DNA from: a virus
Lineage: Duplodnaviria > Caudoviricetes
Direction: 5' to 3' (one strand)
IMG/VR virus record: IMGVR_UViG_3300034357_000290
Location: 1-38,042 of that record
Length of the DNA stretch: 38,042 bases
Below, piece by piece: positions 1 to 38,042 of this stretch (position 1 is the stretch's first letter; every line of letters starts with the position of its first letter). Below the pieces are notes generated by a model, which saw nothing but the letters and a program-made list of their open reading frames with translations, searched no databases and was not told the DNA's origin. The position numbers were made by a program, and so were the translations under genes.

Positions 1-127
1 CGTGCGAGGCGAGATGCCTCATCGACACATTGTTGCGGTGTTAGGGGTCGAAATTTCCGGTCCACGGAAATGCTCCTATGTTAAAAATGGCCGACCCCGG
101 AGAGCCGGCCAAGTTGAGGGAGGAAGC
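1..127. repeat. 127-bp terminal direct repeat (copy at 37916-38042), probable assembly overlap
   Basis: CGTGCGAGGC...GAGGAAGC is identical at both ends. It cuts through an ORF, and 127 is a common assembler k-mer size. Confidence 0.9.
83..111 (-). terminator. Intrinsic terminator after cro (tR1-like)
   Basis: Minus strand TGGCCGGCTC-TCCG-GGGTCGGCCA-TTTTT: 10-bp stem with 2 GU pairs plus a U-tract. Confidence 0.75.
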
Positions 128-131
128 CGGA

Positions 132-350
132 TTACCCGCCGGCGGCCGGGGTATCGAACAGGTCGGGGCGCAGTGACCACTTGGCGACTGCGCCTTCCGT
201 GAAGCGGTGGATGGCAACAGCCATGGCCGCGGAGGGGCGCCCCTTCTGGCGCGCGTGCCACACTGCGTGCTGCGAGTACCCGATTGCCTTCGCTAACCGG
301 GTCTCGCTTCCGGCGATCTGGATCGCCTGAGTAAACAGGTTTTGGGTCAT
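132..350 (-). CDS. cro: Cro-like HTH regulator (YdaS/Cro family)
   Basis: 72 aa, AGSETRLAKAIGYSQHAVW helix-turn-helix, C-terminal LRPDLF, divergent from cI. Confidence 0.85.
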   Translation of the reverse strand: MTQNLFTQAIQIAGSETRLAKAIGYSQHAVWHARQKGRPSAAMAVAIHRFTEGAVAKWSLRPDLFDTPAAGG

Positions 351-356
351 CGTGCC

Positions 357-385
357 GATGTAACCCATTTTTAGATTAGTTGCAA
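357..385 (-). promoter_or_regulatory. cro promoter with operator AACCCATTTTTAGATT (362-377) in the spacer
   Basis: Minus strand TTGCAA-N17-TACATC. The 16-bp imperfect palindrome recurs at 1015, 1041 and 34412. Confidence 0.65.
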
Positions 386-445
386 GCGGCGGCCATCTGA
401 CGCGCCGGCTGGCATCAATTAGTTGTGTGTTGTAGAGGGTCCGCT

Positions 446-991
446 ATGGGAATTGGGACGCAAATAAAGGCTGCACGCCTCGCCCGGCAGTGGTCGACCT
501 ATGACCTGGCCCGCGCGGCCGGCATTCCCCAGAGCGCCGTCCACCGCATCGAGGCGGAAGACACCTCGACTTCAAAACACATACCAATCCTTTTAAGCGT
601 CCTTAACATTTCCGAGGGGGCCGTACGTACAATCCCCCTTGCGGGTTACGTAGGGGCTGGGGCAGAGATATTCCCCATGGATACCCTAGGGTACGTTGAC
701 GCGCCTCCCGGCGTCGCAGGAAGTAAGACAGTAGCGGTGCAAGTGAGGGGCGACAGCATGTTGCCCGTCTACCGAAACGGGGACCTGATCTACTACGACG
801 ACCACCAGTCTCCCGAAGACCTTCTAGGACGCGACGTCGTGGTCGAGCTCGAGGACGGCCGCTGCATGTTGAAACAACTCATGGCGGGCTCGCGGCCTGG
901 ATTCTGGACCCTCCTCTCACACAATGCCGCACCGATTCTGGACGCCAATATCGTCTGGGCAGCTCGCGTAAAATGGGTTCAGAAATTCTGA
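446..991 (+). CDS. cI: CI-like repressor, HTH + S24 autopeptidase
   Basis: N-terminal XRE HTH; YVGAG cleavage region, GDSM serine and LKQL lysine. Confidence 0.92.
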   Translation: MGIGTQIKAARLARQWSTYDLARAAGIPQSAVHRIEAEDTSTSKHIPILLSVLNISEGAVRTIPLAGYVGAGAEIFPMDTLGYVDAPPGVAGSKTVAVQVRGDSMLPVYRNGDLIYYDDHQSPEDLLGRDVVVELEDGRCMLKQLMAGSRPGFWTLLSHNAAPILDANIVWAARVKWVQKF

Positions 992-1014
992 CCTAAAAAA
1001 ATTTACCCCCCCCC

Positions 1015-1056
1015 AACTCATTTTTAGATTGACTTTGACTAACCCATAATTAGATT
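1015..1056 (+). promoter_or_regulatory. Early (pL-like) promoter with two operators
   Basis: AACTCATTTTTAGATT (1015-1030) and AACCCATAATTAGATT (1041-1056) overlap TTGACT-N16-TAGATT. Confidence 0.7.
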
Positions 1057-1083
1057 GGTGCCCATCAACAGAGGGCACCACCC

Positions 1084-1284
1084 ATGAAACTCGATCTCAC
1101 CAAGTTCCTGATCTCACTCGACGGCGACGAGTGGACCGTTGTCAATTCTGGCGTTGTCGATGCCGACAGCGGCACGATCTACCTTCACCTCAAGAGCACC
1201 ACGCGCTTCCGCCAGCAGCGCAACGGCAAGGTGCCGGTGCAGATGGCCGACTGGCTTCCCCTCAGCCTCTTCGAGGCCGCGTGA
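1084..1284 (+). CDS. Hypothetical early protein
   Basis: 66 aa, GAGGG RBS, first gene after the promoter, phage-like codon usage. Confidence 0.75.
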   Translation: MKLDLTKFLISLDGDEWTVVNSGVVDADSGTIYLHLKSTTRFRQQRNGKVPVQMADWLPLSLFEAA

Positions 1285-1439
1285 TGACCCGCGCCGACCT
1301 CCTCTCCCGCCTGCGTCGCGCAGAGGCCCGCATGGACCGCTGTGAAACCGACGCCGAGCATGAAGCCGCGCGCCAGCTTATGGAGCTCGCCCGCTTCGAC
1401 CTCGAGCAGCACGACTGGAAGTTCAGGAGGGTCGCATGA
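1284..1439 (+). CDS. Hypothetical helical protein
   Basis: MTRADLLSRLRR..., TGATG overlap with the upstream gene. Confidence 0.65.
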   Translation: MTRADLLSRLRRAEARMDRCETDAEHEAARQLMELARFDLEQHDWKFRRVA

Positions 1440-1525
1440 GCCGCATCCTCCTCACGGTCAGCGTCACCGCCTACACCTTCTCCATGGCGTGCCTCTGGGC
1501 CGCCTACACCCCGGTGCCGCAATGA
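1436..1525 (+). CDS. 29-aa hydrophobic peptide
   Basis: MSRILLTVSVTAYTFSMACLWAAYTPVPQ, AGGAGG RBS, ATGA overlaps at both ends. Confidence 0.55.
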   Translation: MSRILLTVSVTAYTFSMACLWAAYTPVPQ

Positions 1526-1884
1526 GCTCGCGCGTCATCGTCACCGGCAAGAACCGCGACTTTTCCGTCTTTGGAATGCCCGCCACTCCGGGTGGTGCCA
1601 GAGGGCGGGCAGAGGGGAGCTCTGCGCCCTCCCGGCAGGAGCTCCCCACCTATTCCGGCGTCCAGCCGGATTCCGAAGCGACGGCGGAACCGTCGTGTTC
1701 TTTCCTCCCCCAGCCAGAGGCGGCCCCCGCCGTCTCTGGCACCCGCCTCGCCGTCTGCCCCGACTGCATGGGCGCCGGCTACGACTACGACTTCTACAAC
1801 TGCCCGCTCGAGCACATCACCAAGAAGGAGAAGGTGACCTGCGGCTACTGCCACGGCGAATGCGCCGTCGAGGTGCCGCTATGA
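1522..1884 (+). CDS. Protein with C-terminal DnaJ-type Zn finger
   Basis: CPDCMGAG...CGYCHGEC, ATGA coupling at both ends. The middle crosses a hairpin-rich segment. Confidence 0.55.
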   Translation: MSSRVIVTGKNRDFSVFGMPATPGGARGRAEGSSAPSRQELPTYSGVQPDSEATAEPSCSFLPQPEAAPAVSGTRLAVCPDCMGAGYDYDFYNCPLEHITKKEKVTCGYCHGECAVEVPL

Positions 1885-2636
1885 CATCAGCATGTGAGCG
1901 TCACGGGCTTCCGCACCTGTCGGTGTCCACCCTCAACCTGTTTCAGAACGCGACGGGCCTCTTCATCCTCGAGAAGCTCTTGGGCAGGCGTCAGCCTGTC
2001 GGCTGCGCCGCCCACCGCGGCAACGCGGTCGAGGCCGGCATCGTCATGGGGCTGAGCAATCCAGACGCCGGCCTCGACGACTGCATCGCGCATGCGCTGA
2101 AGGAGTTCGATCGGCTCTCCGCACTCTGCGTCGACCACAACCGCGACAAGGAACGCAAGGGCATCGCCGGCATGGTCACCCACGGCATTGGCGAGCTTGG
2201 CCCCTACGGCAAGCCCTCCCACTGCCAGCGCGAGGTCCTGTGGACGCATCCAGAGATTCCGCTGCCGGTGAAGGGGTTCATCGACCTCCAGTGGGAAGAC
2301 AAGGGGATCATCACCGACATCAAGACGACATTCCGCGTGCCATCCGAGATCAGCCTCACGCACGCCAGACAGGTTGCCAGTTACGGCTTCGCAGTCGGCA
2401 GCAACGTCGACCTGCGCCTGAGCTACATCTCCGACAAGAAGGCGGTGACATACCGCCTCGAGAACCGTGAGCAGCACCTCGCCGCCCTGGTGAAGGTCGC
2501 CCAGTCTCTCGAGAAGTTCCTCTCAATCAGCGACGACCCGCGCGAGCTCGCGCAGTACGTGGCTGTCGATTTCAGCAGCTTCTACTGGAGCGACCCAGCC
2601 GCAAGGCAGGCCGGCTTCGAGGTGTGGGGTTACTAA
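1881..2636 (+). CDS. PD-(D/E)XK (Cas4/RecB-like) exonuclease
   Basis: HLSVS, RGNAVE, KGFIDL, ITDIKTT and QVASY motifs. Confidence 0.85.
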   Translation: MTSACERHGLPHLSVSTLNLFQNATGLFILEKLLGRRQPVGCAAHRGNAVEAGIVMGLSNPDAGLDDCIAHALKEFDRLSALCVDHNRDKERKGIAGMVTHGIGELGPYGKPSHCQREVLWTHPEIPLPVKGFIDLQWEDKGIITDIKTTFRVPSEISLTHARQVASYGFAVGSNVDLRLSYISDKKAVTYRLENREQHLAALVKVAQSLEKFLSISDDPRELAQYVAVDFSSFYWSDPAARQAGFEVWGY

Positions 2637-2685
2637 ACGCAACGCCGCCGGCGTCATGGCGGCATTCGGTAAAAGGAAAACGTAA

Positions 2686-3330
2686 ATGGCACTTGGTCTC
2701 TCGATGGGTGACGGCAACTTCACCCCCTACGCGAAATATGACGCCCGCGCCGGCCGCTGGTTCACGAAGGGCGCAGACGGCGACATCGACATCACGGACG
2801 GATTCACCGCCGTCTTCGATCTCGAGACGGTCGAGGTGGGCTGGATGATTTTCGCCTCTGGCGTCGCCCCGGTCTACGTCGTGCAGGACATCGCCCTCGG
2901 CGTTCCGCCGAAGCCGCCCGGCGACATGAAGCAGGGCTTCAAGATGAACATCGCGCTGCCGAGCGCCATCGCTGGTGGCGGCGTGCGCGAGGTCTCCTCA
3001 ACTGCGAAGTCAATGATCGGCGTCGTCGACCGTCTGCACACGGAGTACAGCGGCGCGCCTGAGAAGTCCCAGGGCAAGCTGCCCGTCGTCAAGATGAACG
3101 GAACGACCGTCGTCGAGACGAAGGGTCCGAGCGGCATGACCCGCAACTACGCGCCGAACCTACAGATCGTCTCGTGGGTTGCACGCCCCGAGTCGATGCC
3201 GAAAAAGCAGCCGGCTGCGCAGATGTTTGCCGCCGCTCCGACCTACGCCGCGCCTCCGTCCACCGGCTCCACGCAGGTGCCGCCCCCGGTGCAGCAGGCT
3301 GCACCCGCCGCCGCCATGGACTTCGGCTGA
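2686..3330 (+). CDS. Putative ssDNA-binding/annealing protein
   Basis: Follows the exonuclease. Beta-rich core, Pro/Ala linker, acidic-aromatic tail DFG, AAGGA RBS. Confidence 0.6.
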   Translation: MALGLSMGDGNFTPYAKYDARAGRWFTKGADGDIDITDGFTAVFDLETVEVGWMIFASGVAPVYVVQDIALGVPPKPPGDMKQGFKMNIALPSAIAGGGVREVSSTAKSMIGVVDRLHTEYSGAPEKSQGKLPVVKMNGTTVVETKGPSGMTRNYAPNLQIVSWVARPESMPKKQPAAQMFAAAPTYAAPPSTGSTQVPPPVQQAAPAAAMDFG

Positions 3331-3337
3331 CAACAAT

Positions 3338-3364
3338 GGGGCGGGCTCAGGCCCGCCTCACTTT
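3338..3364 (+). terminator. Hairpin, possible terminator after the SSB-like gene
   Basis: GGGGCGGGC-TCAG-GCCCGCCTC followed by ACTTT. Confidence 0.45.
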
Positions 3365-3379
3365 CCAGCAGGGGAACGC

Positions 3380-3781
3380 ATGACCATCAATATTACTATA
3401 CCCGGCAAGCCATGCGCCTGGCAACGCGCCAGGTCGAACGGCAAGGTCCGCTTCGACAGCCCGGAGCAGACCCGCAATAAGACCACGATCGCCTCGATTG
3501 GTTACGAGGCCATGGGTGGGAAGCCGCCCCTCGATGCCGCGCTGCATGTAGACGTAACCGCCATCTGGCCGTGGCCGAAGAGCCTGTCGGCGAAGAAACG
3601 CGAGGCTCACCACGGCTACGTCACCTCGCGCCCTGACGGCGACAACGTGATCAAGCTGATCGGCGACGCGCTCAACAATATCGTCTGGCGCGACGACAGC
3701 CAGATCGTCGTCCACTCGGTCTCGAAGCTCTACGGCGACACACCCAAGACCCTGATCCGCGTCTCGGAGGTGCTGTCGTGA
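3380..3781 (+). CDS. rusA: RusA family Holliday junction resolvase
   Basis: IPGKP...RAR, RPDGDNVIKLIGDALNNIVWRDDSQIV, KLYG. Confidence 0.93.
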   Translation: MTINITIPGKPCAWQRARSNGKVRFDSPEQTRNKTTIASIGYEAMGGKPPLDAALHVDVTAIWPWPKSLSAKKREAHHGYVTSRPDGDNVIKLIGDALNNIVWRDDSQIVVHSVSKLYGDTPKTLIRVSEVLS

Positions 3782-4092
3782 GGCATTGGACCGAGGCGAT
3801 GATCAGCGAGTGCCTCGACGGCACATGGACCCACATCACCTACGAGGGGAAGTTCGTTACCGAGTTCGTTGATGATGTTTGCGTGCCGGCGAAGAGATCA
3901 GGCGGGCGCCACAGAAAATACAAGGCAGCGAGGCCGCAGATCGCGTGGCTCCCGGCAGAGGACGAGCTCCTGTGCGCCATGCGGCTGCGCAACCGGCCGC
4001 TCTCGGAGATCGCGTGGATCGTGGGCCGCAGCGAGGAGAGCACCAAGAAGCGATACAGGGTTCTGCGCGTGAAGGGCGCCGTGATGATGTGA
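3778..4092 (+). CDS. HTH DNA-binding protein (Myb/GcrA-N-like)
   Basis: WLPAEDELL...EIAWIVGRSEESTKKRYRVL. Confidence 0.6.
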   Translation: MRHWTEAMISECLDGTWTHITYEGKFVTEFVDDVCVPAKRSGGRHRKYKAARPQIAWLPAEDELLCAMRLRNRPLSEIAWIVGRSEESTKKRYRVLRVKGAVMM

Positions 4093-4316
4093 GCGACTTC
4101 GATTTCATAAAGATGGGTGCCACGCATCGTCAGCTTCAGGACATCGTGATGGCCCGCCTGTCGGAGCGCGAGGCCGAGGTCGACCACCGCGAGACTGAGG
4201 CCCTGATCCTTCTGTGTGCCGAGCTCGCCTCGATCACCTACAGCAGCAACCGGAGTGCCCAGTGGGCCGCCATCGCATATCTGGCCGGCAGGATGAAAGA
4301 CCACGCCAATGGGTGA
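4089..4316 (+). CDS. Hypothetical protein
   Basis: GTGA overlap start, fills the gap to the MTase gene. Confidence 0.6.
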   Translation: MSDFDFIKMGATHRQLQDIVMARLSEREAEVDHRETEALILLCAELASITYSSNRSAQWAAIAYLAGRMKDHANG

Positions 4317-4851
4317 GCGGCCGAGCGAGTACAAGCGCGACCTCAATGACTGGTACGTGGAGCCCGTCTGGTCAGTCGAGATGCTGCGCGACCGCGTCGG
4401 ATTCCTCGGTGAAATCCACGACCCCTGCTGCGGCATGGGAACGATCCCGAAGGTGTTCGGAGGATCTGGCGCGGACCTGATCGACCGCGGCTACGGTTAC
4501 CCGGCGCGGGACTTTCTGCGCGACACCTCGACCTACGACAACATCGTGATGAACCCGCCCTACAAGACGGGCCAGGCGATGATCGAACACGCGCTGAAGC
4601 AGACGCGAGATCGCGTTGCGGCCTTGGTGCAGTTGAAGTTCCTCGCCTCGAAGCGTCGGCACGAGCTCTTTTCCCGGCCAGACCTCGAGAGCGTGGTTGT
4701 CCTAAGCCGCCGGCCGTCGATGCCGCCGGGTGAGGAGCTCAGGAAGAAGGGCGAGGCGATCCGCAGGAACGGCTCGATCGACTTTTGCTGGGTCGTGTGG
4801 AGGCGTGGCGTGAGGCTCGTCAATCAACCAACAATGAGGTGGGCACTATGA
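4309..4851 (+). CDS. DNA amino-methyltransferase (probably N6-adenine)
   Basis: DWYVEP, HDPCCGMG (motif I) and MNPPY (motif IV). Confidence 0.85.
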   Translation: MGERPSEYKRDLNDWYVEPVWSVEMLRDRVGFLGEIHDPCCGMGTIPKVFGGSGADLIDRGYGYPARDFLRDTSTYDNIVMNPPYKTGQAMIEHALKQTRDRVAALVQLKFLASKRRHELFSRPDLESVVVLSRRPSMPPGEELRKKGEAIRRNGSIDFCWVVWRRGVRLVNQPTMRWAL

Positions 4852-4937
4852 CCTACATCCTCGCGTTCCTCGTCCTCGGCTGCTTTGTCTTTGCGCTCTT
4901 CATCATGTTCCTGATCGTGGGAGGCAGGGCATCATGA
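4848..4937 (+). CDS. 29-aa single-TM peptide
   Basis: MTYILAFLVLGCFVFALFIMFLIVGGRAS, ATGA overlaps at both ends, GAGGTG RBS. Confidence 0.6.
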   Translation: MTYILAFLVLGCFVFALFIMFLIVGGRAS

Positions 4938-5116
4938 ACGCATTTTTTGGCGGCATTATCTTCGGCGCCATTCTGGCCGGCAGCGTCTTCGTCATTTTCA
5001 TCACGAGCAGGCGCCGGCCGCGGCGAGAGCCTGTCGAGTGGGTGCCCGAGTTCCACGATCCGCAGCCGCTTGTCACTACACGCATTCTCGTTAATCGCAG
5101 GAGCATCGAACTCTAA
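4934..5116 (+). CDS. Small membrane protein
   Basis: N-terminal TM helix followed by RRRPRR; GGAGG RBS. Confidence 0.65.
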   Translation: MNAFFGGIIFGAILAGSVFVIFITSRRRPRREPVEWVPEFHDPQPLVTTRILVNRRSIEL

Positions 5117-5355
5117 TGTCCATCGCTGCCGTCACTGAAGCCATCGACAACTTCGCCGCCAACGACACCGTCTTGTTCGAAACCTTGCTGAGCCACCTTG
5201 ACCGTGAGCTTGCTGAGATCGAGGCAGAGCGGGCCAAATTCAACGCATTCCTCGATGCCCGCCGCGAAAAGATCGCCGACCGCAAGGTGGCGATCTCCAA
5301 CGAGTTCGAGCAGCGGGCGCTCGACATCATGGCGATTCTGAACGGTAAGGCGTGA
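5116..5355 (+). CDS. Hypothetical coiled-coil protein
   Basis: 79 aa, AGGAG RBS, heptad pattern. Confidence 0.7.
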   Translation: MSIAAVTEAIDNFAANDTVLFETLLSHLDRELAEIEAERAKFNAFLDARREKIADRKVAISNEFEQRALDIMAILNGKA

Positions 5356-5615
5356 TGACTGACATCACCATTCCGGACGAGGCGCTGGAGGCGGGGGCGA
5401 GGTCTGCGTGCCACGAAGCGTATAAGCACTTGCCCGAAATGCGCGAGCAGGACACGTACACGCCGGATGCTGACTACTGGCTGAACCAAGCCCGCGCCGC
5501 CTTCCTCGCCATGATTGAGGCGTGGCCGGGGATGACACTTCACCAGCAGGACATAAACGCGGAATACTCGTATTTTGTCCTCCCCCTGCCGCAGGAGGCC
5601 AGCGATGACAAGTGA
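5355..5615 (+). CDS. Hypothetical protein
   Basis: ITIPDEALEAGAR...ARAAFLAM, translationally coupled. Confidence 0.7.
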   Translation: MTDITIPDEALEAGARSACHEAYKHLPEMREQDTYTPDADYWLNQARAAFLAMIEAWPGMTLHQQDINAEYSYFVLPLPQEASDDK

Positions 5616-5877
5616 AACAGACGCAGAGTTCGTGGAAATTATGATGGAGCAAGGCGACTGGGGGCCGGGGTCCAGAATGCACCGCCTCGCCCTCCTCGCC
5701 CGCCGTGGTGCAGAAGCCGCCGACCGCATCGAACAGCTTGAGGCGGAAGGTGACAAGGCCCGCGCCCGTGGCGACCGGATGCGGATGGCGCTGGAGGACA
5801 TCGCGTATGGAAACCCGCTGCACAACGAAAACGATTTGGTGCGCATTGCCCGCGCCGCACTGGAGGAGAGAGCATGA
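5605..5877 (+). CDS. Hypothetical protein (EAADRIEQLE motif)
   Basis: GGAGG RBS, coiled coil, ends IARAALEERA. Confidence 0.7.
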   Translation: MTSETDAEFVEIMMEQGDWGPGSRMHRLALLARRGAEAADRIEQLEAEGDKARARGDRMRMALEDIAYGNPLHNENDLVRIARAALEERA

Positions 5878-6092
5878 AACTTGCACATTTTGCCGAAATC
5901 CTTGCCGACATGGCGAAGAACCACCCGGAAGCCGAAATCGTTGTGAGTTACCCAGCGCGGCATGCGGGGCATCCGGTGACGCGCCGGGGTAACATCACCG
6001 GGTATCGGACTACTCTTCCGGGCCACCCAGTCGTGCCTGTCACGCTGTGGATTGAGGTTGAGCATACCCGGTCGGTGAATGCAGATGAGTGA
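5874..6092 (+). CDS. Hypothetical protein
   Basis: 72 aa, GGAGGAGAG RBS, ATGA overlap. Confidence 0.6.
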   Translation: MKLAHFAEILADMAKNHPEAEIVVSYPARHAGHPVTRRGNITGYRTTLPGHPVVPVTLWIEVEHTRSVNADE

Positions 6093-6351
6093 CTGGACAT
6101 ATCCAAAGAAGGGTGACCGCCGCCCCGTTGGTGATGTCTTGGTCGCCCGCATATGTCGGGGAGGGCCAGAACAGCGCCTTTGGCAAGCAATGTACGGCAC
6201 CCCGGAAGATGAGCCACAGCCAACCGTGACGGTGGCGCATTGGAACAAGGGCCGCCAGAAGTGGGTCCACGGCCCACGTGATGAGCAAGTTTACGGCGTC
6301 TATGCTTGGATGCCTCTGCCCGCCCCGCCTGCGGAGGCCAGCGATGAGTGA
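6085..6351 (+). CDS. DUF551-like hypothetical protein
   Basis: MSDW... start and VYAWMPLPAPP end, typical of this phage family. Confidence 0.65.
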   Translation: MSDWTYPKKGDRRPVGDVLVARICRGGPEQRLWQAMYGTPEDEPQPTVTVAHWNKGRQKWVHGPRDEQVYGVYAWMPLPAPPAEASDE

Positions 6352-6520
6352 CCTCGACAAGGCCTGCAAGGACGCCGTCCAGCTTCACCGCTCACGGCGC
6401 CTCGGGCTCTACCTCGAGGCCATTCTCGCCGACTACATTCAGCACCACGGCGTCGACGAGACCCGGCGCGTGCTGCAGTGGTGGGATGACCACCTGAAGG
6501 AGTTTGACGCCAGTGAGTAA
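6344..6520 (+). CDS. Hypothetical protein
   Basis: 58 aa MSDLDKACKD..., GGAGG RBS. Confidence 0.65.
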   Translation: MSDLDKACKDAVQLHRSRRLGLYLEAILADYIQHHGVDETRRVLQWWDDHLKEFDASE

Positions 6521-6680
6521 GAGGCCAGCCCGTTTCACGGAGGCCGAGGTGGCCCGCGTGCTGCGGGCGGCCAAGGCGTCAGGCATGACCATCGAGATCA
6601 CCCCAGACGCGATCCGGGTGGTGCCGCTCCCGTTGCAATCAACAGCCCAGGTTGACAAACGGCCGCTGCCGGTGCCCTGA
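6513..6680 (+). CDS. Putative excisionase-like small protein
   Basis: 55 aa MSKRPARFTEAEVARVLRAAKASGMTIEI..., AAGGAG RBS, immediately upstream of the integrase. Not in the ORF track. Confidence 0.6.
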   Translation: MSKRPARFTEAEVARVLRAAKASGMTIEITPDAIRVVPLPLQSTAQVDKRPLPVP

Positions 6681-6687
6681 TGCCGGC

Positions 6688-7749
6688 GTGGACCGAAAAA
6701 AGAGACCCCCTTACCTCGAGACCTACAAGTCTCGCCATGGCCGGCGCATGTGGTTTTTTATGGCTACGCGCAAGGGCCAGCGCATCCGCCTGCCCGATCC
6801 CTACGGCTCGGAAGAGTTCCACGAGGCCTACCGCAAGCTCCTCGCGCAGCACCTGTCTGGCGAGCTCCAGAGCGGCCGCACGCTCGGCTGGCTGATCGAT
6901 CAGTGGCTGGCGAGCCCGCAGTGGGGCCAGACCGCCAAGGAGACGCGGAAGCAATACACCTACCAACTCAATGAGATGCGGCGACGGGCCGGCACCGCGC
7001 CGATCGAGGACTTCACCACCGAGTCGATCGTGGCCGGCCGTGACACCCGAGCTCACAAGCCCAGCGACGCCAACAAGTACCTGCGCTGCTCCGTGGCGCT
7101 CTGGAAGTTCGCCGTCGAGCGCCAGTGGGTCAAGGAGAACCCGGCGAAGGGCGTGGAGCCGGTGCGGGTAAAGACCAAGGGGTTCCACCCCTGGACAGAG
7201 GACGAGGCTCAGGACTTCGAGGAGTGCTGGCCTGTAGGCACCCGCGAGCGGCTCGCTTTCGACCTGCTCGTATTCACCGGCGTGCGCCGCTCAGACGTCG
7301 TCAGGCTGGGCCGGCAAAACACGCGCGACGACCAGATCACGATCACCACCGAGAAGAGCCGGAACATGGGCAAGCCGGTCGAGGTCACCATCTCGATCCT
7401 GCCGCCGCTGGCGACCTCGATCGCCGCAACGCCGGTAGGTGAAAAGACTTACCTCGTGACATCCTTCGGCAAGCCATTCGTGAAGGAGGGCTTCGGCAAC
7501 TGGTTCAAGCGGGCCTGCGTGAAGGCAAAGGTGCCCGGCTCGTCCCACGGGCTCAGGAAACTGGCTGCAAAGCGCATGGCCGAGAACGGCGCCACGGAGG
7601 CCGAGCTCAATGCCGTTTTCGGCTGGGCACATGGCTCGACGGAAGCTGCCACCTACATCCGCTCGGCCAGCCGGAAGAAGCTGTCGCTGGGCAGCGTCAC
7701 CAAGATGCTGCCCCTAACCCTGCCCCTAACCGGCCCTGAAAAGGCTTAA
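6688..7749 (+). CDS. int: Tyrosine recombinase (integrase)
   Basis: TGVRRSDV (R), HGLRK (HxxR), FGW and ATYIR (Y). Start codon uncertain. Confidence 0.95.
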   Translation: MDRKKRPPYLETYKSRHGRRMWFFMATRKGQRIRLPDPYGSEEFHEAYRKLLAQHLSGELQSGRTLGWLIDQWLASPQWGQTAKETRKQYTYQLNEMRRRAGTAPIEDFTTESIVAGRDTRAHKPSDANKYLRCSVALWKFAVERQWVKENPAKGVEPVRVKTKGFHPWTEDEAQDFEECWPVGTRERLAFDLLVFTGVRRSDVVRLGRQNTRDDQITITTEKSRNMGKPVEVTISILPPLATSIAATPVGEKTYLVTSFGKPFVKEGFGNWFKRACVKAKVPGSSHGLRKLAAKRMAENGATEAELNAVFGWAHGSTEAATYIRSASRKKLSLGSVTKMLPLTLPLTGPEKA

Positions 7750-7893
7750 AAATAAGGAGTTTTTGAAGGTTATGGTGGGCGATGAGAGACTGGCATTTTG
7801 TGCTGATTCCTAAGAGTTAGAGGGTTTTCTGCCCCTAACCTGCCACTTCCGGGCCATTGAAATTCCTCGCCGAATATTTTTTTGCCCCTAACC
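7709..7893 (+). repeat. Four TGCCCCTAACC repeats, probable integrase arm sites
   Basis: Exact 11-mers at 7709, 7721, 7830 and 7883, two on each side of the core. Confidence 0.8.
7773..7791 (-). other. attP: attP core matching a tRNA 3' end (tRNA-Val-like)
   Basis: Minus strand AGTCTCTCATCGCCCACCA (T-arm 3' half, acceptor stem, CCA), just downstream of int. Confidence 0.8.
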
Positions 7894-7927
7894 TTTTTGA
7901 CCCCCGCGCAATGGGGTCCGGCTGTCG

Positions 7928-7963
7928 CCTGTCAAGTGACAAGTCATGACAAGTCATGACAGG
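7928..7963. repeat. TGACAAGTCA tandem/palindromic array
   Basis: CCTGTCA-AG-TGACAAGTCA-TGACAAGTCA-TGACAGG. Confidence 0.7.
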
Positions 7964-8059
7964 CCGGTAAAGCCGCTAATTCAATTCCCTGAATTATCGG
8001 CCTCGTGAAACCGCACAAGATGGGCCGGTAAATTATTTCGTTTTGTGCGAATTACCCCC

Positions 8060-8088
8060 TTGAACATGCTCACATGTGAGCATATATC
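8060..8088 (+). promoter_or_regulatory. Promoter with perfect 18-bp palindromic operator
   Basis: TTGAAC-N17-TATATC, with ATGCTCACATGTGAGCAT (8066-8083) filling the spacer. Confidence 0.75.
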
Positions 8089-8113
8089 TGGGTCATCAAC
8101 AGGGAGCACCACA

Positions 8114-8437
8114 ATGAACCGCACCAAGATCATCGAAGCAAGCGCAGTAGACATCGACGGCAACGGCTTCTACAGCGTCGTCGCCGAGGCCAGGGACGGC
8201 CAGCGTTTCATCCTTGGTGGCTACGGCCACAAGGACGCCGACCGCGTCGCCCGCCTTGCCGCCAAGGTTCAGGCCGGTGGTTCAATCAACTCTGACCTGT
8301 GGATCGATCATTATCCGCGCTACGGCTCCGAGGCCTACGAGTTCGAAGCCCGTGAGGCTTCCTTCTACGCCGATGGAATCCGCTTCGGCGTGATCGGCGA
8401 GGCCGACGTTCCCGCTAACATCCGCACGCTGCTTTGA
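8114..8437 (+). CDS. Hypothetical protein
   Basis: 107 aa from ATG 8114, GGGAG RBS. Confidence 0.75.
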   Translation: MNRTKIIEASAVDIDGNGFYSVVAEARDGQRFILGGYGHKDADRVARLAAKVQAGGSINSDLWIDHYPRYGSEAYEFEAREASFYADGIRFGVIGEADVPANIRTLL

Positions 8438-8483
8438 GGGGCCTCGCGCCCCTCTCCCCCCTCCCCTTTTAAGGAACGCCGCC

Positions 8484-8735
8484 ATGCACAAGACCACCCT
8501 CCCCCTCCTCGCCCTGCTGGCCCTCACCGGGCCGGCAGCGGCGGGCTGCGTCGGCAGTGCCTGCGTCGACAGCGCCGGCAACGTCTTCACCGTATCGCCT
8601 GACGGCAACATCCTCGGCCTCAACGGCCAGACCGGGCAGCAGTTCACCGGCACCCAGTTCAGCAGTGGCGTGACCATCATCACGCCCACGCCGCAGGGCC
8701 TGCCGTCGCTGCCGCTGATCGGAGTGAACAAGTGA
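8484..8735 (+). CDS. Small exported beta-rich protein
   Basis: Signal peptide MHKTTLPLLALLALTGPAAA, Cys pair GCVGSAC, TAAGGA RBS. Confidence 0.75.
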   Translation: MHKTTLPLLALLALTGPAAAGCVGSACVDSAGNVFTVSPDGNILGLNGQTGQQFTGTQFSSGVTIITPTPQGLPSLPLIGVNK

Positions 8736-8902
8736 CCCCCAAGCAGTTCCAGAAGTACCTCGACAAGAACGGCCTGTCGCAGAAGAAGGCGGCCGAGCAC
8801 CTCGAGGTCTCGCGCAATACCATCTCCTACTACCTGTCGGGCAAGTGGCCGATCCCGAAGGTCTTCTCTCTGGCCCTGAAAGCACTGGAGGACGAGCTAT
8901 GA
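8732..8902 (+). CDS. XRE-family HTH regulator
   Basis: 56 aa MTPKQFQKYLDKNGLSQKKAAEHLEVSRNTISYYLSGKWPIP..., GTGA overlap. Below the ORF-track cutoff. Confidence 0.85.
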   Translation: MTPKQFQKYLDKNGLSQKKAAEHLEVSRNTISYYLSGKWPIPKVFSLALKALEDEL

Positions 8903-9132
8903 GCGACACCACCCTGAAGATCAGGCTCGAGGAGCTTGAGAAGGCTCACGCCTTCATCGCGCTGCATTACACCATGAAGGCCGCCGAGCACCTCGAGGCA
9001 TGGGCTCGCACCCACGAGGAGCTCGGCGAGAAGGAGGAGGCCCGCGGCGTCCTTCGGGCCTCCGGCTACCTGATGAAACTGGCCGACGAGCTCGGCAAGA
9101 AGGCCGACGTCGGCGTCGGCGATCTCACTTAA
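8899..9132 (+). CDS. Hypothetical helical protein
   Basis: MSDTTLKIRLEELE..., GGAGGA RBS, ATGA overlap. Confidence 0.7.
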   Translation: MSDTTLKIRLEELEKAHAFIALHYTMKAAEHLEAWARTHEELGEKEEARGVLRASGYLMKLADELGKKADVGVGDLT

Positions 9133-11617
9133 ACAGGCCGAGCTTGTACCAGCGATCAACCATCTCTTCCGTGATCTTTTGGGTCGGACCCTGCCGGCCG
9201 AAGGTGTACCAGTCATTGGAGGAGAGCGTGCCGTCAGGCTTGAGAGGCTGGCGCGCATTGTTCTTCACCCAATCCGGCATCAGGTAACCCACCGGCACAC
9301 GCCCGTCGAGCTCACCCTCTCCCCAGCCGGGATAGCTTGCCGCGTAAGTCCCGTGATCAGACGGGATGGCCTTGCCATTCGGGTCAACCTTGAAAAGCGA
9401 GCCGCCGGCCCACTGCGCGTCGTTCAGGGCGAAGTCAGGGTCGGCAATTGCAAACCGGATCGGGCCGATCTCGGGCGCACCCATGTCGAGGGCATCGCGG
9501 CCGTCAAACGCCTTCACCATGCGCGTCCGCATTTGACCGTGCGGGCCGGGGGCATTGTTCAGCAAAAGTGCTCTGGTCTTCTCGAGATTTTTATCGGTGT
9601 CAATGCCGGGGAAATCTCGAGGGTCAAAGTCATCGATGCGGGTCTTGTCGGGACCATTTGGGCCAAACTTCTCGAGGAGGAAGTCGTTGAGCCTCTTCCG
9701 CTCTGCCTTCGTCCTCTTGCCGGCCTGAATGTCCTGCAGCACCAGATCAGCCGTCGCCGCATTGTAATCAGTCGCATCAGACGCCATCGTCGTATTGATC
9801 ATAAGAGGGTCGCCGCCAGCATCGGTGATGGCCTTGCTCTTGTTGATGGCGCCAGTCGCGGCCGTGGGAGCTCCAGCCCACACAGCGCCCTCGTCAATGC
9901 GCTTCTGCTTCACAGTGAAGCGCGGGCCGCCGCCGGGCTGCGTCGGGTTCACGTTCCTGCCATTGATACCATGAACGATGCTGGTGCTCGCCATGTCACC
10001 CGGCGCCGAATAAACCGTGCGCCCAATCAGGTCTTCGGGGCGGCGCTTAACTGGCGTCTGAGATGGCACGTCCTCGACACTCTTCATCCAGTCTTCGGGC
10101 GCTGTGGCGTTCGGAGACATGATTTTAGGGTTGTTGTACTTGATGCCGCTGTAATAGTTGGCGAGCACCTTCGGCTCAACTCCGAGCCTCTTGGCCTCAT
10201 CGACGAGCGTCACGAGCCTCTTGTTGGCTGGCAAGGCAAGCAAGGCCGACAGTGACATCGCCCCAGTCAGCTCTCCCGGCCCCGGCGAGACGAGCTGGCC
10301 GAGGAAGTCCGTGGCGGTGCCCAGAGACGTCTCAGCCTCCGGCAGCTTGCCGGCGAAGTCTTCCCAAGCCTTTATCGAATCCTCTCCCCGGATCGGCAAC
10401 ATGCGGCCGGGGTTGATCACGTTGCGGAGGGTCTCGTTGTCCGAGACGCCGGCCGCGTCGAGCCCCCAGTCGGCGAGGTCGGCGAGATCGCCCGGCAGGC
10501 CCGGCAGCGCAGCCACGCCGCGGTTGATGCCGGCGACGGCCTGCGTGCCGATGTCGGCGGCCATCTTGCCTGCTGTGGGCGCGTTGACTGCCCGCATCTG
10601 GCGGTCGAAGTCGGCCCACGCCTGCGGGTCGTCGGTCGTCGGCATCGCTGGCTGCGGCTCGGCCGCCTCGGCATTGTCGAACATGGCAGAGGCACCAAGG
10701 CCGCCACCCGCCAGACCTGCGGCAATGGAATAGTTTTTCATCGCGTTGACGACGTCCGAGTGCGTCGTCTTCGTGTTTCCGGCAGTGTCCCACACATTGT
10801 GGTGGGTCAGGTGCTGGTAGAACGGCTTCAGCTCGTCAGGCATGGGCACAGCCATGTCGGCCTGACGCTTGGAGAGCCGATCAACGGCCTGATCTCCAAG
10901 CCGCTTGTTGGAGATGAACTGCTTGCTCGCAGCCGTAGGCTTGCCGGTGTGGATCGCCACCTGCCGCGCGTCGAGCGTGGGGAGGTCTCCGCGGCCCAGC
11001 AGGGAGGCCCAGAAGCCGGCCTTGGCCGGCCCGATGCCCTTGACGTCCTTGGCGAAGGAACGCCACTCAGTGGGGCTGCTAGACCCATCTGCGGCCCTCG
11101 CCACGAGCTCTGACGCCTGACCCTCGCGGCCGGGCAGGTTCTGGGCGCCCCAGCGCAGCGCGTCGGGGATGTCCTTCTCGTGCTTGCCGAAAGGCGCCAT
11201 GATCTTGACGGCATCGGCGACGGCGTCCTCGTCGACCTTACCCTTCTCGGCCGCGTTGAGGTAACGCTGGCCCATGGGCGTGCCCAGCCACTCGGAGAAG
11301 GCGCCCTCGGGGCGCACCTTGCCCATCTTGGGGTCGAGGGGCAGGCCTGCCTTGATGACGTTATTCACGTCCGTGGCCTGCCTCTGGATGCTCGAGCGGG
11401 TGATCGTGTAGGCCTTCACCAGATCGCGCGCGGTGAGTTTTTTGTCCTTTGCCTTGCCAGCCATCTCCAGCATGTACTTGCCGAAATCTTGGATGTGATC
11501 GGGCGTGCCGGTGAGGCCGAGCTCGGCCTTTACCTCACCCGGCGGCCTCCATTTCCAGTCGGAGATCGAGAGCTTCTTCTTCGGCGTCTTGCTGATGACT
11601 TTGGCGAGGCTCGGCAT
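9125..11617 (-). CDS. Multidomain (polyvalent-like) ejection-cluster protein with N-terminal HhH-GPD-like domain
   Basis: 830 aa, last late gene. VKGIGPAKAGFWASLLGRGDLPTLD motif, central Gly/Ala-rich segment, C-terminal globular domain of unknown function. Confidence 0.7.
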   Translation of the reverse strand: MPSLAKVISKTPKKKLSISDWKWRPPGEVKAELGLTGTPDHIQDFGKYMLEMAGKAKDKKLTARDLVKAYTITRSSIQRQATDVNNVIKAGLPLDPKMGKVRPEGAFSEWLGTPMGQRYLNAAEKGKVDEDAVADAVKIMAPFGKHEKDIPDALRWGAQNLPGREGQASELVARAADGSSSPTEWRSFAKDVKGIGPAKAGFWASLLGRGDLPTLDARQVAIHTGKPTAASKQFISNKRLGDQAVDRLSKRQADMAVPMPDELKPFYQHLTHHNVWDTAGNTKTTHSDVVNAMKNYSIAAGLAGGGLGASAMFDNAEAAEPQPAMPTTDDPQAWADFDRQMRAVNAPTAGKMAADIGTQAVAGINRGVAALPGLPGDLADLADWGLDAAGVSDNETLRNVINPGRMLPIRGEDSIKAWEDFAGKLPEAETSLGTATDFLGQLVSPGPGELTGAMSLSALLALPANKRLVTLVDEAKRLGVEPKVLANYYSGIKYNNPKIMSPNATAPEDWMKSVEDVPSQTPVKRRPEDLIGRTVYSAPGDMASTSIVHGINGRNVNPTQPGGGPRFTVKQKRIDEGAVWAGAPTAATGAINKSKAITDAGGDPLMINTTMASDATDYNAATADLVLQDIQAGKRTKAERKRLNDFLLEKFGPNGPDKTRIDDFDPRDFPGIDTDKNLEKTRALLLNNAPGPHGQMRTRMVKAFDGRDALDMGAPEIGPIRFAIADPDFALNDAQWAGGSLFKVDPNGKAIPSDHGTYAASYPGWGEGELDGRVPVGYLMPDWVKNNARQPLKPDGTLSSNDWYTFGRQGPTQKITEEMVDRWYKLGLFK

Positions 11618-11639
11618 TGATCAAACTCCCTTCAACTAA

Positions 11640-12281
11640 TTACCAGCCGCGCCCGCCGCCGCCTGCGCGGCCGCCGCCTGCGCTCCCCAAGCCCATCGAC
11701 CCGGCGCCGGGGTTGCCCCAGTTCTGGCCGCTGATGGCTCGGGGATCGCTGGCCTGACCGGCCCAGTTGCCGGGGCCGACATTGCCCGGCAACCGGTCCT
11801 GAATCTTAGGCTGGCCGGGGGCGAGCCTCTGAGGCTGGCTCTGGTATCGAGGATAGTCCTGCATTGGTCGCGCGCCGGTCATGTCTCCGGGGCTGTAAGC
11901 CCAGCCCGTTGCGATCGGGCTGTTGATGTTGCCGTAAGCCTTCAACCAAGCTGAAGTCGGCAGCGGCGGCGGGGACTGCGGGGGCTGTGCTCCAGTAGGC
12001 TGCGCCCGACCCTGCAGCCCGCCCATGATGCCCTGCATGGCCGCCTGGCGGGCTTGGGCGGGGTTCATGCCGTAGCCCTGCGCCATGCCGCCGGGCGGGC
12101 CGAAGGCGCTGGTGCCCTGCATCGTGGCGCCAGTCCGCAAGCCGGTGTTCTGGGTCATGCCGCCGCCGTAGCCGCCGCCGGGGTTTCCGCCACCCATGCC
12201 GCCACCGAGGCCGCCGTTAAGCCCGCCGCCGAAGCCGCCGGGGCGACCCATGTTGCTGTTGAAATCATCGCGCATTGGCAT
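11640..12281 (-). CDS. Gly/Pro/Gln-rich low-complexity protein (putative internal virion protein)
   Basis: AGGAG RBS, fills the gap in the ejection cluster. Confidence 0.6.
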   Translation of the reverse strand: MPMRDDFNSNMGRPGGFGGGLNGGLGGGMGGGNPGGGYGGGMTQNTGLRTGATMQGTSAFGPPGGMAQGYGMNPAQARQAAMQGIMGGLQGRAQPTGAQPPQSPPPLPTSAWLKAYGNINSPIATGWAYSPGDMTGARPMQDYPRYQSQPQRLAPGQPKIQDRLPGNVGPGNWAGQASDPRAISGQNWGNPGAGSMGLGSAGGGRAGGGGRGW

Positions 12282-12293
12282 TGTCGTCGTCTC

Positions 12294-13277
12294 CTATGAG
12301 AAGAGGTTGAAGAGTTTGCCCAGAATGCCGCCATCGAGGCGGGTCTGGATGTTCTGGGGGATGGCCGCGAGCTTGGCGTCGAGGCCTGGCCCGGTGTTAT
12401 TGGCGGCGCTTGCCTTGAGCTTGTCGAGGATGCCGCCCAGAGAGCTCTCAGAGGTGCCCCTGGGGCTCACGCGGGTCTTGCCGGTAGGATCGAGCCCTGC
12501 TGCCTGCAGGAGGCGCGCCTTCTGGCTCTGGTCGCCCTCCATGGCCTGCCGGGCGGCATTGCGCTGGAAGTTGCTGGGGCGCATGTCGCCGGTGCCGGAG
12601 ATCGCGGCATTCTGGATGTTGGGGTTGCGGGCCGCCACCTGCGACATGCCGCCGGAGAAGCCGCCGAGGCTGGCACCGACACCCTGCCCCTGATTGCCGG
12701 GCAGCATGGGCGAGCGGTCGTCGTAGAAGGTCTTCTCGACGCCGGGGATGAACTGGCCGCCCTCATAGCTGCCGGGCGTCCTGTAGCCCGCCATAGAGCC
12801 TCGGCCGGGGCCGGCGCTGTAGGCAGGCTTTCCGCTACCGTAGAGGGCGCTGGCATTGGCGAGGCGGTTCTCCCAGCCATGCGCGCCGGTGGGGTTCTTG
12901 AGGCTCCAGCCCTGCGGCCGCTCGTAGCCCACGAAGGCCGCCGTGGCTGCGCTGATGTCTCCGGCGCCCTTCAGGGCCTTGCCGACCCTGCTCTCGGTGC
13001 CGGTGAGCTCGTGCTGGACAAACTCCAATTGCGTCTGGAAGTCGTTCCAAGGCTTGCCCTGCTGCTTGGCAAAGTCCCGCAGAGCTCCCAGCCGCTCGCG
13101 GTTCCACTGGGCGAGGCCCATCGAGTGGTTGCCAGGGCCGGCGTCATTCTTTCGGAGGGCATTGGGATCGAGGCGCGCGTAGCTCTCCTGCTGCAGGTTG
13201 CCGACGATGGCCGCAGCCTGAGCCGGCGTCCAGCCTTGGCTCTGGAAATACTGCATTGCGAGTTGAGCGTTATCCAT
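12294..13277 (-). CDS. Virion-associated lysozyme (phage tail lysozyme-like)
   Basis: GWTPAQAAAIVGNLQQES, GLAQWNRER, QLEFVQHEL and YERP motifs. Confidence 0.85.
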   Translation of the reverse strand: MDNAQLAMQYFQSQGWTPAQAAAIVGNLQQESYARLDPNALRKNDAGPGNHSMGLAQWNRERLGALRDFAKQQGKPWNDFQTQLEFVQHELTGTESRVGKALKGAGDISAATAAFVGYERPQGWSLKNPTGAHGWENRLANASALYGSGKPAYSAGPGRGSMAGYRTPGSYEGGQFIPGVEKTFYDDRSPMLPGNQGQGVGASLGGFSGGMSQVAARNPNIQNAAISGTGDMRPSNFQRNAARQAMEGDQSQKARLLQAAGLDPTGKTRVSPRGTSESSLGGILDKLKASAANNTGPGLDAKLAAIPQNIQTRLDGGILGKLFNLFS

Positions 13278-13331
13278 CGTCGTTAATCCTTTTTCCTGAA
13301 ACCGGAAACAGTGTCGTGGTAGGAGCTGGGC

Positions 13332-13517
13332 ATGAGATTCATTGCCATCGTCTTCGCCATCTCCGTCGTCGTCGGCTTCTTCATCGCCGCCAACGTCTTC
13401 AGGCTTGGGCTCGAAGTCACGCTCGAGCGGAGCGGAGCGGTCTGGACGATCATCTCGGGCCTCTCCCTCCTGCCGCTGGCGCTCTCTCTCGCGTTCCTAG
13501 TAGATAAGCGCCGGTAG
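13332..13517 (+). CDS. Two-TM membrane protein on the opposite strand (moron)
   Basis: 61 aa, AGGAG RBS, two hydrophobic helices, basic C-terminus. Confidence 0.6.
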   Translation: MRFIAIVFAISVVVGFFIAANVFRLGLEVTLERSGAVWTIISGLSLLPLALSLAFLVDKRR

Positions 13518-15732
13518 CTGCGCTCTGCGCCGGCAGACGTGCGAGGTTTCCGGCTGTGGTGATGTTCTGCGGGTTCTGCTGCGCGATCCTCTGGAGAAGC
13601 TGCAGGAGGCCCTGCGGGTTCTGGTCGGTCAGGAAGCGCGCGATCTCACCGCCGACCCTGTCGCGGCTCTGCTGCTTGCCCTTCGCCGTCGTGTTGAAGA
13701 GCTCCTGCACCGCCGACTTGAAGGCGTTGATGCCCTCGCCCGAGGTCAGCTTGTTGTAGATGCCGTCGTCGGTGTAATCCGACAGGGTCTGCTTGAACTC
13801 CTGCCGAGCGGCCGTCTTCGAGTTGGTCGCCACGTTTGCCCGGAGCCCGAGCGATCGGCCGGCCTGATCAAGCTGCTGGAACAAAGTATCGGCCTGCGGC
13901 TGGCCGATGAGTGCCGTGACTTTCTCGCGGGAGGCGCGGCTTGAGAGATCACGCAGGGCCTGCAAGGCTTCGCGGGCGTCCATGTTCTGGTCGGTCGCCG
14001 CGAGTTTTACGTTGGCGAGCACCTCGTCGATCCTCGAGCGCACGCCCAAGGCCGCGTGGCGCCGTTCGGCCTGGCTAAAGCCTGCGAGAGTGTTCGCCAC
14101 TTCGTCGCGGGTCGTGCGGGCAGAAAGCATGCCCTCGCCAAAGCGCAGGGCGTTGCGGGCGTCGATTGCGTCAGCCGCAGTGTCGAGGGCGGTTCCATAC
14201 TCACTCACCAGCCCGCGCAGCGTCTGGCGGATGTCGCGTGAGAACTCTTGGAAGCCTGAGCCGATCGAGGTCTGACCTCCGAGGGCGCCAGCGCCGTCAT
14301 TGGTCTGCGCCACGTCGTTCATGGCGCGGGTGATGTAGTCCCACTGGCGCACGTCAGGAAGGCGCTGGGCGACAAAGCTGCCGTCACGTTGCTGCCGGAG
14401 CAGGATCTGGGCCGAGGCAGGCTCGCGGCGCACCTGCATGAGGCGGTTTGCAGCCTGCAGCACGTCGCCTGGGACCTGCCTGAACCATGCTTCAAGTTGC
14501 TGGCCTTCCGGCACCGCATAGTTGATCGGCTGGCGGTAGGCCGCGTCGTAGGTCGTGCGGCGGGCGGTCTGAGTGCCGCGGCGGATTCCGTCCTCCATGG
14601 TCTGGATGCCCTGCGGGGTGCCGAGGCCAGTGTTGAGAGCCTGATTGGTCGTCTGCAGCGTTCGACCGGCGCGGCCCTCGACCGCGTCGCGGCCGATCCG
14701 GGCACCCTCACCGCCACTCTGGATGACGCTGTCGAGGAGGCCGGTTGCCGCTGGACCGCTGTCCGCCACCATGGCGGCCGGGCCGGCCTGAGCGATGCGG
14801 CTGGCGCCCGTGGGAGGCCCCTGCCGGCCGGCACCCATGATCGTGCCGTCAGCCTCCAGAGCCCGCGACAGGAGCTCGTAGGAGGGCCTAGAAAGGCCAG
14901 CCTGCTCGGCTGTCCTGCTGATGTTGTTTCGGTCGAGTAGCCTGCGGACGCCGGCACTAAGGCCGGAGCCAATCACCGGGAGGATGCCGCCGGCACCCGC
15001 ACCCAGTGCCGTGCCGATGACTGCCCGGCTCTGGGCCTCGGACTTGCGGCTCGGCTCGTCGGTGCCTGCGCCATAGCCTGAGACATAGCCATCGGCGGCG
15101 CCACCTACGGCTCCCGCCCCTGTGCCATATAGCACTTGCATGGCGAGGCTTTCGGGCGCCCACCACGGCAGCATGCCGGCTGTTACGGCCGCGCCAGTGA
15201 GGCCGCCGCCAATCTGCAGGCCCGTCGCCGTCTTCGGGTTCTCCTTTTGGAAAGTGTCGCGGCCCTCGCGGATCGCGCGGAGGTTCGTCTGCGCGTCGTT
15301 CGGCCCAGTGACGGAGCCGAGCTTCGCCAACATCTCGTCCATCCACTCGCCAGCAAATGGCACGCCCTGCAGGAAGGTCGCCGCGGCGCTTCCCGTGGAG
15401 CCCATCTTGTCGGTGGGGTCCGAGAGCTTGCCGTAGGCGCGCTCCTGCGCCTGCTCGGGCGTCTCGCCATCGCGCGGCTGGGCGATCTTCTTGGCGAGGA
15501 AACCGACGAAGGGGTCGTCCTTCGGCAGCGAGCGGTAGGTGTCGACCATCTCCTGATGCGACATCTTCGAGACTCGCGCTGCCATGCCGGCGTCGTCGCG
15601 CTTAGGCATGGCCTGCTCGTGAGCCTGCTTCATCACCTGATCAATTGTCGCCGGGTCAGTGCCTTCGGGGAACTTGATCGTGACGTTGGTATTGGGGATC
15701 GTGACCTCGAAGAACTTCTGCTCGCCAGCCAT
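13450..15732 (-). CDS. Large DNA ejection protein
   Basis: IKFPEGTDPATI N-terminus, FLQGVPFAGEWMDE, Gly/Ala hydrophobic stretches, helical C-terminus. Confidence 0.75.
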   Translation of the reverse strand: MAGEQKFFEVTIPNTNVTIKFPEGTDPATIDQVMKQAHEQAMPKRDDAGMAARVSKMSHQEMVDTYRSLPKDDPFVGFLAKKIAQPRDGETPEQAQERAYGKLSDPTDKMGSTGSAAATFLQGVPFAGEWMDEMLAKLGSVTGPNDAQTNLRAIREGRDTFQKENPKTATGLQIGGGLTGAAVTAGMLPWWAPESLAMQVLYGTGAGAVGGAADGYVSGYGAGTDEPSRKSEAQSRAVIGTALGAGAGGILPVIGSGLSAGVRRLLDRNNISRTAEQAGLSRPSYELLSRALEADGTIMGAGRQGPPTGASRIAQAGPAAMVADSGPAATGLLDSVIQSGGEGARIGRDAVEGRAGRTLQTTNQALNTGLGTPQGIQTMEDGIRRGTQTARRTTYDAAYRQPINYAVPEGQQLEAWFRQVPGDVLQAANRLMQVRREPASAQILLRQQRDGSFVAQRLPDVRQWDYITRAMNDVAQTNDGAGALGGQTSIGSGFQEFSRDIRQTLRGLVSEYGTALDTAADAIDARNALRFGEGMLSARTTRDEVANTLAGFSQAERRHAALGVRSRIDEVLANVKLAATDQNMDAREALQALRDLSSRASREKVTALIGQPQADTLFQQLDQAGRSLGLRANVATNSKTAARQEFKQTLSDYTDDGIYNKLTSGEGINAFKSAVQELFNTTAKGKQQSRDRVGGEIARFLTDQNPQGLLQLLQRIAQQNPQNITTAGNLARLPAQSAATGAYLLGTRERAPAAGGRGPR

Positions 15733-16916
15733 CACTCCTCCTCCTGCAGACCGCCGCCGGGCGTCCAGATCATCTTCTTGGGCGTCGAGCCGCCCGCGGC
15801 CGCAGGCGCGTCAGTCTTTGGAGTGCCGCCGCCCACCTCAAAGATGGCGGGATCGATGCCCAAGTCTGCAAGCGTAACGCCCGCGCGTGAGGTCATGGAC
15901 TTGACCGCATCTATAAGGCGTTTCTTCTTGTCTCTCAGGGCCTTTGGTTTGTCTCCCGGAACAGGGACCATAGATTTGATCCGCCTTTCCATTTCAACCT
16001 CAGTCGTGCCCTGTCCCGAAATCGCATAAACTGCATTCGTGGCAACATTGGTAATGGCGTAGAGAGTTGCTTGGCTGTTCTCGTCATTGAGAAAGTTGGC
16101 ACCCAATCCTTCAGCCGTGCTTGCAAAGCTAGACATATCGTCAAAGCCAGTGATGGCCGCCGGAATATCTGACACCATCGAGGTGACGATCTGCTTCGAG
16201 CGCAAATCGCCCTCGGTCGGCGCCTTGTTGCCAGTGCCGCCCTGCGAGACGGTCGTCGTGCCGTCAGGGTTCGTCGTGATCTTCAGGCCGTCGTCAAGGA
16301 ACTCGGAGAGCGTCGGGATCTGATCCTCGGGGATGCCGCGCCTCTGCATGTCAGCCACGAGTGCGCTGTACTTGTTCTCCCAGTCGGCAGGCTTAGGCGG
16401 CGCCAGAGTGGAGACGTTCCAGTCGGCGAAGGACTGGCGAGGCAGGCCTTGCGAGGTCCGCATCTGCTGGTCGTTCTCGTACTGGGCCATCTCGCCGGTC
16501 GGAGCCGCAGCGGGCCCGTCGAAGAACATCGAAGGCTTGCTGTTCGGGTCCCCCTGATCGTAGCGATAAACGTCGCCCTGCGATTCAAACGTCTTCCAGT
16601 CTGGCGGCTGGAACTGCGTCTCGAGGTACTTGCTGATCAGGCTCTCGCCCACGCCAGGAGGCGCGTTCTCCAGCATGGCGGCAAGGCGCGGGTTCTTGTC
16701 GGCCATGCCGGCCGCCTGAGCCTGCAGCCACTTCTGGCTCTTGGCCTGATCCATGTATTTGCGGCGCTGCGAGTTGAGATCGGCAATGGCCGGCGCGATG
16801 TTCGCCACTTGCCCCTGGTCCATAGCCATGAGCGCCTGACTGGCGAGTGCAAGGCGTGCGCCGAAGTCCGAGGACCCCTCGTCATCCATGCCAAACATAT
16901 TTCCGAGGATGCCCAT
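15732..16916 (-). CDS. DNA ejection/transfer protein
   Basis: MGILGNMFG start, ISGQGTTEVE motif, synteny, AAGGAG RBS. Confidence 0.7.
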   Translation of the reverse strand: MGILGNMFGMDDEGSSDFGARLALASQALMAMDQGQVANIAPAIADLNSQRRKYMDQAKSQKWLQAQAAGMADKNPRLAAMLENAPPGVGESLISKYLETQFQPPDWKTFESQGDVYRYDQGDPNSKPSMFFDGPAAAPTGEMAQYENDQQMRTSQGLPRQSFADWNVSTLAPPKPADWENKYSALVADMQRRGIPEDQIPTLSEFLDDGLKITTNPDGTTTVSQGGTGNKAPTEGDLRSKQIVTSMVSDIPAAITGFDDMSSFASTAEGLGANFLNDENSQATLYAITNVATNAVYAISGQGTTEVEMERRIKSMVPVPGDKPKALRDKKKRLIDAVKSMTSRAGVTLADLGIDPAIFEVGGGTPKTDAPAAAGGSTPKKMIWTPGGGLQEEE

Positions 16917-16926
16917 TTGCCGCTCC

Positions 16927-17874
16927 TTACATAAATGCGCCGACGATCGAGCCGACGCTGCCAAGAATGCCGCCGAGGCCCGGATTGCTCGACCCGGTCA
17001 CCGTGCCATTCGTCGTCGACGTGCCGTAGCCACCGGGGTTCTGCGTCGCGCCGAAGTAACGCTGCAGGCCGGTGTCGCCGTAGTTCTGCCAGGCGTTCGT
17101 CTGCCCCATGATGTTGTTGAGGATGTTCTGAAGCTGTCCCTGCTGCTGGTTGCCCACCTGCATCTGGTTGCTGTTGATCTGCTGCCCCATGTTGAAGCCC
17201 TGATTGGCGAGGTTGCCCATCTGGTTCTGACCGAACTGCATCTGGTTCTGGCCCATGCCGGCCATGCCCTGACCGAGCGAGCCGAGGCCCGAAGCGCCAC
17301 TCTGGCCGAGGCCTGAGAGCCCCGAGGCGCCCGACTGCATCATGCCGGATCGCATGCCTTGGTTCGCCATCTGACCCTGCATGTTGCGGTTCAGGTCGCT
17401 GGTGCCCATCTGCTGCGCGTTGTTGAAGTTGGCGCTGTTCAGGTTCGCCAGCGTCGAGGCCCGCGTCATGTCGAAGTTGCGGTTGTTCTCGGCCTGCTGC
17501 ACCGCCATGCGGTCGCCGCCGAAGGCACCGGCACGTTGCGCCTGGTCCTGCATGGCGTTGCCCTGCAAGGTCTCCTGGCGGTTGAGCTCGCCCATGGTCG
17601 TGTCGATGACACTCTGCTGGAACGGGTTCATGTAGCCCGACAGGTTCATGCCGTTAAGCTGCCCGGCCTGCACGTCGGAGGGCGCCATGCCCGCCATCTG
17701 CCCGAAGGCCGACTGCGCGCCACCCAGCGAGCCCATCATCTGGCCGTAGCCGCCGGCGGCCTGATCCATGGTGCCGAGGCCCTGCCCCAGCATGCCGATG
17801 CCGGTGCCGTACATCTGGCCGGCGTTGCCGGCGGCGTTGTTGTAGAGGCCGAAAGTCGTGTCTTGAAGGGCCAT
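16927..17874 (-). CDS. Gln/Gly/Met-rich ejection (pilot-like) protein
   Basis: YMNPFQQSVID, AGAFGGDR, hydrophobic C-terminus PGLGGILGSVGSIVGAFM. Confidence 0.75.
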   Translation of the reverse strand: MALQDTTFGLYNNAAGNAGQMYGTGIGMLGQGLGTMDQAAGGYGQMMGSLGGAQSAFGQMAGMAPSDVQAGQLNGMNLSGYMNPFQQSVIDTTMGELNRQETLQGNAMQDQAQRAGAFGGDRMAVQQAENNRNFDMTRASTLANLNSANFNNAQQMGTSDLNRNMQGQMANQGMRSGMMQSGASGLSGLGQSGASGLGSLGQGMAGMGQNQMQFGQNQMGNLANQGFNMGQQINSNQMQVGNQQQGQLQNILNNIMGQTNAWQNYGDTGLQRYFGATQNPGGYGTSTTNGTVTGSSNPGLGGILGSVGSIVGAFM

Positions 17875-17876
17875 CG

Positions 17877-18668
17877 TTACCACCACTTATTCGGGGAGTT
17901 GTAGGTCGGGAGAGGCGTCTCAGGCTTTGGCTCCGCAACCGGCGGCTTCATGGAGGCGGCCCACGGATTCCGACCCATGAGGATGTCGCGGTCGTAAAGC
18001 TGCTGGAAGGCAGAGGTCATCCTGCCGTTGCCTGCCGCGCCGCCCCTGTTCGAGTAGTAGGGAGTGCCCATGAAGGCAGCCATGCCGCCAACACCGCCGC
18101 CGCTCGTGAAACCCTGCTTCAGGAGATCCTGCATGCTGTACGGACCCTTGTTGCCGAAGAAGGCGTCAAGCGTGTTGCCGGCGCCGCCACCAGCCCCACC
18201 AGTCTCGCGGGCGTAGGCCTTCTTGGCCTCCTCGCCCACTGCCCAAGGGCTGTCCTTGATGTCACTTGGCGGGCGAGACGGGTCCGACAGCAGGTCGCCA
18301 CCAAAGCGGGAAAGCTGGTCGTACTGCTTCGGGAAGCGTTCCTTGATCTGCTCGAGGTTCCGCATCATGCCGGTGGCACTCTCGTACCCGGCGACGCCTG
18401 ATCCATCGACCGTAGCCTGCGGCATGCCGGCCATGGCGTCCATCTTGGGCGTGCCGTTGGCGGCGCTCGCCCAGTCAGCCACGCCCTGCATGCCTGCCTG
18501 CTGCATGGGCGTAAATGCTGCGACCTGGTTGCCCATGTAGGGCACGTAGCCGGCCTGGTTGATCTCGTCCGCGACCTTCAACGACTTGATCGCCGCGTCG
18601 TTGAACCACTTCGGCGGCTTGTTGACCGTCTTGCTGTCGGTTTCCTGCGTCGTGCTACCGCCACCCAT
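17877..18668 (-). CDS. Putative ejection protein
   Basis: MGGGSTTQ...PKWF, YVPYMGNQVAAFTPMQQAG N-terminus, AGGAG RBS. Confidence 0.7.
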   Translation of the reverse strand: MGGGSTTQETDSKTVNKPPKWFNDAAIKSLKVADEINQAGYVPYMGNQVAAFTPMQQAGMQGVADWASAANGTPKMDAMAGMPQATVDGSGVAGYESATGMMRNLEQIKERFPKQYDQLSRFGGDLLSDPSRPPSDIKDSPWAVGEEAKKAYARETGGAGGGAGNTLDAFFGNKGPYSMQDLLKQGFTSGGGVGGMAAFMGTPYYSNRGGAAGNGRMTSAFQQLYDRDILMGRNPWAASMKPPVAEPKPETPLPTYNSPNKWW

Positions 18669-19047
18669 GGCTAATCTCCTTCTCGATAATTATGCGGGAC
18701 TTCTTCCATCCCTGCGTCTTCAAGCGCCGCCAGAACCCCTCGCGGGCGTGTGCCACTAGCTTTGTCGCGCCAATGATTGAGCCCCAGACGCTGACGACGA
18801 GCTCGAGCCCCTCGAGGCCTTTCTGAGATCCGCCGCCCACGACGACGACCAACTGGATGGGGTCGCCCTGCGGCTCGATGACGACAAAAGCCTCGCCGCT
18901 GTCGAACATGAACATGCGACCCTCGTCGATGGCGTCGGCCAACTGCTCGAAGCCCACGGGTTGGCCGCGCAGTGCGCGATCCACCTGCCCGCGCCACTTG
19001 GCGAGGTCTTGGGCCGTGCCGAGGATGGGCTTCACGGGCGCGTTCAT
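18655..19047 (-). CDS. GNAT-like fold protein preceding the ejection genes
   Basis: VVVGGG...AREGFWRRLKTQGW. The position is typical of podovirus tail modules. Confidence 0.55.
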   Translation of the reverse strand: MNAPVKPILGTAQDLAKWRGQVDRALRGQPVGFEQLADAIDEGRMFMFDSGEAFVVIEPQGDPIQLVVVVGGGSQKGLEGLELVVSVWGSIIGATKLVAHAREGFWRRLKTQGWKKSRIIIEKEISHGWR

Positions 19048-19280
19048 TTGCACCGCTTCCTGATGTGGTCCCACTCGCCGCCGCGCCTGACACAGTCGCG
19101 GAAGGCCTTCTGGTCTGCCTGGCTCATAGGCTTGGCAATCACCGGCATGACCGCCTTCACCGCCGCCCCGATGGCGAGAGCCGTGAGGCCCGCCACGAAG
19201 TCAGGGGACTGGAAGGCAGACCACACCGCTGCGGCCGCAGCCGCGGCGAGTGCCGCGAATATGAGCCAGATCCACTTCAC
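19044..19280 (-). CDS. Small two-TM membrane protein (lysis-associated?)
   Basis: Two hydrophobic helices, C-terminal CVRRGGEWDHIRKRC. Confidence 0.65.
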   Translation of the reverse strand: MKWIWLIFAALAAAAAAAVWSAFQSPDFVAGLTALAIGAAVKAVMPVIAKPMSQADQKAFRDCVRRGGEWDHIRKRCK

Positions 19281-19576
19281 TTCGATGCCACCTGCGCCTT
19301 GGTGACGGTTCCAATTGCAGACTTGGCGCCGTCAACCACGACGGCCGTCTGGCCGAAAAGCGAGTGCAGCGCGCCGCCGGGCCGCATCAGCTTGCTGATC
19401 AACGTCAGGATGCCGAAGATGGAAGCGGAAATTGCCATGTACTTTGCCGGCAGGATCGTCGAGGCGCAGATCGTGACGCCCACGGCGTCAGTCGTGCAGC
19501 CGAGAAGCTGCGTCATCACGCCAGTGAGGACAGTCAGAATTGCCGTCAATGTGCCGAGGATGTTGGTGAAGTTCAT
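19277..19576 (-). CDS. Holin-like membrane protein
   Basis: Two TM segments, Cys27/Cys37 loop, AAGGAG RBS. Confidence 0.55.
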   Translation of the reverse strand: MNFTNILGTLTAILTVLTGVMTQLLGCTTDAVGVTICASTILPAKYMAISASIFGILTLISKLMRPGGALHSLFGQTAVVVDGAKSAIGTVTKAQVASK

Positions 19577-19827
19577 TTCGTTTTCTCCTTAAGAGCGTCT
19601 TTCATTTCACGCACGTAGTCCGTGAGGTAGATCAGCTTCTGCTCGATGGCGATGACGCGCTCAGACTGCTCCTCGATCGCCGTCGAGGTTTTCATCACGA
19701 GCGACAGCTTGTAGTCAGTCTCGGCCTTCCAGCTTGCCGTCCACGCAGTCATGCCAAAGAGCCAGACGATGAGCGGCAGCACGGCCAGCATTGGTACTCG
19801 CCTCAACAGGTCGTTTATTGTCGACAT
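19573..19827 (-). CDS. TM + coiled-coil protein (holin/antiholin-like)
   Basis: One TM followed by ERVIAIEQKL coiled coil. Confidence 0.55.
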   Translation of the reverse strand: MSTINDLLRRVPMLAVLPLIVWLFGMTAWTASWKAETDYKLSLVMKTSTAIEEQSERVIAIEQKLIYLTDYVREMKDALKEKTK

Positions 19828-20117
19828 CACCCAACTCTCCAGATGGTTCCGTCGTTGTAGACGGGAACGCCGTTTGCCCCCCCGCCTGCCACTGCCGAGG
19901 CGAAGGTGGTCGAGGTTGCGTCAGTCACGAAGCCGCGCACGCCGGCGGTTGCCGTCGGGAGCTCCGACACAAGGCAGGCGGGAACGAACATCGAGCGCAG
20001 GAGGTCGCTGAAGTTCGTCTCCGTGTTCCTGATGACCTCCTCGATGCGGCGATTGCGCTGCCGCTCGTGAGATGCGTCATAGGATGCAGACGGGAGGACG
20101 AGGGTGCGATTGCTCAC
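19827..20117 (-). CDS. Short tail needle/fibre-like protein
   Basis: Coiled coil followed by ELPTATAG...FVTDA...GGGANGVPVYNDGTIW knob. GTGA overlap with the nozzle gene. Confidence 0.6.
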   Translation of the reverse strand: MSNRTLVLPSASYDASHERQRNRRIEEVIRNTETNFSDLLRSMFVPACLVSELPTATAGVRGFVTDATSTTFASAVAGGGANGVPVYNDGTIWRVG

Positions 20118-21754
20118 CGGGCACCTCCAGACTTCATGCGGAGACGGAGCTTGCCGAGAGCCCAAGTGGTGTCTGCCACCGGCTCGACGCGAACCTGTAT
20201 CGAGCGGGCGCGGAACCTGGTGCTGTTGTAGCCGATCGTGTTGTCTGGCGAGATCGGGCCGATGGTCCTCTGTGGGGCGGCAGGCGCCTGGCGGAGCTTG
20301 AAGAGGAGCTCGTAGTCTGAGGTGTAGCTCGTGCCCGTCGAGGCGTCGTAATTCAAGCCGTCGAACCAGATCCGGTCGACGCGCATGTTCTGCTCGCCGT
20401 TGCCGATCTCAAACTCGCCCGTCTCAGCGAAAATGTCGTTGATGCGGCTGGCCCCGTCAGCCAGCAGGCCGACCTCGTGCTGGTACTCCTGAGATTCGGC
20501 GTAGAGGTATGGCCTCGTGTCCCAGACCGGGTTCATGAAGGCCGTGCGCGACATCGAGCCCTTCGACCAGTACGGCGCCCCATCGAGGGACACGAACACG
20601 TAACTGTCTGGAGTCGAGGAGCCGCGCTTCGGGTAGAATGTCCAGATCTCGCGGTTGAAGCCATTGTAGCCGAGGAAGACATTCGCCGGCACAGTCAGGT
20701 CGCCATTCGCCAGAACCTCGTAGTCGACGTCGGACTGCACCAGCGTGACGTTGCCGTCGTAGCGCCAGTAGCCCTCCTTGGAGAGCCAGAAGCCCATGCC
20801 GGTGACGCCCACGAGGGCGTTCTTGCCCACGCAGCCGACCTCCTCAGAGAGGCGCCTGCGGGCGTAGTAGTAGGGGGCGCCCACGTACTCGATGATGTGC
20901 GCGTCGACGTCAGTGAGCACCAGAATGCCGCCCTGCACGCGAACCGCGGCGATGATCGTGCCCGACGAGTTGAGCTCGAATCCTCCGGCCGTGTTGGTGG
21001 CGCTGGCGGCCCATACCGTCATGTTCTCACGGTCGCACCACTTCACCCGGCGGGGGTTGCCCTTGCCGCCCAGGACCATGATCATGCGCTCGTCGGTGGC
21101 GACCACGAGCGTGTTGTCGATCGGGGCATTGGTGACGGGCGCGGCTATAACTGTCGGCGTTGTGGGGTCCCACGAAAACAGCCGGCCGTCTTGGCTGTGG
21201 ACTGCCACGAGGTAGCGGCCGAAGTTGTCCAGCGACCACTGGCCTACGTTATCGAGGGGCGTCGGAACAGCCGCGCCGTAGTATCCCGAGCCAAAGAGAC
21301 CCGCTCCGTATCCGGACAATGTTCCGGTGGTGACGGCGAGGCTGGCGGGCGTGATGTCGCGGATGGTGGCCGAGGTAGGTGTCGCGCCCTTGAGCTTGGT
21401 CGACGTTCCGACGGCGTACCATGGCGTCTTGTTGTTGTCGCGCCACGAGAGGGCGTCGCGGATGGTTTCGAGCGATGACGGGCCGGGTCCGAGCAGAATT
21501 TCGGCATCCGTCGCTTGGCGCATGATCGACACGTCGGTCGTCATGTCCAGCGAGAGACCCCGCCACTCGTCGCCAAGAAGGCCCAAGTCGTCGCCGAAAT
21601 ACTTGCCCTTGGCCCAGCCGCCGATCGGCTGAAGCTGGCCGTCGACCCAACGCACCTGGTTTGCATCCCACCACCGACGCCCCACGGAGTGAGGCGTGCC
21701 GTTCCGCAGGACGCCCGGCGGCAGGTCGAGGACTGGTGCGTTTTGTCCGCTCAT
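20114..21754 (-). CDS. Tail nozzle / DNA stabilization protein (P22 gp10-like beta-propeller)
   Basis: LPPGV, VRW...PIGGW, WSLDNFG, VKWCDRE, EIWTFYP and ETGEFEIG motifs; carries a ~45-aa insertion near the N-terminus. Confidence 0.85.
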   Translation of the reverse strand: MSGQNAPVLDLPPGVLRNGTPHSVGRRWWDANQVRWVDGQLQPIGGWAKGKYFGDDLGLLGDEWRGLSLDMTTDVSIMRQATDAEILLGPGPSSLETIRDALSWRDNNKTPWYAVGTSTKLKGATPTSATIRDITPASLAVTTGTLSGYGAGLFGSGYYGAAVPTPLDNVGQWSLDNFGRYLVAVHSQDGRLFSWDPTTPTVIAAPVTNAPIDNTLVVATDERMIMVLGGKGNPRRVKWCDRENMTVWAASATNTAGGFELNSSGTIIAAVRVQGGILVLTDVDAHIIEYVGAPYYYARRRLSEEVGCVGKNALVGVTGMGFWLSKEGYWRYDGNVTLVQSDVDYEVLANGDLTVPANVFLGYNGFNREIWTFYPKRGSSTPDSYVFVSLDGAPYWSKGSMSRTAFMNPVWDTRPYLYAESQEYQHEVGLLADGASRINDIFAETGEFEIGNGEQNMRVDRIWFDGLNYDASTGTSYTSDYELLFKLRQAPAAPQRTIGPISPDNTIGYNSTRFRARSIQVRVEPVADTTWALGKLRLRMKSGGAR

Positions 21755-22029
21755 CACTCAAGCATCGCGTTGTGGGTGAGAAGGAGGCTGGTTGCTTCGT
21801 TGGCCCGCACCATCTCATTGCGGAAGCTCTCCACGGCGGCGCCCGTGTGGCGCTGCTGCTGTGAGTTCTCGATGAGGAGCACGGGGAGCCACGTCACGGC
21901 GCAGCCCCACTCGTCGACGTCCTTGCCGGTGTTCGGGTTCGTGCCACGCACTTGGGTGAACCAGTTGCACTGGAGCCCCTTGCACTCACCCTTGATCAGC
22001 GGACAGAAGGTGCCGGGTTTCAACTGCAT
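21754..22029 (-). CDS. Cys-rich protein next to the tail fibre
   Basis: CPLIKGECKGLQCNWF...EWGCAV...AAVESFRNEM. Confidence 0.75.
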   Translation of the reverse strand: MQLKPGTFCPLIKGECKGLQCNWFTQVRGTNPNTGKDVDEWGCAVTWLPVLLIENSQQQRHTGAAVESFRNEMVRANEATSLLLTHNAMLE

Positions 22030-22031
22030 GG

Positions 22032-22931
22032 TCAGTCCTTCGACGCGATGATGAGGTCGACGTACTGGACGGCCATGTCGAGCGTGGTCGAGAAGGAGTG
22101 GTTGTGGGCCGTTCCGGTGAAGGAGTGGGTGTGACCGCCTCCACCACCAGTAGCCGCAGTCGTCTTAACACTCGAGCCTGCGTTATACATAGGATATGAC
22201 CCGCCACCGCCATTAACGTCATTTGTGCCGTATGTGAATGTGTGCGTATGCGACGGAATCTGCGTCACATCGAGCACAGTGCTTCCAACAGTTCCGCCTG
22301 CCGTCGTGTTATCGACGTTGCCGGAGACCGTGCGATTGGCGAAGGCAGTGCTGAAGGCGACGGAGCCGCCAGAGCCCACCGCGCCGCTGACGACGCGCAG
22401 GGCCTTGTCATCCTGGGTGGTGTCCTTCGTCCACCCGGTCGGGGCCGCCGTCTGCTGGAAGAGCATGCGCGTGCCGGAAGGGAACGCGGCAGGAATGGCG
22501 CCGGAAGCGATCTTGCCGGCAGTCACTGACCCATCTGCCAGCTTTGCCGTGGTGACCGACAGATTGGCGAGTTCCGCCGTTCCGACAGATCCGTCCGTGA
22601 TCTCGGCGGCACCCACGGCGCTCAGAGTGGCAAGGCCACCAAGCCCCAGCGTGGCGCGCATGGCCGCGGCGTCCACGCCCGCCATCAGGCTGCGTGCGAA
22701 GGTCGTCAGGGTCGTCAGGGCCGCCGCGGAGGCGCCCGTGTAGTAGGCCAGCCTGTCGGCGGCAGGCGTCAGGCCGGCGACCGAGGACACTGCGGCCGTC
22801 GAGGTCAGCCTGGCGGCCACGGCCGTGTCGATCTTGTCGAAATTGCTGTTCAGGATCGGCGCCCAGCTATCTTCTTCCTCGAACGGGTTCGGCTTGATGA
22901 GGTTCAGGTTCGGTGTGGCTGTCGTGCCCAT
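22032..22931 (-). CDS. Tail fibre with collar domain
   Basis: TPNLNLIKP...WAPILNSNFDKID anchor, FPSGTRMLFQQTAAPTGW collar, HTH/HNH His repeats. Confidence 0.85.
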   Translation of the reverse strand: MGTTATPNLNLIKPNPFEEEDSWAPILNSNFDKIDTAVAARLTSTAAVSSVAGLTPAADRLAYYTGASAAALTTLTTFARSLMAGVDAAAMRATLGLGGLATLSAVGAAEITDGSVGTAELANLSVTTAKLADGSVTAGKIASGAIPAAFPSGTRMLFQQTAAPTGWTKDTTQDDKALRVVSGAVGSGGSVAFSTAFANRTVSGNVDNTTAGGTVGSTVLDVTQIPSHTHTFTYGTNDVNGGGGSYPMYNAGSSVKTTAATGGGGGHTHSFTGTAHNHSFSTTLDMAVQYVDLIIASKD

Positions 22932-23542
22932 CAGGCGATCCTCACGAAACGGCGAAGGGGCGTCGAGCCCATCTTCACCCTCTTGGATTTCTGGTTTGCG
23001 ATCTCGAGGTTCAGCAGGTACTTCGCCTCGAAGCCCTGCGCCCGGTCATCTTCAACAATGAAGTTGGAGCCCTCTGCCAGCGAGGCGTACAGCAGCAAGT
23101 TGGCGTAGCTGTCGCTGAAGACGTTGCTGTTCAGGCCGGCGCCAATGGCGGGCACATTCACGTAGTAGTCAACCGTCACCTGCGCTCCATCCAGCAAGGT
23201 GGGCCAGATGATGATCGAGCCAGCGTCGATGGCAAAGAGGCGGCGGTCCTCGTTGTCGTCGGCAGTCACGTTGACGATCTCGCCCTTGGTCGAGACGTCG
23301 TAGGTGCCGACGCCGGCGACCGACACCTGCCGAATGCGGTTGAAGTTCCCCGGCAGCGTGACAGACCCGGCTGCGGCCGTGAGCGTGACCGTCGCCTCCA
23401 TCTCGAAGACCGACAGTTCGCGGTTCATGCGATCCTGCGCGAGGCTGATGAAGCTGCCGATCTGGGCGTCGGTGAGGTGGTCGGCATCGAGCCAATCCTT
23501 CACCCCGGCGACCCATGCGGAATATGTCGCGTACAGGGCCAT
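22931..23542 (-). CDS. Head-tail adaptor (tail tubular protein A-like)
   Basis: FISLAQDRMNREL, LPGNF, LLLYASLAE; synteny. Confidence 0.75.
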   Translation of the reverse strand: MALYATYSAWVAGVKDWLDADHLTDAQIGSFISLAQDRMNRELSVFEMEATVTLTAAAGSVTLPGNFNRIRQVSVAGVGTYDVSTKGEIVNVTADDNEDRRLFAIDAGSIIIWPTLLDGAQVTVDYYVNVPAIGAGLNSNVFSDSYANLLLYASLAEGSNFIVEDDRAQGFEAKYLLNLEIANQKSKRVKMGSTPLRRFVRIA

Positions 23543-24012
23543 CAGATGAGGCTCCTTATATAGTCGCCGCAGGCTCGAGCCGTCTTGAGCTCGGGTTTGC
23601 CGGGGATGCCGAACGAGATGTCGATCTTGCCGTTCTGCTTGATGCCGAGCGTCGTCTGCACCTCGGCGTGGGAAAGCACGGTGCTGAGAGTGACCGGGAT
23701 TCGGTAGGCCTTGGCGAGCTTCTTCACGAGCTCGATGCAGGCGTCGAACTGGACCTTGGTCAGCGGGTACTTGCCGAGCTTGCCGGGGCCTTCTGCGCCC
23801 ATCATGCCGGCCATTGCCACGCCGATCGCGCCGGCATTGCAGCCCCTCGTGTGGGCCGCGTAGATGCCGTCCGATGTCGCCAGGTTGTCCTCGATTGGGT
23901 GGTCGCCCTTCACGATCGTGCCATCACCGGCGACGACGCGGTGATAGTGTTCGCGGTCAATGTCCGAGACATTGTGCGATCCAGCCGACCAGTGGAGGAT
24001 GATCCGCTTCAT
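23542..24012 (-). CDS. Endolysin, N-acetylmuramoyl-L-alanine amidase (Amidase_2)
   Basis: IILHWSAG, HYH, AAHTRGCN, LSHAEV and KID motifs. Confidence 0.9.
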   Translation of the reverse strand: MKRIILHWSAGSHNVSDIDREHYHRVVAGDGTIVKGDHPIEDNLATSDGIYAAHTRGCNAGAIGVAMAGMMGAEGPGKLGKYPLTKVQFDACIELVKKLAKAYRIPVTLSTVLSHAEVQTTLGIKQNGKIDISFGIPGKPELKTARACGDYIRSLI

Positions 24013-24509
24013 CAGAGCCACACCCTCGCGCGGTCATGCACGACTGCCGGATCAAAGAGACACACCCCGTTCGGCCCCTCGTAGCCACCCGGAACGCCGG
24101 GGCCGGGGATCGGCGTCCAGACTAGGTCGGGGATGAGCGACAGGATGTTCGTGCGCTCAAACACGCCCAGCAGCGTGCCGTCCTCGTCGTACTGCGGCAG
24201 CACTGTCGGGTTGCCCTCTGCGTCAGGCGGTCCCATCATCAGCACGGCCACGATGGGGTCGATGGCGACGAGGTTAACGTGATGCCCCTCGATGACAACG
24301 GCAGGAGTGACCACGTTGCCATCCTCGTCGTAGGTGGCAGGCGTCTTGGTGATCGGACCGATCTCGTCGATGATGACGCCCTGATGCGGGATCAGGTTGC
24401 CGTTCTCGTCGAGCGTTGCCAGCATTGAGCCGTCAGGCAGGGCGGTCGTGGTCATGCCCGTGACGAACAGTTCGCGCGTGCTGCACCATGCGAAGATTTC
24501 AATGCTCAT
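24012..24509 (-). CDS. Acidic fibre-associated protein
   Basis: IDEIGPI...TPATYDEDGNVVTPAV...HHVNL, directly after the head fibre gene. Confidence 0.7.
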   Translation of the reverse strand: MSIEIFAWCSTRELFVTGMTTTALPDGSMLATLDENGNLIPHQGVIIDEIGPITKTPATYDEDGNVVTPAVVIEGHHVNLVAIDPIVAVLMMGPPDAEGNPTVLPQYDEDGTLLGVFERTNILSLIPDLVWTPIPGPGVPGGYEGPNGVCLFDPAVVHDRARVWL

Positions 24510-24510
24510 G

Positions 24511-26649
24511 TTAGCTGGTCCTCGTCTGGAGTTCGGTGTTGGTCAGGCGGCGGGGGATGTAGGTGATCTGACGGATGTGGCCGTTGAGGTATCCGTAGTT
24601 TGTATTTACGAAACCAATATTTAGAACTGTGGCTGGAGACGATGGCATAGTCACAGTTGCGTCTTGTGTGCCCAGAACACCATCCCAAGCCGCATTCGCA
24701 TTATTCGCCGTAGCCGCAATCCCAACTTTCATAATGCCGCCAGTAAGTGCTTTTGGCTCAGTAAATGTCACCCCAGCAACACTATCACGGACCTGTGCGG
24801 TCAATGTGTTGTCTGCGTTTGCTATGAAAGAGATAGTGTTTGTGGTGTTTCCTTCCTGCAATGAAAGCGCATGGCTTATGCTGGACAGTAAAAGACGCTG
24901 GAACGCCAAAACCAACGTGCTTTCCGTGCTGCTATACGGGAACGCTTGCGTGCTGACGCTGGCAACATCAGCATTGCGGGTGGCAGTCGCAGCCCCGGTC
25001 GGGATGTAGCTGGTGGGGAAGGAGCCGTACTCGCTTTGAGCGCCCCATACCAGAATGTCAGCGGTCGCCGGGGTTATGTCGCCCTGAAGTCTAAGTTGGA
25101 AATTTGCTGATGTTGATGTTGAGGCAACAGAAAATCTCTGCCACGAACCCGTTACCGTGATGGTGGATGAACCAGAACCATTCTGAAGCATAACTGTGAA
25201 CGACGAAACACCATCATAGGATTTGAGCCAGACGGTATTTGTTGCTACGCCAGAGCCGGGGTCTGTGTAGTCTTGGAAGAGGCGGCTAATGTCTGCACTT
25301 GTAGTTCCTGCGCCTCTATTAAACTGAACACGATCAGCAGTGGAAGTGCCATCTGGAGCAGTGCCAGCATCCGCTGTAACCGCTGGCACAACACCAGTGC
25401 CTCCAGCAAGTTTCAACCAATCTCCCTGATCAAACTGCGCCGAATACAACAGAAAGTTTGTACGCTGCTCCTCAACGAGAAGCCCACGCTGCGCCAGCGT
25501 CACTGGGTCTGCGTCCAGTCGCGGCCCGTAATACGCAGCGGCAGTCGGTGCGGCTCCGTAGTTCGGGACGTAGGTGTCGAGGGACGCGCTGTCGGAGAGC
25601 TGTGCGCCCCAAGCGTAAAAGTTCCCGGCTGCACCAGATGTATTATACAGCGCAAGACCGATCCCGGTGCCAGTATCAAAGGCCGTGCGGAATGAGCAAC
25701 GATACCACCCATCAGTTCCCACAGGCGTGATGGCTGCATTAGTCGGCGCAAAGGTTCCGGCGGGAGTGCCAGCCGTTCCCGCAGACAGATTGAAGTCAAC
25801 ATAGCCAGATTGCCCGCCAGAACTTTTATAGACAGCCATACGAGCCGTGGTCAGCGTACCTGCCCGAAGGTACATGCTAAATGTTTGCTGCGTTGCTAGG
25901 TTGGCTCCGCTCAACACCTGAGTGGTGTAGGTGTTATTTGCACCACTCAACAGATCGGCAGTCATCAGGCCGTTCGGCGCGACAATAGCGTTTGCCGTGG
26001 CCGTCATATCCTTGTTCCAAGTCCCTACGCTAAAGTCCTCGCTATACCCCAGCAAATTCTTCGCCGTAGTCGGGTTGTACATCGGATACGCGGAGGTGTT
26101 CGCCTTCATGCCGAGGTCGCTGCGGTAGAGGTGTGCGCCCCAGACAAGGATGTCAGCAGTTTCGTCATTACTTGGAATGCTGTCGAACAGTAGTATCTGC
26201 GCGTCTTGAGCAGTGGATGCCGTTGTGGATGTTATGGTGAACAGGGTCCACGCTGCAGTAACAACACAATTTACGCCGTCTGAGTTAATGCGCAGACCAA
26301 CATTTGAGGTTCCGCCAGATGTTGTCTTCATCCACACGCTCCACACACACGTAACAGTCGGTGTGGTTGCATTTTGAACTACTCTAGAGAACGTCCCACC
26401 AGTTTTATTGAGAACAACCCTATCCGCAGTCTGCGTTCCGTTCGGCGCTGCACCATAGTTTGACGTAACAACTGGGCTAGTCGCCCCGCTATTGTCCTTT
26501 ACCCACGACGCCGCATCAAACTGCTCGCTCGCCAGCAGGAGGTTGTGGGGTGCCCATTTGATCTTGCCGTCGCTGTCCGTAAGGGTGGCGTTCGACGTGC
26601 GCGAGAACGTGATGAACTCGCTGGCCTTGCCAGTGGTTGTCGTGGGCAT
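24511..26649 (-). CDS. Head-spike fibre body (RcGTA GhsB-like), three carbohydrate-binding-like repeats plus a C-terminal LamG-like domain
   Basis: ITFSRTSNAT, PRLDADP..GLLVEEQRTN, three NLL..SE.F...W to WGAQ/HL modules, TSYIPT...TRNAD. Confidence 0.8.
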   Translation of the reverse strand: MPTTTTGKASEFITFSRTSNATLTDSDGKIKWAPHNLLLASEQFDAASWVKDNSGATSPVVTSNYGAAPNGTQTADRVVLNKTGGTFSRVVQNATTPTVTCVWSVWMKTTSGGTSNVGLRINSDGVNCVVTAAWTLFTITSTTASTAQDAQILLFDSIPSNDETADILVWGAHLYRSDLGMKANTSAYPMYNPTTAKNLLGYSEDFSVGTWNKDMTATANAIVAPNGLMTADLLSGANNTYTTQVLSGANLATQQTFSMYLRAGTLTTARMAVYKSSGGQSGYVDFNLSAGTAGTPAGTFAPTNAAITPVGTDGWYRCSFRTAFDTGTGIGLALYNTSGAAGNFYAWGAQLSDSASLDTYVPNYGAAPTAAAYYGPRLDADPVTLAQRGLLVEEQRTNFLLYSAQFDQGDWLKLAGGTGVVPAVTADAGTAPDGTSTADRVQFNRGAGTTSADISRLFQDYTDPGSGVATNTVWLKSYDGVSSFTVMLQNGSGSSTITVTGSWQRFSVASTSTSANFQLRLQGDITPATADILVWGAQSEYGSFPTSYIPTGAATATRNADVASVSTQAFPYSSTESTLVLAFQRLLLSSISHALSLQEGNTTNTISFIANADNTLTAQVRDSVAGVTFTEPKALTGGIMKVGIAATANNANAAWDGVLGTQDATVTMPSSPATVLNIGFVNTNYGYLNGHIRQITYIPRRLTNTELQTRTS

Positions 26650-26651
26650 GT

Positions 26652-26996
26652 CTAGTTCCTCACTGCGGAAGTGTTGTCTGTGAAGTCAAGGCCGAGGCAA
26701 TACGGCTCAACGGTGTCGGGACCAGTGCCGAGCAGCCTCTCTGCGCCAAGTGAGACGCGGCTTGCGACGAGGTTCGTTGTGAAATCAAGAGCCAGGCCGT
26801 CCCACTCGTTTCCGAGTTGCAGCAGCAACAACTCACCATCCGATATGGTGCGAACGGCGTAAGTGTTCGTCAGGAAGTCGAGCGTGAAGCCGCTCAACTC
26901 GCTGCCCAGTAGACTTTCCGCAGCACTAGCCCCGCCAGACCCGCCGCCCATAAGCGGAAGGATTGGCGTGGCTATGCCGCGGGCTACTTTCACCAC
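26652..26996 (-). CDS. Putative head-spike anchor/adaptor with three LDF repeats
   Basis: Hydrophobic N-peptide, GGGSGG linker, GFTLDFLTN / GLALDFTTN / LGLDFTDN. Confidence 0.7.
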   Translation of the reverse strand: MVKVARGIATPILPLMGGGSGGASAAESLLGSELSGFTLDFLTNTYAVRTISDGELLLLQLGNEWDGLALDFTTNLVASRVSLGAERLLGTGPDTVEPYCLGLDFTDNTSAVRN

Positions 26997-27220
26997 TGCC
27001 TCACAAGGCTGGAAGCACTTGTCGCAGCCATGACATTAGTGAACCGCTGCACGATGGTCGTGCCGACAGGGACGTTCTGCCAGGTTACAGTCTGACCGGC
27101 TTCCGTCTTGAGCGTGACGCCGCCTGCTACGCCGACGTAGAGCGCCACGCCGAAATTGTCGGTTGTGTCGGACGGCGTAACCGCCGCGGCATTAGATGGA
27201 ATCTGGGAATTGAGCGACAT
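26990..27220 (-). CDS. Head-spike base protein (RcGTA GhsA-like)
   Basis: 76 aa, AAAVTPSDT...ALYVGVAGGV...TVTWQNVPVGT, GGAG RBS. Confidence 0.75.
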   Translation of the reverse strand: MSLNSQIPSNAAAVTPSDTTDNFGVALYVGVAGGVTLKTEAGQTVTWQNVPVGTTIVQRFTNVMAATSASSLVRQW

Positions 27221-27315
27221 TGGGGCGTCTCCAAGGGTCTTGAACTGGGGAGATGCCCTGCCACCAAATCGGCGGCGTCGCGCATCGGGGAATATGCCCT
27301 ATTCGGGCCAGAAAA

Positions 27316-27423
27316 TCAACGGCCCTTGTGACTGCCAGACGGCTTCATGCCCATCGGCTTGCCCTTGCCCGTAGGCTTCGAGGAACCCTTGTTGCCGAAC
27401 ATCGGCTTGGATGCCTTTTTCAT
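27316..27423 (-). CDS. 35-aa Lys/Gly-rich basic peptide
   Basis: MKKASKPMFGNKGSSKPTGKGKPMGMKPSGSHKGR, AGGAGA RBS. Confidence 0.65.
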   Translation of the reverse strand: MKKASKPMFGNKGSSKPTGKGKPMGMKPSGSHKGR

Positions 27424-27433
27424 GTGTTTTCTC

Positions 27434-27751
27434 CTAGAACTTGGTTGAGAGTTTGGGGTTGTCCGTGAAGTAGCGACGGATGCGTTTTTGGGTTTCCGGC
27501 GTGTTGTGGATGAGGTTGATCCCCTCCTCGCGCAGGATGCGCTCGATCTCGAGGTTCGGGATTGAGCCCATCTTCCGCCACAGGCGTTGCTTGGACCAGC
27601 CCTGGTTGCCCATCCCACGCTCGTGGGCGAGCTCCTCGAGCAGCGGCTCCACGTCCTCAGTCTTGCGGATGAGGAGCTTCTGCTCTTTCCAGTCCCAATG
27701 CTCTTCGATGAGCTGGTTCGTGTCGATGTCGAAGTAGCGGAAGTCAGCCAT
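27434..27751 (-). CDS. Hypothetical protein downstream of the capsid gene
   Basis: MADFRYF..., EDVEPLLE, WRKMGSIP, AGGA RBS. Confidence 0.75.
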   Translation of the reverse strand: MADFRYFDIDTNQLIEEHWDWKEQKLLIRKTEDVEPLLEELAHERGMGNQGWSKQRLWRKMGSIPNLEIERILREEGINLIHNTPETQKRIRRYFTDNPKLSTKF

Positions 27752-27758
27752 CTGCGTC

Positions 27759-28025
27759 CTACGAGGTCTTCTTGCCGCCGCCCGTGGCGGCCTTGGCGAC
27801 AGCCGTGACGATGGCCGTGGCGGCCTTCTCCATGGCGACAGTCTCGATGGACTGGCGAGCCGGGCCGAGGTCTGGCACCACCGAAAGCTCGGCGTCAGCG
27901 GGAGCCTCGACGGCATCGCCCACGCCGAGTGCGTAAGCCGCCCAGTTCTTCTCGGCCTCGATGACAGAACCCGCGGCCCAGAACACTTCGTTGTGGCAGA
28001 CGGGCTTCTTGAGAATGATCTTCAT
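27759..28025 (-). CDS. Hypothetical head-associated protein
   Basis: 88 aa, AGGAG RBS. Confidence 0.7.
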   Translation of the reverse strand: MKIILKKPVCHNEVFWAAGSVIEAEKNWAAYALGVGDAVEAPADAELSVVPDLGPARQSIETVAMEKAATAIVTAVAKAATGGGKKTS

Positions 28026-28045
28026 GTTCGCTCCTGATGAAAGGT

Positions 28046-28067
28046 CTCGGGGGCCGGAGCCCCCGAG
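28046..28067 (-). terminator. Hairpin after the capsid gene (partial terminator or stabiliser)
   Basis: CTCGGGGGC-TCCG-GCCCCCGAG with a weak U-tract. Confidence 0.6.
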
Positions 28068-28077
28068 GGTTTAGGTA

Positions 28078-29049
28078 TTACGTCACGGACGTGATGATGC
28101 CGCAGGCCTTCTGGTTGCCCACTTCGAGGGTGCCCTCGTACTGGATCAGGCGGTTCTCGGTGTGGCCGGTGCGGGCCAGTTCAAGCTGGCGGGTCGGCTG
28201 AAGGTCGACGATCTTCACGAACTCGGGGTCGATGAGGATCATCGAAGCCGCGTTGCTGAAGCGGTTCGGAATGATCTCGATAAGGCCGAACTCGGACTCA
28301 TAAAAATCGACCGCCGAAACGAGACGCTTGGCGTCCGCGTCCTTGTACTTGGTCGCGTAGCCGTTGAACGTCTTCGAGATCGTGCGCTTCACGCCGGGAC
28401 CGACGATGCCGTACTTGACCTCGCCACCCTGCGTCCAGCAGGACTGGATCACGGTGTTGAGCATGTCCTCGGTGATGGTGCGCGACGTGCCCGGAGTGTG
28501 GGCGGCGTTCGGGTAGCCATCAGTCGTGCCCGACAGCGTCGGGGCAGCGCCACCGGAGCCGCGCGAGGCGTTGGTGATGAGCCAAGCCTCGAGGCCAGCG
28601 GCCTTGCGGGTCGTTGCGCCGACAGCGGCACCAGGGACGGCGACAGCGTTGGCAAGGAAGATGGTTTCCTTGTCGCGCTTCAGTTCCTTCAGCTTGTAGC
28701 TGATCTGCTTGGCGAGCTTCTCGACCTTCGCGGCGCCATCGACGCGCTGCGAGGTGTCCGTCACCTTCACAACCTTGTCCATGATCTGCGTGTAGTTTGC
28801 CATGCGAAGAGCCACGACGGGGGCGTCGATGGACGGGGCGTCCTCGCCTTCCGGCACGGCATTGCTGGCGTCTACAGCGCCGAGTTCGACGACGGGCCAC
28901 TCGAACTTGGTGTTCGTCGCGGACGCCTTACCAGCAATGCTGCTGATGAAGGGCGTCTCGGTCGGCGAGATCATGTTTTCCGCGTCGGTGAGGTCCTCGC
29001 GGATGGTCTTGGAGTCGTAGGTTTCAAGTGCGGCTGAACTAACGGCCAT
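28078..29049 (-). CDS. Major capsid protein (SU10/DUF5309-like)
   Basis: REDLTD..ISPTETPF, NYTQI, ELKRDKE, YESEFG and ELARTG motifs. Confidence 0.92.
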   Translation of the reverse strand: MAVSSAALETYDSKTIREDLTDAENMISPTETPFISSIAGKASATNTKFEWPVVELGAVDASNAVPEGEDAPSIDAPVVALRMANYTQIMDKVVKVTDTSQRVDGAAKVEKLAKQISYKLKELKRDKETIFLANAVAVPGAAVGATTRKAAGLEAWLITNASRGSGGAAPTLSGTTDGYPNAAHTPGTSRTITEDMLNTVIQSCWTQGGEVKYGIVGPGVKRTISKTFNGYATKYKDADAKRLVSAVDFYESEFGLIEIIPNRFSNAASMILIDPEFVKIVDLQPTRQLELARTGHTENRLIQYEGTLEVGNQKACGIITSVT

Positions 29050-29060
29050 GTTCGTATTCC

Positions 29061-30149
29061 TTATCGTTTACGAGCGACGAGGAGAGTGGCGGCGACATCG
29101 TCGGGCTTGCCAGATTTCCTCGCGCGGGTGAGAAGTTGCGCCTCGAGCTTCTTTGCAGAGCTCTGCGCGGGTTTCGCAGTACCGGGCCGGAGGAGCGTCT
29201 TGGGCCTCGGCTGGTCGCCGGTCGGCCGTTTCATGCGTGCCTCTATCCCCGCCATCTGGTCGCGGCGCCAAGCAAGCTCAGCGAGAACCATCAGTGGGAC
29301 GTGGCCGTCGAGCCCATTGAGCTCGTCGTCCGACACGCCATAGCTCTGTGCCACCTCGCGTATTTTCCCCATGACCATAGGAGCCTTCTGGGGGTCGGCG
29401 AGGGCCGGCAGCTTTTGCAGAAGAATGCGGGTTTCATCCTCAACGCGCTGCGCTTTAGCGTGGGCGACTATTTCCGCCTGCTGCGACTGCCTGTTGTTGA
29501 TTTCCTGCTGTATCTTCTGCGCCTTCTCCTGAGCCTCAATAAGCTCCACCCGCTTCAGCGCGTACGCTTGCGGGTTCTGGTGCCTGAGAGACTCGAGGTC
29601 TGCTTGAGGAGTGGCGAACTTGTTCCACACTTCCTCGATCGCGTTGAGGTGATCCACCTGCTGCTGGAGCACCGCATAGGTGCGGTAAGTCGCGGCCTCG
29701 TTGGCCTTGCGATACTCGACCGCCTCCTGAATATTTCTCTCCACGTACTTCGCGCCGGAGTAGTTGCGCTTGAGCTCGCCCAGCGTGACTTCCGAGGGCT
29801 TGCCGTCGATCACGACGTCGACGGTGTACTCATCGAGGTTCTTCGGGGCCTCCTCTTCAGGCTGCTCCTCGCCTTCGGCCTCGGCTTCTTCCTCTTCCCC
29901 TTCGGCTTTATCGTCAGCCGGCTGATCATCTACAGGCTCTTCCCCCTCGAGGATTGCGTCGGTGACATCGTCGTCGCCGGCGTCAGCCTCGGCCTCGGCG
30001 GGCTCATTGGAAGCGAAGCGGCCGTCCGCCGCCCGAGACGGAGCATCTGCAGGCTTTGTCGCCGCTTCGCCCCCAGCCTCCGAAGCCTTTGCAGGCGTAC
30101 TCGGGGCTAGGATTGCGTTGAGAACTTCAGTGCTTTCGGCGTCAGCCAT
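29061..30149 (-). CDS. Scaffolding protein
   Basis: Acidic N-terminus, VVIDGKPSEVTLGELKRNYS, coiled coil; precedes the capsid gene. Confidence 0.85.
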   Translation of the reverse strand: MADAESTEVLNAILAPSTPAKASEAGGEAATKPADAPSRAADGRFASNEPAEAEADAGDDDVTDAILEGEEPVDDQPADDKAEGEEEEAEAEGEEQPEEEAPKNLDEYTVDVVIDGKPSEVTLGELKRNYSGAKYVERNIQEAVEYRKANEAATYRTYAVLQQQVDHLNAIEEVWNKFATPQADLESLRHQNPQAYALKRVELIEAQEKAQKIQQEINNRQSQQAEIVAHAKAQRVEDETRILLQKLPALADPQKAPMVMGKIREVAQSYGVSDDELNGLDGHVPLMVLAELAWRRDQMAGIEARMKRPTGDQPRPKTLLRPGTAKPAQSSAKKLEAQLLTRARKSGKPDDVAATLLVARKR

Positions 30150-30390
30150 GGGTCTTCTGCTCCGTCTTGCGTTCGACGACCATGAGGTCGTTCAGGTAGG
30201 ATTCGATCCGGCCGGCGATCAGCGTGAGGGCTGCGCGCTCGGCACGCAGGGCGCCGGCCGTCACCAGGTCCATCTCGTCGGCGATCTGGTCGGCCAATTC
30301 GCGGCGTAGCTCGTCGACCGCCAGCCCGAAGAAGGGGTTGTCGGCGGTCTCGCGCAGGGCCTTGAGGCGGCGGAACTTCAGATCGTCCAT
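30142..30390 (-). CDS. Small protein between portal and scaffold
   Basis: 82 aa, helical, syntenic. Confidence 0.7.
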   Translation of the reverse strand: MDDLKFRRLKALRETADNPFFGLAVDELRRELADQIADEMDLVTAGALRAERAALTLIAGRIESYLNDLMVVERKTEQKTHG

Positions 30391-30391
30391 G

Positions 30392-32629
30392 TCACATCAC
30401 TCCCGGCGGCATAGGCCCGCCCTGCGGCTGGGGAGGCGCTGCAGCGGGTTGCTGACCCTGACCCTGTCCAGGCATGGGCCTGGCGCGGGCCTGCTCCATC
30501 GCCACGGCTGCGCGCTGTGCGGCGTCTAGTTGTGCCTTCTGCGCCTCGACGGCGAACTGGCCGGCGGCAATGTCGCGGGCGCGGTCGTCGTCCATGCGGG
30601 CCCTGATCATGTCGCTGGCGAGCTCGGTCTGGAGTTTCGCCTGCTCGATCTGGCCGCGCTGCTGGATCTCGGCAGACTTGATCTGCATCTGGGCTTGCGC
30701 TTTGACCTGCTCGGCCTGAACGAGGCCCGCGGACGGGTCTGGCTGCTGGCCCTGCTGTGCCTGAGCCTGCTTCATCTGCTGCGTGATCTGCTTGAGTAAC
30801 GGCTCGGAGACGCGCGGCAGGTAGTCCTGCGTGTTGCGGATGCCGGCGAGCTTGGCCTTATCGACCATGGTCTTGCGGAACTGCTCCCAGCCGGCGAGCG
30901 GGTTATCGAGGCCAAGCATCTGCATGACCTGCTGCTGCATCTGCCCGATTTCGCCCAGCACGATCGCCTTCTCGCCGACCCGGCCATTGCCGAGGCCGAC
31001 GTTGACGTTGACCGCCACCTGGTCGTGCCAGAGGTCCGGGCGCACTTCGGTGTAGCCGGTGAGCGTCTGGACGGACTGCGGCCCCTTCATCTCGTACATC
31101 GCGGTGCGGAGGATGCAGAGGAACAGGTCCTTGACCCCGGTCTCGGCCAGGTTGCGGGCCATCATCTCGATGCGAGCGTCAGAGCCCTGCACCATGGCGC
31201 CGGCGGCCTCCTTGGCCGTCGACTGGAGGATGTCGGCAGAGATCCCCTGGCTCATCTTGGTGACGCCAGAGCGGGCCTCGGCGATGGATTCCATGTACTG
31301 CAGCACGGCCAGCGTCTGCCCGCCCACGAATGGCGTGGTGAGCTCCTCGATCTGGCCGGGCTGCTTGGTGCGGACGATCGCCCCGATCTCGGGGTTCATC
31401 AGGTCCTCGAGGTTGACTTGCGCCTCGACGGCGGCGGTGCGAGGCGTGTTCACCTGCGCCGCGTTGTCGATGATCGAGCGCAGCAGAGCGGTCTGCCCGT
31501 CCTGATCCTGCTCGAGGTCCTCGGCCATGCAGATGGGGAAAAATGCGTGCGGCTGAAGCTCGGCCTTGAACACGGCGAGCGGCACGCAGTTGGTGGGCTC
31601 GTCTGAAATGATCCGGTAGCCGGTGCCGACCGTGATGATATGGCGAAGCTCGGGAATGCCGTCTCCGTCCTCGTCGAGCCTCATCCAGGCTTCGCAGACG
31701 AGGACTTCCTTCGACAGCGGGTCGTTGCCGTCGTCGTCCGGCGTCGGGTCGGAGCCGGTGCGGGACATGGCCTCGTCGTCAAGCTCGGGGTCGCGGTCGG
31801 CGCCAACGAGATCCTCCTCGGAGATCCCGAGGACCTGCATGGCCTCCCACACCTCGAGGTTCTGGGCGATGCCGATCACGCGCGCGTCATCGACAGAGGT
31901 CGCGCCGCGGGAGATGAAAAAGCACTCGGGCGGCACCGGGTCGAGGTGCCACTTGTTGCGGAATGACTGCTTGGTGAGCACGACGCCGTAGACGACGTCG
32001 TCGGGGTCCTGCTCCGGCTGCTGCTGCATCTGGCTCGGGTCCATGCCCGGCTGCATCTGCTGCTGCATCGCCATCGTGGCCTCGTCGACGGGCGCCGGCA
32101 TGGGCGGCGTCATCTCGGTGATCTGCTGCGTCTCGTCGGACTGCAGCAGCCTGAGCTCGTCAGGCGTGACGAAGTCCTCGAAGGTGTGCGTGGCGACCTG
32201 GGCCTGCTCGAGGGTCACCTTCACGACGCCGATCTTCGCCTTGAGCGCGTCGGTCGAGCCTTGAATGAGTGCGGAGTAGCCGCCGAACTTGTGGAACACT
32301 TGGTTGACGAAGAGCGTCTGCTCTTTGCACGTCTTCTCGTCGGCCTCGAGCTCGCTCGAAAACTCGGCGATGGTGTCGGACTGGGTGAACACGCGGGCCA
32401 GGCTCGGGATCACGGACTTCACGGCATCACGCACGCGGGTGACGACGATCTTCGATCGGCCGTTCTCGGCCTTCACTGCGGTGTAGCCCTGGTAATACTG
32501 GTCGGCGAGGCGGCGCTGCGGCGCCACGTCGGTCTCGATGTACTCTCGCGCGTTCTCGATGGCGCGGGCGACGATGCGTTGCGTGCGGTCCTGCTCGATG
32601 GGCTTCAGAGGCTGCTTGTTCTTGAACAT
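30392..32629 (-). CDS. Portal protein (P22-like with C-terminal coiled-coil barrel)
   Basis: GRSKIV, VPPECF, DEDGDGIPELR, IEMMARNLAETG, VNVGLGNG. Confidence 0.92.
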   Translation of the reverse strand: MFKNKQPLKPIEQDRTQRIVARAIENAREYIETDVAPQRRLADQYYQGYTAVKAENGRSKIVVTRVRDAVKSVIPSLARVFTQSDTIAEFSSELEADEKTCKEQTLFVNQVFHKFGGYSALIQGSTDALKAKIGVVKVTLEQAQVATHTFEDFVTPDELRLLQSDETQQITEMTPPMPAPVDEATMAMQQQMQPGMDPSQMQQQPEQDPDDVVYGVVLTKQSFRNKWHLDPVPPECFFISRGATSVDDARVIGIAQNLEVWEAMQVLGISEEDLVGADRDPELDDEAMSRTGSDPTPDDDGNDPLSKEVLVCEAWMRLDEDGDGIPELRHIITVGTGYRIISDEPTNCVPLAVFKAELQPHAFFPICMAEDLEQDQDGQTALLRSIIDNAAQVNTPRTAAVEAQVNLEDLMNPEIGAIVRTKQPGQIEELTTPFVGGQTLAVLQYMESIAEARSGVTKMSQGISADILQSTAKEAAGAMVQGSDARIEMMARNLAETGVKDLFLCILRTAMYEMKGPQSVQTLTGYTEVRPDLWHDQVAVNVNVGLGNGRVGEKAIVLGEIGQMQQQVMQMLGLDNPLAGWEQFRKTMVDKAKLAGIRNTQDYLPRVSEPLLKQITQQMKQAQAQQGQQPDPSAGLVQAEQVKAQAQMQIKSAEIQQRGQIEQAKLQTELASDMIRARMDDDRARDIAAGQFAVEAQKAQLDAAQRAAVAMEQARARPMPGQGQGQQPAAAPPQPQGGPMPPGVM

Positions 32630-33927
32630 TATGCGACGCCCCCGGCAGCGCGCGACAAGGGCTTAGACCAGTCGCTTTGTGTGATCATGTGGTTCTCGTT
32701 GATGCCCATCACGCCGATCCGCATGGCGTCTGCGCCGTGGCTGTACTCGTCGTGGCGCGGCTGCGATTTAATGGTGTTGAGCTTCTGGTCGAACTCGGTG
32801 CGGTAGTTGCGGATGCACTCGACGCCACGCTCGCAGTTCTGCTCGTCGATCCAGAATCGGTTGAATGCGATGCGGACGGCCTCGATGCCGTCGTCAATGC
32901 GGTGATTGGGAACGACGCGGACCTTGAGCCCACGCTCCTCTAAGAAATTCTTGCGGCTCTTGCCGGTCTGGAGCTCGCGGGCCTCTGCGTCGTGCGGCAG
33001 CAGGTGCTCGGTGATCGCGTACGGCAGGCGGGCCAGCAGGTCGACATAGTCGCCAAGCGGGCGCGACGTGCCTTCGATGTAGTGCAGCCAGTGCCACTCG
33101 CGGCCAATGATTTGAAACGTCCAGATCGCCATGGCGTCGCCAATGCCGAGGTCCCAGCACGAATAGACGTTGGCGGCGCGGTCATGAGGCACGCGGGTGA
33201 TGCGGTGCTCGTTCTCGGCCTGGACGACGTCGCGGCCGTAGTAGGCGCCCTCTGCGATCTGCTCGTAGCCGCCGCCCCAGATGTGCTGCGCCTTCACCGG
33301 ATCGCGGATGTAGTCGAGGTTCTTCTCCTGCAGGAGCTCGTTGGGCAGGAACGGGTTGTCGTTCCAGTTCATCTCGACGCAGATCGCGTCGGGGTTTTTC
33401 GTCGGTCCACGAAAGAACACGTCGACCGGGTCACGCTTGTTGCGCGGGTTCCAACTAAACCAGAGCTCGGAGCCTGGCTTGCGGATTGTTGGGCGCAGGA
33501 CGTCAAGTGATCGCTGGCTCAAGCTCTGGCTTTCCTCGCACCACGCGATGTCGAAGCCCTCGAGCGACTGAATGCCGATCGCGTTCATGTCCTTCATGCC
33601 GCGGAAAATAATCAAAGCGCCGTTCTTGCCGCGGATCTCGCTTTCGAGGATGTCGAACATATCGCCGACGCCCATGCTTGCGATCTTGTCGACGAGCAAC
33701 TGGCGCACGGAATCGCGGATGGTGTTCTGCACCTCGCGGATGCAGACGATGCGCGCGGCCTTCGAGACGCAGGCGATGATGGCGAGCGTTGCGAAGTTGT
33801 GGCTCTTCGATGAGCCGCGGCCGCCGTAGCAGGCCTTGTAACGCTTAGGCTGGAACAGCGGCTCGAACTTGGCCGGGACTGCCGCCTCGATCTTCCGCAC
33901 ACTGTCGAATGTGGCGGGCGCATTCAT
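32629..33927 (-). CDS. terL: Terminase large subunit
   Basis: GGRGSSKS, WCEES, PTIRKPGSELWFSWNP, WDLG and HGADA motifs. Confidence 0.95.
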   Translation of the reverse strand: MNAPATFDSVRKIEAAVPAKFEPLFQPKRYKACYGGRGSSKSHNFATLAIIACVSKAARIVCIREVQNTIRDSVRQLLVDKIASMGVGDMFDILESEIRGKNGALIIFRGMKDMNAIGIQSLEGFDIAWCEESQSLSQRSLDVLRPTIRKPGSELWFSWNPRNKRDPVDVFFRGPTKNPDAICVEMNWNDNPFLPNELLQEKNLDYIRDPVKAQHIWGGGYEQIAEGAYYGRDVVQAENEHRITRVPHDRAANVYSCWDLGIGDAMAIWTFQIIGREWHWLHYIEGTSRPLGDYVDLLARLPYAITEHLLPHDAEARELQTGKSRKNFLEERGLKVRVVPNHRIDDGIEAVRIAFNRFWIDEQNCERGVECIRNYRTEFDQKLNTIKSQPRHDEYSHGADAMRIGVMGINENHMITQSDWSKPLSRAAGGVA

Positions 33928-34322
33928 ACGATGTCGTCCCTCGGCGGCACCGGCACGAGGCTGATGGAAAACTCGATCTTGGTTGAGATCGGGCCGCCAT
34001 TCGGCCCCTGCAGCGTCGTGACCTGCTGCTCGGTGTACTTCTCGCGGAAGCGGGCCTGCATCGACTTGGCCCAGACCTGCTGCTGGAACTTGTCAGCGAA
34101 CAGCGCCTTCTTGCCGACGCGCTCCCACCACGCATGCTCGAGCTCCTTCGCTCGTGTGAGTGCTGTGAGAAATCCTGGGTGCGCCTCGCACCAATTTCGC
34201 ATCGTTGCGCGGTCGACGCCGATGTCGGCGGAGATTTCTTCGGGCGAATTGCCCTCGCTCCCGAGCTCGATGACGCGCTCGCAGAAACTGGGATCGTACT
34301 TGCTGGGGCGGCCTGCTGGCAT
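33924..34322 (-). CDS. terS: Terminase small subunit
   Basis: GRPSKY, HTH, GPNGGPI; overlaps terL. Confidence 0.88.
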   Translation of the reverse strand: MPAGRPSKYDPSFCERVIELGSEGNSPEEISADIGVDRATMRNWCEAHPGFLTALTRAKELEHAWWERVGKKALFADKFQQQVWAKSMQARFREKYTEQQVTTLQGPNGGPISTKIEFSISLVPVPPRDDIV

Positions 34323-34407
34323 TCGGTCCTCGATGTTGTTCGAGCCGCTCCAGACACCCCCTGCGTCGTGGACCAATCGCTAAGGCATCCGAAGCGGCTC
34401 GCCCATC

Positions 34408-34477
34408 GTGTAACCTATTTTTGGATCACTTGAAAGCGATTTTCGTTACACATCAATGTGTTACACAGTCATGTGTT
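34408..34477. promoter_or_regulatory. Putative late-promoter control region
   Basis: Operator-like AACCTATTTTTGGATC (34412-34427), 15-bp tandem GTTACACAnnnATGT and inverted GTGTAAC. Confidence 0.55.
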
Positions 34478-34479
34478 GG

Positions 34480-35037
34480 TCAGCCCGAGGCGAATGCCCG
34501 GAGAGCTTCTGGGAGGTCGTCGCCCTTCGACCAGTCGATCTTGGGCAGCGTCGAGGTCGGATCGACGCGGGCTGGCACGACCTTGGCGCCGGGCCAGACG
34601 CGCTTGGCCTCGTTGACCATCTCGAACTGCCAGACGACGCGGGCGAACTCCTCGACGGTCCAGACGGCGGCGAGGCGGTTGTCGCCAACGGCCTGCCTGG
34701 CGCTGTCGTCGTCAGCGCAGATGACCGCCAGGCGGCCGTCAGGCAGCAGGGCCTCCATGGTGCGCCGATCCACGGGACTGGCACCGGCGGCCTCCGCTGT
34801 GGCGCCCAGCACCCTCCAGGCGTTGACCATGCGCCCGGCCTCGTACTCGACGTTGGCGATCGAGCCGCCAGTCGCCTCCTCGGTGATGGCGTCGTCGAGC
34901 TTTGCCTTCTGCCGCCAGTATGCCTCGGCCATGTCGTTCGGCACGAGGGTCGGCAACCGACCGACCCCCCACCAGAGCTCTGCCCTGTGCGCCACCTCGT
35001 CGAGTGCCTCGAGGGCGATCTGTGATCTAGTTTTCAT
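34480..35037 (-). CDS. Hypothetical protein after the primase-helicase region
   Basis: MKTRSQ...WGVGRLPTLV...WPGAKV...GDDLP. Confidence 0.75.
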   Translation of the reverse strand: MKTRSQIALEALDEVAHRAELWWGVGRLPTLVPNDMAEAYWRQKAKLDDAITEEATGGSIANVEYEAGRMVNAWRVLGATAEAAGASPVDRRTMEALLPDGRLAVICADDDSARQAVGDNRLAAVWTVEEFARVVWQFEMVNEAKRVWPGAKVVPARVDPTSTLPKIDWSKGDDLPEALRAFASG

Positions 35038-35365
35038 CGACCAGCACCTCGCCGTCGCCGCACACGTCCACCCAGCCGTTGACCACGGGCCACTGACCCA
35101 TGACGCCATACCCATCCCTGAAGACAGGGGGGCGCCTGTGGCATTCCCCTGACGGCGCCTGCATGCTCCCCTTGGGCATTGGCCGGTCGTCCTCAATGAA
35201 CCAGACGCAGGACATGCATGTCTCGGTTGCCGACACGTACTCGATCCGCCTGAGCCTCTCGAAACTGCTTTCCTCGGCAGGTGTCTTTTCACCTGCGTCG
35301 GCCTCCTGCAATGGCGACTCCGCGCCGGCGGAAGTCGCTATGGGGGTATGGGGGACTTCCGCCAT
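35027..35365 (-). CDS. Small Cys-rich (metal-binding) protein
   Basis: CMSCVWF...GECHRRPP...WPVV...CGD. Start uncertain because it overlaps the iterons. Confidence 0.55.
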   Translation of the reverse strand: MAEVPHTPIATSAGAESPLQEADAGEKTPAEESSFERLRRIEYVSATETCMSCVWFIEDDRPMPKGSMQAPSGECHRRPPVFRDGYGVMGQWPVVNGWVDVCGDGEVLVDEN

Positions 35366-35496
35366 TTTAACCTCCGCTTTGTTTTCAATGACTTGCATAC
35401 TAGACTTCCTAACCTCCGCTGAACTTCCGCCTTCAATCTTTTCAAGCACTTGCTGATACCAGTTCCGCTACTTCCGCCGGCCTATCCGACCTCCGC
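35328..35496. repeat. Iteron-like cluster, putative replication origin
   Basis: ACYTCCGC at 35355, 35370, 35412, 35423, 35470 and 35489, AGTTCCGC at 35461, inverted copy at 35328; AT-rich spacers. Confidence 0.7.
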
Positions 35497-37650
35497 ATTG
35501 ATAAATCCGGTGACCTTGAGACCCTTCATCTTGGTCTTCTTGTCGACGATCTCGAGGCTCACGGTGCCGTTGTCGAGCCACTGCTGGACGAGGGCGTCGA
35601 CGGCCTCGGAGACCATGCCGTGGAGTGCCGCCATGCGGCGCCCGACGTGGCGTCCCTCCTTCCGGGTCTGGGTGGCATTGGAGAGGGGCTTGCCGGCGTT
35701 CCACGCCGCCCTGATCTCGTCGAGGATGACCTGGGCCATGGATGGCGACAGGCCGGCCGAGGAGGTGTCCACGACGTCGAAGGTGCCCCGATCGTTGAGG
35801 GAGATGGTGACGGGCTCCGGGCTCTCGCCATTGCGGCACTCGAAGAACACCCGGCGCTCAGGCCCCTCCTCCGACTTGCGGAAGATGACGATGCCGGTGT
35901 CGTAGTAGCCGCGCAGGGCTCCACTACCGCGGATCGCCACAAAGGGGTCCCGGTTCATGTCGTCGACGTTCTTCTTCGAGGAGTGGTGGACCATGAGGAT
36001 TGCCGCCGTGGGGTTCACCATGCGGCGGAGGGCGTCAACGCGCTGGGTCAGGAAGGCCATGACCTCGGGCGCCTTGTCCTCGCTCTCGCCATCGAACAGG
36101 TTGGCGAGAGGGTCGATAGCGATGATGTCGGGGCCGTCTGGGAACCGATCCCTGATGATCTCGGCCGCCATGGCGACGCCGGCCTCGTCCAGCAGCATGT
36201 GGAAGCGTTCGGTCACGATCATGTTCTGACCCAGCAGTGACCGCTGCTCTGGCGTCAGGAAGGTCCGCATCTTGAACCGCTTCTTGAGCAGCTTCCTGCC
36301 CATCTCGGCCTGCAGGTAGAAGACCTTGAGGGGCTTCGGGACGGTGAAGGCTCCGCCCAGGAACGAGCCCCCGGTGGCGCAGGCCACCAGCATCTCGGTC
36401 AGCAGGAATGACTTCTGGGACTTCGGCGGGCCGGCTATGAGGCCGAAGTTGCCGGGCCCGAGGAAGTTGGGCTCGATGTACTCGGGCGGATCTGGCTCGT
36501 TGTCGTCGAGGAGCTCGAGGAAGCTGGCGGTCTTGATCTTGTAGGCCGGCATGCCGCTACCGCCGGCCGCGGAAAAATCCGACGTCGTATGAGCCTTCTT
36601 GGCCTTTGCCTTGGCTTCATATGCCGCCACGATCTGTTCGAGGGTCCGGTAGAATGTTCCATGTGTGTCACGCAGGCGACCGGCCTCGAAGCGGCGGATG
36701 ATGTAGGCGCACTTCCGGAGGCACTCGTCGGGGCCGCGGGTGTTTTTGCCGGGAACGCTCACGACGACGCCCTTCTCGTACTGGGGCCACGCGGCCTCGA
36801 AGAGCTCCTGCACTGTCGGCATGGCCCCGGTCGTGCCCACGAGCTCGAAGAACACCGCCATCACTGTGCGGTGCATGTAGGCCTCGCGCCCGTCCTCGAT
36901 CTTGCCGGTGTCGAGGCCGAGGCTATTCTTTGAGCCGACCCGGTCGATGGGGTCATTCTTGTGGGTGGGATCGAAGTCGTGGACCTTCTGCTGGTTCGGG
37001 TATGCCTTGGCGATCGCCTCCGCGGCGTAGCGCCGATTGGGGTCCTTCACCGGCCGGAGAGACGTCATCTCCGGCACGCGGTCCTTCTTCGTGGGCCACG
37101 CGACAGATCCAGCCAGGCGCATGATGCGGCCGGGATTGGTGATGGAGCGGTCGCCGTCGAGCATGTCTGCGAGGCCGCCGAAGAGTTGCCGGTGCTGCTC
37201 GGGGTCGGTGACCGGCTCCTGCAGCAGCCAGAAAAGCTGCAGCCGCGTGTGCGGATCGTTACCGGTGCAGACGACGAACGTCGGCGGCATGTGCAGCGTG
37301 CGCTCTGGCGCCGCGGCCGACGCGGCCTTCGCGTCAAGGTCGGCGCCCACGGCGGTCGTGGCGTAGTGGTCGGAATCCGAGGCGCGGCCGAATGGCGGCG
37401 TGTCGGGATCGCGCAACGCCACGCCCACGTAGGCGTTGCGGCCGGCGGCATTCTGCTGCGCGGCGTAGGCGACGGCCCGATCCATGGCATCGACGCCGAA
37501 GAGCTGGCCGAGCCAGCCGTGGCCGGTGTTGATGGCGATCTCGATCAGGCCGTCGTCGTATTCGCGCGCGTGGCCGAAGAGGAGCTCGAGGTGGCGCCGC
37601 ATGTCTTGCGTATTTGGGGCGAGGTGCCCGGCGGCTTCGGCCATGGTCAT
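35482..37650 (-). CDS. Primase-helicase (RepB'-type primase + RepA/AAA_25 helicase)
   Basis: ADLD, RLQLFW, RIMRLAG; Walker A GPPKSQKS, IAIDP, VHHSSK, RGSGAL. Confidence 0.88.
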   Translation of the reverse strand: MTMAEAAGHLAPNTQDMRRHLELLFGHAREYDDGLIEIAINTGHGWLGQLFGVDAMDRAVAYAAQQNAAGRNAYVGVALRDPDTPPFGRASDSDHYATTAVGADLDAKAASAAAPERTLHMPPTFVVCTGNDPHTRLQLFWLLQEPVTDPEQHRQLFGGLADMLDGDRSITNPGRIMRLAGSVAWPTKKDRVPEMTSLRPVKDPNRRYAAEAIAKAYPNQQKVHDFDPTHKNDPIDRVGSKNSLGLDTGKIEDGREAYMHRTVMAVFFELVGTTGAMPTVQELFEAAWPQYEKGVVVSVPGKNTRGPDECLRKCAYIIRRFEAGRLRDTHGTFYRTLEQIVAAYEAKAKAKKAHTTSDFSAAGGSGMPAYKIKTASFLELLDDNEPDPPEYIEPNFLGPGNFGLIAGPPKSQKSFLLTEMLVACATGGSFLGGAFTVPKPLKVFYLQAEMGRKLLKKRFKMRTFLTPEQRSLLGQNMIVTERFHMLLDEAGVAMAAEIIRDRFPDGPDIIAIDPLANLFDGESEDKAPEVMAFLTQRVDALRRMVNPTAAILMVHHSSKKNVDDMNRDPFVAIRGSGALRGYYDTGIVIFRKSEEGPERRVFFECRNGESPEPVTISLNDRGTFDVVDTSSAGLSPSMAQVILDEIRAAWNAGKPLSNATQTRKEGRHVGRRMAALHGMVSEAVDALVQQWLDNGTVSLEIVDKKTKMKGLKVTGFINAEVG

Positions 37651-37668
37651 GGTAGCTCCGTCGTCAGT

Positions 37669-37980
37669 TTAGTTGTGGAGTTTAATTTCGTTCAGACGGC
37701 GCTCGGCCAGCATCCGCTCTCGCTGCCTCTGGTAGAGCTCCTCGTAGGCGGCGCGCAGCGCGTCGAGGGTCGAGGCCCGCACGTCCGAGAGCTCGCCGGG
37801 CTTGTATTTCAGGCGCTGCAAGGTGCGCGGCGGAAGGTGCCAGCGACGCTCTGCCTTCTCGATGGCGAGTGCCATGTTCAGGCCGTCAGGGCGCCGCTCG
37901 TACTCAATGAGGAATCGTGCGAGGCGAGATGCCTCATCGACACATTGTTGCGGTGTTAGGGGTCGAAATTTCCGGTCCAC
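37669..37980 (-). CDS. Putative transcriptional regulator in the CII position
   Basis: 103 aa, AGGAG RBS + GTG; lies between cro and the primase gene on the circle. Confidence 0.65.
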   Translation of the reverse strand: MDRKFRPLTPQQCVDEASRLARFLIEYERRPDGLNMALAIEKAERRWHLPPRTLQRLKYKPGELSDVRASTLDALRAAYEELYQRQRERMLAERRLNEIKLHN

Positions 37981-38042
37981 GGAAATGCTCCTATGTTAAA
38001 AATGGCCGACCCCGGAGAGCCGGCCAAGTTGAGGGAGGAAGC

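Follow-up and report, generated by a model that had tools for sequence, protein, structure and literature searches.

A tail nozzle insertion related to head-spike adaptor modules may dock one truncated lectin-type fiber at several virion sites

Phage receptor-binding proteins are normally fixed to one site on the virion through a dedicated anchor domain. Chaperone-usher pili and TasA fibers use donor-strand complementation, and SpyTag/SpyCatcher and similar engineered split-domain tags rely on a short strand that recruits the rest of its domain to any carrier. The head spike of RcGTA consists of a base, the Rcc01079 pentamer, and a fiber, Rcc01080 (PDB 6tb9); the accounts of it describe one fiber, held in the base pentamer by an N-terminal Leu-Gly repeat, that binds capsule (PMC7296036, PMC10218006). 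As described for SU10, the short tail fiber is held by a nozzle loop located on the edge of propeller blade 1 and away from the tail axis. Three tryptophans in this dock loop grip the trimeric fiber, and the loop is presented as a fixed part of the nozzle (PMC9509320).

The window analyzed here, meaning the whole stretch of 38,042 bases, is a complete virus record with direct terminal repeats. Its layout is that of a short-tailed phage (terminase, SU10-type portal, capsid and adaptor, tail fiber, nozzle and ejection genes), with SU10-type Pfam matches for the portal, capsid and adaptor. The relevant features are as follows.

20114..21757, minus strand: tail nozzle, 547 aa, phrog_3287, assigned by family profile and gene order
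21467..21586, minus strand: putative docking-module insertion in the nozzle, 40 aa, residues 58-97, module core followed by adaptor-type linker
22931..23542, minus strand: SU10-type tail adaptor (PF24175)
24012..24509, minus strand: 165-aa conserved gene downstream of the fiber (phrog_18574)
24511..26649, minus strand: 712-aa adhesin without a module, the predicted acceptor, with three GTA_spike_fiber (CBM-like) domains and a C-terminal ConA/LamG sandwich missing its first strand
26652..26996, minus strand: head-spike adaptor, 113-114 aa, with a putative N-terminal anchor and three modules
26652..26708, minus strand: adaptor module 3, C-terminal (27.6 bits, module profile)
26709..26822, minus strand: adaptor module 2 with a long linker, the type copied into the nozzle (63.2 bits, module profile)
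26823..26921, minus strand: adaptor module 1 (45.3 bits, module profile)
26990..27220, minus strand: head-spike base protein, 76 aa, Rcc01079 family (NF048002, 46.7 bits, cut-off 28)
28078..29049, minus strand: SU10-type major capsid protein (PF17236)

Our preferred reading, to which we assign a probability of roughly 75%, is that one adhesin is docked at several virion sites by donor-strand complementation, the module completing the fiber's sandwich in trans. The base and fiber of the window belong to the same NCBIfam families as those of RcGTA, NF048002 and NF048003. In RcGTA, as described, the anchor, LDF strand and lectin form one chain, with one fiber per vertex; the Rcc01080 chain continues past its Leu-Gly repeat with the LDF strand in cis. 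In the window, by contrast, anchor and LDF module are split off into an adaptor of their own, with the module in three copies, and the nozzle holds a fourth. The likeness to SU10, as far as its nozzle is described, is a receptor-binding fiber carried on a nozzle loop, which in the window is predicted from position, together with the SU10-type portal, capsid and adaptor. Unlike the three-Trp loop, the window insert has one Trp and appears to be a mobile piece of the fiber's own fold, common to a head protein.

As in donor-strand complementation, one chain is predicted to contribute the strand that another chain's beta-sandwich lacks, and donors at fiber C-termini could chain subunits. The window's predicted acceptor differs in having a ConA/LamG fold rather than a pilin fold, and its donors appear to be grafted onto unrelated virion proteins, where they would position one acceptor. 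A chaperone-usher pilus assignment was considered and not adopted, given the ConA/LamG acceptor fold (Z 19) and a scan of 23 window proteins that matched no family of pilins, chaperones or ushers. As with SpyTag/SpyCatcher, the module is predicted to be a short portable strand that recruits the rest of a split domain; the window's module is natural. The parts of such a system are known (the RcGTA spike families, strand complementation and the SU10 dock loop), and the mobile tag would be the new element. No description of a mobile docking tag was found in the literature searched, which comprised titles and abstract openings, mostly from outside subscription journals.

The nozzle assignment rests on a match of the 547-aa protein to phrog_3287 (E 1e-50), on matches of its family profile to 9nwi_Y (E 7e-20) and to the nozzle gp16 of Vibrio phage VP1 (8zkk, E 3e-9), and on gene order, with the tail adaptor and tail fiber on one side and the ejection genes on the other. 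The preliminary description had reported a gapless match between this nozzle and a 114-aa gene, with 19/37 residues identical and conservation at the protein level. We reproduced that match between nozzle residues 61-97 (21467-21577) and adaptor residues 61-97 (26706-26816). Its Smith-Waterman score was 102, against a mean of 34.7, a standard deviation of 5.5 and a maximum of 71 in 2000 shuffles. When the adaptor was compared with the window by tblastn, the nozzle segment was matched at E 2e-8 and the best unrelated match was at E 2.3. At the DNA level 57/111 positions are identical, and a common codon is used at 5 of the 19 identical residues; since only 7/37 third positions are alike, the likeness is indeed one of protein. 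Two details of the adaptor needed revision. Translation probably begins at the GTG at 26993, giving 113 aa as in the relative P0239, and the adaptor holds three modules and not one.

A module-profile search of the genome returned exactly four copies, of which the adaptor has three and the nozzle one. The nozzle copy reached 66.8 bits (E 7e-20), although the window copy was itself among the rows from which the profile was built. Reversed-sequence decoys scored up to 8.1 bits. The gapless match can also be followed to 48 residues, where the nozzle strand after the insert (window 21428-21466) aligns to the start of the adaptor's third module. This likeness of the nozzle's own strand to module 3 may have guided the insertion.

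We found 117 nozzle homologs and aligned the best 94. The same 40-aa insert was present in 8 of these 94, and 78 had no large insert, among them P0002-P0004, which are 75-86% identical to the window nozzle. Five more had inserts of 215-230 aa at the same site, and three were fragments missing the region. The distance from PIGGW to SWRD is exactly 40 residues longer in the window than in its closest insert-less relatives (P0002, 86% identical), so the segment suspected of being inserted between PIGGW and the SWRDN strand is an insertion. It comprises residues 58-97, with edges uncertain by about 3 residues. Within it, the module core is followed by a linker like the one between adaptor modules 2 and 3, which points to derivation from an adaptor, although not recently from the adaptor of the same phage.

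On a tree of 26 close nozzles built with the insert removed, 9 carry the insert and the supported branches force at least four changes of state. These nine copies have a constant length of 40 aa, 12 invariant positions and a single Trp each, in host nozzles that are 65-96% identical. Between close copies, pN was 0.03-0.07 and pS 0.19-0.29, as in the rest of the nozzle gene, in comparisons that involve few sites and non-independent pairs. From these sequences, the insert appears to have been gained or lost repeatedly under purifying selection.

A second nozzle lineage, also phrog_3287 but about 20% identical to the window's family, carries a module as a 32-aa insert, placed elsewhere in the protein. 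An 85%-identical sister of that nozzle has no insert; the record it comes from, 99% complete, is free of modules and encodes another type of fiber, which is self-anchored. By sequence, this second insertion appears independent and hence convergent.

The strongest competing explanation, which we nonetheless consider unlikely, is that the adaptor modules dock the fiber, whereas recombination brought in the nozzle copy as a passenger, tolerated or decaying, that is unoccupied on the virion. Its patchy occurrence and frequent loss on the tree would fit, as would its absence from complete phages that have both fiber and adaptor. One of these, G012 (100% complete), has a fiber and an adaptor but no module in the nozzle, and the nozzle copy is thus optional. 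In the window's clade, moreover, the copy has Met in place of a conserved Phe and a lower profile score. The window's own copy, which also has a divergent second strand, scores 33 bits with the module profile versus 39-48 for several other copies; these changes suggest that it may bind the fiber weakly. However, Met or Leu at the same position is also found in adaptor modules. The constant length and invariant positions of the nine copies, the low pN relative to pS and the independent insertion in the second lineage also argue against a passenger.

The insert lies just after the N-terminal platform segment, at the site shared by the 215-230-aa domains. Judging from that position and from the large inserts there, it may form an outward-facing nozzle loop at propeller blade 1. 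The alignment suggests that this site tolerates display. The domains of about 220 aa found there in P0034, P0036, P0040 and P0044 are of another kind, and their presence marks the site as a candidate display hotspot. In the P0071 nozzle, a whole domain of the fiber's LamG family occupies the site.

The 712-aa fiber matches NF048003 in three stretches (231 bits, cut-off 36) and the RcGTA head fiber structure 6tb9_F3 (E 1.4e-12). It begins 14 residues before its own FSR motif, and the anchor peptide and LDF strand are found in the separate adaptor. Among its best 120 homologs, 115 have no module and start just past it, and 5 have a long N-terminus, with an adaptor-like module in four of these and an LDL-type strand in the fifth. 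The fiber family thus comes in fused and split forms.

Modeled alone, the window fiber shows three CBM-like domains predicted with confidence, plus a ConA/LamG domain at its C-terminus; its structure matches are of lectin/CBM-like fold. Residues 1-34, 355-395 and 553-571 had pLDDT values of 32-48, although these stretches hold invariant columns. Matches of the model to CBM40 and pentraxins leave the first 20-30 residues of those folds uncovered. In the CBM40 chain 6er3_B, residue 27 is the first to be matched (Z 16.2, rmsd 3.0, 147 residues aligned). A natural fusion, P0321, was modeled with pTM 0.87; its residues 11-100 reached 90-97, as did the parts equivalent to the fiber's weak segments. 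The P0321 model has a helix at 15-20, the LDF strand at 25-30 and a further strand at 35-40, followed at 43-48 by the counterpart of the truncated fiber's first residues. Its match to 6er3_B pairs model residue 23 with chain residue 7 at the outset (Z 19.1, rmsd 2.3, 166 aligned). This contrast with the split fiber, drawn from fold matches and model confidence, spans two different proteins with two different alignments, and P0321 was itself found by the module profile and modeled from an alignment that included 11 adaptor rows. The earlier start suggests that the module supplies strand 1 of the sandwich and its hairpin. The module is accordingly predicted to consist of a short helix and a beta-hairpin, the first strand of the hairpin (LDF) serving as strand 1 of the fiber's ConA/LamG sandwich, and the acceptor fiber is predicted to be a beta-sandwich short of one strand.

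The nozzle insertion copies an N-terminal piece missing from the 712-aa lectin-type fiber, and in the mechanism we propose it is predicted to dock that fiber on the tail by completing its sandwich in trans. The three adaptor modules likely dock the same fiber on the head likewise, with one monomeric fiber per module. By RcGTA symmetry, the 76-aa base would form a pentamer at each capsid vertex and seat the adaptor N-terminus, allowing up to three fibers per vertex; by SU10 symmetry, the nozzle hexamer would offer six more sites. The fiber may bind host surface polysaccharide, by analogy with the RcGTA head fiber. The socket would be constant and the sugar-binding domains variable. If the module completes the sandwich in trans, any virion protein carrying it could display the fiber. 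An earlier proposal that the insertion is a portable docking peptide for the 712-aa adhesin on tail as well as head is supported by the insertion in the alignment, by module copies in other virion proteins and by the association of modules with fibers that lack one. One point against docking is that the nozzle copy is tethered at both ends inside a hexamer.

Less probable still than a passenger is a module that binds something other than the fiber groove (the 165-aa partner, other modules or the host surface) or acts as a transient folding aid. A gene of the 165-aa type follows nearly every fiber locus of the family, and its product is likely a dedicated partner or chaperone of the fiber. However, the small gene follows fused fibers, with the module in cis, as well as split ones. 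Modules at fiber C-termini sit immediately ahead of truncated fibers, tandem fusions begin each unit with a module, and the model places the module strand in the LamG sheet, all of which favor the fiber groove. The tandem fusion is P0238, in which two module-plus-fiber units are joined; it was the only match when longer proteins were searched with an adaptor profile, and that match is weak evidence. P0198 has no module in front and the motif at its C-terminus, and could close on itself or polymerize. Tandem fiber genes in which the first has a terminal LDF-type motif and the second lacks one were seen at L153 3-3297, L155 5784-8443, L167 3-4042, L169 7625-10883 and L174 3-3864, and suggest chained adhesins.

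The P0071 nozzle also raises the idea that a whole lectin domain was formerly fused there and then deleted, leaving the insert behind. This is very improbable: the insert runs into the adaptor inter-module linker and not into the fiber's next strand, P0071 is distant (47% identical) with a divergent motif, and no inserts of intermediate length occur among close kin of the window nozzle in the 94-homolog alignment. Although the module is short, chance likeness or a normal nozzle part can be dismissed, given the margin of the alignment score over every shuffle, the low ceiling of the reversed decoys and the absence of the segment from most homologs.

It had been suggested that the module should travel with fibers that lack it. 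In a tally of 80 fiber loci, many of them near-copies and one (L171) reclassified by eye, 36 have an adjacent adaptor with 1-3 modules and 4 lie behind another fiber ending in the motif. The remainder comprise 13 from one clade with neither, 4 at a contig end and 23 fused or cut. In five records searched from the clade of 13, the 97%- and 76%-complete ones hold one module each, at the end of a 69-aa tail-module gene, and the three that are 35-43% complete gave no match to the module profile. No hidden ORF with the motif was found in the gap upstream of adaptor-less fibers. Modules were also present in 15 of 15 further records with truncated fibers. This was expected, as most of them gave rows to the module profile; the informative part is the extra copies outside adaptors. 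The module profile had no match in five records with fused fibers or in five records chosen by their nozzles; in four of the latter the fiber was searched for as well. However, the profile also failed to detect a motif that can be seen by eye at a C-terminus in G025, which makes these negative controls weak. In the fragment L010, whose close nozzle has no insert, an unrelated fiber occupies the syntenic slot.

Copies in other virion proteins, which the preliminary description had proposed to look for, were found beyond the second nozzle lineage in a tail terminator, a phrog_384 protein, a tail assembly protein (two copies), tail-fiber-like proteins and short tail-module peptides, as well as in minor tail proteins and at fiber C-termini directly before truncated fibers. 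Searching 1.84 billion representatives with a single-module profile gave 84 matches, one a nozzle fragment, at a library size where most lone copies are invisible; 78 of the 84 are unannotated genes of 45-160 aa. Small genes just before the tail fiber bear the module in some phages and not in relatives (L116 4118-4531 versus L164 10105-10404; also L141 3089-3352).

On balance we lean toward a wider reading, held less firmly than docking itself, of a widespread natural plug-and-socket phage display. The lectin fiber would have given up its first beta-hairpin, which became a mobile tag in capsid adaptors, nozzles, tail terminators, distal tail proteins, tail fibers and the C-termini of other fibers; by moving 25-40 codons, a phage could tune the number and position of its adhesins and chain them. 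If so, the anchor is a short piece of the adhesin's own fold, copied repeatedly into unrelated structural proteins of short- and long-tailed phages. This would explain how RcGTA-type head-borne capsule adhesins move to the tail and give a function to dozens of unannotated 45-160-aa genes. It would also provide a natural split-domain tag that is easily tested with a peptide and one recombinant protein.

The adaptor has no family in Pfam, PHROGs or NCBIfam, and tblastn with it against 50,697 GenBank phage records gave no match. As no GenBank phage record covers 80% of the fiber either, no cultured phage with the exact system was found. One adaptor relative, P0292, shares the LGLGL anchor of RcGTA. 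Across adaptors (P0239-P0320), the N-termini vary widely, with Leu-Gly repeats, Pro-Phe repeats and others, and the modules stay alike, which suggests that the socket is mounted on several types of capsid anchor. We dropped the idea of a frameshift fusing adaptor to fiber; at many loci, a stop ends the adaptor 0-10 bases before the conserved fiber start.

The module profile had no match in 33 bacterial genome loci, and a looser profile gave only sub-threshold matches there, in three loci with truncated fibers. In these prophage loci, the LDF-like motif lies inside another gene (L224 11774-12442, L234 14781-16076 and L238 6968-7912), which in L224 encodes a distal tail protein (phrog_1302). On the chromosome of Cupriavidus sp. 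30B13 (L238 9463-11149), a spike base (NF048002, 101 bits), an adaptor and a truncated fiber follow in sequence. The adaptor is about 69 aa long, with an RcGTA-like anchor and two LDF-like motifs. By its sequence, this prophage appears to have the same three-part layout in a cultured host.
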